From an uncultured Chloroflexia bacterium (GTDB lineage: Bacteria; Chloroflexota; Limnocylindria; Limnocylindrales; CSP1-4), in assembly GCA_963746845.1 (NCBI GenBank), contig CAVVCZ010000005.1:32001-96000 (forward strand): a DNA stretch of 64,000 nt, read 5' to 3'. Under the pieces are notes generated by a model, which was not told the origin of the DNA, did not search any database, and worked only from the letters and a program-made list of their open reading frames with translations. Made by a program: the position numbers and the translations under genes. The stretch's first letter is position 1, and each line of letters starts with the position of its first letter. Of the stretch, positions 1 to 64,000 are shown piece by piece.

Positions 1-738
1 GCCAACGACCACTCGATCGCGTGGGGCATCGCCCAGGCGCTCCACGCGGAGGGCGCAGAGGTCGGCTTCTCCTCGGTGGAGTCACTGATCGAGAAGCGGG
101 TCCGGCCCCTCGCGACCTCGATCGGGTCGACGTTCGTCGAGCCGTGCGATGTCCAGCAGGACGCGGACATCGAGCGGGTGTTCGCGCGCTGGGGCGAGAC
201 CCACGACGGCCTCGACATCCTTGTCCATGCCCTCGCCTTCGCGAAGCGCGAGGACCTGAGCGGCCGGTTCGTCGACACGTCGCGCGACGGCTTCGCGCTC
301 GCCCACGACGTGTCGGCGTACTCGCTCGTCGGCCTGACCCGGGCGGCCCTCCCCCAGCTCCATCGCGGTTCGTCGATCCTGACGCTGACCTACTACGGCG
401 CGGAGAAGGTCGTCGCCAACTACAACGTCATGGGTGTCGCGAAGGCTGCGCTCGAGGCGTCGGTGCGATACCTGGCAGCGGACCTCGGGCCGGACGGAAT
501 CCGGGTCAACGCGATCAGCGCCGGCCCGGTTCGAACGCTCGCGGCGGCGGGGATCGGCGGGTTCAAGAAGATGTACGGCGAGTTCGCCGACATCACGCCG
601 CTCCGCTCGAACATCACGATCGAGGATGTCGGCCGGACGGCGGTCTACCTCGCGTCGGACCTGTCGTCGGCGGTGACCGGCGAGGTGATCTACGTCGATG
701 GCGGGTTCAGCGTGCTGGGCGTGCCGACGGAGGTCTGA
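1..738 (+). CDS. fabI: Enoyl-ACP reductase (NADH), 5'-truncated by the window edge
   Basis: Frame open from base 1: ANDHSIAWGIAQ, then YNVMGVAKAALEASVRYLA (Y-x6-K) and RVNAISAGPVRTLAA, which are FabI signatures. Confidence 0.95.
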   Translation, partial: ANDHSIAWGIAQALHAEGAEVGFSSVESLIEKRVRPLATSIGSTFVEPCDVQQDADIERVFARWGETHDGLDILVHALAFAKREDLSGRFVDTSRDGFALAHDVSAYSLVGLTRAALPQLHRGSSILTLTYYGAEKVVANYNVMGVAKAALEASVRYLAADLGPDGIRVNAISAGPVRTLAAAGIGGFKKMYGEFADITPLRSNITIEDVGRTAVYLASDLSSAVTGEVIYVDGGFSVLGVPTEV

Positions 739-744
739 CCCGGG

Positions 745-1314
745 TCAGGTCGCGCCGGTGAAGTCCTTCGCCATGGCGGCGTGGTAGACCTTCGGCTTCT
801 CGTCGACCAGGTCGTCGCCGCCGGGCGTCCCGCCGACCTCGATCCAGGTGGCCAGCGAGCGGTTGATCAGGATCGTCTCGAACGACTCGGTGACATGCTC
901 GGTGCCACGGTCGTACGAGATCGCCGCCTCGGTCAGCGGCACAAGGATGTCGCGACCGGCGAGGACGACGGCGGGGTCGTTCGATCCGACGTCGACCGGA
1001 CTTCCCGGGGGGACGTGGAGCCAGCCCGAGACGATGTAGCGGACGATGCCCAGCTTCACTGGCTCGACGTCGGTGCGCCGGCGGCGGGTCTCGACCCCTC
1101 GCCGACCGCTCACGAGCACGGCCACGATGGAGCCTACGGCGACGGTCACGTCGACGTACTGGGCCGGCATGCCGGTCATCAGGTCGTGGACCTCGGAGCC
1201 GCGCATGACGATCCGCGGCACGGAGTTCAGCATGTCGCTCAGCCGGTCGTCGGCGAGCGGGATCGCGCCGCTGATGCGGCGGTCGGCCGTGAAGACGATG
1301 AGCTCGACTGGCAT
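745..1314 (-). CDS. Hypothetical protein with two tandem similar beta-rich domains (DUF6812-like)
   Basis: 189-aa ORF. The halves RISGAI..DRLSDMLN and YIVSGWLHVPPG..ILINR look like repeats of one small domain. Confidence 0.55.
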   Translation of the reverse strand: MPVELIVFTADRRISGAIPLADDRLSDMLNSVPRIVMRGSEVHDLMTGMPAQYVDVTVAVGSIVAVLVSGRRGVETRRRRTDVEPVKLGIVRYIVSGWLHVPPGSPVDVGSNDPAVVLAGRDILVPLTEAAISYDRGTEHVTESFETILINRSLATWIEVGGTPGGDDLVDEKPKVYHAAMAKDFTGAT

Positions 1315-1418
1315 CGTGTGCCGGATGGTGCGCCGACGCCATCAATGCGCCAACGACCCGTTGGTCCTGCCCGATGGGGACCCCGAACGGGTCGGTCGGC
1401 GTCGAGCGCTCCGGCGCC

Positions 1419-2165
1419 CTATTCGGACGAGCGCACCTGGTAGACGCCGAGCCGGAGCGACGCGAGCGTCGCGATCAGGACCAGCGCGATGGCGGCGTAC
1501 AGGAATCCCTGGCTCCCGACAACCGAGGTCAACGTCTCCGGCGGCGCGAGGGCATAGACGATCCCGCGGACGTATTCGCGGACGCTGAGCAGCTGCGTCC
1601 CGGGCAGGGCACCTGCCAGCAGCCCCTCCCAGATCAGGGCGTATCCGAGCCCGATCAGCAGGCCCCGGCTCGTCGCCGCGCTCAGGGCGATGAAGATGGA
1701 GACGTACACGAACGACCCGACGACCACCGCCACGGCGAACGCGGTCGTGACCGCCATCTCGCCCGAACCGAGCCCGCCGATCAGGGCTCCGGACATGACG
1801 GTCGAGGCGAACATGAGCGCGGCGGTCAGCGTGCCCGCCACGACCAGCTTCGGGACGATGATCGCCCAGCGCGGGATGGGCTTGGTCAGGATGTGGATCG
1901 CCGTGCCGTCATCCAGCTCGGAGCCGAGCGCCGCGGTACCGAAGACGAGCGCCACGATCGGGAGCACGCTCGAGACGAGGAGGCCCTCGAGGGACGGCTC
2001 GAGCCGGTTCGGCCGGGGCCCGCCGTTGCCGAGCCGGACGAAGATGCCGAGGAGGACCGGGGCGCCGGCCACGAGCAGCATCAGCAGCGTCCGACGCCGG
2101 CCGAGCAGGGCGCGCGCCGTCACGATCCCGATCGCGGTCATCACGGACAGGCGGCCGGCTCTCAT
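1419..2165 (-). CDS. ABC-2 type exporter permease
   Basis: Six hydrophobic segments and ELDDGTAIHILTKPIPRW motif. Overlaps the stop of the upstream ATPase. The true start may be the downstream Met (MTAIGIV). Confidence 0.85.
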   Translation of the reverse strand: MRAGRLSVMTAIGIVTARALLGRRRTLLMLLVAGAPVLLGIFVRLGNGGPRPNRLEPSLEGLLVSSVLPIVALVFGTAALGSELDDGTAIHILTKPIPRWAIIVPKLVVAGTLTAALMFASTVMSGALIGGLGSGEMAVTTAFAVAVVVGSFVYVSIFIALSAATSRGLLIGLGYALIWEGLLAGALPGTQLLSVREYVRGIVYALAPPETLTSVVGSQGFLYAAIALVLIATLASLRLGVYQVRSSE

Positions 2166-3124
2166 CGGCGGGTCACCAGGTATTCGAAGACGCTCTCGAG
2201 CGAATCGTCCGTCGGGGCGACCTCGAGCAGGCGGACCCCGGCGTCTCGGGCGACCCGGGCCACGCTTCTCGTGAACCCGGAGAACTCGGACACCCGGACC
2301 GTCAAGCGGTCGTCGCGCAGCTCCGCCCCGAAGACGGCGGGCTCGGCCAGGAAGGCCGCCGCCAGCCGGCGATCGTCGGAGGAGCGGACGCGGAACGTGT
2401 GGGGCCGGTCCGTCATCAGCCGCCGGATCTCGCGGTAGTCGCCGGACGCGGCGAGCCGGCCGGCGTAGATCACGAGGATCCCGTCGGCCAGCCGCTCGAC
2501 CTCCTCGAGGATGTGCGAGCTGAACAGGATCGTCCGACCGTCGCCGGCCATCGCGCGGAGCAGGTCCATCATGTGCAGCCGCTGGCGTGGGTCCATCCCG
2601 TTGAACGGCTCGTCGAGGAGCAGGATGGCCGGCTCGTGGACCAGCGCCGCGGCGATCTTCGCCCGCTGGCGCATCCCCTTCGAGTACGTGCCGACCGGAC
2701 GGTCCGCGGCGGCCGCGAGATCGACCGTCTCGATCGCGCGCGCGGTTGCGGCCGCCGGATCCGGCAGGGACTGGAGGCGCGCGGCCAGCTCCACGAACTG
2801 GCGGCCCGTGAGGAACGAGTGGACTGCCTCACGCTCCGGCACGAGCCCGATCCGGGCATAGATCGACGGGTCGTGCCAGGCCGGCCGCCCGTCGATCAGG
2901 ACGCGACCCGACGAGGGCTGGAGCAGGCCGGACAGCAGATGGAGCAGGGTCGACTTGCCCGCGCCGTTCGGCCCCAGGAGCCCGGTGATCCCGGAGCCGA
3001 TCGCGAAGCTGATGTCGTTGACCGCGACGACATTCCCGAACCAGCGGGACACGCGGTCGACCACGATCGGCTGGTCCAGCGGGATCGATGTCGCCACCGT
3101 GGCGGCCGTCGCGGCTTCCGTCAT
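2162..3124 (-). CDS. ABC transporter ATP-binding protein
   Basis: GPNGAGKST Walker A, YSKGMRQR signature, LLLDEP Walker B. ATG at 3124 overlaps the previous TGA (ATGA). Confidence 0.92.
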   Translation of the reverse strand: MTEAATAATVATSIPLDQPIVVDRVSRWFGNVVAVNDISFAIGSGITGLLGPNGAGKSTLLHLLSGLLQPSSGRVLIDGRPAWHDPSIYARIGLVPEREAVHSFLTGRQFVELAARLQSLPDPAAATARAIETVDLAAAADRPVGTYSKGMRQRAKIAAALVHEPAILLLDEPFNGMDPRQRLHMMDLLRAMAGDGRTILFSSHILEEVERLADGILVIYAGRLAASGDYREIRRLMTDRPHTFRVRSSDDRRLAAAFLAEPAVFGAELRDDRLTVRVSEFSGFTRSVARVARDAGVRLLEVAPTDDSLESVFEYLVTRR

Positions 3125-4038
3125 GTCGCGATCCGGACGAAGCGCCGCGCAATGACCCCGACCGTCACGAGGGTGATCGCGATCGCGCTCGCGAGGAAGG
3201 TCCAGGTCGGCAGGTTGAAGAAGAACAGCTCCTCGGGCAGCCGGTTGCCGAAGAACAGGGCGCTCGTGCCGTCGAGGATCGTGCCCGGGCTGAGCAGGAC
3301 GAGGACGATGCCGGCCGGCCCGGAGCCCTGGGCGATGACCGCGCCCGCGACGAGCCCGGGCAGGACGAACAGGGCGATGATCCCGGCCGTCGCGTATGCC
3401 CGGCGTGGCGTAAACGCCGAGACGACCATCGACAGGCTGCCGAAGAGACCGGTGATCACGAGGGCCTGGGCGAGGACCGCGGGGAGCGTCGGCAGGTCGT
3501 CCACGAAGGCCGCGGCGATGTCGGTCGAGAGCAGGACCCGACCGATCAGGAGGATCGTCATCGGCAGGAGAAGCAGCAGGAGGAGGGCGAGGCCGAACCC
3601 GGCGAGCCGTGCCAGGGCGTAGTCCGAGCGGCGCATCGCCCGGGCGAAGTACAGGGCGAGGACGCCATGGCGCTGGTCGCGCGAGAACAGCTCCGGCGCC
3701 TGAGCCGCGCAGAACAGCGCGATCACCGCGTCGATCGAGGCGTAGTAGGTGTCGTAGTCGATCGGCGACGCCGACTCGAACTGCTCGCGGGCGCCGAGCC
3801 GGGCGGCCAGCGTGAGGATCCCGACCACGACGATCGCCGGCAGGATCGCCATCGCCCCGAGGACGACCGGCGCGACCTTTGCGCGACCCCCATGGCCGAT
3901 CCCGTACGCCGTCCGGAAGCTGTCGATGACCATCGACCGGATCGCGTGGGCTCGCCCGAGCCGGGGTCCCTCGTAGCGCCGGTAGCCGAGGTCGTAGATG
4001 CTCCCGGCCCGGACGACCGGCGTGGTGGTCTCGGTCAT
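3121..4038 (-). CDS. ABC-2 type exporter permease
   Basis: IYDLGYRRYEGPRLGR N-terminus, multiple TM segments and DQRHGVLALYFAR motif. Confidence 0.85.
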   Translation of the reverse strand: MTETTTPVVRAGSIYDLGYRRYEGPRLGRAHAIRSMVIDSFRTAYGIGHGGRAKVAPVVLGAMAILPAIVVVGILTLAARLGAREQFESASPIDYDTYYASIDAVIALFCAAQAPELFSRDQRHGVLALYFARAMRRSDYALARLAGFGLALLLLLLLPMTILLIGRVLLSTDIAAAFVDDLPTLPAVLAQALVITGLFGSLSMVVSAFTPRRAYATAGIIALFVLPGLVAGAVIAQGSGPAGIVLVLLSPGTILDGTSALFFGNRLPEELFFFNLPTWTFLASAIAITLVTVGVIARRFVRIAT

Positions 4039-5012
4039 CGGTCGTCCACGGTCGGCGGGACGGCAATGGCGGCGGTTGCGGCGGCCGGCCCGGCTCCGGC
4101 GTCGGGCGCGCCGGGCGCGTCGCGGAACAGGTCCTCGAGACGGTGGCGGCGCTGCTCGATCCGGACGAGTGGCAGGCCGAGCTCCGCGATCGTGTCCCGG
4201 ACGAGGTCGTACGGCCGCTCGTCGACGAGGTCGATCAGGACCGCCTGGCCGTCCACGATCGTCTGGAGCCCGGCGGCGGCGAGGCGCTCGGCCAGGATGT
4301 CGCTCCCCTCCTCCACCTCGACCGCGAGGGTCCCGGTCCGCTCCATGAACGACCCGAGCGGGGCCGATCGGAGCAGCTTCCCGCCCTCGATCGCCACGAG
4401 GTGGTCGCAGACCCGTTCGATCTCGCCGAGCAGGTGTGACGCGACGATCACCGCGATCCCGAACTCGGTCCCGGTCCGGTGGACCAGCTCGAGCATCTCG
4501 TCGCGGCCGGCCGGGTCGAGGCCGTTCGTGGGCTCGTCGAGGAGCAGCAGCCGCGGGTCGTGGACGAGCGCCTGGGCGAGCTTGACCCGCTGGCGCATGC
4601 CGGTGCTGTAGCCGCCGATCGCCCGGTACCGCTCCTCGTACAGCCCGACGTGCCGCAGGACCTCGGCGGTTCGCTCGCGGGCGGCGGTGCGGGGCAACCC
4701 GGAGACCTGGGCGAGATGGGACACGACGTCGGTCGCTGACATGTCTGGCGGGAGGCAGTCGTGCTCGGGCATGTAGCCGACCAGCTCGCGGATCGCGATC
4801 CCGCTCGACGCGATGTCGAGATCGAAGACGAGCGCCGAGCCGCTCGTCGGCGCGACCAGCCCGAGCAGGATCTTCAGCAGCGTGCTCTTGCCCGCGCCGT
4901 TCGACCCGACCAGGCCGATGATGCCGGGCTCGAGCTCGAGCGTCAGGCCGTCGAGCGCCGTGACACCGCCGCCGTATCGCTTCGTCAGGGCATTCGTCGC
5001 GATCAGGCTCAC
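4035..5012 (-). CDS. ABC transporter ATP-binding protein
   Basis: GSNGAGKST, YSTGMRQR and LLLLDEPT motifs. GTG start lies 6 nt after a TACCCT -10-like hexamer. Confidence 0.92.
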   Translation of the reverse strand: MSLIATNALTKRYGGGVTALDGLTLELEPGIIGLVGSNGAGKSTLLKILLGLVAPTSGSALVFDLDIASSGIAIRELVGYMPEHDCLPPDMSATDVVSHLAQVSGLPRTAARERTAEVLRHVGLYEERYRAIGGYSTGMRQRVKLAQALVHDPRLLLLDEPTNGLDPAGRDEMLELVHRTGTEFGIAVIVASHLLGEIERVCDHLVAIEGGKLLRSAPLGSFMERTGTLAVEVEEGSDILAERLAAAGLQTIVDGQAVLIDLVDERPYDLVRDTIAELGLPLVRIEQRRHRLEDLFRDAPGAPDAGAGPAAATAAIAVPPTVDDR

Positions 5013-5082
5013 CGGGACAGGGTATCGGGCGGAGTGCCGCCCTCGTTGCGGCAACGCGACGATTTGTCGGCCAGGATCGGGA

Positions 5083-5520
5083 TCAGGAAGCCTCCGGAGG
5101 CACCGTCACGCTGAACCCCTCGCGCTCGGCGACCTCGGCCAGCCGACGATCGAGGGTCACGAACGCCAGCGTCGACGGATCAAGCTCGCTCGCGACGACG
5201 GCCGCGGCGAGCTGGAGCGAATCGGCTGCCCGGAGCGGGTGCGACCGGAGCAGTCGAACCGCGATCCGGCGCACCGCCGGCACCGGTTGGACCTCGTGCC
5301 ACGCCGCCGCCAGCTCGTCGAGCCGGCCGATCGCGACCGTCAGCCCAGCAGGGGAAAGCCGGCCCTCCCGTTCCAGGCGGGACAGCGCCGACACGCACTC
5401 GATGTCCGTGGCCCACCAGGCCATGATCTCCGGGTCGTCCTCGAAGAGCCGCCGGATCGCCGGGCTGGAGCGCTCGCCGACGAGCAGCGGGGCGATTGCG
5501 GAGCTGTCCCAGAACCGCAT
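5083..5520 (-). CDS. vapC: VapC-family PIN-domain toxin
   Basis: MRFWDSSAIAPLL..E..SAL..LRAADSLQLAAA..FVTLDRRL shows the PIN acidic residues. It lies downstream of an antitoxin. Confidence 0.88.
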   Translation of the reverse strand: MRFWDSSAIAPLLVGERSSPAIRRLFEDDPEIMAWWATDIECVSALSRLEREGRLSPAGLTVAIGRLDELAAAWHEVQPVPAVRRIAVRLLRSHPLRAADSLQLAAAVVASELDPSTLAFVTLDRRLAEVAEREGFSVTVPPEAS

Positions 5521-5527
5521 CGGAATC

Positions 5528-5821
5528 TCAGCGACCCGTCCGCCGTTCCTCGATGAGCACGTCGGCGGCGCCAGCACCGCCGACGAGACGCGGCGGAGGT
5601 CGGCGCAACGCTTCGACGGACGGCGCGGAAACGCCGGGGCGAACGACACCGGCGCGTTCCAGGCGCTGGAGCCGACCGTCCGAGCGGCCGCCACGTGCGA
5701 TCGGCTCGAGGCGGGCAACCGGCGTCCCGCGATCGAGAATGACCACCGACTCGCCGGCCCGGACATGGTCGAGAAGGGCGCTGAGACGATTCTTGGCTTC
5801 ACTGATGGATGCGGATCGCAT
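5528..5821 (-). CDS. Phd/YefM-family antitoxin
   Basis: SISEAKNRLSALLDHVRAGESVVILDRGTPVARL is a typical Phd/YefM N-terminus. Confidence 0.9.
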   Translation of the reverse strand: MRSASISEAKNRLSALLDHVRAGESVVILDRGTPVARLEPIARGGRSDGRLQRLERAGVVRPGVSAPSVEALRRPPPRLVGGAGAADVLIEERRTGR

Positions 5822-5855
5822 CTGGCTATTCTAGCCAGATTGACAAGGCGTGCAA
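5821..5855 (-). promoter_or_regulatory. Leaderless TA promoter with autoregulatory palindrome
   Basis: Minus strand reads TTGCAC-N16-TAGAAT-N6-ATG. A perfect inverted repeat TCTGGCTA-ttc-TAGCCAGA (5821-5839) overlaps the -10 and the start. Confidence 0.75.
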
Positions 5856-5868
5856 GACCTGATCGCGA

Positions 5869-6873
5869 TCACTCCGTCAGTGCATCGCCCCAGGCGATGT
5901 CGGCGGCGGATCGAAAGGCGCCCCCATCGCGACGGCTGCGGACGACCGTCTCGATCCGGCCGTCGGCGCAGATGCGCAGCTCGACCACGCCCGGCCGGTG
6001 GCGCGGCCGGCCGAGGACGACGCGCGGTCGCGGATCGACGACGACCGTCGAGCGCGCGGCGACGAGATACGCGAACGGTTCGTCCTCCCACGACCGGACG
6101 GCGCCCTTTGCGCGGCGCTGCTGGGGACTCCGGTCCAGGCGGGCGAGGAAATGGCACCATGCCGGCGCGGCCACGGGGCAGGCCGCCTCGCCCGGGCACG
6201 GGGCGGCGACCCGGGCGTCCGCGGCGATCAGGCGGTCGCGCGCCTCGAGGATCCGTTCGAACCCGGCGCGGCTGCCCGGCTCGACGAGGACGATCGCGCC
6301 GCGCGTCGCCGCCCAGAGCCCGTCCACGACCCGTCCCCGCGCGTCGTCGGCGAGCTCGCCAAGCAGATACCCGGCGGTCACGAGATCCGATGGCGGCAGC
6401 TCGGCGGTCGTGGCGTCCCCGACCTGCCAGGCGAACCGTTCGTCGCCGATGAGCGTTCGCCCGAGCGATATCGCCGCCCGTTCGCGTTCGACGAGGGCCC
6501 CGCTCGCGAGGCTCGGCCAGACCGCCCGCGTGGCCCACGTCGTGGCGCCGGTGCCGGCGCCGACATCGAGGACGCTCGCAGGCGCGAACCCCGGAAGCCG
6601 GTCCGCCCCCGCCGCCATCGCCCGGGCGGCAGCGGCGAACGTCGCCGGCATCCGCGCCGCGCCATAGGCCGCCGCGGATCGGTCATCGCCCAGGCGCCCA
6701 TCCCCGGCGCTCCCATCAGACCGATAGACCGTGGACAGCCGGCCGGATCGAGCAGCCACCGCCGGCGTGACCCGGACCGCGCGCGCGAGAGCGAGCCGCA
6801 GCCGAGCGCTCGCCGCCGCGATCCGCTCGGCGGTTCCGTCGTCTGGCACGGCGGGGGGTTCGGGACGATCCAC
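5869..6873 (-). CDS. Rsm22-family SAM-dependent methyltransferase
   Basis: AYGAARMPATFAA, VLDVGAGTG, LVEPG, APCPGEAACP..WCHF and EDEPFAYL motifs. Confidence 0.85.
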   Translation of the reverse strand: MDRPEPPAVPDDGTAERIAAASARLRLALARAVRVTPAVAARSGRLSTVYRSDGSAGDGRLGDDRSAAAYGAARMPATFAAAARAMAAGADRLPGFAPASVLDVGAGTGATTWATRAVWPSLASGALVERERAAISLGRTLIGDERFAWQVGDATTAELPPSDLVTAGYLLGELADDARGRVVDGLWAATRGAIVLVEPGSRAGFERILEARDRLIAADARVAAPCPGEAACPVAAPAWCHFLARLDRSPQQRRAKGAVRSWEDEPFAYLVAARSTVVVDPRPRVVLGRPRHRPGVVELRICADGRIETVVRSRRDGGAFRSAADIAWGDALTE

Positions 6874-6941
6874 GATCGCGCGAGCGTAGGCGAATCCCGT
6901 ACGCTGCGGACGCCCGTTCGAGGAGGCCCAGGAGATCGAGC

Positions 6942-7508
6942 ATGCGTGTCAGCGTCACCCCCGAGCAGATCCGGACCGCGTTCGAGGCCGTCAAGGACGA
7001 CCCCTCCTTCGACGACAGCCGCGGCCTGTGGGAACGCGGCCGGCCCCCGGTCGAGATGCTCCAGGCGATGTGCCTCCGCCCCGACATCCTGGCCGCATTC
7101 GCCGGCTTCGGCGGAAGCGTCTACCCGGGCGGGCTGCTCGAGCGACGCATCAAGGAGCTCGTGATCATCGCCGCGTCGCAGTCCAACGAGTGTCAGTTCT
7201 GCACGAACGCGCACGTCGATATCGTCGACCTCGGGGACATCGTCGCCGAGCCGTTGGCGATGATCGCCGACCCGTCGGCGCTGGCGCCGCGGGAGCGCGC
7301 AGCGGTCGAGTTCACGAAGGCCGGCATGGTCGATTCGAACCGGATCCCGGACGACGTCGCGGCGCAGGTCAAGGAGCTGTTCAGCGATGCCGAGCTGGTC
7401 GAGCTGTCGTTCCTGATCGGCTACATCAACATGCTCAACCTGTTCAACAACCTGCTCGGGGTCCGGTACCACGGCGACTACCGGGTGCTCCAGCCCACCG
7501 GCGGCTAG
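6942..7508 (+). CDS. Carboxymuconolactone decarboxylase/AhpD-family peroxidase-like protein
   Basis: KELVIIAASQSNECQFCTNAH (CxxC..H) and FSDAELVEL. AGGAG SD upstream. Confidence 0.85.
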   Translation: MRVSVTPEQIRTAFEAVKDDPSFDDSRGLWERGRPPVEMLQAMCLRPDILAAFAGFGGSVYPGGLLERRIKELVIIAASQSNECQFCTNAHVDIVDLGDIVAEPLAMIADPSALAPRERAAVEFTKAGMVDSNRIPDDVAAQVKELFSDAELVELSFLIGYINMLNLFNNLLGVRYHGDYRVLQPTGG

Positions 7509-7606
7509 GTCGCCTGTCCTCGCGCCCACACTTGTTCGGGACACCCACGCACGGACCGCGTCGGGCTCTATCCTCCGTGAAGGGTTGACACACCTGGAGC
7601 AGACCC

Positions 7607-8527
7607 GTGCCTGAACCGCCGTACCGTCGCGTTCACGTGATCATCAACCCGGCATCCGGCCGGAACGAGCCGATCCTCAACGTGCTCAATGACGTCTTCG
7701 GGCGGCACGAGGTGGACTGGGCGATCAGCGTGACGCATCGGTACGGGGACGCATCGGTCCAGGCCCGGCAGGCGGTCGAGGACGGCGTGGACCTGGTCGC
7801 CGGGTACGGCGGGGACGGCACCCAGCACGAGATCGCCAACGCCCTCGTGGACGCGGCCGTCGAGACGGGACGACGGACGCCGATGGGCATCCTGCCCGGA
7901 GGAACGGGCAACGGGTTTGCCCGGGAGATGGGCGTGCCCGGAACGTTGCGGGAGGCTACCGAGGTCCTGTGCGCGAGCCCAAGGACCCGTGCGGTCGACG
8001 TCGGCCGGCTCCGCGACCTCGGGCAGGCGGAGGTCGCCGACCGATATTTCGTCCAGCGGCTGTACGTGGGGGTGGAGCCCGAGGAACAGACGAGTCGGGA
8101 TCAGAAGGACCGCTACGGGGTCTTCGCGTACCTCGTGAACGCCACACGCCATACGCAGGACACGGCGGCCGTCCACTACCGCGCCGAGCTCGACGGCGAG
8201 TCGATCGAGTTCGACGCCACGAAGGTCTACGTCGTCAACTCCGGGATGATGGGGACCGGGCTGCGGATCACCCATTCGTACGCGGTCGATGACGGGCTGC
8301 TCGACTGCTTCCGGATCGACCAGCACGACTACGCGACCATGGTCGCCGCAGCGGTCCGCTTCCTGGACCTTCCCATGTCCAACCTGACGAAGTTCCATCG
8401 GCAGTGCAGGACGCTCAGGATCGAGACCCAGCCCGACCAGCCCGTGTGGACCGACGGCGAGTATGTCGGGCGCACGCCCATCACGGTCGACGTCATGCCC
8501 GGAGCCCTGGCCGTTGTCGTCCCCTGA
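7607..8527 (+). CDS. Diacylglycerol/lipid kinase family (YegS/DgkB-like)
   Basis: IINPASG, GGDGT, ILPGGTGNGFAR, DDGLLD and TDGE motifs. Confidence 0.9.
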   Translation: MPEPPYRRVHVIINPASGRNEPILNVLNDVFGRHEVDWAISVTHRYGDASVQARQAVEDGVDLVAGYGGDGTQHEIANALVDAAVETGRRTPMGILPGGTGNGFAREMGVPGTLREATEVLCASPRTRAVDVGRLRDLGQAEVADRYFVQRLYVGVEPEEQTSRDQKDRYGVFAYLVNATRHTQDTAAVHYRAELDGESIEFDATKVYVVNSGMMGTGLRITHSYAVDDGLLDCFRIDQHDYATMVAAAVRFLDLPMSNLTKFHRQCRTLRIETQPDQPVWTDGEYVGRTPITVDVMPGALAVVVP

Positions 8528-9074
8528 GCCACGACCGGGCCTGTCGCCGTTCCATCGAGCCTTCGATCGACTGTACCCCGCGATCCGGTTCACCTACGAG
8601 CGGCTCCTCGGGCACGCATGGTTCTCGCCGGTCGAGCCACGGCTCTGGCTCGGCGGGGCGCCCACCTACCGCCGGGACTACGACACGATCCTCGCGCTGG
8701 GGATCAGCGCGGTGCTGGACACCCGCGCCGAGCGAACGTCCGATCGCGCCTTCTACGACGCACACGGCATCACCCACCGCCGGTTCCCGGTGCCGGACGT
8801 CACGGTGCCGGACGAGGCCGTCCTGACCGAAGCGGTGGCCTGGATCGACGACCAGCTCGCGGACGGCCGGACGGTCCTCATCCACTGCGCGAAAGGAAGA
8901 GGTCGCTCCGCGACGGTGGTCGCCGCCTGGCTCATGAAGACGAGAGGGATGACGTTCGACGCCGTGCGGAACCTGCTGCGCTCGAAGCGGGAGCTGGTCA
9001 AGCTCGAGGACCGGCACCGCCTGGTGCTGGAGTCCTGGGTCGCCACGGCGGGCGACCGGCCCGATCGGCCGTGA
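8514..9074 (+). CDS. Dual-specificity (PTPMT1-like) phosphatase
   Basis: HCAKGRGRS CX5R loop and PVPD acid loop. The TTG start with a GGAG SD overlapping the kinase 3' end is tentative. Confidence 0.82.
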   Translation: MSSPEPRPGLSPFHRAFDRLYPAIRFTYERLLGHAWFSPVEPRLWLGGAPTYRRDYDTILALGISAVLDTRAERTSDRAFYDAHGITHRRFPVPDVTVPDEAVLTEAVAWIDDQLADGRTVLIHCAKGRGRSATVVAAWLMKTRGMTFDAVRNLLRSKRELVKLEDRHRLVLESWVATAGDRPDRP

Positions 9075-9137
9075 AGCGCCCACTCGGCCTGGTCAGGGTC
9101 GCCAGGTCGTGGCGTCGTCGTTGGAGGCGCGCCGAGC

Positions 9138-9560
9138 TCAGGCGGATTCGGCCGCCCGCTTCATCCCCTCCGCTTCGAGGTCCATGTAGCGGTTGGTCAG
9201 CTTCTTGTAGAACAGGGCCATGATCGGGATGAGGAACCCGCGCATGTCGAGTGTCAGCGTGAGACGTGCCCGCCCCTCTCCCAGCGCCTCGACGCGGTGG
9301 CCGGCGACGCTGGTGGTGCCGCCCGTCTGCTGTGTCCACTCGAAGTAGGACGGCGCATCCCAGACCGTGATGTCCCAGGTGCCCTCGGGCAGCTTCGGCT
9401 GCTTGAGCCGCACGCGGCTGCCACGGGTGATCGGCGCCAGCGTCAGGAGCTCGACCATGTCGACGGTCTCGATGCGCTGCGGCCAGGCCTCGATGGCGCT
9501 GAGCACGTCCCACACGCGCCCCGGAGGAGCATTGATGTCGATCGACTTCTCGAAGTGCAC
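9138..9560 (-). CDS. SRPBCC/START-family protein
   Basis: FEKSIDINAPPGRVWDVLSAIEAWP N-terminus and a C-terminal helix EAEGMKRAAE. Confidence 0.85.
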   Translation of the reverse strand: MHFEKSIDINAPPGRVWDVLSAIEAWPQRIETVDMVELLTLAPITRGSRVRLKQPKLPEGTWDITVWDAPSYFEWTQQTGGTTSVAGHRVEALGEGRARLTLTLDMRGFLIPIMALFYKKLTNRYMDLEAEGMKRAAESA

Positions 9561-9612
9561 GTCGGGCGGTCTGCTCAGGCTGCGTGTCGATTCGAGCACG
9601 ATTCGGTAGGTG

Positions 9613-9688
9613 TGGAGCGGGAGACGGGGTTCGAACCCGCGACATGCAGCTTGGAAGGCTGCCGCTCTGCCAACTGAGCTACTCCCGC
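9613..9688 (-). tRNA. tRNA-Gly(TCC) with encoded CCA
   Basis: GCGGGAGTAGCTCAGTTGGCAGAGCGGCAGCCTTCCAAGCTGCATGTCGCGGGTTCGAACCCCGTCTCCCGCTCCA, 76 nt, folds as a full cloverleaf. Confidence 0.97.
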
Positions 9689-9826
9689 CGGAGGCATCGG
9701 TGAAGGTACCAGAGCAGTTGGGGACCATCCGTCCATCGACGGAAAAGGAGACCCCGCCGAGGTTCCCTCAGCCGACGGCGAATGAGGACCTAGACCAGGT
9801 CGGCCGAGGCACACCTGGAGCCTCGG

Positions 9827-10246
9827 ATGGACAACCCCGCAGACCCCGCCACGCCGTTCGGCGAAGTCTACCAGTCGTTCCTCGACGACCTGGCAACGGA
9901 GGGCAGGAAGCCCTCGACCATCCACCGCTACCGCTACAACATCGTCCGGTTCGAGAAGTGGCTCGCCGAAGCCGGCCGGCCGCCGACCCTGGCGTCGCTC
10001 GAGCGGTCGACCCTGTTCGCCTACCGCCAGCATCTCGAGGCGCTGCCGCAACAGCCGCGCGGGTCGCACCGGCGACGCCGGGGTGGGCTGATGAGCCAGC
10101 ACTCCGCCCATTCCTACCTGCGCAGCATCAAGTGCCTCGCGTCGTGGCTGGTGGGTGCTGGCCACATCACCTCGAACCAGTTCAAGGCGGTCAATCGGCC
10201 CGATCAGCCGGCCCGCGCCACGGCGACGGACCGGGTCCAAGAGTGA
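9827..10246 (+). pseudogene. Truncated tyrosine recombinase (N-terminal SAM-like core-binding domain only)
   Basis: FLDDLATEGRKPSTIHRYRYNIVRFEKWL..SAHSYLRSIKCLASWLVGAGHI, then a stop at 139 aa. No R-H-R-Y catalytic domain follows in any + frame. Confidence 0.78.
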
Positions 10247-10399
10247 GGCCAGTGGCGCTACCGGCCGCTTCCGGCTGCGTGCACAGACGGGACGTTGGGG
10301 GTCACGCGGCAACGCACCTGAACGACACCAGATGTACGCAATAGCACAAGCGGCGCCGGGTTCATGGAGCTCTCGGGCCTGGTGGCTTCGCCGACGACC

Positions 10400-10882
10400 C
10401 TACCCACCGCCATCCAGGGGGCGTGGTTCGAGCACGACGACGGCGGTCGGTCCGGAGCGCCGGGCTGCCCATGCGTCGTAGTCGTCGCTGAGTTCGCGCC
10501 ACCGCTTCCAGAGTCGATCACGTTCCTCGCCTTCCGCGGCGCGACCGCGGACAGCGCGAAGACCATCCTTCAGCTCGACGGTCGTATCCGGCTGCGCCTG
10601 AAGGTTCAGCCACCACGCGGGCTCCGCCTCAGCCCAGCCGTTCATGGCCAGAGTGACCAGATCCGGCCCGTCCTCGAGGTAGCCGACGATCGCGACCCGT
10701 AGCTCGCCAGATCGTCGCCCGACTGTCCGGAGGCGCATCATCCCGAACTTGGTGCCGGCCTCGGGGGGCCGGAGGCCGACCCGCCCCCCGCTGAACCGGA
10801 AGAGGGCGCGATGCAGGACCCAGGCCGTCCGAATGACCAGGCGTGGAGGCAGCGTTGCCGTGCGCTCGCGCTCGGCGGTCAT
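10400..10882 (-). CDS. F420-dependent deazaflavin nitroreductase (Ddn-like)
   Basis: LRTVGRRSGELR, MNGWAEAEPAWWLNLQAQP and AEGEERDRLW motifs. ATGA coupling to the upstream gene. Confidence 0.85.
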   Translation of the reverse strand: MTAERERTATLPPRLVIRTAWVLHRALFRFSGGRVGLRPPEAGTKFGMMRLRTVGRRSGELRVAIVGYLEDGPDLVTLAMNGWAEAEPAWWLNLQAQPDTTVELKDGLRAVRGRAAEGEERDRLWKRWRELSDDYDAWAARRSGPTAVVVLEPRPLDGGG

Positions 10883-11685
10883 GCCACACCCGCCGTCGAT
10901 GTCGTCGCGATCGCCGACGACGTGGCCGCCACTGACGCACTCGTGTTGCTCTTGTCGGCGGCAAGCGCGGTGACGGCCGAGGGGCGGAAACCCTTGAAGG
11001 TGAGCCAGAGGCCGAGCGACAGCTCCCAGAAGAAGATCGGGATGACCGCGATGCCGGACGCCAGGGAGGCCTGCTCGTTCATGCCGAGGATGGATGCGGC
11101 TGCGAGCACCAGGAATAGCGGGGCACCGATGAGCCCCAACGCCGGGATCCCACGTGGCACGAGTCGCGACCGGTACAGCACGTATCCGAGAAGCAGCGCG
11201 TTGAGGCCGGGCATGACGCCGGGGCCGACGAGGAAGGTCACGTCGCGCACCGCGACGAGTCCCTGGCCCACGGCCACCAACGCGGACGCATCGGTCCCGG
11301 CCGCAGCGCCAGCCTGCCGCAAGTTCACCACGGCCATGAGGCAGACGACGCCGATGACGATGACGGCCGCCTCGAAGATCCGCGTGGCGACGAAGCCGAT
11401 CGACGCGGCACTGCTTTGGCGCTTGATCACCGGGTACAGCGCGACGGCCGTTCCGATGCAGGCCAGGGCGGTGATGAGGTCGAACAGCGCGCCCAGGAGC
11501 ACCTGGCTGTCGGCGCCGGCACTGAGGATGTACGCGGGATCGCTGAGGATCGGGCCGTACAGGAAGACGGCCGGGATCGAGAAGACGAAGGTCATCAGGT
11601 ATGCGATGCCCCCGGCGAGCGCGAGTTGCCTCCACGCGTCCGTCCGGACTCCAGTGGTTCCAATCATTCGTGCGGTGTCGTTCAC
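10879..11685 (-). CDS. DUF4386-family multi-pass membrane protein
   Basis: ALACIGTAVALYPVIKR, YRSRLVPRGIPALGLIGAPL and FFWELSLGLWLTFKGF motifs. Confidence 0.8.
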   Translation of the reverse strand: MNDTARMIGTTGVRTDAWRQLALAGGIAYLMTFVFSIPAVFLYGPILSDPAYILSAGADSQVLLGALFDLITALACIGTAVALYPVIKRQSSAASIGFVATRIFEAAVIVIGVVCLMAVVNLRQAGAAAGTDASALVAVGQGLVAVRDVTFLVGPGVMPGLNALLLGYVLYRSRLVPRGIPALGLIGAPLFLVLAAASILGMNEQASLASGIAVIPIFFWELSLGLWLTFKGFRPSAVTALAADKSNTSASVAATSSAIATTSTAGVA

Positions 11686-11969
11686 GTCGATCTCCTTCGA
11701 GGTGCCTCGCTGCCCGCGATCGGCGGCTCGGCCTCGTTCTCGTTGACCGAGATCAGGGTGATGCCGAGATCGCGCAGCTTCTGGAGCAGGCCATGGAGGG
11801 CCGCCTGGTCAGCGACTGGTCCGACGAGGACGGTCGTTCCGTCGCTCGCATGGGTCAGGGACATCCCGCCGAGCCATTCGGCCCAGCCGTCGTCCAGACG
11901 TCCCTTCAGGCGGATCTGGTAACGCTTCGCCTCATGGCGGTCGTTCCGCGATCCGCGGCGCTCGTCCAT
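11682..11969 (-). CDS. Small conserved hypothetical protein (ACT-like; YQIRLKGRL..W..W..DQAALHGLL)
   Basis: Family recurrently seen next to MalT-like LuxR genes (from recall, not a search). SD AAGGAAGG before the ATG at 11969. Confidence 0.75.
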   Translation of the reverse strand: MDERRGSRNDRHEAKRYQIRLKGRLDDGWAEWLGGMSLTHASDGTTVLVGPVADQAALHGLLQKLRDLGITLISVNENEAEPPIAGSEAPRRRST

Positions 11970-12058
11970 CTGGCCCCTTCCTTGGTTCCGACTCGGCGAT
12001 GTCGGCATCTCCGGCGGCCGAGGAGACCAAGGTGGACGGAAAGGTGAGGACGGCGCCT

Positions 12059-12084
12059 CCCCATCGGTGGGGAGAGCGATGGGG
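12059..12084. promoter_or_regulatory. Candidate operator for the MalT-like LuxR regulator
   Basis: CCCCATCG-N10-CGATGGGG inverted repeat, with repeated TCCCCA(T/C)CG half-sites on the minus strand, between the luxR stop and the downstream operon. Confidence 0.5.
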
Positions 12085-12088
12085 ATTC

Positions 12089-14827
12089 TCAGCGGCGGCC
12101 GCTTCGCGAAATGAGGCCGATTTCTTCGCCGCGCAGCACCGCCGCTCGGCGGCTGTTCACACCGAGCTTCGCGTAGATGCTCTTCGTGTGCGTTCGGACG
12201 GTGCTCAGCGCCACGACCATCTCGTCCGCGATGCCGGGGCCATCGAGGTCGGATGCGAGAAGCCGAAGAACGTCAAGCTCTCGATCGCTGAGTGGCTCAG
12301 GCAGACGCGGCTGACCTGTTGCACGGCGTTCGCGGACCCCGAACGCCCCCCGCAGATGTCGAACGTAGTCCGAGGCGATGCCGCGACTGGCCGCCAGTTC
12401 GAGCATGTCGGCCATCGGGCCGCCCTCGGCCACGAATGTCTGGACGTAGCCCTCCGGTTCCGCCAGGGTCAGCGCGCGACCCAGCGGCTCGAGTCCTGCG
12501 ACGCCGTGGCCGCGATCGTGGTGGGCGAGGGCCTGCAGGACCAGGATCTCGACGACGCTTCGCCATCGCCCACCCGATTCGGCGGCGACCAACAATCGCT
12601 CGAGGAACGTGCTCGCTTCCTGGATCGGACTCGGGTCATGGACCCTGGCGCCATCGGCCAGGAGCACACGGGCAAGGGTGATGTGCTCGTACTCCCGCAC
12701 GTAGCTGAGATCGTCATCGACCGATACTCCGCAGTCGTCGGCCCATGCTCGGGATTCGCGCAGACGGCCACGGGCGGCCTGGATGCGCGCGGCTTGCGCC
12801 GGGACGGGCCGGGTCACCGGGTAGTACTCGCTCACGAAGACGCGTTCGGCATCCTCCAGGAGGGCGAGGGCACCATCAGCGTCTCCGTCCGTCAGACGGA
12901 GCTGCGCCATCGCGACGCGCCATCGATAAGGGTTCTGGGCCAAGCCGCCCTCGTCCCCGAGATCATCGCTCTGCCGTAAGTGGTCAGCGGCAGCATCGAG
13001 GTCGTTCCACTCCAGACAGAGCTCGCTCATCCCCACGTGCAGGTCGGCCGCTCCGCGGAGGATGGTCGTCCCGTCGCCGGTCGCGGCTCGCAGGCCACGT
13101 TCGTAGGTCGTCATCGCCTCGCGCAGACGACCCTGGGCGATTCGGATCTCCGCCAGCGGCCGGTTGCAGCCGATTGCATCGACGGCGTGGCCCGCCTGCT
13201 GCAGGCACGCCATGGCCTCCGCCCAGAAGCCGTTGGCGGCCTCGAGATCGCCGCTTCCCCAGTGCGCCAAGGCAAGGAACCCCGCCGCCCCGCCGCGCCC
13301 GAGTGGATCGTCCTCGCCGGCGAGGTCGAACGCCCGCAGGGCGAATGCCTCCGTGCGCTCGCGGTCACCGTTGATCTGTGCCTGGGCGGCCCGATACAGG
13401 GCAACCGCACTCGGCAATCTTCGGAACTCGCCTTCGTCCACGACGACCATCGCTGGGGGCGGGCCCGGATCCCCGCCATCGGCATCGAGTACCGGTTCCA
13501 GCCATCGCTCGGCCCCTTGAAGCAGCACCTCGACGTCCGCGAACTCGCCGTTGGACATCAGGGCTCCGACATACCCCACGCTCAAGACGGGGCGAGTCTG
13601 GAACAGCTGGGCGGGCAGCAGCTCGAGCCAACGCCGCATCGTCGCTTCCTCGCGCGTTTGTCGGAGGCCCGGGATCGCCGGCTCGATCATCGCCGCGGCT
13701 CGCTCGTAGTCCTCCCCGGCGAGAGCATGGCGAATGGCCTCCGAGGGCTCACCACGCTGCTCGTACCACCTGCTCGCGCGTCGATGGAGGTCATGGACGC
13801 GATCCGGCTCCTCGCGTTGCAAGCGTGCCCGCAGGACGTCCGCGAACAGGTGGTGGTATCGGTACCACTCGCGGCGCGCGTCGAGTGGGATGACGAAGAG
13901 GTTCCGTCGATCGAGGACCTCAAGCATGGCCTGTCCGCCCTCTTCTCCCGTGACCGCATCGCAGAGGGCACCGCTGAGCCGGTCGAGGATGGACGTCCAC
14001 AGAAGGAACCGGCGCACATCCTCGGTCTGGCGCTCCAGGACCTCCTCGGCCAGGTAGTCGACCACGAAGCGATCGTCGCCGGTGAAGCCTCGGATGAAGT
14101 CCGGAACATCGTCCCGGCCCTGCATGGAGAGAGCGGCGAGCTGGAGCGCAGCGATCCACCCATCCGTTCGTTCTTCCAGCGCGGCGACCTCGCTCGCGCC
14201 CAGATCCAGACCCTCCACCCCATTGAGGTAGGCCGCCGTCTCGTCACGCGTGAAGCGCAGGTCCGCAGCTCGTATCTCGATGAGTTGACCTTGAGCCCTG
14301 AGACGGGCCAACGGGAACGGTGGATCGGCGCGCGTGTTGATGACGACGTGCACCGATGGCGACAACTGGTCCAGGAGGAACGACACCTGGTCCTGGACAT
14401 CGCTCGCTTCGATGAGATGGAAGTCATCAAGCACCATCACGATGTCGGCTCCGACCGAGCCAAGCTCGTTGGCAAGGATCGTCACGACCGTTTCGATGGG
14501 CGTTTGCTGCGGGGCTTCCATCATCGAAACGGCGGTCCGTGCCGATGGCACCGCCCGATGGACGGCTGTCGCGACGCCGAACCAGAAGGCGCCAGACTCG
14601 TTGTCGGCCGGGTCCAGGGACAACCACACGGGGACCAGGTCGTCCGAGCCGGCGGCCGCGAGCCAGTCGGCGAGCAGCGTGGTCTTGCCGAAGCCGGGCG
14701 GGGCGGAGATGAGCGTCACCTTGGCGCGCGTCGCTCGACGAAGTCGCTCTACGAGCCGTGGTCGGGGCACCAAAGACTCGCGCGGACGCGGAACGTAGAA
14801 CTTCGAATCGGGGAGGATGCGAGCCAC
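12089..14827 (-). CDS. MalT-like STAND ATPase / LuxR transcriptional regulator
   Basis: SAPPGFGKTT Walker A, VLDDFH Walker B, WYRYHHLF and C-terminal LuxR HTH (LSDRELDVLRLL..TVRTHTKSIYAKLGV). Confidence 0.93.
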   Translation of the reverse strand: MARILPDSKFYVPRPRESLVPRPRLVERLRRATRAKVTLISAPPGFGKTTLLADWLAAAGSDDLVPVWLSLDPADNESGAFWFGVATAVHRAVPSARTAVSMMEAPQQTPIETVVTILANELGSVGADIVMVLDDFHLIEASDVQDQVSFLLDQLSPSVHVVINTRADPPFPLARLRAQGQLIEIRAADLRFTRDETAAYLNGVEGLDLGASEVAALEERTDGWIAALQLAALSMQGRDDVPDFIRGFTGDDRFVVDYLAEEVLERQTEDVRRFLLWTSILDRLSGALCDAVTGEEGGQAMLEVLDRRNLFVIPLDARREWYRYHHLFADVLRARLQREEPDRVHDLHRRASRWYEQRGEPSEAIRHALAGEDYERAAAMIEPAIPGLRQTREEATMRRWLELLPAQLFQTRPVLSVGYVGALMSNGEFADVEVLLQGAERWLEPVLDADGGDPGPPPAMVVVDEGEFRRLPSAVALYRAAQAQINGDRERTEAFALRAFDLAGEDDPLGRGGAAGFLALAHWGSGDLEAANGFWAEAMACLQQAGHAVDAIGCNRPLAEIRIAQGRLREAMTTYERGLRAATGDGTTILRGAADLHVGMSELCLEWNDLDAAADHLRQSDDLGDEGGLAQNPYRWRVAMAQLRLTDGDADGALALLEDAERVFVSEYYPVTRPVPAQAARIQAARGRLRESRAWADDCGVSVDDDLSYVREYEHITLARVLLADGARVHDPSPIQEASTFLERLLVAAESGGRWRSVVEILVLQALAHHDRGHGVAGLEPLGRALTLAEPEGYVQTFVAEGGPMADMLELAASRGIASDYVRHLRGAFGVRERRATGQPRLPEPLSDRELDVLRLLASDLDGPGIADEMVVALSTVRTHTKSIYAKLGVNSRRAAVLRGEEIGLISRSGRR

Positions 14828-14996
14828 GCGTCAGGGTATCGCGCGCGCGATCAGGCTCGCGTCCTCTCACCGATCTCCGCACGCGCGACGAGACGACCGA
14901 GCGACGCGGCGAGTGAGATGACCGGGGGACGGTAGGAGTCCCATCGACCCACCGACTACTTTGCCTACTACCCTTGCCGCACCCGGCATGACCTGG

Positions 14997-15042
14997 CATG
15001 GAGCTTGGAAGGCTGCCGCTCTGCCAACTGAGCTACTCCCGC
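14997..15042 (-). repeat. att-site copy: 5' half (positions 1-46) of tRNA-Gly
   Basis: Identical to 9643-9688 except for one base. Identity begins exactly at tRNA G1 and ends just past the anticodon arm. Confidence 0.93.
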
Positions 15043-15061
15043 GACGTCTCGGGTCGGCTGC

Positions 15062-15092
15062 TTGACCTTCAAGTGACTCGAAGGTGTACGGT
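15062..15092 (+). promoter_or_regulatory. MerR-type promoter (19-bp spacer) with dyad operator
   Basis: TTGACC-N19-TACGGT. Dyad ACCTTCAAGT-g-ACTCGAAGGT (15065-15085, 9/10 match). GTG lies 6 nt after the -10. Confidence 0.85.
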
Positions 15093-15098
15093 CGGAGC

Positions 15099-15941
15099 GT
15101 GAAGGTGTCGGAGCTCGCCGAACGCGCCGGAATCGCGCCGTCCGCCGTTCGTTGGTACGAGTCCGTGGGCATCCTGCCCGCGCCGTCGAGGAAGCCCAAC
15201 GGGTATCGCGAATACGCGGACGAGGACCTCGCCCGGCTCCGGCTGGTCGTCAGCCTGCGACGGCTCGGCCTCGGGCCCGAGGACGCCGGGCGGATGGCGC
15301 GACTGTGCCTCGAGCGCGGCGAGGTGGACCGTGATCTCGTGCCGATCATCGCCGCGCAGCGCGCGGCCATCGCCAGGCAACGCGAGGATCTCGACCGCCT
15401 CGACGGCGAGCTGATCGACCTTGAATCCACGATCGCCGCCGCGGGACGCGCCCGTGGCCGGAGGAAGGACCGAGCCATGACCGATTCGCCCATTCGGGTG
15501 CTCTTCGTCTGTACCGGCAACAGCGCTCGGAGCCAGATCGCCGAGGCCGTCCTCGATCGCCTGGGTGGCCGCGACTTCGAGGTCATGTCAGCCGGCACGG
15601 AGCCAAAGGGCGTCAACCCGTTCACGCTCCGCGTCCTCGGCGACGCCGGCATCGACTGGTCGGGGGCGCGCAGCAAGTCGGTCGACGAGTTCCTTGGTCA
15701 GCCGTTCGACTACGTCATCACGGTCTGCGACCGGGCTCGCCAGTCGTGTCCCGTCTTCCCGGGCCAGCACAACACGCTCCATTGGGGCCTCGAGGACCCG
15801 GCCGAGGTCGAGGGCTCTGAGGCCGAACGGCTCGCCGCCTTCCAGCGCACGTACCTCGAGCTCAACCAGCGGATCCGCCCGTTCATCGAGGTGGCGCTCC
15901 GTGCCGTGGGCCGGGCGCCACGGGCGTCGATCGCCGGTTGA
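15099..15941 (+). CDS. arsC: MerR-family regulator fused in frame to an LMW-PTP-type arsenate reductase (ArsC) domain
   Basis: N-terminal VSELAERAGIAPSAVRWYE..NGYREY plus coiled coil. C-terminal RVLFVCTGNSARSQIAEA..TVCDRARQSCPVFPG..HWGLEDP. Internal SD and ATG at 15477. Confidence 0.88.
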   Translation: MKVSELAERAGIAPSAVRWYESVGILPAPSRKPNGYREYADEDLARLRLVVSLRRLGLGPEDAGRMARLCLERGEVDRDLVPIIAAQRAAIARQREDLDRLDGELIDLESTIAAAGRARGRRKDRAMTDSPIRVLFVCTGNSARSQIAEAVLDRLGGRDFEVMSAGTEPKGVNPFTLRVLGDAGIDWSGARSKSVDEFLGQPFDYVITVCDRARQSCPVFPGQHNTLHWGLEDPAEVEGSEAERLAAFQRTYLELNQRIRPFIEVALRAVGRAPRASIAG

Positions 15942-15954
15942 GGGCGCTCCCGCG

Positions 15955-16290
15955 TCAGGTGCGGGCTTCGAGCACCGGCAGTCGACGCGAGGCCACAGAC
16001 GGGAGTCCGATCACGGGGCCGAACCCACCGGCGAGCTCACGGAAGCGGGCGACGGCCTCACTGCGAAGCGAGTACCAGACCCAGGTCCCGCGGCGTTCCG
16101 CGGCCACCCAACCGGCGTCCCTCAGGACCTTCAGGTGATGCGACACGGTGGGCTGGCTCACGTCGCAGCAGGCGGTGAAGTCGCAGGCGCAAACCTCGGC
16201 GACGTCGCTCAGTTGACGGAGGATCGCCAGGCGCGTCGGGTCGGCAGCGGCCTGCAGCAGAAGGACGTCGGGGTCGGTCTGGCGCTTCAT
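15955..16290 (-). CDS. arsR: ArsR/SmtB-family repressor
   Basis: ADPTRLAIL..EVCACDFTACCDVSQPTVSHHLKVLRDAG..ERRGTWVWYSL. Divergent from arsM. Confidence 0.9.
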   Translation of the reverse strand: MKRQTDPDVLLLQAAADPTRLAILRQLSDVAEVCACDFTACCDVSQPTVSHHLKVLRDAGWVAAERRGTWVWYSLRSEAVARFRELAGGFGPVIGLPSVASRRLPVLEART

Positions 16291-16297
16291 CGGGACA

Positions 16298-16337
16298 CTG
16301 TATTGACAAATGTCTATCTTGACAAGTATCAATACAG
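16298..16337. promoter_or_regulatory. ArsR operator in the divergent arsR/arsM promoter region
   Basis: AT-rich patch with outer inverted repeat CTGTATTGA...TCAATACAG and two tandem imperfect palindromes, TTGACAAATGTCTA and TTGACAAGTATCAA. Confidence 0.78.
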
Positions 16338-16374
16338 CGACGACGACAGGAGCACGATCAAGGAGCCGCCGGCG

Positions 16375-17184
16375 ATGACGACCGAGACCATCCACGAAAC
16401 CGTTCGCGAGCATTACGCCGCCGCCGCCGTGCGGGCCTCGCAGGGGGATTCATGTTGCAGCGACCCCGAGACGGTCGGGGCAATCCTCTACTCGGCGCTC
16501 GAGCGCGACGAGCTGCCCGACGCGGCCGTCCTCGCATCGCTGGGCTGCGGCAACCCGACGGCTGTCGCGGACCTCCATCCGGGCGAGCGGGTCCTCGACC
16601 TGGGCTCCGGCGGCGGGATCGATGTCCTGCTGTCGGCGAAGCGGGTCGGACCGACGGGCCGCGTGTTCGGGGTCGACATGACCGACGAAATGCTCGCCCT
16701 CGCCCAGCGCAATGCCGCCGAGGCGGGCGCGACGAACGTCGAGTTCCTGAAGGGCCAGATCGAGGCGATCCCGCTGCCCGCCGAGTCGATCGACGTCGTC
16801 ATCAGCAACTGCGTCGTGAACCTCGCCGCCGACAAGACGGCCGTGTTCGCCGAGATCGCGCGCGTCCTGCGACCCGGCGGTCGTATCGGAATCAGCGACA
16901 TCGTCGCCGAGGACGGCCTGGACGCGGCACAACGCGCCGAGCGTGGCTCGTACGCCGGCTGCATCGCCGGCGCCCTGTCGATCTCGGAGTTCCGCACCGG
17001 CCTCGAGGCGGTCGGGATGACCGACATCTCGATCACGCCGTCGCACCTCGTCACGGACGGGATGATCAGCGCGATCATCCGGGCCTCGAAACCCGCAGAT
17101 GCCCGACCGCTCATCGACCTCGCGGCACCGCGGGAGCTCCCGCTCGCCGAGGCCGGCTGCTGCGGTGGCGAAGGCTGCTGCTGA
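16375..17184 (+). CDS. arsM: Arsenite S-adenosylmethionine methyltransferase
   Basis: VREHY..SCC, SLGCGNP, VLDLGSGGGID, ISNCVVNL and YAGCIAGAL, plus a Cys-rich tail GCCGGEGCC. SD AAGGAG. Confidence 0.93.
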   Translation: MTTETIHETVREHYAAAAVRASQGDSCCSDPETVGAILYSALERDELPDAAVLASLGCGNPTAVADLHPGERVLDLGSGGGIDVLLSAKRVGPTGRVFGVDMTDEMLALAQRNAAEAGATNVEFLKGQIEAIPLPAESIDVVISNCVVNLAADKTAVFAEIARVLRPGGRIGISDIVAEDGLDAAQRAERGSYAGCIAGALSISEFRTGLEAVGMTDISITPSHLVTDGMISAIIRASKPADARPLIDLAAPRELPLAEAGCCGGEGCC

Positions 17185-17232
17185 CGGCTGGTCGGCGAAC
17201 CGCGCGATCGAGCCCGCGGCGGATGCCGAGCC

Positions 17233-18171
17233 GTGTCCAGAGCGTCCCTCACATCGGAATCGAGCGTCACCCGACGTGACCTCGCTGCGCTGTTCCTCGC
17301 CGCCACGTGCTGGGGTCTGGGGACCGTCGTCAGCAAGGCCGCGTTGGCCGAGATGCCGCCTCTGACGCTGCTGCCCATTCAGCTCGCTTCCAGCCTGGCG
17401 ATCCTCGGCATCCTCATGCGGATCGAAGGGGTGTCATTCCGGAGTGGCGGCTCGCCGCTGCTCGGCCGCCTGGGTCTCCTGAACCCGGGCGTCGCCTACG
17501 CGCTCAGCCTGTTGGGTCTCGTCACGATCACCGCCAGCCTGTCGGTGCTCCTGTGGGCCTTCGAGCCGCTGATGATCATCGCCCTGGCAGGCTGGTTCCT
17601 CCACGAACGGATCACGCCGGCATTCGTGGCGCTGTCGGTCGTGGCCGTCACAGGGATGGGGCTCGTCGTGTTCGATCCCTTGTCCACCGGTGGCCAGGTG
17701 GTCGGCGTCGCCCTCACCGTCGCGGGCGTCGCGTGTTGCGCTGCCTATTCGGTGATCACGCGACGATGGCTCCCCGGCGCGCGGGAAACGAGCCAGGTCG
17801 TCCTCGCGCAACAGGCGCACGCTCTGGCCCTGGCCATCGTGGTGCTCGTCCTCGTCGGAATCGCCGGCGGCACGATCGCACCGACTTCGCTCACGCCGCT
17901 GGGGCTTGCCAGCGCGGTCGGTTCCGGCGCCCTGTACTACGCGGGGGCCTACTGGTTCTACCTCGGGGCGCTTCGACATGTCGAAGCGTCGGTCGCCGCC
18001 GTGGCCTTCTACCTCATTCCGATCGTCGGCGTGGCGGCTGGCGCGTTGTTGCTCGGCGAGCGGCTCGACCCGAGGCAGTGGGTCGGCGTCCTCGTCGTCC
18101 TCGGGGCGGTCTTGGCGATCCTCCGCGGATCGATGGACCGGTCGCGTCGCGCCGATCCGGTCAGACTCTGA
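17233..18171 (+). CDS. DMT/EamA-family transporter
   Basis: Two EamA repeats (CWGLGTVVSKAAL..FLHERIT and ..LLGERLDPRQWVG), about 10 TMs. Confidence 0.88.
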   Translation: MSRASLTSESSVTRRDLAALFLAATCWGLGTVVSKAALAEMPPLTLLPIQLASSLAILGILMRIEGVSFRSGGSPLLGRLGLLNPGVAYALSLLGLVTITASLSVLLWAFEPLMIIALAGWFLHERITPAFVALSVVAVTGMGLVVFDPLSTGGQVVGVALTVAGVACCAAYSVITRRWLPGARETSQVVLAQQAHALALAIVVLVLVGIAGGTIAPTSLTPLGLASAVGSGALYYAGAYWFYLGALRHVEASVAAVAFYLIPIVGVAAGALLLGERLDPRQWVGVLVVLGAVLAILRGSMDRSRRADPVRL

Positions 18172-18238
18172 CCGACCTCCGCCTCCCTGCCGCAGGACGG
18201 CCCGTCGTGGTTCCTACTCCACTCGTGGGTCAGCCCCG

Positions 18239-19465
18239 ATGACCCCAGTCCTCGGGCTTCGCGCCAACGCGGGCCAGTTCGCCCTGCTGGTCGGCGTGAA
18301 CGCCCTCGTGGGCGGGATGATCGGGCAGGAACGGACCGTCGTGCCGCTTCTGGCCGCCGACGTGTTCGGCCTGACCGGGTTCATCTCGGCGTTGACCTTC
18401 GTGGTCGCGTTCGGGCTCACGAAGGCGTTCACGAACCTCGCAGCGGGCGCCCTCGTGGACCGGTATGGTCGGAAGCCCGTCCTCGTCGCCGGCTGGCTGG
18501 TCGGGCTGCCCGTCCCGCTCCTGATCATCCTGGCGCCGGACTGGTCGTGGATCGTCGTCGCCAACATCCTGCTCGGCCTGAACCAGGGACTGACCTGGTC
18601 CACGACGGTGATCATGAAGATCGACCTCGTGGGTCCCGTGCGACGAGGCCTGGCGACTGGCCTCAACGAGGCAGCCGGCTACGGAGCGGTCGCCCTGACC
18701 GCGCTCGCGACGGGCTGGATCGCCGCGGCGTCCGGGCTGCGACCGGAGCCGTTCCTCCTCGGGATGGCCTATGCCGTGCTCGGCCTGGGTGCGTCCGTCC
18801 TGCTCGTCCACGAGACGCGCGGTCACGTCGACCTCGAGCAGCGCCAGCTCGACCGGCCCGCAGCCCCGGCCTGGCGCGAGGTGTTCTGGCGAACCACGTT
18901 CCACGATCCGAGCCTCTCCGCCGCGTCCCAGGCCGGTCTCGTGAACAACCTCAACGATGCGATGGCGTGGGGGCTGCTCCCGCTGTTCTACGCAGCGGCA
19001 GGGCTGGCGATCGGCGAGATCGGGATCCTCGCGGCCACCTACCCGGCGGTCTGGGCCATCGCGCAGGTGGGAACCGGTGCCCTTTCCGATCAGACGGGTC
19101 GGAAGCCGCTGATCGTCGGCGGGATGCTGCTGCAGGCCGGGGCGATCGCCGGGATCGCGGTCGGGTCGACCTTCACCGTCTGGATGGTCGCCGCAGCCGC
19201 GCTCGGGCTCGGAACCGCCATGGTCTACCCCACGCTGCTGGCCGCGGTGGCGGATGTCGCCGATCCAGCCTGGCGCGGCTCGGCCATCGGCGTCTACCGG
19301 TTGTGGCGCGACCTCGGGTTCGCGATCGGCGCGATCCTCACGGGCGTCATCGCCGACGGGTTCGGCATGCCGGCGGCCATCGTCGCGGTGGCGGCCGTGA
19401 CGGCCGGGTCCGGCGTGGTCGTGCTCCTGCGCATGCAGGAGACGAGGCCTCGCGGTCCAGGCTGA
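18239..19465 (+). CDS. MFS transporter
   Basis: GALVDRYGRKPVL and GALSDQTGRKPLI motif A copies, about 12 TMs. Confidence 0.9.
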   Translation: MTPVLGLRANAGQFALLVGVNALVGGMIGQERTVVPLLAADVFGLTGFISALTFVVAFGLTKAFTNLAAGALVDRYGRKPVLVAGWLVGLPVPLLIILAPDWSWIVVANILLGLNQGLTWSTTVIMKIDLVGPVRRGLATGLNEAAGYGAVALTALATGWIAAASGLRPEPFLLGMAYAVLGLGASVLLVHETRGHVDLEQRQLDRPAAPAWREVFWRTTFHDPSLSAASQAGLVNNLNDAMAWGLLPLFYAAAGLAIGEIGILAATYPAVWAIAQVGTGALSDQTGRKPLIVGGMLLQAGAIAGIAVGSTFTVWMVAAAALGLGTAMVYPTLLAAVADVADPAWRGSAIGVYRLWRDLGFAIGAILTGVIADGFGMPAAIVAVAAVTAGSGVVVLLRMQETRPRGPG

Positions 19466-19587
19466 CCGCACGACCCATGACCACCCCTGCCGACACGATT
19501 GACACGCAGGGGGCGCCTGCCATCGTCGATCATTGGACCATCCGCCACACGACCGAGCAGGCGGGTCGACCGTCACCGGAGTCACCA

Positions 19588-21090
19588 ATGACGACCATCA
19601 TCCCCCGCTGGGAGTGGCGGACCTTCGGGCACCGCTACCCGATGGCGGACCCCGTGTTCGACGCCGAGACGCCGAGCGCGACCGCGACCAGCGATGAGAC
19701 CTACTTCCTGTCGCCGACCGGGGCGAACGTCAAGCTCCGCGACGCGCTGATGGACATCAAGGTTCTGCGCGAGACCGACGGCGATGGGCTCGAGCGCTGG
19801 GAGCCGATCCTCAAGGCCGCGTTCCCGCTGTCGGCGGCGGATCTCGCGACGGTTCTCGCGAGCCTCGGGGCTGCGCCGGTCGCGGACGGCGACGGCGTCT
19901 CCCTGGAACGATTCCGCGAGATCATCGCCGCGGAACCGTCCGTCCGACCGGTCGACGTCCACAAGCTGCGGGTCCGCTACACGATCGGCGGCTGCATGGC
20001 GGAGCGCGACGAGATCTCGGCGAACGGACGGAGCACCCTCTCGATCGCCGTCGAATCGACCGATCGCGCCGCCGTTCTGGCCGCCGTCGAGACCCTCGGG
20101 CTCGAGGATTTCCTCAACGTCAACTACCTGATCGGGATCGCTGCATTGATCGACGACGTGCCCGCGCGGTTCGCCGTCATCGATGTCGGCACGAACTCGG
20201 TCAAGTTCAACATCGGCGCATTTGGGCCCGACGGGACCCCGCGGACGGTCGTCGACCGGGCCGAGGTGACCCGGCTCGGCGAGGGGATGGCCGCCGACGG
20301 CGCGATCCGACCCGAGGCGCTGGAGCGGACCGTCGACGCGATCGCCGGCATGGTCGAGGAGGCGAAGCGGGCTCACGTCCATGCGATCGCGGCCGTCGGG
20401 ACCGAGGGCCTCCGCCAGGCGAGCAACCAGGCCGAGGTCCTGGCGGCCATCAAGTCCCGGACCGGCCTGCGGATCCGCGTCATCGCGGGTGACGAGGAGG
20501 GCCGACTCGCGTACCTCGCCGCCAAGGGTGGCGTCGGGCTGGTCGAGGGTCCGCTCGTCGTGTTCGACACCGGTGGCGGCAGCTCGCAGTTCACCTTCGG
20601 CGAAGGCGCCCGTGTGGACGAGCGCTTCAGCGTTCCCGTCGGCGCGGCCCGCTTCACCGAGCAGTTCCGCCTCGACCGCAAGGTCTCCGAGGCGACCGTC
20701 GGCGAGGCGATGGCGGCGATCGCCGCCGCCCTGGACCGCATCGACGGCCGACCACGCCCGAGCCTTCTCATCGGGATGGGCGGTGCGATCACGAACATCA
20801 CGGCGGTGAAGCACGGCCTCACGACCTACGATCCGGATGTCGTCCAGGGGACGATCCTGGATCGGGCGGAGATCGACCGTCAGATCGAGCTCTATCGGAC
20901 CCGCGACGCCGACGAGCGGCGATCGATCCCGGGTCTCCAGCCGAAGCGTGCCGAGGTGATCCTGGCCGGGGCGTGCATCGTCCGCACGGTGATGGAGATG
21001 CTCGGCCAGGACAGCCTCGTCGTCAGCGACCGTGGGCTCCGACACGGGTTGCAGGTGGAACGATTCGGAGCACTGGAGGCAGACGAATGA
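19588..21090 (+). CDS. Ppx/GppA-family phosphatase with an N-terminal CYTH-like domain
   Basis: C-terminal AVIDVGTNSVK, TRLGEG, GDEEGRLAY, FDTGGGSSQ and SDRGLRHG. The N-terminal ~185 aa (RWEWRTF..DETYFLS..NVKLR..VHKLRVRY..AVES) resemble a triphosphate tunnel fold. Confidence 0.85.
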   Translation: MTTIIPRWEWRTFGHRYPMADPVFDAETPSATATSDETYFLSPTGANVKLRDALMDIKVLRETDGDGLERWEPILKAAFPLSAADLATVLASLGAAPVADGDGVSLERFREIIAAEPSVRPVDVHKLRVRYTIGGCMAERDEISANGRSTLSIAVESTDRAAVLAAVETLGLEDFLNVNYLIGIAALIDDVPARFAVIDVGTNSVKFNIGAFGPDGTPRTVVDRAEVTRLGEGMAADGAIRPEALERTVDAIAGMVEEAKRAHVHAIAAVGTEGLRQASNQAEVLAAIKSRTGLRIRVIAGDEEGRLAYLAAKGGVGLVEGPLVVFDTGGGSSQFTFGEGARVDERFSVPVGAARFTEQFRLDRKVSEATVGEAMAAIAAALDRIDGRPRPSLLIGMGGAITNITAVKHGLTTYDPDVVQGTILDRAEIDRQIELYRTRDADERRSIPGLQPKRAEVILAGACIVRTVMEMLGQDSLVVSDRGLRHGLQVERFGALEADE

Positions 21091-22061
21091 CAGGCCCCAC
21101 GACACCGAAGGCGACACCACGCGCGAGACGGGCGACCGGGTCGACCCGGGCCGGCAGGCCGGCCGCGCCGCCGGCGCTGACCGCTGATGACCTCGCGAAG
21201 GTCTTCGGCCTGCTGAAGGGCGCCGACACCGCCGAGCTGAAGGTCTCCGTCCCGAGCCCGGCGCAACGCTCGACGATCACGGGCCTGCCGATCGACCCGG
21301 TCGAGGCGCAGCCCCGTCAGGTGTTCTTCTTCGATACCCCGGACCTCGCCCTGAACAAGGCCGGGATCGTCGTCCGCGCACGCCGGGTGCAGGGCGGTCG
21401 GGGGGACACCGTCGTCAAGCTGCGACCGGTCGTGCCCGCAGAGCTGCCGAAGGAGCTCCGGCTGTCCGGGGCGCTCACGGTCGAGGTCGATGTCGTCCCC
21501 GGCGGCTTCGTCTGCTCGGCCTCCTTCAAGGGTCGGACCACCGGGGAGGACATCGCCGCGGCCGTCACGGGGCAGATCCCGTTGCGGAAGATCTTCTCGA
21601 AGGAGCAGCGGGCGTTCTTCGCCGAGCGGGCCCCGGCCGGGATCGACCTCGACTCCCTGTCGATCCTCGGGCCGACCTTCATCCTCAAGACCACGTTCAC
21701 TCCGGACGAGCTCCGCCGGCGCATCGTCGCGGAGATGTGGCTCTATCCCGACGGCTCGCGGATCCTCGAGCTCTCGACCAAGTGCCTCCCGAACGAGGCC
21801 TTCCAGGTCGCCGCCGAAGCCCGTGCCTACCTCGCCAGTCGCGGCATCAAGGTGGGCAGCGGGCAGCAGCAGACGAAGACGCGAGCGGCCCTCGATTTCT
21901 ATGTCAAGGAGCTCCGGAAGGCCGCGGCGCCGACCCGCGGACGGCGCCGGGGGGACGCGAGCCGTTCGACGACCACGCGGTCGACAACGACGCGGGCCCG
22001 GCAGTCGACCGCGCCGACCCCGGCGGTGCGCCCGAGGACGGGGCCGACGACGCCGTCCTGA
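21087..22061 (+). CDS. CYTH/triphosphate-tunnel-like protein
   Basis: AELKVSV (ExK), VFFFDTPDLAL, VVRARR, TVVKLRP and ILELSTK, with basic low-complexity termini. ATGA coupling. Confidence 0.75.
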   Translation: MTGPTTPKATPRARRATGSTRAGRPAAPPALTADDLAKVFGLLKGADTAELKVSVPSPAQRSTITGLPIDPVEAQPRQVFFFDTPDLALNKAGIVVRARRVQGGRGDTVVKLRPVVPAELPKELRLSGALTVEVDVVPGGFVCSASFKGRTTGEDIAAAVTGQIPLRKIFSKEQRAFFAERAPAGIDLDSLSILGPTFILKTTFTPDELRRRIVAEMWLYPDGSRILELSTKCLPNEAFQVAAEARAYLASRGIKVGSGQQQTKTRAALDFYVKELRKAAAPTRGRRRGDASRSTTTRSTTTRARQSTAPTPAVRPRTGPTTPS

Positions 22062-22163
22062 GGCGAGGCGACCCGAACTCGCCTCCAACCCGCGCAACAT
22101 TCGCTCGCGACGCGCGTCTTCCGACCACACGGCCGCGAAGACCGTGTCACGAGGGAGTCGACG

Positions 22164-23351
22164 ATGCGCGCCTTGTCCGGCCGCCTGCTCGCCAGCGCAG
22201 CGGCGATCGCCATCCTTGCCACGGCGTGTGGTGGATCGCCGGCTCCGGCGGCATCACCGCCGGCCTCGAGCGGGCTGACCCCGTCCGCCGCGGCGGCTCC
22301 CGCGTCGCTCGCTCCAACGCCGTCCGCGACCACCACAGTCACGACGTCGGCGATCATCGCGAAGCTCGGACGGCCGGACTTCACGCTCGTGGCCGACCTG
22401 ACCGGGTCGATCGCGGCGAATGCGGTGTCGTTCCCGATCAGTGGTCACCTCGAATCCGCCGGCAACGACTCGTCGACCCTCCTCATCACGAAGATGCCGA
22501 ACGGCGACCAGCGCAACGAGACCGTCACCGTCGGCGGGACGACCTGGCGGCGCAACCTCGAGAACGGTCCATGGGTCGAGGAAGCGGCCACGACGACCGC
22601 CGACACAGGCCTCGCGAGCTCCCTGTCGACGCTCACGAAGCTCGAGGACGAGGGCACGACGACGGTCGACGGCCGGGTGCTCCACCGGTTCGGGACGCCC
22701 GCCGGCAGCCTGACGAAGGCGGACCTCGACATCAGCGTGCCGGACATCTCGGCCTTCCGCGGGACCCTGACCCTGCTCGTCGACGACGAGGCGGACCTCC
22801 GGGGCATCGACGTCCAGGCGAGCTGGGCGCAGCCGTCCGGCACGACCTCGATCGACGTCGACATGACGATGCAATTCAAGGTGCTGTCGGGGGCCCCGTC
22901 GATCGAGAAGCCCGAGTTCCCGTGGAAGCGCTTCGTCTCGAAGGCCAACGGCATGTCGATCGCGTATCCCGCGACGTTCACGGCGTTGCCCGAGCGCCCC
23001 GGGGTCCCGGTCCTGATCAGCCTGTCGACCACGGACTACATCTCGATGGCCCGGGAGCCCCAGCCGAAGGGCGTCACGCTGGACGCATACGTCAAGGCCT
23101 ACGAGGACAGCTGGAAGCAGGTCAAGAAGGTCAGCCCCGAGTTCCGGACGACCGGACCGATGGGCTCGCTCCCGGGTGTCTACGAGACGTACCACGCGAA
23201 GCTCATCAACACGGACAGCTACATCGTCGTCGGCCTGACCGTCAGTGGGCGGAACGGCTACTTCGTCACGCTCAACACGGTGCCCGGCAACGAGGACAAC
23301 GCCAACGCGGTCTTCGAGGCGATGGCGACGACGCTCGAGCTCAACTCGTAG
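22164..23351 (+). CDS. Lipoprotein (LppX/LolA-like N-terminal domain plus PsbP-like C-terminal domain, tentative)
   Basis: Signal peptide ending LATAC-GG, then an Ala/Pro/Ser linker and beta-rich domains. Confidence 0.65.
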   Translation: MRALSGRLLASAAAIAILATACGGSPAPAASPPASSGLTPSAAAAPASLAPTPSATTTVTTSAIIAKLGRPDFTLVADLTGSIAANAVSFPISGHLESAGNDSSTLLITKMPNGDQRNETVTVGGTTWRRNLENGPWVEEAATTTADTGLASSLSTLTKLEDEGTTTVDGRVLHRFGTPAGSLTKADLDISVPDISAFRGTLTLLVDDEADLRGIDVQASWAQPSGTTSIDVDMTMQFKVLSGAPSIEKPEFPWKRFVSKANGMSIAYPATFTALPERPGVPVLISLSTTDYISMAREPQPKGVTLDAYVKAYEDSWKQVKKVSPEFRTTGPMGSLPGVYETYHAKLINTDSYIVVGLTVSGRNGYFVTLNTVPGNEDNANAVFEAMATTLELNS

Positions 23352-23378
23352 GGCCGGGCCGGCGACGACGGCGCGCGG

Positions 23379-24137
23379 TCAGGCGGTCGGCCGGCCCCCG
23401 TACCGCGCGTTCGGCGGCTCGAGGATCGCCCGCTGGCGCTCGGTCAGGCCGGGGTACCGATCGCGGTCGTAGAACCGCGCCGACCACGCGATCGGGTGCG
23501 GGTTGTACTTCATGAACACCGTCCGCCGCTCGCCGGTGCCGCGCCACGGCAGGGTGCCGTGGGACATCGCCTCGGTGAACACGATCGCCGTGCCGGCCGC
23601 GCCGGTGACGGGGGTCACGAACGAGCGGGGCGGGTCGACCTCGAGCTCCTTCCAGTCCTCCGGCAGCGCGAAGTTCGCCTTGTGGCTGCCGGCGACGCCG
23701 GCGAACCCACCGTCGCCCGGGTTCACGTCGCGCAGGTTGTAGGCGACGACGACGAGCCCCGAGCGGATCGCGCCGTCATGGACGGCGTAGGACTGGCCGG
23801 CATCGAACGGGGTGGCGCCGCCGTGGAGCCTCGTCCCGATCGGACCCCTGCCCCGCCGGATCAGGTCGGCGTAGTCGTGGTCCAGCCGGAACCCGGCGCC
23901 GAGGATCGCCTCGAGGACATCCGTGACCCTCGGGTTGTCGATCAGGTTCAGCCAGGCCGGTCCCCATTCGAGGATGTCGCCGAACCGGTGGCTGTTCGCG
24001 TCCGGGGCGACGTCGGCCGCGACGCGGCGGTCGAACTCGGCGTTCAGCTCGGCGACCCGGCCCGGGTCGAGGGCGCCCGGGATCGTGATCCAGCCCTGCA
24101 GGTCGAACAGGTAGCGCTGGTCGTCGTCCAACGTCAC
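23379..24137 (-). CDS. Phytanoyl-CoA dioxygenase (PhyH)-family Fe/2OG oxygenase
   Basis: QRYLFDLQGW, LHGG, GGFAGVAGSHK and AGTAIVFTEAMSHGTLPW..ERR motifs. Confidence 0.82.
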   Translation of the reverse strand: MTLDDDQRYLFDLQGWITIPGALDPGRVAELNAEFDRRVAADVAPDANSHRFGDILEWGPAWLNLIDNPRVTDVLEAILGAGFRLDHDYADLIRRGRGPIGTRLHGGATPFDAGQSYAVHDGAIRSGLVVVAYNLRDVNPGDGGFAGVAGSHKANFALPEDWKELEVDPPRSFVTPVTGAAGTAIVFTEAMSHGTLPWRGTGERRTVFMKYNPHPIAWSARFYDRDRYPGLTERQRAILEPPNARYGGRPTA

Positions 24138-24141
24138 GCCG

Positions 24142-24531
24142 TCAGCCCTTGCGCTCCAGGATCGGGCGGGCCTTGTCCGGGTCGTCGACGACGAACGCGA
24201 ACATCGCCCGGTCGCCCCACCGGCCGAGGAAGAGGTGGCCGTAGATGTTGACGCCGGCGTCGGCCAGCTCGCGTGACAGACGCGCCATGCCGCCGGGCCG
24301 GTCATCGACCTCGGTCAGGATCGACTCGCCCTCGATGAACGTGTAGCCGCCGTCCTGGAGGACGGCGCGGGCCGCGTCGTCGTCGGCGGTCGTCATGATG
24401 ATGTGGCCGGACCCGCCGATCCCGCCGCCCCCGATCGCGCGGAGGTCGATCCCGCGCGCGGCCAGCATCTCGGCGAGGTTGGCGAGGGCGCCGGGTTCGT
24501 TCTTCAGCTCGACGACGAACTGGTTGGCCAT
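24142..24531 (-). CDS. Tandem ACT-domain protein
   Basis: VELKNEPGALANLAEMLAARGIDL and DDRPGGMARLSRELADAGVNI repeats. Confidence 0.88.
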   Translation of the reverse strand: MANQFVVELKNEPGALANLAEMLAARGIDLRAIGGGGIGGSGHIIMTTADDDAARAVLQDGGYTFIEGESILTEVDDRPGGMARLSRELADAGVNIYGHLFLGRWGDRAMFAFVVDDPDKARPILERKG

Positions 24532-24608
24532 CGGGGACCCTCCGGGGCACGGGCCGCGTGCACGGTCGTTGGTTGCCCGGGGATTTTAGTCGTTGCCCGG
24601 GCGCCGGC

Positions 24609-26090
24609 TCAGCCCCGGCGGATCCGGACCGCGCGCTCGTACAGCTCCGCGTAGCGGGGTGCGGAGCCCCGGTCCCAGTCGAAGTCGACCGCCATCCCCC
24701 GGCCGATCAGCGCGTCCCACGTGGGGCCGCCACGCGCCCGCAACGCGATCGCGGCCTCGCATGCCTCGGCCAGAGCGTCCGGTGTCGCGTCGTCGAAGAC
24801 GAAGCCAGTCCCCGTCCCGGGCCGCGTTCGCTGGTCGACGACGGTGTCGGCCAGGCCACCCGTCCGGCGGACGACCGGCGGCGTCCCGTACCGGAGCGAG
24901 ATCATCTGGCCGGTCCCGCACGGCTCGAACCGCGACGGCATCAGGAAGAAGTCGGCGCCGGCATAAATCCGGCGGGCCATCGCCCGGTCGAACCGCTCGA
25001 CGAGCGCCACGCGATCCGGTTGCGCCGCGGCGAGGTCCCGGAGCGCCGCCGCGATCGATCGGTCGCCGGAGCCCTGGACGACGATCCGGGCACCCGCGCC
25101 CACGAGCCGCGGCGCGGCAGCGGCGAGCAGGTCGAACCCCTTCTGCGGATCCAGCCGCCCGATCATCCCCAGGACGGCGCCGTCGTCCGCGGGGTCGAAC
25201 CCGAGCCGCGTCAGGAGGTCCGCCCGACAGGCGGCCCGGCCGCTCCGGTCCGCGACGGAGTACGGCGCGGCGAGGTCCGCGTCGGTCGCCGGGTCCCAGA
25301 GGACGGTGTCGAGCCCGTTGACGATCCCGACGAACCGGTCGCCCTTCGCCCGGAGGGCATCGTCGAGCCCGAACCCGCGCTCCGGCGTCAGCGACTCGCG
25401 GGCGAACCCGGGGCTGACGGTGTTGGCGACCTCGGAGCGGACGATCGCCTCCCGGATGAGGTCGACCCCGTGGGCGTCCTCCGGGATCACGCCGCCACCC
25501 GGGACGAGCCCGAGCTGGCGGACGAGCGCCCGGTCCGTCCAGCCGTGGTATGCGAGGTTGTGGAGCGTGACCACCAGCGCCGCTCGCCCGATGACCGGAT
25601 CGTCGGCGAGCCAGGCGTCGCGCTGGATCGCGGCCGGTCCGCCGTGCCAGTCGTGGATGTGGAGGACGTCGACCGGTCGATCGCCCTCCGTGCGGAGCGT
25701 CTCGAGCGCCGCCCGGCAGAGCAGGCCGAACCGCCACGCGTTGTCGCCGAAGTCGCCGCCGGTCGGCGGCCCATACATCCCGTCCCGGTCGAAGGCCGCC
25801 GGGTGATCGACGAGTCGGAGTCGGTAGCCGTTCGCGGCGACGTCGACGATCCGGAGCTCGGTCGTGCCGTCCGGGGCGAGCGCATCCGGCACGCGCACGG
25901 TCCGGCCGCCGGCCGTCCCGTCGGGGACGACGACGCTCCGGTATCGGGGCAGGAAGACATCGACCGGCGCGTCGATGGCCGCCGGGAGCCGGCCGAGGCT
26001 CCGCGACAGCGCGTCGACGACGTCGCCCAGCCCGCCGGTCTTGGCCCACGGCTCGCACTCGGCGGCGATCATCGCGACGCGCAGCGGCAT
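24609..26090 (-). CDS. glgA: Glycogen/starch synthase (GT5)
   Basis: AECEPWAKTGGLGDV (KTGGL), HIHDWH, TLHNLAY, RLDPQKG, PSRFEPCG and TGGLADTV. Confidence 0.95.
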   Translation of the reverse strand: MPLRVAMIAAECEPWAKTGGLGDVVDALSRSLGRLPAAIDAPVDVFLPRYRSVVVPDGTAGGRTVRVPDALAPDGTTELRIVDVAANGYRLRLVDHPAAFDRDGMYGPPTGGDFGDNAWRFGLLCRAALETLRTEGDRPVDVLHIHDWHGGPAAIQRDAWLADDPVIGRAALVVTLHNLAYHGWTDRALVRQLGLVPGGGVIPEDAHGVDLIREAIVRSEVANTVSPGFARESLTPERGFGLDDALRAKGDRFVGIVNGLDTVLWDPATDADLAAPYSVADRSGRAACRADLLTRLGFDPADDGAVLGMIGRLDPQKGFDLLAAAAPRLVGAGARIVVQGSGDRSIAAALRDLAAAQPDRVALVERFDRAMARRIYAGADFFLMPSRFEPCGTGQMISLRYGTPPVVRRTGGLADTVVDQRTRPGTGTGFVFDDATPDALAEACEAAIALRARGGPTWDALIGRGMAVDFDWDRGSAPRYAELYERAVRIRRG

Positions 26091-26135
26091 CGGGCCATCG
26101 TAGACGGCTCCCGGGCCCGCGTTGCGCCCGTCGTT

Positions 26136-26147
26136 TGAACCGGTTCA
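26136..26147. promoter_or_regulatory. LacI-type palindromic operator between glgA and glgP
   Basis: TGAACCGGTTCA shares the AACCGGTT core with the two sites upstream of the LacI gene. Confidence 0.65.
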
Positions 26148-26178
26148 CCGCCCAAACCAGCGGCTATCATGCGTGGCC

Positions 26179-28401
26179 ATGCCGTCGCGCATCCTCATCC
26201 CGACGCTGCCGGGCGCGTCGTTCCGCCTCCCGCCGCAGCTCGAGGGGCTCCGTCCGCTCGCCTACAACCTGTACTGGGCGTGGCACCCACGCGCACGGAT
26301 GATCTGGAGCCGGGTCGACCGGGCGACGTGGACCCGCCATCGCAACCCGATCCCGGTCCTCAGCGGGCCGGTCGACTGGACCCGCCTCCTCGACGACACG
26401 AGCTTCATGGTCGACGTCCGGGCCGTTCTCCGCGACTTCGAGCGGTACATGTCGAACGGCGCGGACCGCTGGTTCGAGCGCCACCATGCGGGCTCGCTGC
26501 CCGGGCCCATCGCCTACTTCTGCGCCGAGTACGGGCTGTCGGAGGCGCTCGGGATCTACTCCGGCGGTCTCGGGGTCCTGGCCGGCGACCACATGAAGAC
26601 GACGTCGGACATGGCGCTGCCGTTCGTCGGCGTCGGGCTCCTGTATCGCCACGGGTACTTCCACCAGACGATCGACGCCGACGGTCACCAGGAGCACCAG
26701 TATCCGGACTACGACATGCGCACCTGGCCCATCGGACGGGTCCAGGGTCGCGATGGCGAGCCGCTGAAGGTCACCGTGGCGCTCCCGGGCCGCGACCTGC
26801 AGGTCGCCGTCTGGTCGGTCCAGGTGGGCCGGACGCCGGTCCTCCTCCTCGACACCGACATCCCGGAGAACGACGACGCCGACCGGCCGATCTCGAACAT
26901 CCTGTACGTCCGCGGCCGGGAGATGCGCCTCCACCAGGAGCTCGTCCTCGGCGTCGGCGGCGTCCGGGTGCTCCGGGCCCTCGGCATCGAGCCGGCGGTC
27001 TGGCACCTGAACGAGGGCCACTCGGCGTTCCTGCTCGCGGAGCGCGCGCGAGAGTTCGTTGCGTCGGGCGACGAGCTGGCCGCGGCCTGGGACAAGGTCC
27101 GCCGCGACAGCGTCTTCACGATCCACACCCCGGTCTCCGCGGGGAACGAACGCTTCGCCGCGGACCTCGTCAAACGGATCGCGGGACCGCTCCTCGACGG
27201 CGACGGCCGGGCCCAGACGGGCGGCGTCCCCATCGACGCGGTGCTGGACCTCGGCATCGGCCCCGAGGGCGACCGGTCCGTCTTCGACATGACCGGGTTC
27301 TCGCTCCGGCTCACGCACGACGCGAACGCCGTCAGCCAGCTCCACGCGACGACCGCGGACGCCACGTGGGCGGGCATCTCGCCGCATCGGATCCGGGGTG
27401 TCACGAACGGCATCCACGTCCCGTCGTGGACCGGCAACGCCGTGGGCGAGACGCTCGGCCGTGAGCTCGACGCGAACCTCGACGACCTCGACGAGGAGGG
27501 CGCGGTCGGGGCGTTCTGGGATCGGCTCTCGGAGGTCTCGACTGCGGACCTGTGGGAGACGCACCAGCGCGAGAAGCTCGAGCTGGCGATCTTCGCCCGC
27601 CGCCGGCTACGGGTCCAGTTCGCCCGGCACGGCGAGGCGCCGAGCGTCCTCGATGACCTCGAGTCGGCCCTGGACCCGGACATGCTGACGATCGGGTTCG
27701 CCCGGCGGTTCGCGACCTACAAGCGCGCCGGGCTGCTCTTCTCCGATCTCGACCGGCTCAGCCGGATCCTGTGGGACGCGGACCGACCGGTCCAGATCGT
27801 CTACGCCGGCAAGGCGCACCCGGCGGACCGGCCCGGCCAGGGGGTGATCCAGGAGATCTTCACGCGATCCCGTTCGGAGAAGCTGCGCGGCCGGGTCTTC
27901 ATCCTCGAGGACTACGACATGCGGATCGCCCGCTACCTGGTCGCGGGCGTGGATGTCTGGCTCAACAACCCGCGCCGGCCCCTCGAGGCATCCGGCACGA
28001 GCGGGATGAAGGCCGGGGTCAACGGCGTCGTCAACGTCAGCGTCCTCGACGGCTGGTGGGACGAGGGCTGGACCGGCGACAACGGCTGGGCGATCGGCGG
28101 CCGGGAGACGAACCCGGACGAGGGCGCCCAGGACTGGTCGGACGTGCAGAACCTGTACCGGCTGCTCGAGGAGGAGATCGTCCCGCGCTACTACGAGCGC
28201 GACGCGGACGGGCTGCCCGTGGCATGGGTCGACCTCATGCGGCGCTCGATGGCATCCACGATCTGGCGCTTTTCGACGACGCGGATGCTCCACGACTACG
28301 TCGAGCAGATGTACCTCCCGGCCGCGGAGGCAGGTCAGGAGGATGTCGTCCCGGACGGCGCGGGCGCGTCGTCGGTCCTTCCGTCCACGAAGCGGGGCTG
28401 A
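26179..28401 (+). CDS. glgP: Alpha-glucan (glycogen/maltodextrin) phosphorylase
   Basis: YSGGLGVLAGD, HLNEGH, GFARRFATYKR, GKAHPAD and EASGTSGMK (PLP lysine). Confidence 0.95.
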   Translation: MPSRILIPTLPGASFRLPPQLEGLRPLAYNLYWAWHPRARMIWSRVDRATWTRHRNPIPVLSGPVDWTRLLDDTSFMVDVRAVLRDFERYMSNGADRWFERHHAGSLPGPIAYFCAEYGLSEALGIYSGGLGVLAGDHMKTTSDMALPFVGVGLLYRHGYFHQTIDADGHQEHQYPDYDMRTWPIGRVQGRDGEPLKVTVALPGRDLQVAVWSVQVGRTPVLLLDTDIPENDDADRPISNILYVRGREMRLHQELVLGVGGVRVLRALGIEPAVWHLNEGHSAFLLAERAREFVASGDELAAAWDKVRRDSVFTIHTPVSAGNERFAADLVKRIAGPLLDGDGRAQTGGVPIDAVLDLGIGPEGDRSVFDMTGFSLRLTHDANAVSQLHATTADATWAGISPHRIRGVTNGIHVPSWTGNAVGETLGRELDANLDDLDEEGAVGAFWDRLSEVSTADLWETHQREKLELAIFARRRLRVQFARHGEAPSVLDDLESALDPDMLTIGFARRFATYKRAGLLFSDLDRLSRILWDADRPVQIVYAGKAHPADRPGQGVIQEIFTRSRSEKLRGRVFILEDYDMRIARYLVAGVDVWLNNPRRPLEASGTSGMKAGVNGVVNVSVLDGWWDEGWTGDNGWAIGGRETNPDEGAQDWSDVQNLYRLLEEEIVPRYYERDADGLPVAWVDLMRRSMASTIWRFSTTRMLHDYVEQMYLPAAEAGQEDVVPDGAGASSVLPSTKRG

Positions 28402-28410
28402 TCCGACCGG

Positions 28411-29880
28411 TCAAACGAGGACGAGGGCCGATTGCGGCGGCAGCTCGATCGTCGTGCCGGTCAGCGTGCCCGCCGCCATCCCGGGGAGCGCCAGCGGCTC
28501 GAGGCCGACCGTCGCCCGTGCCTCGACGTCCAGGCGTGCCGGCTCGCGCGCTGCGTTGATGGCGACGATGGCCCGGTCTCCGTCGGATTCGCGGGCGATC
28601 ACGATGGCGCTCCCGGCCGCGGCCACGACCCGGGCCGATCCCCGGCGGAGCGCGCGATGGCCGTGGCGCGCGTGGACGACTGCGCGGACGAATGCGCGGT
28701 GGGCGATCGCCCCCTCGTCGGGTGTCGTCGGGTACGCCCGCCGGCAGTCCGGATCGGCCCCACCCTCCATCGCGAGCTCGTCGCCGTAATAGAGGGAGGG
28801 CGCACCGGGCAGCGTGAGCAGCAGCAGCGTGGCGAGACGGAGCGCTGCCGTGTCACCGCCGAGGATCGTTCGCGCCCGCGGCGTGTCGTGGCTGCCGATG
28901 AGGTTGAACTGGGCCGCGACGACGGCCGGATCGTGCAGATCCAGCAGCTCGTGCAGGCGGCCCGCGAAGGCGACCGCGTCGAGCGGGTGCAGGAACCTCG
29001 CGTAGTCGGCCTGGCTCGCGACGGCAGCGCGATCCAGCTCGCCGGCGCTGGCGAAGCCGAGGATCGCGATCCCGAGCGGATAGTGCATCAACGCGTCGAA
29101 TCGATCGCCGAGGAGCCACTCCGGCGACTCGGTCCAGATCTCGCCGACGAGGTAGGCCTCCGGATTGACGGCCCGAACCCGCTGACGGAACTCCGGCCAG
29201 AAGGTCGGGTCCTCGATCTCGGCGGCGACGTCCAGACGCCAGCCGTCGATCCCGGCGCGGAGCCAGTGCTCCGCCACGTCGAAGAGGTACGCGCGGGCGG
29301 CCTGATGCTCCACGCGGATCTTCGGCAGCGAAGACACATTCCACCACGAGGCATAGCCCGCCGCGGCGATCCCGGCGTGGCCACCCTCCCGATAGGCGTC
29401 GATGCCACGGCGGCCGGCGAGGACCTCCGGGTCGAGGTAGAACCAATCGCGGTACGGCGACTGGATGCCGTTCTCGAGCAGGTGCTGGAACGGCCAGAAG
29501 CCCCGCCCCGCGTGGTTGAAGACGCCATCCAGGACGATGCGGATGCCACGACCACGGGCGGCATCGAGGAGCTCGCGCAGCGCCGCGTCCCCACCGAGCA
29601 GCGGATCGACCGAGAAGTAGTCGTAGGCGTTGTAGCGGTGGTTCGAAGCGGCACTGAAGATCGGGTTCAGGTAGATCCCGGTGATCCCGAGGTCGACGAG
29701 ATCGTCCAGGCGACCCGCGACGCCGTACAGGTCGCCGCCCTTGAACCCGAAGTGCGTCGGCGACACGTCCCACGCTTCGAGAGGCCCCGGCGGCGGGACC
29801 CGGCCGCTCCTCGCCAACCGGTCCGGGAAGACCTGGTAGAAGACGGTGTCGGGCACCCAGGACGGAACGTCGATCGGCAT
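28411..29880 (-). CDS. GH13 neopullulanase/cyclomaltodextrinase-like
   Basis: FYQVFPDR, GGDLYG, NHRY, LDGVFNH, DGWRLDVA, GEIW, SHDTPR and YYGDE..DPDCRR. Confidence 0.92.
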   Translation of the reverse strand: MPIDVPSWVPDTVFYQVFPDRLARSGRVPPPGPLEAWDVSPTHFGFKGGDLYGVAGRLDDLVDLGITGIYLNPIFSAASNHRYNAYDYFSVDPLLGGDAALRELLDAARGRGIRIVLDGVFNHAGRGFWPFQHLLENGIQSPYRDWFYLDPEVLAGRRGIDAYREGGHAGIAAAGYASWWNVSSLPKIRVEHQAARAYLFDVAEHWLRAGIDGWRLDVAAEIEDPTFWPEFRQRVRAVNPEAYLVGEIWTESPEWLLGDRFDALMHYPLGIAILGFASAGELDRAAVASQADYARFLHPLDAVAFAGRLHELLDLHDPAVVAAQFNLIGSHDTPRARTILGGDTAALRLATLLLLTLPGAPSLYYGDELAMEGGADPDCRRAYPTTPDEGAIAHRAFVRAVVHARHGHRALRRGSARVVAAAGSAIVIARESDGDRAIVAINAAREPARLDVEARATVGLEPLALPGMAAGTLTGTTIELPPQSALVLV

Positions 29881-29911
29881 TCGGGGGGCTCCTTGGGTCG
29901 AGCCGAGCGGC

Positions 29912-31642
29912 TCAGGGCTGGAAGGTGATCACGATGGTCGACTGCGGGGCGATGGTCGGCACCGGCCGGTAGGCGGCGAAGCCGCCGGTCGACGTCACGC
30001 TCGGCGCCACGACCGCGCTGCTCCCGCCGAAGACCTCCGTCGCCGCGGGTGAGCCGCAGAGCGGCCCGGCGGCGAGGGTCAGGGTGGGACTTGCGGGCGC
30101 GGTGGAGACGTTCGTGAGCACGAGCGCCGTCCCGTTCGGGGCGACGCGAAGCCGAGCGAGCACCCCCGCCGCGTCGCTGTCGACCGCGAGGGACGACCCC
30201 GTCTCGAGGGCCGGCTGCGTCTCGCGCAGCCGGAGGAGGTCACGGTAGCGCGACCAGAGGGAGCCCGGGTCCTCCAATTCGTCGGCGACATTGACGGCCG
30301 GCGGATCGTCGGAGAGCGCCTCCCACGGCGCGTGCGTGCTGAACCCGGCGGCCGGCGTCGAGGCGTCCCAACGCATCGGCGTCCGAATGCGCTCATCCGG
30401 CTTGGCCCCGCTCATCCCGATCTCCTCGCCGTAGTAGACGAACGGCACGCCCGGACCCGTCAGCAGCAGGTCCGCGGCGACGCGCATCTGGCCCGCGTCG
30501 CCGTGGAGCTGGCTCGCCACCCGGTCCATGTCGTGGTTCGACAGGAATGCCCCGAAGTCCGACCCGGCCGCAGCCCGGATCGACGACAGCCGCGTCAGCA
30601 GCCGCCCGAGTCCCGACGCGTCCCCGGTCTGGGCCGCGGTCAGGTAGCCGGTGTCGAGGGCGAAGTCGAACGTCAGGTCCAGGTCGTCGGGGACGTAGCT
30701 CGCGCTGACCTGGGGCAGGTCCCAGACCTCGCCGAGGAGCAGGGCGCCGGGCGTCTTCTCGTCGACGGCCGAGCGGAAGGTCTGCCACCACGCGTGCGTC
30801 TCGGGCGTGTTCTGGGTCTCCGCGCCATCCTCGACGAGGTATTTCGCCGCATCGAGCCTGAAGCCGTCGACGCCGACGTCGGTCAGCCAGTACTCGGCGT
30901 CTGCGGTCACCTCCGCGGTGACGTCCGGATTCCGCAGGTTCAGGTCCGGGAAGTCGGCACCGAACGCGGCGTAGTAGTAGCGGTCGCCGTCGGCCTGCCA
31001 GCCGTTGCCCTCGGGCTGGTTCGACCAGACGTACCAGTCCCTCTTCGGCCCCTTGCCCGTCCGCGACGAGACGAACCACGGATCCTCGATCGAGGTGTGG
31101 TTGAGGGGCAGGTCGAGGAGGACCGCGATGCCCCGCCGATGGGCCTCGCCGACGAGCGTCCGGAGGTCGCCGAGGGAGCCGTAGTCGGGGTTCACCGTGC
31201 GGTAGTCCGTGACGTCATAGCCGTGGTACGAGGGCGATGGGAACGTGGGCATCAGCCACAGCCCGGTGATCCCGAGATCGGTCGTCGTCGCGGGGTCGCC
31301 GTCGTTGAGCGCGTCGAGCTTCGCGGTCAGGCCGCGCAGGTCGCCGATCCCGTCGCCGTTGCTGTCGGCAAAGCTCCTGACGAAGACCTCGTAGAAGACG
31401 CGGTCACGCCACCAGCCGGGCTGCCCGAGTTGCGGCGGCGGGGCGATGGGCGGGAGCGGCGGGCAGGTGGGCGCCGCGTTCGCGACGGACGACGGGGTCG
31501 CGGGCGATCCTGCGGTCCCGACGACTGCCGACCCGGGCGGGGCGTTCGTCCCCGCGGGCGACGGCGATCCGCTCGATCCGCAAGCCGCGACGGCGAGCAG
31601 CGTGGCCGACAGTGCGGCCGAGCGCACCCGCCCCGGGATCAA
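29912..31642 (-). CDS. GH13 alpha-amylase, lipoprotein
   Basis: Lipobox VAAC-GS, FYEVFVRSFADSNGDGIGDL, YHGYDVTDY, DGFRLDAAK, GEVW and NHD. TTG start overlaps the malG stop (alternative GTG at 31627). Confidence 0.9.
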   Translation of the reverse strand: MIPGRVRSAALSATLLAVAACGSSGSPSPAGTNAPPGSAVVGTAGSPATPSSVANAAPTCPPLPPIAPPPQLGQPGWWRDRVFYEVFVRSFADSNGDGIGDLRGLTAKLDALNDGDPATTTDLGITGLWLMPTFPSPSYHGYDVTDYRTVNPDYGSLGDLRTLVGEAHRRGIAVLLDLPLNHTSIEDPWFVSSRTGKGPKRDWYVWSNQPEGNGWQADGDRYYYAAFGADFPDLNLRNPDVTAEVTADAEYWLTDVGVDGFRLDAAKYLVEDGAETQNTPETHAWWQTFRSAVDEKTPGALLLGEVWDLPQVSASYVPDDLDLTFDFALDTGYLTAAQTGDASGLGRLLTRLSSIRAAAGSDFGAFLSNHDMDRVASQLHGDAGQMRVAADLLLTGPGVPFVYYGEEIGMSGAKPDERIRTPMRWDASTPAAGFSTHAPWEALSDDPPAVNVADELEDPGSLWSRYRDLLRLRETQPALETGSSLAVDSDAAGVLARLRVAPNGTALVLTNVSTAPASPTLTLAAGPLCGSPAATEVFGGSSAVVAPSVTSTGGFAAYRPVPTIAPQSTIVITFQP

Positions 31643-32568
31643 CCCTTGACGCCGCCGATCGTCAGCCCCGAGACGATGTACCGCTGCAGGAAGAGGTAGA
31701 CGACCATCACGGGCAGGGCGAACAGGACCGCGAACGCCGCGAACACCGACCACGGCGTGCTGCCGGCGTACTGGCCGACGAGGGCATTGAGGGCGATCGC
31801 GAGCGTCCACTGGTTCGGGTCGCCGACGACGAACACCGACGCCATCAGGAACTCTGTCCAGCCGGCCACGAACCCGAAGAACGCCGTCACCGCGATGACC
31901 GGCGTCGCGAGCGGCAGGATGATGCTCCGGAAGATCCGGAAGTGGCCGGCCCCGTCGACCGTGGCTGCCTCCTCGAGCTCCTTCGGGATCGTGTCGAGGT
32001 AGCCCTTCATGTTCCAGATGGCAAAGGGAAGCGTGGTCGCGGTCACTGCCAGGGCGACGCCCCACAGCGACGTCCCGAGGTTGAAGCCACCGATCCGGAA
32101 CCGGTTCATCGATACGAACAGCGGCCCGATCGTGGCGACGGCCGGCAGCATCAGGACCGCCAGGACGACGATCATCATCACCTCGCGGCCGCGGAAGTGG
32201 AGGCGGGAGAACGCGTAGGCGGCGAGGATCCCGAGCCCGACACTCAGGCCGGCGATCACGACGGCGATGAAGAAGCTGTTCAGGGCCAGCTGGAGGAATG
32301 TGACCGGGTTGAGGGTCGGTCGCGAGAGGACCTTCGCGTAGGCGTCGAGCGATGCCCCGGGCGGGATGATCGAGTCGGGCCGCGCGACGTTCCGCGGGTC
32401 GAGCGACATCCCGACGATCCAGACGATCGGGAACAGCACGGTCAGGGCGATCCCGAGACAGACGAGCTGCAGGATGATCTGACGCCTGAGCGTCAGCCGG
32501 CCGCGCGGGCGGCTCTTGGTCCGGACGCGGGCCTTCGACTCGACCTGGGCGGCGGTCTGGGCGGTCAT
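31639..32568 (-). CDS. malG: Maltose/maltodextrin ABC permease, MalG-like
   Basis: KGYLDTIPKELEEAATVDGA EAA loop and LQRYIVSGLTIGGVKG C-terminus. Confidence 0.88.
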   Translation of the reverse strand: MTAQTAAQVESKARVRTKSRPRGRLTLRRQIILQLVCLGIALTVLFPIVWIVGMSLDPRNVARPDSIIPPGASLDAYAKVLSRPTLNPVTFLQLALNSFFIAVVIAGLSVGLGILAAYAFSRLHFRGREVMMIVVLAVLMLPAVATIGPLFVSMNRFRIGGFNLGTSLWGVALAVTATTLPFAIWNMKGYLDTIPKELEEAATVDGAGHFRIFRSIILPLATPVIAVTAFFGFVAGWTEFLMASVFVVGDPNQWTLAIALNALVGQYAGSTPWSVFAAFAVLFALPVMVVYLFLQRYIVSGLTIGGVKG

Positions 32569-32616
32569 GACCGGCTCCTCCGCGTGTGGGACGCATGGCT
32601 GCGAGGACGTGTCGGC

Positions 32617-33630
32617 TCACGCATCGAAGGATTCCGTGGCGTGGGCGAGCCTGTTGGTGACCAGCGTGATCACGAGCAGGATCAGGAACTGGAAGATCGC
32701 GAACGCGGCGGCGACGCCGAAGAGATGTTGTTCGGCGACCAGCCGGAAGGCGGTCGTGACGAGGAGCTCGGTCTGGCCGAACGGCCCACCGCCGGACATG
32801 AAGTACGACAGGTAGAAGAGATTGAAGGTGATGACGAAGCCGTAGATCGCGAACGGCAGCATCGCCGGCCGGAGGTACGGGAGTGTCACCGTCTTGAACT
32901 GGTCCCACCAACCCGCGCCGTCCATCTCCGCAGCCTCGTACAGATCCTTGGGGACGGACTGCAGGGCACCCGTCGCGACGACGGCGTTGAGCGGCCAGCC
33001 GAGCCAGACATTGGCGGCCAGCAGGGCGAAGTAGGCGACCGGCAGGACGAACGGCCCGGCGGCGATGAGCGGGTTCGGAGTGTTCAGCCAGTCCAGCGTG
33101 AACGGCGGCAGCTTGAACAGGACACCCACCGTGCCGTTGATCAGCTGGTTGATCGCCCCGTACTGAGCGTCGAACATGTTCCGCCAGACCGTCGCGACGA
33201 TGATCGGCGGGATCGCCACCGGCAGGATGTAGACCGCCCGCCAGAACCGCTTGAACTTCAGCCCCTGGATGTTCAGCACGAGGGCGATGGTCACCCCCAC
33301 GACGACGTGGATGACCACGTTCGTCAACGCCCAGAACAGGTTGAAGACCAGGATCCGCAGGAAGTCGAAGTTCGGCAGGACGATGTTGTTGTCGAGGATC
33401 CGGGTGAAGTTGTCCAGGCCGACGAACGGCGGCGCCGGCGAGTTCGGGCGGAGATTCTTCAGCTGGAAGTCGGTGAACGACATCCAGACCTGGAAGGCAA
33501 GCGGATAGAAGGTGATGATCGCCATCAACAGGAGGGCGGGCAGCAGGAACAGGTAGGCAATCCGCGTGTTGCGGGAACGGTTCCAGAACGAGCGGCGCGG
33601 CGCGACCTGGGCAGTGGCAACGGCCGTCAT
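32617..33630 (-). CDS. malF: Maltose/maltodextrin ABC permease, MalF-like
   Basis: NVWLGWP..GALQSVPKDLYEAAEMDGA EAA loop. Confidence 0.85.
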   Translation of the reverse strand: MTAVATAQVAPRRSFWNRSRNTRIAYLFLLPALLLMAIITFYPLAFQVWMSFTDFQLKNLRPNSPAPPFVGLDNFTRILDNNIVLPNFDFLRILVFNLFWALTNVVIHVVVGVTIALVLNIQGLKFKRFWRAVYILPVAIPPIIVATVWRNMFDAQYGAINQLINGTVGVLFKLPPFTLDWLNTPNPLIAAGPFVLPVAYFALLAANVWLGWPLNAVVATGALQSVPKDLYEAAEMDGAGWWDQFKTVTLPYLRPAMLPFAIYGFVITFNLFYLSYFMSGGGPFGQTELLVTTAFRLVAEQHLFGVAAAFAIFQFLILLVITLVTNRLAHATESFDA

Positions 33631-33683
33631 CGCCTCTCCTCCATCTCCACGACGCCGTCTCCTGCGGCCCGGCTGGTGGCGTG

Positions 33684-33713
33684 GTGGGGGCGCCGGCGAA
33701 CCGACGCCCCCAC
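33684..33713 (-). terminator. Strong hairpin between the solute-binding and permease genes (mRNA stabiliser or attenuator)
   Basis: Minus strand GTGGGGGCGTCGG-TTCG-CCGGCGCCCCCAC forms a 13-bp stem with a UUCG loop and no U-tract. Confidence 0.6.
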
Positions 33714-33769
33714 GTCCACGACGACTCTGGAGCGAACCCTACCGCGCGACGGGGGTCCGCTCCAAGACA

Positions 33770-35053
33770 CTACTTCCCGTTGGCCTTGTCCATCGCCGTG
33801 CACGCGTCGGCGGTGGCCTTGGTCGGGTCGGTCCCCTTGTCGATCACGGAGACCAGCGCGTTGCCGAAGTTGCCCCAGTAGTTGTTCAGCTCCTTTGCCG
33901 TGGGGCGAGCGAAGCCCTTCGGCATCAGGGCCGCGAACGCCTGGGCGATCGGATCGGCGGGCTGGAGCGTCGTGTTCGCCGGGAGGTGACCCGCGTCGGC
34001 GAAGATCTGCTCGTTGGTCGGCTGCAGGAACTGCAGGGCGAACTGCTTGGCCAGGTCGCCATTCGGCGACGAGGCGTTGATGTAGAAGCCGTCAGGAGCC
34101 GTCATCGGCGCCCAGGCGCCGACCCCCTTCGGCCCCTCGACGACCGCGAGCTTGTCGCCGAGCGCCTTCTTCAGGTCGCCTGACTGCCACGGACCGTCGA
34201 TGAAGCCGGCGATCTTCCCGGAGAGAAGGTCGGCCTTGGCGTCGTTGTCGTTCTGGTAGAAGTGCATACCGGCTGCCTTCATGTCCTGCAGCCACTTGAA
34301 GCCGTCGGCCACGCCCGTGTTGGCGGTCGCCGCGCAGGTTCCGTCGTCGTTCAGGATCTTGCCGCCGAACGTCGAGAACAGGCCCCACAGGTAGTAGGCG
34401 CCGCCGCCGTTGGCTCCGTAGACCCAGCCGAGCTTGCTGGCGTTGGCCTTCCAATCATCGATGGTCACCGGCGCCGTCGTGAGCTTGCTCGTGTCATAGA
34501 AGAGCTCGACGGCCTTCATCGACTCCGGGATCTCGTACATCTTCCCGTCGACGGTCGACGCGTTGATCGCGACGTCGCTCGAGTTGTACGGGGCGGCCTT
34601 GAGCGTCGCGCTCAGGTCGCTGACGTCCACGAGGAGGCCGTTGCGGGCCTCGGTCGGCAGGCTGTCGTTCGGGGCGATGTACATGTCCGGCCCCTGGCCG
34701 GCGGCCGCCTGCGTCTCGAAGTTCGAGAACAGGTTGTTGAATGGGACGTCGGTCACGTTCACGGTCAGACCGGGGTTGGCGGTCTTGATGTTGCCGACGA
34801 TCTTGTCGAACGCGTCCTTCTCGGCACTGCCCGACGCTCCGTACGCCTCCCAGACGCTGAGGGTGCCCGTGAGGGCCGCGGCCGTCGACGGCGCGACCGA
34901 CTCGGTTCCGCCCGAGGCGGCCGTGCTCGGCGCCGCCACGCTCGGGGCCGGCGCGCTGCTCGCCGAGGGCGTCGGCGTCGCGCCGCCGGAGCAGGCGCTC
35001 AGGACGATGGCGAACCCGGTCAGGGCGCTCGCCATCCGCAACTTCGTGTTCAT
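33770..35053 (-). CDS. malE: Maltodextrin ABC substrate-binding lipoprotein, MalE-like
   Basis: Lipobox VLSAC, AAGQGPDMYI, VDGKMYEIP and IDGPW. SD GAGGAG. Confidence 0.85.
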   Translation of the reverse strand: MNTKLRMASALTGFAIVLSACSGGATPTPSASSAPAPSVAAPSTAASGGTESVAPSTAAALTGTLSVWEAYGASGSAEKDAFDKIVGNIKTANPGLTVNVTDVPFNNLFSNFETQAAAGQGPDMYIAPNDSLPTEARNGLLVDVSDLSATLKAAPYNSSDVAINASTVDGKMYEIPESMKAVELFYDTSKLTTAPVTIDDWKANASKLGWVYGANGGGAYYLWGLFSTFGGKILNDDGTCAATANTGVADGFKWLQDMKAAGMHFYQNDNDAKADLLSGKIAGFIDGPWQSGDLKKALGDKLAVVEGPKGVGAWAPMTAPDGFYINASSPNGDLAKQFALQFLQPTNEQIFADAGHLPANTTLQPADPIAQAFAALMPKGFARPTAKELNNYWGNFGNALVSVIDKGTDPTKATADACTAMDKANGK

Positions 35054-35182
35054 GGTCGGTCTTGACTCCTCCTCTGAAGCTGGTGTCGTGGCCGGTCGGA
35101 CCGGCCGAATGCCGCCCTCCGAGCGGCGGTCATCTCCGTTTCGATCGCGTGTCGGCGACCCACGGTCGTGGTCCGCGACTCG

Positions 35183-36259
35183 TCAGGCTGACGTCGGTCT
35201 GTCCGCCGGCACCTCCCCTCGATCAGGCCGGGGCCCGGTCGACGACCGGACCACCAGGCTGGTCTCCAACCGACGATGGCCGGGTGCCGGCTCGCGGCCC
35301 CCGATCATCGACAGCAGCATCCGGACCGCCTCTTCGCCCTTCCCGCGGACGGGCTGGTGGACGGTCGTCAGGGCCGGGTCGGTCGAAGCGGCGAGGTCGA
35401 CGTCGTCGAAGCCGACGACGCTGACATCACCCGGAACCCGTGCGCCCCGCTCGTGAATCGCCTGGATCGCCCCGATCGCCATTCCGTCGCTCATCGCCAG
35501 CACCGCCGTCGGGCGGCGGCCAGCGTCCCACAGGCCGCCAAGGGCGGCACGGCCGCCCTCGATGCTCGCCGGTCCGGACGCGACGAGGTCGTCCGGGACG
35601 TCGATTCCGGCGCCGGCCAGCGCCGTCCGGTAGCCGCGAAGGCGGCGGCCCACGACACCGTCGCCCGGCTCGGGCGTCGCCGAAGGGCGGTCGATCGCGA
35701 GGATCGCGAAGTCGCGGTGGCCGTGCTCGAGCAGGTGACGGGCGGCGAGCTCCGCCCCACCCTCGTCATCAACGTCGACGGATGCGACATGGTGGTTCGT
35801 GTTCGAATCGACGAGGACCATGGGCAGCCCGGCCCGGCGCACCTCGTCGATCTCCGGGTGGTCGTCGTTGAGACCGATCGCCACGACGCCGTCCACGATC
35901 GCCCGGTTGATGGCCCGCGACAGCGAGCCGTGCAGGGGCGAGATGAAGTGGAGGCCGAACCCGTGCTCCTCGGCGACCCCGGCGATGCCCGCGCTGAACG
36001 CGCCGAAGAACGGGTTGGTGAAGATGACCGACAGGTCCTGCGGGGTCAGAATGCCGATCGCGCCCGTCCGGCGCTGGGTCAGCATCCGGGCGACCGGGTC
36101 CGGCCGGTAGCCGAGCTCCTGGGCGATGCCGAGGATCCGGTGGGCCGTGGCCGCGTTGAGCCGGTCGGGGCTGTTGAAGGCGAACGACACGGCCGTCTTC
36201 GAGACGCCCGCCCGCTCGGCCACGTCGGCGATCGTCACCCGTCGCGCGACCTGCTGCAC
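35183..36259 (-). CDS. LacI-family regulator (MalR-like)
   Basis: TIADVAERAGVSKTAVSFAFN, LGYRPDPVAR and VSVVGFDD..LTTVHQP. Confidence 0.93.
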   Translation of the reverse strand: MQQVARRVTIADVAERAGVSKTAVSFAFNSPDRLNAATAHRILGIAQELGYRPDPVARMLTQRRTGAIGILTPQDLSVIFTNPFFGAFSAGIAGVAEEHGFGLHFISPLHGSLSRAINRAIVDGVVAIGLNDDHPEIDEVRRAGLPMVLVDSNTNHHVASVDVDDEGGAELAARHLLEHGHRDFAILAIDRPSATPEPGDGVVGRRLRGYRTALAGAGIDVPDDLVASGPASIEGGRAALGGLWDAGRRPTAVLAMSDGMAIGAIQAIHERGARVPGDVSVVGFDDVDLAASTDPALTTVHQPVRGKGEEAVRMLLSMIGGREPAPGHRRLETSLVVRSSTGPRPDRGEVPADRPTSA

Positions 36260-36355
36260 GCCGCTCCTCCTTCGGCCGGAACCCGTCCGCCGCCCTCCCG
36301 GATCCGCGGCTCCGAACCTCGTCGGTCGATCGCGGACGTGTATCATGGGGCGGCA

Positions 36356-36378
36356 AAACCGGTTTAGCAAACCGGTTT
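36356..36378. promoter_or_regulatory. Tandem LacI operators
   Basis: AAACCGGTTT at 36356-36365 and again at 36369-36378, in the divergent lacI/GH57 intergenic region. Confidence 0.8.
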
Positions 36379-36483
36379 ACGGACCCTAACAGGACGGGGC
36401 CGCGACGTCAACGGGTGCGGTCACGAAACCGGCGATGCGCCGCCCACCGGCGTGTCGCACCATGGCGGTCTCCAGGAGGATCG

Positions 36484-38655
36484 GTGACGCGTCGGATCGG
36501 GCTCGCCCTGACACTCCACAACCACCAGCCCGTGGGCAACTTCGGCTGGGTGATCGCCGAGACCTTTGAGCGGGCCTATCTCCCGATGGTCGAGGCGCTG
36601 GAGCGCCATCCGGGTGTGCATCTCGCGCTCCACTACACCGGGCCCCTGATCGCCTGGCTCCGTGCCGAGCGGCCCGAGTTCCTCGATCGACTCGGGACCC
36701 TCGTCGCCCGCAACCAGGTCGAGATCGTCGGCGGCGGCTGGTACGAGCCGGTCCTCGCCTCGCTCCCGGAGCGCGACCGGATCGCCCAGCTCCGCCGGAT
36801 GGCCGACGAGCTGGAGCGGCAGTTCGGCCGCCGGCCGACCGGCGCGTGGCTGGCGGAGCGAGTCTGGGAGCCGGACCTCCCGACGGCGCTCCGCGACGCC
36901 GGCTATGACTGGACCATCCTCGATGACGCCCATTTTCGGGCCGCCGCCATTCCGGAGGAGGCGTTGTGGGGTCCCTACACGACGGACGATCAGGGCAAGA
37001 TCATCCACGTCTACGGGACCGAGCAGGGTCTCCGCTACCACATCCCGTTCAGCCCGGTGGAGACCGTCATCGCCCACCTTCGCGATCACGCGACCGAGGC
37101 CGGCGATCGGGTCGGGACGATGGGCGACGACGGCGAGAAGTTCGGGGGGTGGCCGACGACCTACGAGCACTGCTGGACGAACCACTGGGTCGACGACTTC
37201 TTCACCGCCCTCGAGGCGAACGCCGACTGGCTCCGGACCGTGACCCCCTCACGCTGGCTCGCCGAGCACCCGGCGATCGGTCGCGTGTACGTGCCGACCG
37301 GTTCGTACGCCGAGATGGGCGAGTGGGCGCTCCCGGCCGACGAGGCGCTCGCGTACTCGCGTGCGCTGCACGAGGCCCAGGCGGCGAAGCGCCCCGATGT
37401 CCGCTGGCTCCGCGGGGCGATCTGGCGGAACTTCCAGGTCCGCTATCGCGAGATCAACGACCTCCACAAGCAGATGCTCCGGACCTCCGGGCTGGTTGCG
37501 GCGATGACGCCCGGCGCGGCACGGGACGCCGCCCTGGATCACCTCCTCGCAGGTCAGTCGAACGACCCGTACTGGCACGGGCTGTTCGGCGGGATCTACC
37601 TGCCCGACCTCCGTCTCGCGAACCACGCCAACCTGATCGCCGCCGAGGACCTTGCCATCGGCGACCGCGAACCGGACAGCGGCGTCGAGATCGACCTCGA
37701 TCTCGACGGGCGGCCCGAGGTGCTCCTGGCCAACGCCGGCGAGATCGTCGCCATCAAGCCGGACGAAGGCGGCGGGATCGGGCGCTGGGACCTCCGCGCC
37801 GCGCGGTTCGCGCTGACGGCCGTCCTCCGACGACGGCCCGAGGCGTACCACGCCAGGGTCCGGGCCCTCGATGCGCGGTCTGCCGGCGGCGACGAGCGCG
37901 ACGGCAGCGACGGCAGCGACGGCGACATCGCCTCCATCCACGACATCGTGATGGCCAAGCAGGCGGGCCTGAGCGACCACCTCCACTACGACCCGGACGA
38001 GCGGCGGTCGGGTCTCGTGCGCTTCCTCGCGCTCGACGCGACGGCGGACGATACCGCGACGGAGGTCCACGATCTGGGCGATTTCGCGTCGGGCGCCTGG
38101 GCCGTCGTCGAGCTGACCCCCGACCGGGTCGTCCTCGAACGGGACGGGATCGTCCGCCTCGACGAGACGGCCCATCCGGTCCGCGCCCGGAAGACGATCC
38201 GGGTCGCCGGCGGCCGGCTGGATCCGGAGCTGGTGGTCGAGGTGTCGGTTACGAACGCCGGCGACGGGACGCTCGACGCGCGACTGGCGGTCGAGTGGTC
38301 GACGATGCTCCTCGGCGGCGGGGGCAATCCGGCCGCGTGGCAGGAGGTCGCCGGCCGGCGCGTCGCCCACGATGCCCGGATCGACGCGGACGGGGCCGGC
38401 GACATCGCCGCCGGCAACGATTTCCTCGGGATCCGGGTGGACACCGCGCTCCAGCCGGCCGAGGACGTCTGGATCGCACCGATCGAGACGGTCTCGAACT
38501 CCGAGGGCGGCTTCGAGCTCGTCTACCAGGGCAGTGCCGCGCTGACCGGTCGGCGTGTGTCGCTCGGACCGGGCGAGCGCGCCACGATCGCGGTCGTGCA
38601 GCGTGTCGCGATCGCGGTCGATCGCGGCGTCGAGGCCAGAGTGGCCGCCGGGTGA
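36484..38655 (+). CDS. GH57 4-alpha-glucanotransferase/alpha-amylase
   Basis: HNHQPVGNF, GAWLAERVWEP, GDDGEKFGGWP and QSNDPYWHGLFGGIY. SD AGGAGG. Confidence 0.9.
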   Translation: MTRRIGLALTLHNHQPVGNFGWVIAETFERAYLPMVEALERHPGVHLALHYTGPLIAWLRAERPEFLDRLGTLVARNQVEIVGGGWYEPVLASLPERDRIAQLRRMADELERQFGRRPTGAWLAERVWEPDLPTALRDAGYDWTILDDAHFRAAAIPEEALWGPYTTDDQGKIIHVYGTEQGLRYHIPFSPVETVIAHLRDHATEAGDRVGTMGDDGEKFGGWPTTYEHCWTNHWVDDFFTALEANADWLRTVTPSRWLAEHPAIGRVYVPTGSYAEMGEWALPADEALAYSRALHEAQAAKRPDVRWLRGAIWRNFQVRYREINDLHKQMLRTSGLVAAMTPGAARDAALDHLLAGQSNDPYWHGLFGGIYLPDLRLANHANLIAAEDLAIGDREPDSGVEIDLDLDGRPEVLLANAGEIVAIKPDEGGGIGRWDLRAARFALTAVLRRRPEAYHARVRALDARSAGGDERDGSDGSDGDIASIHDIVMAKQAGLSDHLHYDPDERRSGLVRFLALDATADDTATEVHDLGDFASGAWAVVELTPDRVVLERDGIVRLDETAHPVRARKTIRVAGGRLDPELVVEVSVTNAGDGTLDARLAVEWSTMLLGGGGNPAAWQEVAGRRVAHDARIDADGAGDIAAGNDFLGIRVDTALQPAEDVWIAPIETVSNSEGGFELVYQGSAALTGRRVSLGPGERATIAVVQRVAIAVDRGVEARVAAG

Positions 38656-40061
38656 GTCGCGGCCGGCTAGCGATCCACGCCCACTTCTATCAGCCCTCGC
38701 GCCTCGACCCGTGGACGGGTCGGGTGCCGGTCGAGCCGTCGGCCGCCCCGTTCCACGACTGGAACCAGCGGGTGGATGCCGAGTGCTACCGGCCGAATGC
38801 CGAGCGCGGCAACCTCGCCCGGATCTCGTGGAACCTCGGACCGACGCTCGCGGACTGGCTGGCCGAGGCCGACCCGGCGACGTACGGGCGGTTCGTCGCG
38901 GACAGCCGGGCCGCCAGCGCCCAGCCCTTCCACCATTCGATCCTGCCGCTCGCGTCGGCGGTGGATCGCCGGACGGAGATCGCCTGGGGGATCCGCGACT
39001 TCGAGCTGCGGTTCGGACGGAAGCCCGCCGGCATCTGGCTGCCGGAAGCCGCGGTCGACCTGCCGACCCTCCGCGAAGCCGCGGCGCAGGGGATCGCGTT
39101 CACGATCCTCGCCCCGTGGCAGGCCCACACGACGACCGGTGGCGGCATCGACACGCGCTACCCCTACCGGATCGACCTGGGTGACGATCGCCATATCGAC
39201 GTCGTCTTCTACGACGGTGGGCTGTCGGCGTCGATCTCCTTCGAGCCCGAGGCGTCGGCCGACGCCGATCGCTTCGCGCGTGAGCGGATCGCACCCCGGC
39301 TGCTGGACGGCCCGGACGCCATCGACCGTCCGATCGCGGTCATCGCGACCGACGGCGAGCTGTACGGCCACCATCAGCAGTTCCGTGACCTGTTCCTGCA
39401 ACGGCTCGTCGCTCCGGATCCCGGGGCGGATCGCGGGTACGACATCGTGACGGTCGACCAGATCGTCGCCGACGACGACGGGCATCCCCGCCCCACCGTC
39501 CGGATCGCGGAGCGAACGTCGTGGAGCTGCCATCATGGCGTGGCGCGCTGGAGCGGCGAATGCCCGGACGCCGCCGACGGACACTGGAAGGGCCCGCTCC
39601 GCGCCGCCTTCGAGCGTCTGGCGGGCGCGATCGATGCGGTCACCGCCGGTCGGCTGGCCAGCCTCCCCGGCTCCGTCGATCCGGATGCCGCGCGGGACGC
39701 CTACGTCGACGTCGCGATCGGCGCCCTGCCGGCTGCCGACTTCGCCGCGGATCGCTGGCCGGCGGCGTCGGACGACGGGCGACGCTGCGCCCTGGACCTC
39801 CTCGAGGCGCAGCGCTGGCGTCTCGCGATGTTCGCCAGCGACGGCTGGTTCTGGGACGACCCCGTCCGACCCGAGACCCGCTCGATCCTGCGGGCGGCGG
39901 CACGGGCCGTCCGGATCGTGGACGGGCTGGCCGGCACGCGGCTCGAGGCCCGGCTGGTCGACGACCTTGCGACGTTCACGTCCCCGTCGCGCGGCCTCGA
40001 CGGCGCGGCGATCTACCGGATGGCCCTCGCCGACGTCGACCAGCCGCCACCCTCAACGTGA
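38652..40061 (+). CDS. GH57 / DUF3536 glycoside hydrolase
   Basis: IHAHFYQP, HDWNQRVDAECY, GIWLPE, ATDGELYGHH, SWSCHHGVARW and AMFASDGWFWD. GTGA overlap with the upstream gene. Confidence 0.88.
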   Translation: MSRGRLAIHAHFYQPSRLDPWTGRVPVEPSAAPFHDWNQRVDAECYRPNAERGNLARISWNLGPTLADWLAEADPATYGRFVADSRAASAQPFHHSILPLASAVDRRTEIAWGIRDFELRFGRKPAGIWLPEAAVDLPTLREAAAQGIAFTILAPWQAHTTTGGGIDTRYPYRIDLGDDRHIDVVFYDGGLSASISFEPEASADADRFARERIAPRLLDGPDAIDRPIAVIATDGELYGHHQQFRDLFLQRLVAPDPGADRGYDIVTVDQIVADDDGHPRPTVRIAERTSWSCHHGVARWSGECPDAADGHWKGPLRAAFERLAGAIDAVTAGRLASLPGSVDPDAARDAYVDVAIGALPAADFAADRWPAASDDGRRCALDLLEAQRWRLAMFASDGWFWDDPVRPETRSILRAAARAVRIVDGLAGTRLEARLVDDLATFTSPSRGLDGAAIYRMALADVDQPPPST

Positions 40062-40868
40062 CGCCGGCACGGGCTCGGGCATGACGGTCAGGCTGACCAC
40101 CTCGGTCGGCGCTCCCTTGCCCTTCAGGTCGAGCGTCCGCCGGGAGAGCGCGGAGTCCAGGCCCGCGGCGATCGCGGCCTCGATCGTGACGAGCACCTCG
40201 CCCGCACTCGCCACGGCAGCGAGTCGAGCCGTGGTGTTGACGATATCGCCGACGGCGGTCAGCTCCGTGTGGGCCTCGTCGCCGACGGCGCCGACCCAGG
40301 CCCGGCCGGTGTGGACGCCGGCTCCGACCGGGACCCAGGGCCCGCCGGGATCGGCGTGGCCGGTCGCCGTGAGGATCCCTGTGCCGGCCGCGAGCGCTTC
40401 GGCTGCGTAGCGGTCGCCGCTCAGGAGCGGAAAGAAGAGGGCCATCACCTCGTCCCCGACGAACTTGTCGATCATCCCGTCGTGATCGAAGACGACGGCC
40501 GAAGCCGTCGTGTAGAAGCGATCGAGTCGACTCCGGAACGCGGCGGCCGACATGCCTTCCGCCATCGACGTGGAGCCCCGGATATCAGCGAACAGGATCG
40601 TGCAGTCAATCTCTGCCCCACCGTGATGCTCGGTCATGAAGTCGAAGCAGCTGGAACACATCGCCGGGTTCATCTCGGATGGCCGCTTGCCGATCATCCG
40701 CATGACCCGCCCGCCGGCACCGGCGAACGGTGCGGCGCAGAGCCGGCAGCGCGGCCCGTGCGGAATGCGCTTGAGGAGCATCCGGCCCTTGTGCTCCCGG
40801 CTGTCGCCGCGGGTCAGGAAGTCGTACCAGAACGCCTCGTCACGGCGAGGCGTCGACGGATCGGGCAT
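40053..40868 (-). CDS. Class III adenylate cyclase with an N-terminal CxxC/CxxC module
   Basis: LFADIRGST, DKFVGDEV and TAVGDIVNTTARL, with N-terminal CRLC..CSSC. SD GGAGG. Confidence 0.88.
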   Translation of the reverse strand: MPDPSTPRRDEAFWYDFLTRGDSREHKGRMLLKRIPHGPRCRLCAAPFAGAGGRVMRMIGKRPSEMNPAMCSSCFDFMTEHHGGAEIDCTILFADIRGSTSMAEGMSAAAFRSRLDRFYTTASAVVFDHDGMIDKFVGDEVMALFFPLLSGDRYAAEALAAGTGILTATGHADPGGPWVPVGAGVHTGRAWVGAVGDEAHTELTAVGDIVNTTARLAAVASAGEVLVTIEAAIAAGLDSALSRRTLDLKGKGAPTEVVSLTVMPEPVPASR

Positions 40869-41063
40869 GCCTCCACCACGGTAAGCCGGTCCTGCAAGGC
40901 CGCCGTCTCTCCCGAATCTGTGGCGAATTCGACACGATTCCTCCACGACCATCTGGTTGAGAGACTGGCCCGCTCGCCCGACGATTGTCGCGCGGCCGCA
41001 CCGGCCGCCGGCACCGCCCGATCCGGTCGCGCCGATGGCGCGCCAGCCCGTGATGACACCCTC

Positions 41064-41999
41064 GTGATCTCGAACCTCGGCAACAGCCTCAAGACCTGGA
41101 CCCTGCTCGCCGCTCTCGGCGGCCTCCTCATCGCCGTCGGCGGCCTCCTCGGCGGCCGCGGTGGCCTCGTTCTCGCCCTGTTCTTTGCCATCGCGATGAA
41201 CGTCTTCGTCTACTGGAAGAGCGATGCGCTCGCCCTGAAGGCGAACGGCGCCCGCGAGCTCCGTCCGGACGAGCAGCCCCGCCTCCGCCAGATCGTCGCG
41301 GACCTCGCGAACCGCGCCGGCCTGCCGATGCCGCGCCTGTATATCGTCGACCGGCCCGAGCCCAACGCGTTCGCGACCGGGCGCAACCCGGACCATGCCG
41401 CCGTCGCGGTGACGACCGGCATCCTCGAGCTCATGGACGAGCGCGAGCTCCGGGGCGTCCTCGCCCACGAGCTCTCGCACGTGAAGAACCGCGACACGCT
41501 GATCGGCACGATCGCCGCGACGGTCGGCGGCGCGATCAGCTTCCTCGCCCAGATGGCCCAGTTCCAGATGCTGTTCGGCGGCCGCGACGATCGCAACGGC
41601 GGCGGCTTCGGCGCCCTGATCGCGATCATCCTCGCCCCGATCGCGGCGCTGATCATCCAGCTCGCGGTGTCCCGTGGCCGCGAGTACGGGGCGGATCGAT
41701 CCGGGGCCCTGCTGACGGGCGATCCGGAGGGTCTCGCGTCGGCGCTCCAGGAGCTCGACACGGCCAACCGGGCCCGGCCAGGGCTCCTCGACCGGTTCGG
41801 CCGGCGCCCGATCGGACGAGGCCAGCCGCAGCCGATGCCGGCCCTGGCCGCGAACCCGGCGTTCGCCCACCTCTACATCGTCAACCCGCTGTCCGGCCGG
41901 GACGTCGGGAGCCTCTTCTCGACCCATCCCCCGATCGCCGATCGGATCGCGCGTCTCCGGGCCATGCGCGCCGGAGCCGTGGAGACCCGCTCCTTCTAG
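41064..41999 (+). CDS. htpX: Zinc metalloprotease HtpX (M48)
   Basis: PNAFATGRNP, GVLAHELSHVKNRD (HExxH), SRGREYGAD and LFSTHPPIADRIARL. Confidence 0.93.
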   Translation: MISNLGNSLKTWTLLAALGGLLIAVGGLLGGRGGLVLALFFAIAMNVFVYWKSDALALKANGARELRPDEQPRLRQIVADLANRAGLPMPRLYIVDRPEPNAFATGRNPDHAAVAVTTGILELMDERELRGVLAHELSHVKNRDTLIGTIAATVGGAISFLAQMAQFQMLFGGRDDRNGGGFGALIAIILAPIAALIIQLAVSRGREYGADRSGALLTGDPEGLASALQELDTANRARPGLLDRFGRRPIGRGQPQPMPALAANPAFAHLYIVNPLSGRDVGSLFSTHPPIADRIARLRAMRAGAVETRSF

Positions 42000-42050
42000 C
42001 CTCGTCGACGGGTGATCGCCCGGATCGCCCGCGGTTCGGTCCAGGAATCC

Positions 42051-42083
42051 AACAGCCCGCGGCCTGCGCGCCGCGGGCTGTTT
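42051..42083. terminator. Intrinsic, probably bidirectional terminator
   Basis: AACAGCCCGCGG-N8-CCGCGGGCTGTT(T), a 12-bp perfect stem between convergent genes. Confidence 0.75.
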
Positions 42084-42133
42084 GGTTCACCGTCGCGGGG
42101 AGGCGCGACGGCGGTAGATTGTCGGAGGACGGT

Positions 42134-42256
42134 TCAGGCGAGCGCGAAGCTCGACTGGTCGTTCGGATCGAGGTTGGTGGTCCGGGAGTCGGCGCCCCAC
42201 GCCTGGGCGGCGATGCCGATCAGCGCGAGGACTGCGACGAGAAGGAGGAATTCCAT
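42134..42256 (-). CDS. Small membrane-anchored protein, 40 aa (missed by the ORF track)
   Basis: MEFLLLVAVLALIGIAAQAWGADSRTTNLDPNDQSSFALA*. Nearly all third codon positions are G/C, AAGGTG SD, terminator downstream. Alternative in-frame ATG at 42277. Confidence 0.7.
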   Translation of the reverse strand: MEFLLLVAVLALIGIAAQAWGADSRTTNLDPNDQSSFALA

Positions 42257-42322
42257 CGCGTTCACCTTGGGTTCCATTTGGTACAGTTGACTAGGCCAAA
42301 ACAGTACTTGGACTATCGGACT

Positions 42323-43369
42323 ATGTCAATTGGACAAACGTCCAGTGCTGACGACGACCGTTCGGACGAGGACCGTCCGTCCGGGACCGCCGGCGACCTG
42401 GACGTCGAGCGGGACTCGGATGTCCCGATCTCCACCCAGATCTACTGGCAGCTCGCCTACCAGATCGACTCCGGCCGGCTGCTGCCCGGTGTCCGTCTCG
42501 CGCCCGTGCGCGAGCTGGGTGCCGCGCTCCGAGTGAACCCCAACACGATCCGGGCGGTCTATCGTCGTTTGGCCGACGCCGGTTACGTCACCAGTCGCCA
42601 CGGCGCCGGCACGCACGTGGCCGTGCGGCCGCCCGGACGGCGCGGTGCGGAGGCGCTTGCGGGGATCGTCGCCGAGATGATCAGGCGCGCAGCCGAGGCG
42701 GGCTTCGACGCCGACGAGGTGGCCTCGGCCGCGTTCGCCGCCGCGAGCGAGCGGAAGCGCCCCGGTCCGAAGGTCCAGGTGCTGTTCGCCGAGTGCACGA
42801 ACGCGGATGCCGGCTACGACGCGCAGCGGCTGGCCGACATCTTTCCCGACCTGGTCGACGTCGAGGGCGCCCTGCTCGACGACCTCCCGGATCGCCTCGA
42901 ACGGTTCCACTACGACCTCGTCGCGACGACGACGTTCCACGCGGACGAGGCCCAGGCACTCGTCCACGGCCGCGTCCCGGTCGTCGCGATGCTCGTCGGG
43001 CCGGGCTACCTGGAGCTCGTCCACGAGATCGCCGCGCTGCCCTCGGGATCGCGGGTGGGGCTCGTCTGCGCCTCGTCACGCGGCACCGAGAACATGTCCG
43101 AGACGCTGGCGCTGTCGGGCGCGACCGGGATCGAGCTGATCTCGGCGACGATGGACAACGATCGCGACCTGGACCTGATCGATCGGACCGCCGACGTGAT
43201 CCTCCTCTCGCGCGAGTCGATCGCGAACGGGCTCGAGTCCCGGTTCGAGCGGCCCGAGCGTCTCCGCCAGTGGTCGTACGAGTTCGATCCCGCGGGGCTC
43301 GAGCTGCTCCGCCGCGGCGTCGAGCACGTCACCGCGACGCGGCGCCGGGAGGCGGTCGCCGCGGGCTGA
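42323..43369 (+). CDS. GntR-family regulator with a long atypical C-terminal domain
   Basis: PISTQIYWQL..VRELGAALRVNPNTIRAVYRRL..RHGAGTHV wHTH, followed by ~200 aa of alpha/beta domains (VLFAECT, VGLVCAS). Confidence 0.88.
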   Translation: MSIGQTSSADDDRSDEDRPSGTAGDLDVERDSDVPISTQIYWQLAYQIDSGRLLPGVRLAPVRELGAALRVNPNTIRAVYRRLADAGYVTSRHGAGTHVAVRPPGRRGAEALAGIVAEMIRRAAEAGFDADEVASAAFAAASERKRPGPKVQVLFAECTNADAGYDAQRLADIFPDLVDVEGALLDDLPDRLERFHYDLVATTTFHADEAQALVHGRVPVVAMLVGPGYLELVHEIAALPSGSRVGLVCASSRGTENMSETLALSGATGIELISATMDNDRDLDLIDRTADVILLSRESIANGLESRFERPERLRQWSYEFDPAGLELLRRGVEHVTATRRREAVAAG

Positions 43370-43425
43370 AGGGCGGTCCCGCGGGGCGGCCTCGACGCTG
43401 GACCCCGCGTGCCACACTCGCGACG

Positions 43426-46400
43426 ATGGAACGGATGCCCTTCCTCGGCGCGACGCTCGACCGGCTCGACCTGGAGACCGTCGTCCCGACCGACGGCCCC
43501 CTCCAGCCCACGGCCGCGCGGCGGATCGTCGGCGCGCTCGTCGCCGAGCGACCGTCGGTGGCGCGCCAGCCGCTGCCGGGTGACCTGCTGGCGCTGAGCA
43601 TCCTCCACGAGGCGGCCCACCTCGCGATCCTCGCCGCCGCCCGGCGCCAGCCCGAGGCCGCGATCGGGGCCGCGCTCCCGGCGGTCCGCGAGGCGGTCGG
43701 TCCGCGGCCCACGACGGCGCTCCTCCAGTCGTTCGCCGGCGCGTTCCCGGGCGTCGACCAGACGCCGCCCGCGCGTCTGGAGGACCTCGTCCTCGTCCAT
43801 CTGGCCAACGTCAACCCCGCGGCGGCACCGCTGCGCGAGCTCGTCGACGACCGCGGGCTGCCCGCCACGAGCCTGGCGGCGGCGATCCGCGCCCTGGAGC
43901 GGCACGGGGCCACGCTCGTCATCGGCGACGGCACCCCGGGCGGCGGCGTCCCCCTGCTCGAGCTGCTGCGCGAGCCGGCCCGTCAGTCCCCGGACTCGCT
44001 GAGTGGCCAGCTGCGCTACGTCCGCGACCACTGGGGCTGGCTGCTCGGGTCGGCGCTGGACGATCTCGTCGGGCGGCTCGAGGCGGCGATCGGGATCCTC
44101 GCAGAGGAGCACCACGGCCTGCACCTGCGGTTCGGTGGCGGGGGTGGCGCGGGGGTCGGCGAGGCGCCGTCGTTCACCGGCGCCGAAGCCGAGATCGAGC
44201 GGTTCTCCGAGGATCGCGACTGGATGCCGCGTCTGGTCCTCCTCGCGAAGAGCACGTACGTCTGGCTCGACCAGCTGTCGCGCCGCCACGGTCGCGAGAT
44301 CCGGACCCTGGACGCGATCCCGGACGAGGAGCTGGCGGCCATCGCGGATCGTGGGATCACCGGTCTGTGGCTGATCGGCCTCTGGCAGCGGTCGCGCGCC
44401 TCGGAGCGGATCAAGCGCTGGCGCGGCAACGCGGACGCGGTCGCCTCGGCGTACTCGCTCGACGACTACCGGATCGCCGATGACATCGGCGGCGAGGACG
44501 CCCTGGCCCGGCTGCGCGAGATGGCGTGGCGGCACGGGATCCGCCTCGCGAGCGACATGGTCCCGAACCACATGGGCATCGATTCGCACTGGGTGATCGA
44601 GCACCCGGAGCGGTTCATCCAGGTCGGCGAGCCGCCCTTCCCGGCCTATCGGTTCGAGGGCGCCAACCTCGCGGACGACCCGCGGGTCGAGATCCGGCTC
44701 GAGGACCATTACTGGGACGACACCGACGCCGCGGTCGTCTTCGAGCGCCGGGACACCGTCACCGGCGAGCGCGGCTACCTCTATCACGGCAATGACGGGA
44801 CGAGCTTTCCGTGGAACGACACGGCCCAGCTCGACTTCCTCCAGGCGGACGTCCGCGAGACGGTGATCCGGACGATCCTCGACGTCGCCCGGCGGTTCCC
44901 GGTGATCCGGTTCGACGCCGCGATGGTCCTCGCGAAGAAGCACGTCGAGCGGCTGTGGTACCCCGAGCCCGGTCACGGCGGGGCAATCCCGTCCCGCGCC
45001 GAGCACGCGATCCCGAAGGCCGTCTTCGACCGCCTGATGCCGACCGAGTTCTGGCGCGACGTCGTCGACCGGGTCGCCGCGGATGCACCGGACACGCTCC
45101 TGCTCGCCGAAGCGTTCTGGCTCCTCGAGGGCTACTTCGTCCGGACGCTCGGGATGCACCGCGTCTACAACAGCGCGTTCATGCACATGATCCGGGACGA
45201 GGACAACGCGGGCTACCGCAAGGTGATCCGCGAGACGGTCGAGTTCGATCCGGCCATCCTCGGGCGCTACGTGAACTTCCTCACGAACCCGGACGAGGAG
45301 ACGGCGATCGAGCAGTTCGGGACGGGCGACAAGTACTTCGGCGCTGCCACGCTGCTCGCGACGCTGCCCGGTCTGCCGATGATCGGGCACGGCCAGCTCG
45401 AAGGGTTCACCGAGAAGTACGGCATGGAGTTCCAGCGCGCCCGGCTGGACGAGCAGCCGAACGAAGGGCTCCAGAGGCATTTCGACGCCCAGCTCGTGCC
45501 GATCCTCCGCGAGCGGCGGCGGTACGCGGGCTCGGCCGACTTCCGGCTGTACGACGTCGTGGCGGATGGCGGCGGCGTGATCGAGGACGTCTTCGCCTAC
45601 TCGAACGGACGTGGCCCGGATCGCTCGATCGTCGCGTATCACAACCGGTTCGCCTCGGCGGGTGGCTGGATCCGGGATTCGGTCCCGTTCGCCGAGAAGC
45701 ACGGCGACGGGTCGAAGACGCTCCGACGCGACACGCTGGCCGGGGCGCTCGGGCTGGCGGGCCCCGACGACGGCTGGCTGCGGCTCCGGGATCGACGATC
45801 AGCCCGGGAGACCCTCCGGTCCGTTGGCGAGATCCGCTCGCGCGGCCTGTTCATCGGGCTCGAGGCCTACGGCTGCGTCGTGATCGATCGGCTCGCCGAG
45901 GTGTCATCGACGGCGGACGAGCCGTGGGCGGCCCTGGCCGCCGAGCTCGGCGATGCCTGGATCCCGTCGCTCGACGAGGCGCTCGCCGATCTCCGACTCC
46001 GGCCGATCCACGACCGCGTGAGCGCGGCGCTCGCATCGCGGGGCACGGCCCTCGTCGATCCGGCCGGTGCCGCCCTCCGGTTGGGCGAGGCGGTCGACGG
46101 CCTCGACCGGCGCGGGTTCGACGAGCTCCGCCTGGCGGGTCCGCTCGGCCGGGCCGGGTTGGACGCCGGCGCGATCGCCCGGACCCGGCTGGCGGTGGGT
46201 CTCGCTCATCCGGCGACCGTTCGCCCGCCCGGCGCCCTGGCCGAAGCCTGGCTCGGCGACCCCGACGTGGCGGCGTTCCTCGAGGTCCACGGCTGGGAGG
46301 GGCACACGTTCCTGAGCCGCGAGCGCTGGGAGGAGCTCCTCGATCTCGCCGCCGCGCTGGACGGGGCCGGCGGCGCGACGCGACGTGCCCCGGCGATCGG

Positions 46401-46515
46401 ACGCCTGCGGTCCGCCGCGGCATCGGCCGGCTACGACGTGGACCGGCTCCGAGCGACGCTCGCGGTCCCGGCGAAGGCGGTCCCGGCGAAGGCCGCGCCG
46501 GCGCGTCGCCGCTGA
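43426..46515 (+). CDS. Large (~1030 aa) GH13 alpha-amylase-family protein
   Basis: SAYSLDDY, SDMVPNH, VIRFDAAM, LAEAFW and NPDEE (D/E/D triad), with long helical extensions at both ends. Confidence 0.85.
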   Translation: MERMPFLGATLDRLDLETVVPTDGPLQPTAARRIVGALVAERPSVARQPLPGDLLALSILHEAAHLAILAAARRQPEAAIGAALPAVREAVGPRPTTALLQSFAGAFPGVDQTPPARLEDLVLVHLANVNPAAAPLRELVDDRGLPATSLAAAIRALERHGATLVIGDGTPGGGVPLLELLREPARQSPDSLSGQLRYVRDHWGWLLGSALDDLVGRLEAAIGILAEEHHGLHLRFGGGGGAGVGEAPSFTGAEAEIERFSEDRDWMPRLVLLAKSTYVWLDQLSRRHGREIRTLDAIPDEELAAIADRGITGLWLIGLWQRSRASERIKRWRGNADAVASAYSLDDYRIADDIGGEDALARLREMAWRHGIRLASDMVPNHMGIDSHWVIEHPERFIQVGEPPFPAYRFEGANLADDPRVEIRLEDHYWDDTDAAVVFERRDTVTGERGYLYHGNDGTSFPWNDTAQLDFLQADVRETVIRTILDVARRFPVIRFDAAMVLAKKHVERLWYPEPGHGGAIPSRAEHAIPKAVFDRLMPTEFWRDVVDRVAADAPDTLLLAEAFWLLEGYFVRTLGMHRVYNSAFMHMIRDEDNAGYRKVIRETVEFDPAILGRYVNFLTNPDEETAIEQFGTGDKYFGAATLLATLPGLPMIGHGQLEGFTEKYGMEFQRARLDEQPNEGLQRHFDAQLVPILRERRRYAGSADFRLYDVVADGGGVIEDVFAYSNGRGPDRSIVAYHNRFASAGGWIRDSVPFAEKHGDGSKTLRRDTLAGALGLAGPDDGWLRLRDRRSARETLRSVGEIRSRGLFIGLEAYGCVVIDRLAEVSSTADEPWAALAAELGDAWIPSLDEALADLRLRPIHDRVSAALASRGTALVDPAGAALRLGEAVDGLDRRGFDELRLAGPLGRAGLDAGAIARTRLAVGLAHPATVRPPGALAEAWLGDPDVAAFLEVHGWEGHTFLSRERWEELLDLAAALDGAGGATRRAPAIGRLRSAAASAGYDVDRLRATLAVPAKAVPAKAAPARRR

Positions 46516-46522
46516 GCCGGCC

Positions 46523-48325
46523 TCAGTCGAGGAGCAGCCGCCGGAGGAGCGGCATCGGCGGCGCCCCGTGGGACAGGCACGCCTCGAGGTGCCGTCGGTA
46601 GTCGAAGCCGGGCGTCTTGCCGTAGTCGCCGACGACCCGCGGTCTCGGCACGGCGTCCGCTCGCGCTCCCGTCGCGCTCGCGGCGCGTCGGCGCGCCTCG
46701 TCCTCGAGGTCCCAGAACGCGATCGAGCCGACGAAATACGTCGAGAGCTGGGTGGAGGTGAGCCGGGCCCGGTCGTACTTCGCGCGGGCCTCGGCCTCCT
46801 CCTGGAACCCGCCCGCGACCATCAGCTCGACCGCTTCGTCCTCGGTCATGCCCGCGGTGTGGATTCCGGCGTCGATCAACGCGTTGACGACGCACCGGAG
46901 GTAGTACTTCCAATGGCAGAGCAGGAGGGCCGGGTCGGTCGCGGCGTAGCCCGCGTCCATCATCACCTGGGTCACATAGACGGCCCAGCCCTCGTTGTAG
47001 ACGCCGCTGCGGAAGATCGCCCTCGTCGGCGATGCGCCCCGGTTCGCGTAGACGCCCTGCAGGTAGTGCCCCGGCACGGCCTCGTGGATCGTCAGCACCT
47101 GGAGCATCCGGTCGTTGTTCTCGCGCAGGCGGGACTCGACCTGGTCGGGGGTGGCGCGCTCGTCGATCGGGGTGATGAAGAACATCGAGGTGAGGCCCGC
47201 GTCGAGCGGGCCCGGTGCGCTGAGCATCGCCGCCCCGAACGCCCGCAGGAAGACGGGCGTCCAGCGGATCTCGAGCGGTTCGTCGGCCAGCCCGATGAGC
47301 CCGCGCTCGCGGCAGAACGCCTCGATCCGGCCGACCTCCGCCCGGCAGAAGTCGAGCAGCCCATCGCGCTCCGGATGCCGGATGGCGATCGCATCCCAGA
47401 CGGCCCGGACCACGTCGACGTCGTCGTCCGGGACCGGCCGGTCGCCGAGCCACGCCGGGGCAATCGCGCGAGCGATCCGGACCATCTCGGCACGAACGGC
47501 ACCGAACTCGTGCTCGGCCCGCTCGCGGATCCGGTCCGTGGTGACGGACTCGTCGCGCATCGTCACGGCCAGCTTCGCCGCGAACAGCTCCGGGCCGAGC
47601 CGCCCTTCGCCCGCCGAGGCCGGGAGGACGACGTCGCGCAGGTGGCGCTCCATCCCGTCCAATGACGCGGTCGCGTCCGCGCGTGCAGCCCGCAGCCGAG
47701 GCAGGACGGCGGCGACCTCCGCGTCGCCCGCCGCGACGGCCGCCTCGCCGGTCTCGATCGCTTCGTCGACGATCGAGATCAGGCCGGGCCACTGCTCGAG
47801 CGCTTTCTCGGTGTGCAACCGGTCGACCGGCCGGCCGTCGACACCGACCAGCGCCGCGCGGGCGGCGTCCACGACCCACGACAGGCCCTCGGCCCGGGAC
47901 GCGATCGACGCGAGCCGGTCCGCCAATGGCGCGAACTCGCGTGCCAGGAGGCCGAAGAAGCCCTCCCCGATCACGTAGACCCACCAGATCGGGCTCCACG
48001 CCTCCTCGCGGAGGACCATGTCGCCGAAGCGCTGAGCGGCCAGCTCGCCGAGGAGCAGGTCGCGGTCGATCCGTTCGTCGGCGGTGAGCCCGGCGTCCTC
48101 GACGGCGCCGAACGCGGACGTCCACGCGTCCACGAAGGCGAGACGGGCCGCGCGCCCGGCCTCCGACAGGTCCGGCCAGGCGCCGTCGTGGGCGTGGTTG
48201 CCCATCGCCGTCGCGAACACGGGATCGAGGGCGAACGTCGCGTCGAGGAAGGCGTCGACGCGCGCGGCGAACTCGCTCAAGGCCGGCTCCGCTGTGGGTG
48301 GCCCGAGTCTAGCGGCCGCCGGCAC
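46523..48325 (-). CDS. DUF885-family protein (metallopeptidase-like)
   Basis: TIHEAVPGHYLQ, YNEGWAVY and TQLSTYFVG motifs. Start uncertain. Confidence 0.85.
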   Translation of the reverse strand: MPAAARLGPPTAEPALSEFAARVDAFLDATFALDPVFATAMGNHAHDGAWPDLSEAGRAARLAFVDAWTSAFGAVEDAGLTADERIDRDLLLGELAAQRFGDMVLREEAWSPIWWVYVIGEGFFGLLAREFAPLADRLASIASRAEGLSWVVDAARAALVGVDGRPVDRLHTEKALEQWPGLISIVDEAIETGEAAVAAGDAEVAAVLPRLRAARADATASLDGMERHLRDVVLPASAGEGRLGPELFAAKLAVTMRDESVTTDRIRERAEHEFGAVRAEMVRIARAIAPAWLGDRPVPDDDVDVVRAVWDAIAIRHPERDGLLDFCRAEVGRIEAFCRERGLIGLADEPLEIRWTPVFLRAFGAAMLSAPGPLDAGLTSMFFITPIDERATPDQVESRLRENNDRMLQVLTIHEAVPGHYLQGVYANRGASPTRAIFRSGVYNEGWAVYVTQVMMDAGYAATDPALLLCHWKYYLRCVVNALIDAGIHTAGMTEDEAVELMVAGGFQEEAEARAKYDRARLTSTQLSTYFVGSIAFWDLEDEARRRAASATGARADAVPRPRVVGDYGKTPGFDYRRHLEACLSHGAPPMPLLRRLLLD

Positions 48326-48342
48326 CCGCTACCATCGGGCGC

Positions 48343-48942
48343 ATGACCGTCGCACCGGATCGCGTCGAGCCCGTCAGGCTCCAGGGCCGGATCGTCCGGC
48401 TCGAGCCGCTCGAGCTCGAGCACATCCCGCAGCTCGCCGAGGTCGCCCTCGACCCGGCGATCTGGCGCTGGACGATCGCCCGCCCGACGACCGAGGCGGA
48501 TCTCCGCGTGTGGGCCGAGACCGCGCTCCGGGCACGCGACGCCGGCACGGAGTTGCCGTTCGTGACCCTCGAGGCGTCGACCGGCCGCCCGATCGGCAGC
48601 AGTCGGTACATGAACATCGTCCTCGAGCACCGCCGGCTGGAGATCGGCTGGACGTGGGTCGCGCCGCCGTGGCAGCGATCGGGCGCGAACCGCGAGGCGA
48701 AGCTGCTGATGCTGACCCACGCGTTCGAGGCCCTCGGCTGCCGACGCGTTGAGTTCAAGACCGACTCGAACAACGAACCCTCGCGGACCGCGCTGCTCGG
48801 GATCGGGGCGACGTTCGAGGGGATCTTCCGCAAGCACATGGTCATGCCCGGCGACGGCGTCCGGCACTCGGCCTGGTACAGCGTGATCGACGACGACTGG
48901 CCGGCGGTCCGGGCTCACCTCGAGGATCGGCTTCGTCGCTGA
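48343..48942 (+). CDS. GNAT (RimJ/RimL-like) acetyltransferase
   Basis: LEIGWTW..NREAKLLMLTHAFE..RVEFKTD..N..SR..GATFEGIFR. Confidence 0.9.
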   Translation: MTVAPDRVEPVRLQGRIVRLEPLELEHIPQLAEVALDPAIWRWTIARPTTEADLRVWAETALRARDAGTELPFVTLEASTGRPIGSSRYMNIVLEHRRLEIGWTWVAPPWQRSGANREAKLLMLTHAFEALGCRRVEFKTDSNNEPSRTALLGIGATFEGIFRKHMVMPGDGVRHSAWYSVIDDDWPAVRAHLEDRLRR

Positions 48943-49003
48943 GGGCCGATCTGCGATCATCGACGCGGGGTTCGACGACGACAGCGCGGAGTGGAGGCGC
49001 CGG

Positions 49004-49387
49004 ATGAAGGGTTTCGTCATCGGGACGATCGTGACGGCGATCGCGTTCGCCGCCGTGGTCAAGTTCGTGCCTCACATCACGTTCGACGGCCAGGTCACGA
49101 CCCTGATCGCCCTCTCGCTCATCGCGGGCGTGGTGAACGGCCTGATCAAGCCGATCGTCCGTCTGCTGGCGCTCCCGATCCGGATGATGACCCTGGGCCT
49201 GATCGGCTTCGTGATCAACGCGGGCTTGCTGCTCTTCATCGCGTGGATCGCCGGCAAGCTGGAGATCAAGTTCGCGATCGCCGGGTTCCCGCCGGACTTC
49301 ACGATCGACGCCGTCGTCTGGGCCGTCGTCGCGTCGATCGTCCTGAGCGTCACGAGCACCGCCGTCGGGCTCCTCGTCCACGACTGA
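49004..49387 (+). CDS. 4-TM YvlD/DUF360 ('phage holin superfamily IV') membrane protein
   Basis: GVVNGLIKPIVRLLALPIRMMTLGLIGFVINA motif. Confidence 0.85.
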   Translation: MKGFVIGTIVTAIAFAAVVKFVPHITFDGQVTTLIALSLIAGVVNGLIKPIVRLLALPIRMMTLGLIGFVINAGLLLFIAWIAGKLEIKFAIAGFPPDFTIDAVVWAVVASIVLSVTSTAVGLLVHD

Positions 49388-49391
49388 TCCG

Positions 49392-50702
49392 GTGGACCGT
49401 CTGGCGGGGATCGCGGACGCGCTGCGGTCGGCGGCCCGCCGGCACGGGACGCCGCTCTACGTCACCGACGCGGCGACGATCGACGCCGCGGCAGAAGAGC
49501 TCGCGACGGCGTTCCCCGATCCGTGGATCCGCCAGTACTCCGTCAAGGCGAACGACGTCGCGGCGGTCGTCGCCCTCGTCACCGGCGGCGAGCCCGGCCG
49601 GGATCCCGGCGCCGCGATCGGCGCCAACGTCGTGTCGCGTGGCGAATGGGCGGTGGCCCGGGCGGCCGGTGTCCCGAACGCGCGGATCACGTTCGAGGGC
49701 GTCGGCAAGACGGATTCGGACCTGGCCGCGGCGACCCGGGCGACGGCCGACGGCGACCCCCCGCTGTGGCTGGCGATCGAGTCGGCCGACGAGGCCGCGG
49801 CGCTGATCGAGCGGGCTCGCCGAGCCGGCCTCGGCGCCGGCGGTCGCCCGGCGCTCGACGTCCTGTTCCGGCTCAACCCGGACGTCGCGCCCGAGACGCA
49901 GGCCGTCCTCGCGGTCGGCAGCGGCGGCTCGAAATTCGGGATGACCGAGACCGAGCTGAGCGCGACGGTGGAGCGGCTCGCCGGAGCGGGGCCCGGCCTC
50001 CGCCCACGGGGGATCCACCTGCATGTCGGCTCGCAGCTCGGGGCGGTGGATGCGTGGCGGGACGCGGTCCGTCGCGGGCTGGCGGTGCTGGGTCTGCTCC
50101 GCGGCTCCCTGCCCGACTTCGACACCCTCGACGTCGGCGGCGGCTTCGCGGTCCCCCCGTTCGACGAGCCTGGACCGTCCCCGGAGCGGTTCGGCCGTGA
50201 GCTGCCCGCCCTCCTCGAGACGATCCCGCCCGACCGCCGGCCGGGCCGGTTCGCGATCGAGCCCGGACGGTTCCTGGTCGCCCGAGCGGGCTGGCTGGTC
50301 GCGAGCGTGCTCCACGTCCGCGACCGGGGCGGGCCGCAGGTCGTGCTCGACACGGGAATGACGGAGATCATCCGGCCCGCCCTGTACGGCGGCCGCCACC
50401 CGATCGTCGCCCTCACATCCCTCGGTGAGCCCGTCGAGCCCCAGGCGTCGTCCGCGGTGTCGCCGTCCGCCGAGGAAGCTGTGCTCCACGGCCCGATCTG
50501 CGAGTCGACCGACGAGCTCGGCGATCACCGGTTGCCGCCGCTCCGACGGGGCGATCTGGTCGTGATCCGGGACGCGGGGGCGTACGCGGCGAGCCTTTCG
50601 TCGACCTACAACGGCCGGCCGCGACCGCCGCAGGTGATCCTGGCAACGGACGGCCGGCCGGTCCTGGCGCGCCGTCGTGGGTCGACGGCGCGCCTCGGCT
50701 GA
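49392..50702 (+). CDS. lysA: Diaminopimelate decarboxylase family
   Basis: GTPLYV, YSVKAN (PLP Lys), SKFG, HLHVGSQ, DVGGG, IEPGR, RPALY, GPICESTD and GAY..YN. Confidence 0.85.
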   Translation: MDRLAGIADALRSAARRHGTPLYVTDAATIDAAAEELATAFPDPWIRQYSVKANDVAAVVALVTGGEPGRDPGAAIGANVVSRGEWAVARAAGVPNARITFEGVGKTDSDLAAATRATADGDPPLWLAIESADEAAALIERARRAGLGAGGRPALDVLFRLNPDVAPETQAVLAVGSGGSKFGMTETELSATVERLAGAGPGLRPRGIHLHVGSQLGAVDAWRDAVRRGLAVLGLLRGSLPDFDTLDVGGGFAVPPFDEPGPSPERFGRELPALLETIPPDRRPGRFAIEPGRFLVARAGWLVASVLHVRDRGGPQVVLDTGMTEIIRPALYGGRHPIVALTSLGEPVEPQASSAVSPSAEEAVLHGPICESTDELGDHRLPPLRRGDLVVIRDAGAYAASLSSTYNGRPRPPQVILATDGRPVLARRRGSTARLG

Positions 50703-50704
50703 GG

Positions 50705-51496
50705 CTACTTCCAGCGGGTGAGGATCGTCTCCCGGCCGAACAGCCGGGCCGCGACGCGCAGCCCGACCAGCCCGACGATCGTGACCACGCCCGCCGCGGC
50801 GAGGTACTGGCGGGCGGCCAGCAGCTGGCCGGACGACAGCTGGATGACCATGAACCCGACGAGCGGGAGCACGATCACGGTCCCGATCTGCTGGGCCGAG
50901 CGCGGATCGCCGACCCGCGAGCTGATCGCGACCCCGGCCACCACGGACACGAGCCCGATCGCGGGCCCGAGCGCGAACACGGTCACGAGCCAGGTCGGGT
51001 CGACGACGATCCTCGCCAGCTCCGGCCCGAGCACGACCCCCGAGATCAGGATCAGCGCTCCGTAGGCCAGCCACACCGTGCCGACCGCCGGGACGATCGC
51101 GGCGATCGCCTTGCCCGTCAGGAGCTCCTCGGTCGAGATCGGGGCGGCGATCACGGCCTCCAGGCTGCGGGTCTGCTTCTCGCCGACGATCGAGTAGGAC
51201 GCGATCGCCAACGGGATCGTCGCCGGCATCAGCAGGAAGAACACCATCATCTGCTGCAGGCCGAACGCGTCGGCGATCTGCTTCGGGTTGAAGGCGGCCC
51301 ATTCGGGCCGGCTCGCGATGACGTTCTGGATGACCTGCGGCGGCAGGTCGGTCTTCGTGCCGAACGACGTCACGAGGATCGGCAGGCTCACGAGCAGCAC
51401 GGGCGGAACGACGATCGCGGCGAGGAGCGTCCGGTTCCGGACGATCTCGAGGAGCTCGCGGCGAACGACGGCCGTGACGATGGAGGGGCGGATCAC
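50705..51496 (-). CDS. ABC-2 type permease
   Basis: SIVGEKQTRSLEAVIAAPISTEELLTGK motif and 6 TMs. Confidence 0.87.
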   Translation of the reverse strand: MIRPSIVTAVVRRELLEIVRNRTLLAAIVVPPVLLVSLPILVTSFGTKTDLPPQVIQNVIASRPEWAAFNPKQIADAFGLQQMMVFFLLMPATIPLAIASYSIVGEKQTRSLEAVIAAPISTEELLTGKAIAAIVPAVGTVWLAYGALILISGVVLGPELARIVVDPTWLVTVFALGPAIGLVSVVAGVAISSRVGDPRSAQQIGTVIVLPLVGFMVIQLSSGQLLAARQYLAAAGVVTIVGLVGLRVAARLFGRETILTRWK

Positions 51497-52467
51497 GAGG
51501 GGGCTCCGGTGGTGGCGGGCGCGATGCCCATGACGTCGAAGTAGACGGATTCGAGGCTGGGAGCCTCGGATCGGATGCCGAGGATCGCGGCGCCCCGCCC
51601 GACGAGGAGGCGGGCGAGCTCCGGCGTGGCGTGGTCCGGGTCGGCGACGCGGACACGCAACGAGCGGTCGTCGACCGCCAGGTCGCGGACGAACGCCCGG
51701 TCCCGGACGGCGGCGACGAGGTCGGCCTCGGGTGCCGAGGCGAGGTCGGCCACGACGACGGGCTCGGCGGCCGCGGCCTGCAGCCGGGCCGGGCTGTCCA
51801 CGCGCAGCAGCCGTCCGCGGATGAACCCGACACGGTCCGCGAGGCGCTGGACCTCGTCGAGGTTGTGGCTGGCGAGGATGATCGTCCGGCCCTCGCGCTT
51901 GAGGGTCGCCATCGCGTCGCGGACGATGTGGGCCGCCTCGGGATCAAGACCGGAGGTCGGCTCGTCGAGGAACAGCACCTTCGGCTCGTGGAGCAGCGCG
52001 CGGGCGATCGCCAGCTTCTGCTTCATCCCCTTGCTGAACGCGCCGACGCGATCGTGGCGTCGGTCGTCGAGACCGAAGAGGTGGAGGAGCTCGCCGATCC
52101 GGCGGGCGCGCTCGGCGGCGGGGATGCCATGGAGTCGGCCGAAGAAGTCGAGGTTCTCGTCGGCGCTGAGCCGCTCGTAGAGCGACGGCGTCTCGGTCAG
52201 CAGGCCGACCCGGCGCCGGACCTCCCCGGGATCGGCGGCAACGTCGATCCCGTCGAGCCAGGCGTTGCCGGCCGACGGGCCGATGAGGGCGGTCAGCATC
52301 CGGACGGTCGTGGTCTTGCCGGCGCCGTTGGGTCCGAGCAGGGCGAAGACCTCGCCCGGTGCGAGCTCGAGGTCGAGGTCCCGGATCGCCCACTGGTCGC
52401 CGAACCGGCGACCGAGGCCGACGGCGCGGACCATCGGGCGGTCCGTGATGGTGATCGGGAGAGGCAT
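51493..52467 (-). CDS. ABC transporter ATP-binding protein
   Basis: GPNGAGKTT, FSKGMKQK and LFLDEPTSGLD motifs. Confidence 0.92.
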   Translation of the reverse strand: MPLPITITDRPMVRAVGLGRRFGDQWAIRDLDLELAPGEVFALLGPNGAGKTTTVRMLTALIGPSAGNAWLDGIDVAADPGEVRRRVGLLTETPSLYERLSADENLDFFGRLHGIPAAERARRIGELLHLFGLDDRRHDRVGAFSKGMKQKLAIARALLHEPKVLFLDEPTSGLDPEAAHIVRDAMATLKREGRTIILASHNLDEVQRLADRVGFIRGRLLRVDSPARLQAAAAEPVVVADLASAPEADLVAAVRDRAFVRDLAVDDRSLRVRVADPDHATPELARLLVGRGAAILGIRSEAPSLESVYFDVMGIAPATTGAPS

Positions 52468-52570
52468 GGGATCCGGAGCTCCTGGGTGCGCTGCCGGCGG
52501 TAGTCGCCGGTCTGGCCGGATCGTGGTCCACGCGCGCTCGCGCGCCATCGGGCCGTGGTCGGAACCTGGC

Positions 52571-52618
52571 CTCCCCCGCGCGGCGGATCGTGGGACGTCG
52601 ACTCCCCCTCGAGACGGA
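52571..52618. promoter_or_regulatory. Candidate NarL-type response-regulator binding sites
   Basis: Two imperfect copies, CTCCCCCGCGCGGCGGA and CTCCCCCTCGAGACGGA, 31 bp apart between the response regulator and the ABC operon. Confidence 0.5.
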
Positions 52619-52628
52619 GCCGCCCCGG

Positions 52629-53309
52629 TCAGCCCTGCGCCGTGACGAGCCCCGACTCGTAGGCGAAGACCACCGCCTGGACGCGGTCCCGCAGCTCGAG
52701 CTTCGCGAGGATGCTCGAGACGTGGGTCTTGACGGTCGCCTCGCCCACGACCAGCTGCTCGGCGATCTCTGCGTTCGTGAGACCTCGCGCGACGAGGACG
52801 AGGACCTCGCGCTCGCGGTCCGTGAGGTGGGCGAGGGGTCCGCGATCCGCGACGGGCGCCGGGGTGGCCGCGACGTACGCTTCGATCAGGCGGCGGGTCA
52901 CGGTCGGTCCGAGGAGCGCGCCGCCGTCGGCGACCGCCCGGACGGCGGCGACGAGGTCGTCGGGCGGGGCGTTCTTCAGGAGGAAGCCGCTGGCGCCGCT
53001 CCGGATCGCCTCGAAGACGTACGCGTCGACCTCGAACGTCGTGAGGATCACGACCCGGGTCGTGGCCCCATCCGGCCCGGACACGATCCGGCGGGTCGCC
53101 TCGAGGCCGTCCGTCCCCGCCATCTGGATGTCCATCAGCACGACGTCCGGTCGCAGGAGGTGGACCGCCTCGATCGCGGCGGCGCCGTCGGCCGCCTCGC
53201 CGACGACGTCGATGTCGTCCTCCGCACCAAGGATCATCCGAAAGCCGCCCCGGACCATCGCCTGATCGTCGACGAGGAGCACCCGGATCCGACGCTCGCC
53301 CGGCATCAC
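52629..53309 (-). CDS. NarL/FixJ-family response regulator
   Basis: VLLVDDQ, DVVLMDIQM, GFLLK and LTDREREVL..TVKTHVSSIL. Confidence 0.93.
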   Translation of the reverse strand: MMPGERRIRVLLVDDQAMVRGGFRMILGAEDDIDVVGEAADGAAAIEAVHLLRPDVVLMDIQMAGTDGLEATRRIVSGPDGATTRVVILTTFEVDAYVFEAIRSGASGFLLKNAPPDDLVAAVRAVADGGALLGPTVTRRLIEAYVAATPAPVADRGPLAHLTDREREVLVLVARGLTNAEIAEQLVVGEATVKTHVSSILAKLELRDRVQAVVFAYESGLVTAQG

Positions 53310-54172
53310 GCGGTGCCCGTCATCGGCAGGAGGGCCCGGACGACGAAGCCGCCCTCGGGTCGCGGTCCCGCGGTCAGCTCGCCGCCGAACAGCGCGACGC
53401 GTTCGCGCATCCCCACGATCCCGCGCCCACCGCCGTCGCTGCCGCTGCCGCCGCCCGCTCCCCCGCCGTCGTCGCTGATCAACAGCTCGACGGACCGCTG
53501 GGCGAAGCGGACGCGGACCTCCGCGTTCGTCCCGGGGCCGCCGTGCTTCAAAGCGTTCGTGAGCGCCTCCTGGACGATGCGATAGATCGACAGGTCGAGC
53601 GTCGCCGGGAGGCTGTCCGGCGGTTTGCCCTCGACGAGGAGCTCGACCGGCAGCCCGGCGTCGCGGCTGGCCGAGGCCAGCGCCGGGAGCTGGCCGATGC
53701 CGGGACGGCCCTCGGTCGTGGTCGTGTCGTCCGTCGCGCGGAGCACCCCGAGCAGCTGCTGGAGCTCGACGACAGCCTGCCGGCTCGTGGCCTCGATCGC
53801 CTCGAGCGCGGCGGCGGCTTCGTCGGGTCGCTTGTCGAGGATTCGCCGCGCTCCCGCCGCCTGGACGCCCATCACGCTGACATGATGGGCGACGACATCG
53901 TGGAGCTCCCGGGCGATCCGCAGGCGCTCGTCGATCACGACGCGGCGAGCCTGCTCCTCGCGACCGCGCTGGCGTCGCCGCGACCAGGCGATCAGGGCCG
54001 CGAAGAGCCCGCCGGCGAGGAGCGCGCCGAGGATGTTGACCAACGGGACGGCGTCGTGGGCACCGTTGGCGAACGCGGCAAGCCCGGCCGCGAAGCCGGC
54101 AGAGATCAAGAGCCGATCGAATGCGACCGGATGCTCCGCGATCCGGCGACGGAGGGCGACGAGCGGGCGCAT
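53306..54172 (-). CDS. HisKA_3 sensor histidine kinase with a minimal 2-TM input
   Basis: ERLRIARELHDVVAH, YRIVQEALTNALKH and GRGIVGMRERV. Confidence 0.9.
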   Translation of the reverse strand: MRPLVALRRRIAEHPVAFDRLLISAGFAAGLAAFANGAHDAVPLVNILGALLAGGLFAALIAWSRRRQRGREEQARRVVIDERLRIARELHDVVAHHVSVMGVQAAGARRILDKRPDEAAAALEAIEATSRQAVVELQQLLGVLRATDDTTTTEGRPGIGQLPALASASRDAGLPVELLVEGKPPDSLPATLDLSIYRIVQEALTNALKHGGPGTNAEVRVRFAQRSVELLISDDGGGAGGGSGSDGGGRGIVGMRERVALFGGELTAGPRPEGGFVVRALLPMTGTA

Positions 54173-54208
54173 GGCCAGCGAAGCGTAGGGCACGCTAGGC
54201 TCTGCGCG

Positions 54209-55969
54209 ATGGACCCGTCACGTCGCCGTCTCGACCGTCGTGCATCCGCCGTGATCGCGGTGGCGGTGGCGACGCTCGCGCTGCTCCTCGCACCTGCGGT
54301 CCTGGCCGCGGGACCGCCCTACCCGGATCCGACGCCCGCCGTCCGCGTCTACGACGGCGCGCGGATCTTCCGACCCGACACGATCGCGAAGGTCGAGGCG
54401 ACGATCCGCGGGATCGAGGACCGAACCGGTGCCCAGGTCGTCGTCATGACCCAGGGCGTCGAGGACGGCCGCACGACCGAGGAGGCGGATCAGGACGCCC
54501 GCGCCCTGATGGACCAGTGGGGTGTCGGGCGGAAGGGGTTCGACGACGGGCTCGTGATCCTGTTCGACATGTACCCGGGCAACGAGCACGGACAGGTGAT
54601 CCTGTACGGCGGCCCGGGCTTCCGCGCGACCTTCCTCGACAACGCCGAGAAGCAGCGGATCTTCGACGAGGACATGCTCCCGAAGCTGCGCGGCGGCGAC
54701 TTCGACGGGGCGCTCCTCGCCGCGATCGCGAAGGTCGACGCGGCCGCGACGCCGGAGCATGCGGCGACGCTCGAACGCGGGCGCCAGGTCGACGCCGTCC
54801 TCGGGCTCCTCGTCGCGCCGGTCCTGGCCCTCCTGATCATCGGCCGGGCCCTCTGGTCGTGGCGACGGTACGGCAAGGATCCCGTCTACCTCGACGATCC
54901 GTCGGTCCTGATGGCCGGACCGCCCGAGGCGCTGACCCCGGCGAGCGGCGTCTTCGTCATGGACGGGCATTCGTCGCGGCGGGCCCTCACGAGCGCGATG
55001 CTCGACCTCGCGAGCCGCGGCCGGATCGCGTTCCGCGAGGAGCACGGGCTGTTCGGGATCGGCCGGAAGGTCGGGATCGAGACCAGGCCGCCGGATCCCG
55101 ACGCGAACACGCTCGCCCGTCAGCGGCTCAACGACATCCGTCCGCTCGGCCCGGCCGAGGCCGTCGCCGATCAACGACTTCGCGCGGTCAAGCACGACGT
55201 GACGGGCTACATCGAGCCGGACGACCTGCTCGAGTTCGGATCGGCCGTGGCGGCCTTCGACCGCGCCCTCGAGGCGGAGGTCGTGAAGCGCGGCTGGTAT
55301 GGCGAGAAGCCGTCCGGCGTGATCGCCCGCTGGTCGGTCCGCGGCGTGATCCTCGCGATCCTCGGCGGGGTGGGCGTCTTCATCGGGTTCAGCCTCCCGT
55401 TCAACGGCCTGCTCGTCCTCGGCATCGCCCTCGTCGTCGCCGGGATCGCCGTTCTCCTCATCGGGCGACAGATGCCATCGGTCACGCTGCCGGGCGCGAT
55501 GATCCGGGCGATGCTCGCCGCCTACCGGCGCACGTTGAAGAAGACGATGGACGCGGCCCGCTCGATGGACCAGGTCGTCGCGGAAGCGGGGCTCCCGTGG
55601 CTCACGACGCCGGATCAGGCGGTCGTGTGGGGAACCGCGCTCGGACTGCACGCCGAGATCGAGAACGTGCTCGAGCGAAGCCTCGAGGACCAGCGCGAGG
55701 GTCGCGTCGCCGCCGGGTCCACGTGGCTACCGGTGTGGTACGGCACGAACGCGGGCGGCGCCGGGTTCCAGAGCGCCGGGGACTTCGCCGGGTCCGGGGC
55801 GGGCAGCGGCGGGGTCTTCTCCAGCTCGGCGATCCCGAACATCGGCGGGATGATGGCGGCGCTAGGGACGATCGGGAACTCGCCGTCGTCGTCGGGTGGC
55901 GGCGGGGGCGGGGGGTTCGGTGGCGGCGGTTCGGGCGGCGGCGGAGGCGGATCCGGCGGCGGGTTCTAG
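54209..55969 (+). CDS. TPM-domain / DUF2207-like membrane protein with a Gly-rich tail
   Basis: Signal peptide, VYDGARIF..WGVGRKGFDDGLVIL (TPM), TM segments and a terminal GGGFGGGGSGGGGGGSGGGF. Confidence 0.8.
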   Translation: MDPSRRRLDRRASAVIAVAVATLALLLAPAVLAAGPPYPDPTPAVRVYDGARIFRPDTIAKVEATIRGIEDRTGAQVVVMTQGVEDGRTTEEADQDARALMDQWGVGRKGFDDGLVILFDMYPGNEHGQVILYGGPGFRATFLDNAEKQRIFDEDMLPKLRGGDFDGALLAAIAKVDAAATPEHAATLERGRQVDAVLGLLVAPVLALLIIGRALWSWRRYGKDPVYLDDPSVLMAGPPEALTPASGVFVMDGHSSRRALTSAMLDLASRGRIAFREEHGLFGIGRKVGIETRPPDPDANTLARQRLNDIRPLGPAEAVADQRLRAVKHDVTGYIEPDDLLEFGSAVAAFDRALEAEVVKRGWYGEKPSGVIARWSVRGVILAILGGVGVFIGFSLPFNGLLVLGIALVVAGIAVLLIGRQMPSVTLPGAMIRAMLAAYRRTLKKTMDAARSMDQVVAEAGLPWLTTPDQAVVWGTALGLHAEIENVLERSLEDQREGRVAAGSTWLPVWYGTNAGGAGFQSAGDFAGSGAGSGGVFSSSAIPNIGGMMAALGTIGNSPSSSGGGGGGGFGGGGSGGGGGGSGGGF

Positions 55970-57219
55970 ACCCGCGTCTCGGACGCCGCGACGGCGATCT
56001 CGCCGAGCGCCGCAGCCAGACGCTCCACGTCGTCCGGCCCGTTGTGCAGCGCGCTCGAGATCCGGATCAGGCGGCGGGCCGGTTCCCGCGATTCCGCAGC
56101 CGGCACCGGCCACGGATAGATCGGGACCTCGATCCGGTAGTCGTCGATCAGGCGCTGCTGCAACGGGTCGGTGTCGAGCGGCGAGGAGCCGCCACCCGCG
56201 GTCGCGAGCGGGCCTTCCCGGGGCAGCGGCAGCGCAACCATCGAGCCGAACATCGACGCGGGCGCAGCAACGGCCGGCGCGCGTCTGAGCGCCCGGGCCA
56301 TCACCTCCCGGGCCGTCTCGGACAGACGGTGGTTCCGCTCCATCACGGCCGGCCACCCGCCGTCGAGCAACCCGCCGACGAAGGTCAGTGCATCGGGGAC
56401 CGCGAGCCATGGGGTCGGGTCCAGCGTGCCCTGCCAGTCGAACTCGGCTCGGTACCGGGTCGGCGCGCCACGCTCGCCGAGGGTCGCGTTGGCGCCGTGC
56501 GAGATCGTCGTGGGCCGGAGCCCTGGCTGGCGGTCGCGCCGGGCGTGGAGGAAGCCTGCGCCCTTCGGCGCGCACACCCACTTGTGGAGGTTGCCGGTGT
56601 ACCACGCCGCCCCGATCGCCTCGAGGTCGAGCGGCACCATCCCGGGCGCGTGTGCGCCGTCGACGAGGGTCTCGATGCCGCGCGCGGCGAGAGCGGCCAC
56701 CAGCCGCCGCACGGGGAACACGAGCGCGGTCGGGCTCGTGACGTGGCTGAAGACGGCCAGCCGCGTCCGGTCCGTGGCCGCGCCAAGGATCGCCTCGACG
56801 ACGTCGTCCTCGCCCGCGACCGGGAACGGGATCCGGGCGACGACGACCCGGGCGCCGTCCCGCTCGGCGACATGCCGGAGGATGTTGATGATCGCGTTGT
56901 ACTCGTGGTCGTCGGTGAGCAGCTCGTCGCCCGGCGCGAACCGGAGCGAGCGCACGACCGCGTTGACGCCACCCGTCGCGTTGGCGACGAACGCGAGATC
57001 GTCCGGATCGGCGCCGACGAAGGCGCCCAGTGCGGCGCGTGCCCGGGCCAGCTCGCCGGGCAGGTCCCGCGCGAGGAACTGGACCGGTCGCGCCTCGAGC
57101 CGATCCCGCCACGCGCGCTGCGCCTCCAGGACGGGCAGCGGGCACGACCCGAACGAGCCGTGATTCAGGAACGTGATCGACGGGTCCAGCGGCCAGAGGG
57201 GGGCCAGGTCCGACGGCAT
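55966..57219 (-). CDS. Class V PLP aminotransferase/lyase (isopenicillin-N epimerase or EgtE/Egt2-like)
   Basis: FLNHGSFGSCP, SHVTSPTA, VDGAHAPG, GNLHKW and FDWQGTLD. Confidence 0.87.
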   Translation of the reverse strand: MPSDLAPLWPLDPSITFLNHGSFGSCPLPVLEAQRAWRDRLEARPVQFLARDLPGELARARAALGAFVGADPDDLAFVANATGGVNAVVRSLRFAPGDELLTDDHEYNAIINILRHVAERDGARVVVARIPFPVAGEDDVVEAILGAATDRTRLAVFSHVTSPTALVFPVRRLVAALAARGIETLVDGAHAPGMVPLDLEAIGAAWYTGNLHKWVCAPKGAGFLHARRDRQPGLRPTTISHGANATLGERGAPTRYRAEFDWQGTLDPTPWLAVPDALTFVGGLLDGGWPAVMERNHRLSETAREVMARALRRAPAVAAPASMFGSMVALPLPREGPLATAGGGSSPLDTDPLQQRLIDDYRIEVPIYPWPVPAAESREPARRLIRISSALHNGPDDVERLAAALGEIAVAASETRV

Positions 57220-57248
57220 GGCCGGATCATGACGGGTACACTCGGGAC

Positions 57249-57578
57249 GTGGGTGCCGTCGACACGATGGAGAGCTTCTTCGAGCTGTTGAACGCAGGCG
57301 AGCGCGAGGCAGCCGTGGGGCTGATGGCGGAGAACGCCGAGATGCGGATCCATGTCGGCGACAGCGCGCAGACCCTGCGCGGCGTCGACCGCGTCGGCGG
57401 CTGGTTCCTCCGCGGCGACGCCGGGCTCCGGATGATTCCGGGCGAGGTCCGCGACACCGGCAACACCTATGAGGCGGACGTCCTCGTCGTGCGCCCGGGG
57501 GCGCCGTCGCTCCACCTCGACGCGACGTTCCGCGTGGAGGCCGGCAAGATCACCTCGATCAACCTCGCGCCGCGATAG
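57249..57578 (+). CDS. Small SnoaL/NTF2-like protein
   Basis: FFELLNAGEREAAVGLMAENA..FRVEAGKITSI. GTG lies 6 nt after TACACT. Confidence 0.65.
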   Translation: MGAVDTMESFFELLNAGEREAAVGLMAENAEMRIHVGDSAQTLRGVDRVGGWFLRGDAGLRMIPGEVRDTGNTYEADVLVVRPGAPSLHLDATFRVEAGKITSINLAPR

Positions 57579-57617
57579 GCGCGCTCGGCGTCGACGACTC
57601 CGCCGGCTGCCCGGGTG

Positions 57618-58928
57618 TCAGGGGGCCGGGGAGCGAGCCGGGGACCGAGCGGCCGATGGCGCCGGCGCCGCGGCCGACTCGCTCGGGAGCGGGATCACGA
57701 TCTGCTGGCCCTCGGTCACCTTGTTCGGGTTCTTGATCGCCGGGTTCGCGGCGAGCAGCTCGTCGAGGGTCAGGCCATGGGCCTTCGCGATCTTTGTGAG
57801 CGTGTCGCCCTTCTTCACCGTGTAGACGAGGGGAGTCGGGGCCGGGGGCGGGGTCGGCTCGAAGGACGGCTTCACGGACCCCGACGGCGAAGGGCTGGCG
57901 CCGGGCGCCGAGCCGGTCCCGCCGAAGTTGAGCAGGCTCGGGAGGAAGAGCAGGAAGATCGCGAGCAGGCCCACGGCAACCGCCATGAAGACGATCCGGG
58001 GGATCTCGGGCATCCCGATCCGGGTCCTGATCGTCGGGTAGGCCTCGTAGCGCTTCGGCTGCTCCCAGTCCGGACCGTTCGGGCCACCGAGATGCTGGTC
58101 GTACGCGCGCGGCCGGCGCGGGACGCGACCGGGGGGCGCCTCGACGCTCGCGTACTCGTCCGGCACCGCCGGCCGAGCGGAGCCCGAGCCGGACGAGAAG
58201 GCCGGGGACGAGCCGGTGGCGGCAGCACCGACGGCCGCGCCGGTTGCGGCCTCGCCCCACAGCTCCTCCACCTGCTCCGTTCGCCGACTCGGTGGCGGAC
58301 CGCCGGCGAGTTGATCGGCCGCGCTGCCCGCGAGCCCCGCCCCGGGCTCCGGCTGCCGGCCGAGGAACGCCGGCGCCTCCGCGTCGACGCTCTGGCGGCG
58401 CGCTTCGTTCGAGGCCAGCCAGGGGGGCGGCGCCGCCCAGTCGCGCGGGGGGTTCCGCTGGACCGGCTCGTCGCCCCGGTCGGCCGTCGACGCCAGGTCG
58501 TCATCGCCGGTCTCGTCGTCACCCGGGACCGGGCTCGTCGCCGAGGCCGCCGATGCAGGCGCGGGAGCGGGTCGAACCGCCTCGTCGGGAGGTGGCGGGG
58601 TGACGTCGTCGGTGGGCGCGCTCGCGGCGCCGGCCGCGGCCGGCGCCGGGGCGTCCGCACCGCCGGCCGCCGCGGCCGCGGCCGCCTGGTCGCGCGCCCG
58701 GGCGGCCTCGCGCCGGGCCCAGCTCTGGAAGGTCGGACACACCGGGAACGCGGTCGAGAGGCAGTAGGCCTCCTGGTGGGCGAGGGCGCGCGGCGCCGGA
58801 TACTGCTCGGCGTAGCAGCGATGGCGATGATCCGGAGCGGACGCGCGCTCGTCGCGATCGTCCTCGAAGGCGACGAAGGGACAGGCCGTGGCGCCGTCCG
58901 CGAGGGGCAGTCCGCGTTCCGTCACCAC
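57618..58928 (-). CDS. Bitopic protein: Cys4 N-terminal domain, disordered linker, TM segment, LysM
   Basis: C-terminal YTVKKGDTLTKIAKAHGLTLDELLAANPAIKNPNKVTEGQQIVIP (LysM). TM IVFMAVAVGLLAIFLLFLP. N-terminal CPF..HRC..YCL..CPTF. Confidence 0.85.
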   Translation of the reverse strand: MVTERGLPLADGATACPFVAFEDDRDERASAPDHRHRCYAEQYPAPRALAHQEAYCLSTAFPVCPTFQSWARREAARARDQAAAAAAAGGADAPAPAAAGAASAPTDDVTPPPPDEAVRPAPAPASAASATSPVPGDDETGDDDLASTADRGDEPVQRNPPRDWAAPPPWLASNEARRQSVDAEAPAFLGRQPEPGAGLAGSAADQLAGGPPPSRRTEQVEELWGEAATGAAVGAAATGSSPAFSSGSGSARPAVPDEYASVEAPPGRVPRRPRAYDQHLGGPNGPDWEQPKRYEAYPTIRTRIGMPEIPRIVFMAVAVGLLAIFLLFLPSLLNFGGTGSAPGASPSPSGSVKPSFEPTPPPAPTPLVYTVKKGDTLTKIAKAHGLTLDELLAANPAIKNPNKVTEGQQIVIPLPSESAAAPAPSAARSPARSPAP

Positions 58929-58946
58929 CCGATGATACCGGCCCGG

Positions 58947-59744
58947 TCAGCCCTCGGAGGCCGGTCGGCCGGCGGGGCGAGGCACCGGCTGCGGCCCACC
59001 CGGTGGCGGGGCCGGCGGACGGCCGTCCGCTCCGCCGATCCCGAGCATGATCGTGTTCCCGCTCGAGGCGCCGAGCTGCTGGATCACGCGCAGCTGGAGG
59101 AGCCCGGGGTTGTCGTCGAGCAGCCGGCCGGCATTCGCCAGCGATCGGAGGGCCGCCCCCTCGCCGCGCGCGCGCTCGAGCGCCGCCTCGCCCTCCCGGC
59201 GGGCCGCGACGATCCCCGCGTACGCCCGCTTCAGCTCGCCGGGGACCATGACGTCCCGGACGTCGACGCCGAGCAGCTCGACCCCGATCCGGGCGATCTC
59301 GCTGGCGACCTCCGTCGCGATCGCCGGGCCGATCGCGGCCCGTGAGGCAAGGACGTCATCGGCCGTCCGGCCGGCGATCGCATCGCGCAGACCGGTATGC
59401 AGGGCGGCGTACAGCGCCGCGAGCCAGCTCTGGTCGTTGGTCATCGCGGCGATCGGGTCGGCGACGACGTAGCGCGCGGTGAGGCTGACCTTCAGGGCCA
59501 CGCCATCGGCGGTCAGGATCTCCTGCCCCGGGACCGTGATCAGCGAGGGCCGGGCGTCCAGCAGCTGGATCTCGGTGATCGGCTTGATGACGACGTGCGT
59601 CCCGGTCGACAGGAGACCGACGAGCTTGCCCTGCCGGTAGTGGAGACCGCGCTGATAGTCGCGAACCGTGATGACGGTGACGAAGAGCCGGACGAGCACG
59701 ACCGCGATCACCACGAGCACGATCAGGACGATGATCCCTTCCAA
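58947..59744 (-). CDS. Slipin / SPFH (band 7) family membrane protein
   Basis: N-terminal TM, GQEILTADGVALKVSL, GVDVRDVMVPGEL and AALERARGEGAALRSLANAGRLL..NPGLLQLR. TTG start after GGAGG. Confidence 0.87.
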   Translation of the reverse strand: MEGIIVLIVLVVIAVVLVRLFVTVITVRDYQRGLHYRQGKLVGLLSTGTHVVIKPITEIQLLDARPSLITVPGQEILTADGVALKVSLTARYVVADPIAAMTNDQSWLAALYAALHTGLRDAIAGRTADDVLASRAAIGPAIATEVASEIARIGVELLGVDVRDVMVPGELKRAYAGIVAARREGEAALERARGEGAALRSLANAGRLLDDNPGLLQLRVIQQLGASSGNTIMLGIGGADGRPPAPPPGGPQPVPRPAGRPASEG

Positions 59745-59861
59745 GCGATCCTCCGCTTCAACCCCGGTCCGGGTGGTCGGTGCCCGTCGTCTGCCAGCCC
59801 CGTGAAGGGTTGACCCGCCGCGCCGGATCCCGGAACGACAGCGGAGGCACGAAGCCTGCAG

Positions 59862-59976
59862 GGCCGGCATTCCGGTCGCCTCGAGGGCCAGACCCGAGCG
59901 CGACGGGGTTGGTGCAGGATTCGAACCTGCTCAGCCACATGCGACCGGTGCAGGACAACCGCCGGCGATGCCGGCC
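59862..59976 (-). ncRNA. Candidate tRNA-like structured RNA upstream of the slipin gene
   Basis: Canonical T-arm GCAGG-TTCGAAT-CCTGC (59914-59930), a short acceptor-like stem GGTTG/CAACC, and an enclosing stem GGCCGGCAT/ATGCCGGCC. Confidence 0.5.
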
Positions 59977-60182
59977 AGACGCTGACGAGGGCCGCGCCAC
60001 GATGCTAGACGAGGCCGGGCATCGAGGCAACGCGGTCCACACCACCCGACCCGGGGGCCGGCGCCGCCCGAACCGGCACGCGTTTGACAGCCGACCGGCG
60101 CGCTCCGAGACTCCGAGTCACCGCACCGGACCGCATGATCGACGCGATCCCGCGAACCTTCCAGTGCCCACGAAGGAGACCC

Positions 60183-60614
60183 ATGACCCGATTCAGCGGC
60201 ATCCTCGCCCCGAAGACGACCGTCCATGCCCATTGCGACCTGCCGTGCGGGGTCTACGACCCGGAGCAGGCGCGGATCGAGGCCGAGTCGGTCTATCGGA
60301 TCATCGAGAAGGCGAACGCCCAGAGCGACCCCACGTACACGACGCGCGCGATCGCGATCAAGGAGAAGCAGGCGGAGCTCGTCAAGCAGCACCTCGACGT
60401 GCTCTGGCACGACTACTTCAAGCCGGAGCACCTCGAGAAGGTCCCGAACCTCCACGAGCTGTTCTGGACGGCGAACAAGCAGGTCAGCAAGGTGAAGGCA
60501 GGTCTGGACCTCGCCGAGGCGAAGAAGCTCCTCGACATGATCGACGAGATCGACGCCGCCTGGAAGGCGACCGGCGGCGAGGAGAAGACCCGGGTCGCCG
60601 GACGGCCCTCCTGA
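60183..60614 (+). CDS. sodN: Nickel superoxide dismutase precursor
   Basis: Ni-hook HCDLPCGVYDP after a 16-aa leader, and LDVLWHDYFKPEH. SD AAGGAG. Confidence 0.96.
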   Translation: MTRFSGILAPKTTVHAHCDLPCGVYDPEQARIEAESVYRIIEKANAQSDPTYTTRAIAIKEKQAELVKQHLDVLWHDYFKPEHLEKVPNLHELFWTANKQVSKVKAGLDLAEAKKLLDMIDEIDAAWKATGGEEKTRVAGRPS

Positions 60615-60624
60615 CGCTCTCCTC

Positions 60625-61098
60625 GTGACCGAACCGGAGCCCCGCCGCGAGGCGGGGCTTCGTCCCGTCCGTGGCACGCCGCGCCGGGCGACGCTGGGCG
60701 AGCGGATCCGCGGCCCGTGGCGGGTCGCGGTCCGGGAGCGCTCGATGGCGCCCGCGATCCAGCCCGGCGACTGGCTGCTCGTCGATCCGACCGTCGCCCG
60801 TTGGCCGCGCCGCGGCTCGATCGTCGTCTTCCGCGAGCCCGACGGCGACCTCCTGGCGATCAAGCGCGTCGCGGCGGGTCCGGGCGACCGCGTCCGCCTC
60901 GACGCCGGCCATCTCGTCCTCGGCCCGGACGAGGCGTGGCTCCTCTCGGACGCGCCGCTCGCGACGCTCCTCGACGAGGGCGCGGGCGCGCCGATCGACT
61001 CGCGCCGGTACGGACCCGTGACCATCGACTGCCTCGTGGGGCGCGCCTGGTTCCGCTATGGTCCGGTCGGCCGGATGGGTCGACTGTCCGGCCGGTAG
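60625..61098 (+). CDS. sodX: NiSOD maturation peptidase (S26-like)
   Basis: VRERSMAPAIQPGDWLLV (Ser), IKRV (Lys) and DSRRYGPV. Directly downstream of sodN. Confidence 0.85.
   Translation: MTEPEPRREAGLRPVRGTPRRATLGERIRGPWRVAVRERSMAPAIQPGDWLLVDPTVARWPRRGSIVVFREPDGDLLAIKRVAAGPGDRVRLDAGHLVLGPDEAWLLSDAPLATLLDEGAGAPIDSRRYGPVTIDCLVGRAWFRYGPVGRMGRLSGR
60636..60661 (+). terminator. GNRA-capped hairpin just after sodN
   Basis: GGAGCCCCGCC-GCGA-GGCGGGGCTTC. Confidence 0.55.
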
Positions 61099-61133
61099 CG
61101 TCGGAGCCGAACGGGCTCCAGGGAGGTCGCCCA

Positions 61134-61895
61134 ATGCCTCGCCACACCCGCGGCCGCTTCCACGGAGGCGCAGGGCTCGCGACGAGCGTCGTCGCGGCGA
61201 TGATCGTCGCCGCGTGTGGCGGCACCGCTGCGTCGAGCGTCGCGCCGACCGCACGGCCCGTCACCGCCGCGCCATCCCCGACGGCGAGACCCGTCCCGTC
61301 GGTCGCCGCGAGCGTCGCGCCGTCCGAGGCGGCCGCCCTGCCCCGTCACGGCCGGATCGACATCGCGAGCGACGGCTACGGGGTCACGCTCCCGGACAAC
61401 TGGTTCCGGATCGACCTGACGAAGGCCGACATCGATGCCTTCGTCAAGGCCGGCAAGGGCGGCTTCGGGCCGGGCATGACCGACCAGCTCGCCAACCAGC
61501 TGAGCGCCCTCGTCTCCCAGGGCATCTCGCTGTTTGCCTACCGCTTCGCCGACGAGCAGGCCGGCCTCGGGACGAACCTCAACGTGCTCGTCCTGCCGTC
61601 GGGCGGCATGGACATCGACGCCCTCGAGAACCTGAACATCGGCCAGCTCCAGAGCATCGTGGGCAAGGACGTCACGATCGCGCACACGCGGGAGAAGCTG
61701 CCGGCCGGCGACGCGATCCGGATCGCCTACACGATCCCCGCGTCCACCACGACGAACGGCCAGACGGTCGCGCTGATCCAGCACCTCGTCCTGGCACCGG
61801 ACAAGCAGCTGGTCCTCACGTGCACCGCACCCGGCGGGATCGACAAGATCGCCGACGAGTGCGACACGATCGCGAAGAGCGTCGAGTTCCTGTAG
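61134..61895 (+). CDS. Lipoprotein with a PsbP/DcrB-like domain (tentative)
   Basis: Lipobox VAAC-GG, Ala/Pro linker, GYGVTLPDNW..TIAKSVEF. SD GGAGG. Confidence 0.65.
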   Translation: MPRHTRGRFHGGAGLATSVVAAMIVAACGGTAASSVAPTARPVTAAPSPTARPVPSVAASVAPSEAAALPRHGRIDIASDGYGVTLPDNWFRIDLTKADIDAFVKAGKGGFGPGMTDQLANQLSALVSQGISLFAYRFADEQAGLGTNLNVLVLPSGGMDIDALENLNIGQLQSIVGKDVTIAHTREKLPAGDAIRIAYTIPASTTTNGQTVALIQHLVLAPDKQLVLTCTAPGGIDKIADECDTIAKSVEFL

Positions 61896-61926
61896 GAGCC
61901 GCCTGGAGCCGGTCCCGGCCAGGCCG

Positions 61927-62832
61927 TCAGGCGGGTGCGGCCGCCGGCTCGCCGAGGGTGATCCCGGCAGCGACGCAGTCCTCGGCGAACGCCGCCTGGG
62001 CCTCCTCGGTCGGCGACCAGCGCGTGGGGAAGGCCACGAGCCGGTCCAGCCCGATCGCGGCCAGCCGGCCGATCAGGTCGACCCGCGATGGCCCGGCGTC
62101 GCGGACATCCTCGTCGCGGACGTAGAGCGAGAACCGCAGCGTGGCCGGATCACGGCCCTCGTCCTCGCAGCGGCGACGGACCTCGACCATCCGTGACGCG
62201 ATCTCATCCGGCTCGAGGAAGACGTAGTTCAGCTCATCGGCGAACCTGATCGCGTAGCCGGCCGTCCGTCGCTCGCCGTTGCCGCCGACGATGATCGGGA
62301 TGCGCGGCTGCTGGAGGCCCTTCGGGACGTTGATCGCGTTCCGGACGTGGGCGTGGACGCCTTCGTAGCTCGCGTGACCCGGCGCGAACATCCGGGTGAT
62401 GACCTCGAGGTCGTCGCCGAACGCGTCCATCCGTTCGCCGATCGGCGGGAAGCCGTAGCCGTAGGCCTCCCACTCGTCCTTCTTCCAGCCGGCACCGATC
62501 CCGAGCTCGAACCGGCCGCCGCTGATCACGTCGAGCGTCGACGACACCTTCGCCGTGTGGGCCGGGTTGCGGAACGCGGTGCAGACGACCATGTGACCGA
62601 GCCGGACCCGACGGGTGACGACGGCCAGCGCCGAGAGGACGGTGAACGACTCGAACGTGATCTCGTCGGTCGGCTCGGGCACCGTGTGGAAGTGATCGAA
62701 CACCCACAGCGACTCGAAGCCGAGGTCCTCCGCCTGGGTGGCGAGCTCGACCGTCCGCCCCCATGCCGCGGCGGGATCCCAGCCGTCGTACTCGCCCTTC
62801 CAGCCCTGGGGCGCCATCAGCCCGACCTGCAT
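61927..62832 (-). CDS. LLM-class (probably F420-dependent) oxidoreductase
   Basis: GFESLWVFDHFH, RNPAHTAK..LDVISGGRFELGIGAGW and PIIVGGNGE. Confidence 0.9.
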   Translation of the reverse strand: MQVGLMAPQGWKGEYDGWDPAAAWGRTVELATQAEDLGFESLWVFDHFHTVPEPTDEITFESFTVLSALAVVTRRVRLGHMVVCTAFRNPAHTAKVSSTLDVISGGRFELGIGAGWKKDEWEAYGYGFPPIGERMDAFGDDLEVITRMFAPGHASYEGVHAHVRNAINVPKGLQQPRIPIIVGGNGERRTAGYAIRFADELNYVFLEPDEIASRMVEVRRRCEDEGRDPATLRFSLYVRDEDVRDAGPSRVDLIGRLAAIGLDRLVAFPTRWSPTEEAQAAFAEDCVAAGITLGEPAAAPA

Positions 62833-62936
62833 CCTCGGCCTCCCGCCCGGTTCGCGATCCCTCGTCGTTCCGTGCCATCGTCGCCGGTTTCCCGGAACGC
62901 TGCCGCGGACCCGGCGCGGACGCCTATCCTCGGTCG

Positions 62937-64000
62937 ATGACGACATTCGACCCGCGCGAACCGCTCGTGCCCGCTCCCGATCCGTGGGACGAGCTGCCCC
63001 AGCCGTCCGTTCGCTCGGGACCGCCCTGGCACATGACCGACATGATCGCGGCCGAGCCGTTCGTCGCCGAGCGGATCCTCGACCGGCTCGACGATCCGGC
63101 GGGGCCCGCCGGCCGCCTCGCGGGGGCCATCGGCCAGGCGGCGAGCAGCGGTGCGCCGATCGTGGTCACCGGCTGCGGGACGAGCGAGCACGGCGCGATG
63201 GCCGCCGTCGAGATCCTGCGTGAGGGGTTGCGCTCGGGTGCGCTGCCGAGCGGGCCGTCGACGATCATCGCCGCCCAGGCGTTCGAGCTCTCGCTGGACC
63301 CGCCGACCGGTGGGCTCGTCATCGGTATCTCGCACGAGGGCGGGACGGCGGCCACGATCCATGCGCTCGAGGCATCGGCCGCCGCCGGGGCGCGAACCGC
63401 GGTCATCACCGGCAGCGCAGAGTCGCCGGCCGCCGCCGCGGCCGAGATGGTCGTCGCGACGGTCGAGATGGATCACGGCTGGTGCCACACCGTCGGCTAC
63501 CTGTCGCCGATCGTCGCGGCTGCCGCGATCGCCGGCGAGCTGGCCGATCGATCCATCGATCCGGTGGCGATCCGCGACCTCCTCGCAGCGGGCGCCGCCG
63601 ATGCGTCCGGCGCCGAGGCGATCGCCGCGATCCTGGCCGACTGCCGGACGATCGTGACGATCGCGTCGGGGGCGGATCGACCGGCCGCCCGCGAGCTCGC
63701 GCTGAAGATCGAGGAGGCCGCCTGGATCCCGACGACCATGCGCGACCTCGAGACGTTCCTGCACGGCCACCTGCCCGCGATGGATTCGACGACCGGGCTC
63801 GTGCTGATCCTCGCCGACCGCGACGGGCGGGCGGCCCGTATCGCTCGAGCGAGACAGGCCCTCGGGGCGGCGCGCGCCGTCGGGATCCGCGCGGCGGCGA
63901 TCATCGCCCGCGACGTCCACGGCCAGCTCGACGCGGAGCTGACACCGGCCGGCCGCATCCGGATCGACGAGGCGAAAGGCCTGCCCGCGCCCGTTGCCGC
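62937..64000 (+). CDS. Double SIS-domain sugar isomerase/deglycase (GlmS/FrlB-like), runs off the window end
   Basis: Translated by hand: WHMTDMIAAEP, VTGCGTSEHGA, GISHEGGT, ARELALKIEE and ETFLHGH. Confidence 0.8.
   Translation, partial: MTTFDPREPLVPAPDPWDELPQPSVRSGPPWHMTDMIAAEPFVAERILDRLDDPAGPAGRLAGAIGQAASSGAPIVVTGCGTSEHGAMAAVEILREGLRSGALPSGPSTIIAAQAFELSLDPPTGGLVIGISHEGGTAATIHALEASAAAGARTAVITGSAESPAAAAAEMVVATVEMDHGWCHTVGYLSPIVAAAAIAGELADRSIDPVAIRDLLAAGAADASGAEAIAAILADCRTIVTIASGADRPAARELALKIEEAAWIPTTMRDLETFLHGHLPAMDSTTGLVLILADRDGRAARIARARQALGAARAVGIRAAAIIARDVHGQLDAELTPAGRIRIDEAKGLPAPVA

Follow-up and report, generated by a model that had tools for sequence, protein, structure and literature searches.

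Can one bacterial gene encode both a sensor of arsenate and the enzyme that removes it? Known arsenic regulation in bacteria relies on ArsR repressors that respond to As(III). Because these repressors sense As(III), arsenate induces resistance only after it has been partly reduced, and to our knowledge no bacterial regulator senses arsenate directly. The question is raised by a single gene of a soil Chloroflexota genome, found in a 64,000-nucleotide stretch of DNA (the window, whose positions are used throughout), in which a MerR winged helix-turn-helix and coiled coil are followed by a basic linker and a three-Cys arsenate reductase (ArsC) of the LMW-PTP type. The original prediction was that this gene encodes a self-activating arsenate sensor and, from an internal start, a stand-alone reductase.

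The frame had been described as uninterrupted from MerR to ArsC. This was confirmed over 280 aa, and all the sequence features named in the prediction were found where it had placed them. The parts of the gene are:

15099 to 15941, plus strand: merR-arsC long open reading frame, 280 aa plus stop, GTG start (274-290 aa in relatives, with a homologous ATG or GTG start)
15099 to 15299, plus strand: MerR winged helix-turn-helix, residues 1-67 (PF13411 50.7 bits, PF00376 45.3 bits), ungapped against CueR
15306 to 15308, plus strand: codon of C70, the MerR half's sole Cys (kept in 62 of 64 fusions)
15330 to 15437, plus strand: putative dimerisation coiled coil, about residues 78-113, with limits drawn from the alignment with helix 5 of CueR and MerR
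15438 to 15497, plus strand: variable basic linker, residues 114-133, containing the internal Shine-Dalgarno (SD) sequence and start
15498 to 15884, plus strand: arsenate reductase domain of the LMW-PTP fold, residues 134-262, containing C138, C210 and C217 (PF01451 71.6 bits)

Two other starts were rejected. A GTG at 15084 (285 aa) lies within the promoter and is not conserved, and the start of the database record (P0002; 278 aa, inferred position 15105) is GTC in many relatives.

Of 301 genomes from the window's class, Limnocylindria, 55 carry the fusion, at 56-88% identity; across 401 genomes surveyed in the phylum, all occurrences fell within two families of this class. All 120 of the best database relatives have the same three Pfam domains, and in 50 species genomes the fusion extends across the full length or nearly so. 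For homologue P0028 the Atlas gave three clusters with the same MerR+LMWPc architecture, automatically named 'MerR family transcriptional regulator' and commonest in Chloroflexota. Among plasmid records, 1238 matched the ArsC or the MerR half, and none covered at least 80% of the fusion. Apparent other fusions, seen as two-stretch hits among the best 150 representatives, were tandem LMWPc-LMWPc proteins and not MerR fusions. A literature search of freely accessible main texts returned no description of a MerR-ArsC fusion, and passages in PMC4531530, PMC11672702 and PMC2701414 had no bearing on it. For measures of conservation we used a set of 64 fusions, comprising 48 with three Cys in the ArsC half (65-100% identical; clade A is among these) and 16 from a two-Cys sister clade (clade B).

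The chance that separate merR and arsC genes were joined here by sequencing or assembly error, or by recent loss of a stop, is negligible. Frame breaks do occur in this gene in several relatives from long-read metagenome bins, and seven of the 50 loci were excluded for this reason (L019, L026, L041, L043, L046, L052 and L062). However, the frame is uninterrupted in the 55 class genomes and the 120 best relatives, and none of the relatives examined has a stop between the halves at the junction. Short-read contigs X1 (15291-15553) and X2 (15387-15537), which are soil-metagenome DNA from a single study, perhaps even from the source sample, cross the domain junction without gaps, so this check of the junction came out in favor of the fusion. 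As far as sequence can tell, the comparative data refute an artefact, and the fusion is an old, conserved gene.

The MerR half is readily recognized. Residues 1-67 match MerR_1 (PF13411) at 50.7 bits against a cut-off of 21.6 and PF00376 at 45.3 bits against 28.2, and E. coli CueR 1-110 aligns with it gap-free, placing residues 78-110 opposite CueR helix 5. Translation bore out the prediction that this half has one Cys, C70, and lacks the usual C-terminal metal-binding loop; no Cys-bearing loop follows the coiled coil. Equivalogs for metal sensors score far under their cut-offs (TIGR02044, 49.3 against 147.4; TIGR02051, 49.0 against 150.85; TIGR02043, 42.8 against 167.95). The fusion therefore shows neither mark of the metal-sensing MerR subgroup, a C-terminal Cys loop or an equivalog score above cut-off, and in this it differs from CueR, MerR and ZntR despite the ungapped alignment. 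Equating C70 with the metal-site residue MerR C79/CueR S77 was ruled out, since C70 lies opposite CueR F70 (CueR residues were counted by hand on the alignment). Its near-invariance suggests that the MerR half may not be merely a passive module.

The ArsC half matches LMWPc (PF01451) over residues 134-262 at 71.6 bits, against a cut-off of 23.2, and carries the motifs CTGNSARS (C138), TVCD (C210) and SCP (C217), with the three Cys codons at 15510-15512, 15726-15728 and 15747-15749. Its closest solved structure is D. indicus ArsC2 with arsenate (PDB 8p5n, E 2.6e-38); the match to B. subtilis ArsC (1jl3) has an E of 2.6e-27. Its P-loop Cys and the two Cys that follow align with those of 1jl3 and 8p5n. 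TIGR02691 scored 121.3 bits, under its cut-off of 174.3, yet was the best-scoring family. Like the ArsC of S. aureus pI258, B. subtilis ArsC and D. indicus ArsC2, this half has the LMW-PTP fold, a CX5R P-loop (C138...R144) and a DP acid loop, and C210 and C217 are the equivalents of Cys82 and Cys89 of the Trx-coupled enzymes; the fusion differs from these in having a DNA-binding domain and about 15 extra C-terminal residues. C138 and C217 are present in 64 of 64 fusions and C210 in 48, the Cys82 equivalent being Ser in clade B, where the next Asp is Asn and T139 is replaced by N. The remaining P-loop residues (G140, N141, S142, A143, R144 and S145) are invariant in 63-64 of the 64.

A MerR-type promoter aimed into its own gene, with a leaderless start, had also been predicted. 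The elements lie immediately upstream of the long frame:

15062 to 15067, plus strand: -35 hexamer TTGACC of the MerR-type promoter, followed by a 19-nt spacer
15065 to 15085, no strand assigned: 21-bp dyad ACCTTCAAG-TGA-CTCGAAGGT, an inverted repeat and presumed operator, the sole match in the genome
15087 to 15092, plus strand: -10 hexamer TACGGT, 6 nt upstream of the GTG at 15099, in leaderless geometry

TTGACC-N19-TACGGT has the features that mark a MerR promoter, a spacer of 19-20 bp and a dyad between -35 and -10, as at CueR, MerR and ZntR promoters. The fusion would be transcribed from the regulated promoter itself and not divergently from it, which sets it apart from those three; a gene under its own MerR-type promoter is a feature of the TipA class, here read from sequence. 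A repeat search gave dyad arms of 10 nt (15065-15074 and 15076-15085) with 90% complementarity. We take the outer bases, ACCTT...AAGGT, to resemble CueR-type operators. The promoter stood up to comparison: TTGACN-N19-TANNNT, with exactly 19-nt spacing, was found in 61 of the 64 fusions, although the sequence 5' of the -35 hexamer is unrelated among relatives. Promoter, spacing and internal start are thus conserved despite unrelated flanks. The leaderless start is supported by the gap from the -10 hexamer to the start codon, which among the 61 is 6 nt in 49, 7 nt in nine and 8 nt in one (59 within 6-8 nt) and matches the usual spacing of the genome, where TANNNT occurs 6 nt before candidate long-ORF starts 220 times compared with about 20 at other spacings, a roughly ten-fold enrichment. 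An Rfam scan of 14700-15200 gave just one sub-threshold tRNA match.

A search of the whole genome (3.56 Mb) with the dyad pattern, allowing two mismatches, gave a single match (reversed control, 0), and the dyad is likewise the sole site in five of five clade-B genomes. As the genome contains no other such operator, the only evident target of the fusion protein is its own gene. The operator is conserved in clade A; in clade B it reads ACYTTGCAG...CTGYARGG, both arms having changed together.

The linker contains a second possible start of translation, placed by the prediction at the ArsC boundary:

15460 to 15469, plus strand: internal SD GGAGGAAGGA, predicted duplex with the anti-SD of -9.3 kcal/mol
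15477 to 15941, plus strand: short open reading frame for stand-alone ArsC, 154 aa plus stop, in-frame ATG

Both the strong SD and the ATG were verified. Of the 48 three-Cys fusions, 45 retain an in-frame start codon (ATG in 31, GTG in 13 and TTG in one) preceded by a purine-rich SD, 10-12 codons before the catalytic Cys; the exceptions are L085, L102 and L103. Duplex energies across the 45 range from -5.5 to -12.7 kcal/mol, and just 10% of other in-frame start codons (n = 494) reach -6 kcal/mol. In these clade-A genes, purines account for 87-100% at positions -14 to -8 relative to the internal start, compared to 49% for the whole CDS. Where the start column encodes Val, the codon is GTG in 13 of 13 cases, while GTG makes up 29% of Val codons in the same genes. 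RNA folding near the internal start showed no stability beyond chance (z = +0.63), and synonymous variation along the fusion genes revealed no other suppressed stretch pointing to an internal promoter. In relatives, stand-alone ArsC genes begin at the position homologous to the internal start, with an SD upstream, so part of its conservation could be inheritance.

Twelve of the 16 two-Cys fusions have no start codon at the internal site and four have a weak one. Clade B, in a comparison that involves few independent lineages, thus combines loss of the Cys82 equivalent with an absent or weak internal start in all 16 members and retention of the self-directed promoter. Because that promoter is kept without the internal start, the long form of clade B would have to act on its own, and the two-product design would not be essential to the fusion family.

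Linker positions 121-130 are poorly conserved even within clade A, where the commonest residue makes up just 0.29-0.64 of each column. A linker so variable in sequence and length is easier to reconcile with a loose tether than with the usual MerR arrangement, in which the effector domain packs rigidly on the coiled coil.

Two context genes connect the window's locus with arsenic:

15955 to 16290, minus strand: arsR, 111 aa (HTH_5 53.9 bits; NF033788 90.2 bits, cut-off 55)
16366 to 17184, plus strand: arsM (arsenite methyltransferase), divergent from arsR (NF008823 292.4 bits, cut-off 263)

The arsR gene is convergent with the fusion, 14 bp downstream, and encodes a CxC motif; the interval between the two contains no intrinsic terminator. 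Its promoter, TTGTCA-17-TACAGT, ends 6 nt before the ATG, the same leaderless geometry as that of the fusion. Within about 4 kb, arsR and/or arsM are found in 25 of 50 relatives of the window's clade. Stand-alone ArsC of the same lineage, which is interleaved with fused ArsC in the tree, lies in arsM<-arsR->arsC clusters. Neither arsR nor arsM lies within 1.5 kb of the clade-B loci, which continue downstream with a 163-aa ORF and an amino-acid permease. Like ArsR/SmtB proteins, the fusion would regulate arsenic-resistance genes, the adjacent ArsR presumably controlling arsM. Fold and logic are unrelated: ArsR represses until As(III) releases it, whereas the fusion has MerR-type activator anatomy and a predicted As(V)-binding sensor domain.

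The nearest model for such a gene is TipA, which PMC7762955 presents as sensor, activator and neutraliser in one gene by way of two translation products. TipAL/TipAS of Streptomyces and AlbA/AlbAS resemble the fusion in having an N-terminal MerR winged helix-turn-helix and coiled coil and their own MerR-type promoter, and in these systems translation from an internal start in the same frame yields the C-terminal domain as a separate protein that neutralises the inducer; for the fusion this is predicted. The differences from TipA lie in the C-terminal domain, which is an LMW-PTP-fold enzyme and not a ligand-binding domain of the TipAS type (PF07739 had no match in the fusion protein at E <= 0.01), in neutralisation, which would be catalytic reduction instead of sequestration, in the presumed inducer, an inorganic oxyanion, and in the long-form mRNA, which is predicted to be leaderless. 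By these comparisons the fusion is TipA-like in layout and not a member of the TipA class. The trigger enzymes PutA and BirA also combine a catalytic and a DNA-binding domain in one polypeptide, and turnover can set transcription of their own genes. We know of no such trigger enzyme that is of MerR type or has a separate short enzyme made from an internal start, and their folds and DNA-binding domains differ.

We hold with moderate confidence that merR-arsC is a self-regulated module for arsenate reduction that follows the MerR plan and is contained in one gene. Comparison of the distribution, promoter, internal start and ars context of the fusion gives good support to a TipA-like layout, in which a self-activated gene would yield a long regulator and a short enzyme. 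The further interpretation as a self-activating arsenate sensor was borne out in part, by the conserved fusion, the self-directed promoter, the unique operator and an internal start tied to the three-Cys set; arsenate is most likely the inducer. In the best explanation, for which we infer DNA binding, activation, the arsenate signal and two proteins, transcription from the promoter, with its over-long 19-bp spacer and central dyad, would give a leaderless mRNA that begins directly with the start codon, GTG 15099. The 280-aa long form would dimerise through the coiled coil and bind the dyad, its sole site in the genome, and in the resting state it probably holds the promoter in a poor conformation. 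Engagement of the ArsC domain by arsenate would switch the promoter on, whether by oxyanion binding in the P-loop, by arsenylation of C138, or by a disulfide cascade from C138-C210 to C210-C217. From the same mRNA, the internal SD and the ATG at 15477 would give free 154-aa ArsC as the bulk enzyme. Its product, As(III), would be handled by the ArsR-controlled arsM and exporter genes nearby, and the drop in As(V) would shut the circuit off.

How the signal might reach the promoter is suggested by Trx-coupled ArsC, whose cycle, according to PMC6193951, runs from a reduced state to C10-C82 and C82-C89 states and involves large conformational and dynamic changes. A possible but tentative reading is that the long form detects arsenate by way of its catalysis, C138 arsenylation and the disulfide cascade that follows flipping the MerR dimer to its activating state, and that clade B would form a long-lived covalent arseno-enzyme intermediate, acting as a dedicated sensor or as a slow, self-dosed enzyme. 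The best explanation assigns no role to the nearly invariant C70.

The same residues might serve a different signal. MerR-family metal sensors use Cys thiolates, and the long form might, as they and ArsR do, coordinate As(III) or other thiol-reactive metalloids directly, through C138, C210 and C217, perhaps with C70 of the partner subunit; its activation would then follow arsenite, or the reaction product, and not arsenate. Four conserved Cys are on offer (C70 in 62 of 64, C138 and C217 in all 64, C210 in 48), clade B retains the three-thiol set C70, C138 and C217, and the conservation of C70 is unexplained when the enzyme is the sensor. Against this, C70 lies opposite F70 in the hydrophobic core of CueR and may be simply structural, the oxyanion-binding P-loop (G140-S145) is invariant, and the As(III)-type CxC ArsR already encoded next to the fusion would make a second As(III) sensor redundant. 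We regard As(III) sensing as unlikely. Arsenic could also be incidental, the protein being a thiol-disulfide or general oxyanion sensor or a low-molecular-weight phosphatase. The TIGR02691 score under cut-off and the clade-B loci without arsR or arsM within 1.5 kb would fit this, as would the affinity of the LMW-PTP-fold P-loop for sulfate and phosphate described in PMC6193951. Yet half of the window-clade loci lie close to arsR or arsM, the same ArsC occurs unfused in arsR operons, the closest structure is an arsenate-bound ArsC, plasmid matches to the ArsC half are annotated arsenate reductase ArsC, and clade A keeps all three Cys of the arsenate-specific cascade. A role unrelated to arsenic is very unlikely.

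The internal start bears on a simpler arrangement, in which the MerR half autoregulates constitutively or in response to an unknown ligand, ArsC is an enzyme carried along on a tether, the internal SD and ATG are an unused remnant, and one protein is made. The homology of the internal start with that of stand-alone arsC and the poorly conserved linker speak for it, and clade B and three other fusions manage without an internal start. An unselected remnant, however, should decay, as has happened in clade B and three further fusions (L085, L102 and L103), and 45 of the 48 three-Cys fusions keep it. Changes at the start are confined to ATG, GTG and TTG, and the purine run is kept across differing linker peptides. 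Moreover, if the only detectable target of the protein is its own gene, the arrangement is sensible only if the product carries the regulated function. We consider the tether-only arrangement improbable and return to the self-regulated arsenate-reductase module.

On the comparative evidence, the fusion may be a one-gene sensor-plus-detoxifier for arsenate. If it detects arsenate by way of catalysis, it would be the first known bacterial regulator to respond to As(V) and not to As(III), and a MerR protein with a working enzyme as its effector domain. A MerR activator that uses arsenate reductase as its sensor would close the gap in arsenate sensing and bring an enzyme into the small set of MerR effector domains; the TipA design would then have had a separate origin for an inorganic toxin. 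The two natural clades, one with three Cys and an internal start and the other with two Cys and none, offer a ready comparison for the study of mechanism, and the gene with its 31-bp promoter is a compact candidate part for arsenate-specific biosensors. Limnocylindria-type Chloroflexota are abundant in soils and uncultured, so the finding would bear on how soil communities handle arsenic.

Direct reading of the window sequence recovered every element of the original prediction at its proposed position. The merR-arsC frame is open without interruption from 15099 to 15941 and encodes 280 amino acids. The features of the gene are as follows.

15062-15067, + strand: -35 element TTGACC, then a 19-nt spacer
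15065-15085: operator dyad of 21 bp, arms of 10 nt, 90% complementary
15087-15092, + strand: -10 element TACGGT, then 6 bases and the GTG start
15099, + strand: GTG start codon of the long form (the 280-aa fusion protein)
15460-15469, + strand: internal SD GGAGGAAGGA, upstream of the in-frame ATG at 15477 that would start the short form (a 154-aa stand-alone ArsC)

In Pfam, residues 1-67 match MerR_1 and residues 134-262 match LMWPc, each far over its cut-off. The MerR half aligned without gaps to residues 1-110 of E. coli CueR. As had been claimed, it has a single cysteine, C70 (conserved in 62/64 fusions), and lacks a Cys-bearing metal loop past the coiled coil. The predicted three-Cys ArsC is also present (P-loop C138-TGNSA-R144-S, C210 and C217). 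Of solved structures, 8p5n (ArsC2 of Deinococcus indicus with bound arsenate, E 2.6e-38; PMC10483234) is closest to this half, followed by B. subtilis ArsC (1jl3, E 2.6e-27). Judged from sequence, the gene is built like a positive autoregulatory MerR module, with an enzyme at the effector-domain position that could also be made alone.

The relatives and junction-spanning contigs show that the fusion is not an artefact of stop loss or assembly error. In a search of 5.8 billion proteins the 120 best relatives all had the same three Pfam domains (75-100% identity), and a scan of species-representative genomes gave 50 loci with the fusion full-length or nearly so, nearly all in metagenome bins labelled Chloroflexia, Chloroflexota or Candidatus Limnocylindrales; all relatives come from metagenome bins, some with frame errors, and these counts are not independent. 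Contigs assembled from soil-metagenome short reads span the domain junction without gaps, although a single study supplied them all and the source sample itself may be their origin. Near-full-length matches at 56-88% identity were present in 55 of 301 genomes sampled from the window's class, a denominator that counts 12 genomes flagged unpublished, all negative. The positives fall in the window's family (40/92) and a second family (15/103); none was listed for the other three families in this sample. Across the phylum, 15 of 401 genomes matched at E <= 1e-70, all in the same two families, and the 361 genomes from other families gave no match at this threshold. No match covering 80% of the protein was found in 72,556 plasmid records. 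A few records labelled Candidatus Sulfotelmatobacter (Acidobacteriota) or 'Patescibacteria group' (locus L038, proteins P0028 and P0083) also carry the fusion; their sequences nest within those of Chloroflexota at 70-85% identity, which points to contigs put in the wrong bin or given the wrong label more than to transfer. Genomes G020 and G143 carry two fusion copies each (L104, L103).

To compare control signals we brought together 64 fusions: the one in the window, 43 from the 50 loci of the representative-genome scan, and 20 further genes from the class sample. Seven loci whose single frame was broken or over-long (L019, L026, L041, L043, L046, L052 and L062) were left out. The coding sequences are all distinct, with no identical pair. 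The 19-bp-spacer promoter, whose conservation had been proposed as a check, was retained: TTGACN and TANNNT separated by exactly 19 nt lie within 150 nt upstream in 61/64 fusions, and the -10-to-start gap is 6 nt in 49 of them, 7 nt in nine and 8 nt in one. Upstream of the promoter the sequences of relatives are unrelated. Most of the exceptions still possess the promoter. At L025 and L026, some 60-90 nt upstream of position 4001, it leads into a leaderless mini-ORF (17 or 8 codons long) whose stop overlaps the fusion start (ATGA). The L049 fusion has an in-frame 21-residue extension, and at L039 the dyad lies ~200 nt upstream with an intervening ORF that starts MRIAILSGVH.

The operator differs between lineages. 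In clade B, a sister group of 16 two-Cys fusions (L086-L101), the half-sites read ACYTTGCAG...CTGYARGG, compared with ACCTTCRAG...CTYGAAGGT elsewhere. Both arms are altered while symmetry, 19-nt spacing and start distance are retained, as predicted for a protein-bound operator. The recognition helices of the clades also differ (e.g. A16G). The dyad has a single match in the window's 3.56-Mb genome when <=2 mismatches are allowed (reversed control, 0 matches), and in 5/5 clade-B genomes the sole match again lies upstream of the fusion gene; the evident regulon is therefore the fusion gene itself. We consider it very probable that the fusion is autoregulated through the dyad.

Upstream of the promoter, an intact tRNA-Gly(TCC) (9613-9688, - strand) and a partial copy covering its 5' half (15001-15043, - strand) flank ~5.3 kb with small genes and a MalT/LuxR-type regulator. 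After ~41 identical nt the copy diverges, and it ends 19 nt ahead of the fusion -35. Contigs of other soil organisms match only the 43-nt tRNA piece and continue into normal tRNA 3' halves. The half copy may be the scar of an insertion or rearrangement.

Because the -10 ends 6 nt ahead of the start codon, transcription should start at the first base of that codon, which is ATG in 34/64 fusions and GTG in 30/64. Of 62,364 candidate starts (ATG or GTG) of long open frames in the window's genome, TANNNT lies 6 nt upstream of 220 and 7 nt upstream of 142, compared with ~20 at most other spacings, an enrichment of about ten-fold genome-wide. The arsR promoter (TTGTCA-17-TACAGT, 16297-16325, - strand) likewise ends 6 nt before its ATG. 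Together these suggest that the organism commonly uses leaderless mRNAs, probably for several hundred genes. SD-led genes also occur; arsM has AAGGAG, and the 16S rRNA 3' end carries the usual anti-SD.

The internal SD and start codon, likewise proposed for a conservation check, were kept in 45/48 three-Cys fusions (ATG 31, GTG 13, TTG 1), 10-12 codons ahead of the catalytic Cys. Duplex energies of the SD-like run are -5.5 to -12.7 kcal/mol, and only 10% of 494 other in-frame ATG/GTG/TTG codons of the same genes reach -6 kcal/mol. The purine share at -14 to -8 is 87-100% versus 49% across coding sequences. Val in this column is always GTG (29% of Val codons overall, 276/954) and the single Leu is TTG (2.7% of Leu codons). 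The linker peptide is weakly conserved (commonest residue 0.29-0.64 of the column at positions 121-130), so what is conserved is the nucleotide signal and not the protein. The start is homologous to the usual start of stand-alone arsC of the same lineage (M-S/P-D-x-P-I-R-V-L-F behind an SD) and might simply be inherited. It is missing in three three-Cys fusions (L085, L102 and L103); L103, a second copy, also has a degenerate dyad (6/9 pairs). In clade B, 12/16 fusions have no start codon in the region and 4/16 have a GTG with a weak or badly placed SD (-2.1 to -5.9 kcal/mol), although the clades are kin and the contrast reflects few independent events. Elsewhere the signal is retained across 65-100% identity. 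Decay in fusions that have lost the catalytic set or the need, with retention elsewhere, argues for use over mere inheritance, and the short form is likely to be made.

Clade B keeps the self-only operator and is predicted to make no short product. Its ArsC has the P-loop CNGNSARS; the Cys82 equivalent is Ser, and the Asp after it is Asn. Downstream of the fusion and on its strand, all 16 loci carry a conserved ORF of 163 aa followed by an amino-acid permease, for example at L094:

2336-2824, same strand as the fusion: 163-aa ORF
2836-3804, same strand as the fusion: amino-acid permease

The 163-aa ORF has no match in Pfam, NCBIfam or PDB; an H-x-H-x-W motif was noted by eye. In most of these loci it begins within tens of bases of the fusion stop, so the genes may be co-transcribed. 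Either these downstream genes are co-transcribed in clade B, or the long form would itself be the working enzyme. If the latter, it might work with another thiol partner, in the manner of single-Cys ArsCs. From mutant work on pI258 ArsC, a Cys82-to-Ser enzyme is reportedly expected to hold the covalent arseno-intermediate longer, which would suit a sensor.

The window fusion is convergent with arsR (15955-16290), which is divergent from arsM (NF008823, 292 bits, over the cut-off); transporter genes of the EamA family and the MFS lie downstream of arsM. Within the ~4 kb fetched, arsR and/or arsM occur in various orientations at 25/50 related loci. Stand-alone ArsC relatives are arranged arsM<-arsR->arsC (L051, L053, L055, L056, L058 and L060). 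In a quick, poorly resolved ArsC-domain tree, stand-alone forms interleave with clade A (three-Cys fusions of the window's type) and clade B is a single well-supported branch (SH-aLRT 100). On another contig of the window's genome two LMWPc genes follow phoU, one a three-Cys ArsC ~50% identical to the fused domain, so that an arsenate reductase lies within a phosphate-transport operon. At this locus (L084, contig C7, 857-2870) the first tandem LMWPc has Ser for the P-loop Cys, the second is the three-Cys ArsC, and a SixA-type phosphohistidine phosphatase-like gene, recognized by eye, follows. The genome (92% complete) has an ArsB-family gene elsewhere; Acr3 was not found in it. Among the nearest ArsC-half representatives, tandem LMWPc-LMWPc proteins (282-411 aa) are common (P0139, P0145, P0153, P0176, P0141, P0144 and P0130).

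As is established for the family, MerR proteins act at promoters with 19-20 bp spacers and activate by DNA distortion once the effector domain is occupied (see also PMC9909328). In Trx-coupled ArsC the P-loop binds the oxyanion and a Cys10 adduct forms, followed by C10-C82 and C82-C89 disulfides, with marked shifts in conformation and dynamics (PMC6193951). Arsenate engaging the tethered ArsC domain would switch the long form on and raise both products; free ArsC would then lower As(V), and the As(III) it makes would go to arsM and the exporter genes, which ArsR controls. This is the most economical reading, and we judge the full picture evenly poised between right and wrong. Given a linker that is variable in both sequence and length, tethering or autoinhibition may couple the two halves in place of a rigid interface.

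The DNA-binding half and promoter make the fusion a member of the MerR family. It lies outside the metal-sensor subgroup, with no metal loop and scores far under the cut-offs of the equivalog models, and outside the TipA class, because it is without the TipAS domain. The C-terminal half carries the sequence hallmarks of a Trx-type ArsC, yet scores 121 bits against an NCBIfam equivalog cut-off of 174. Database entries for the architecture bear automatic names only, such as 'MerR family transcriptional regulator' or 'arsenate reductase', and we found no published description in the main text of openly accessible papers. Limited to one Chloroflexota class in the genomes searched, the fusion appears to be a MerR-type, TipA-like one-gene circuit in which an enzyme would serve as the sensor.
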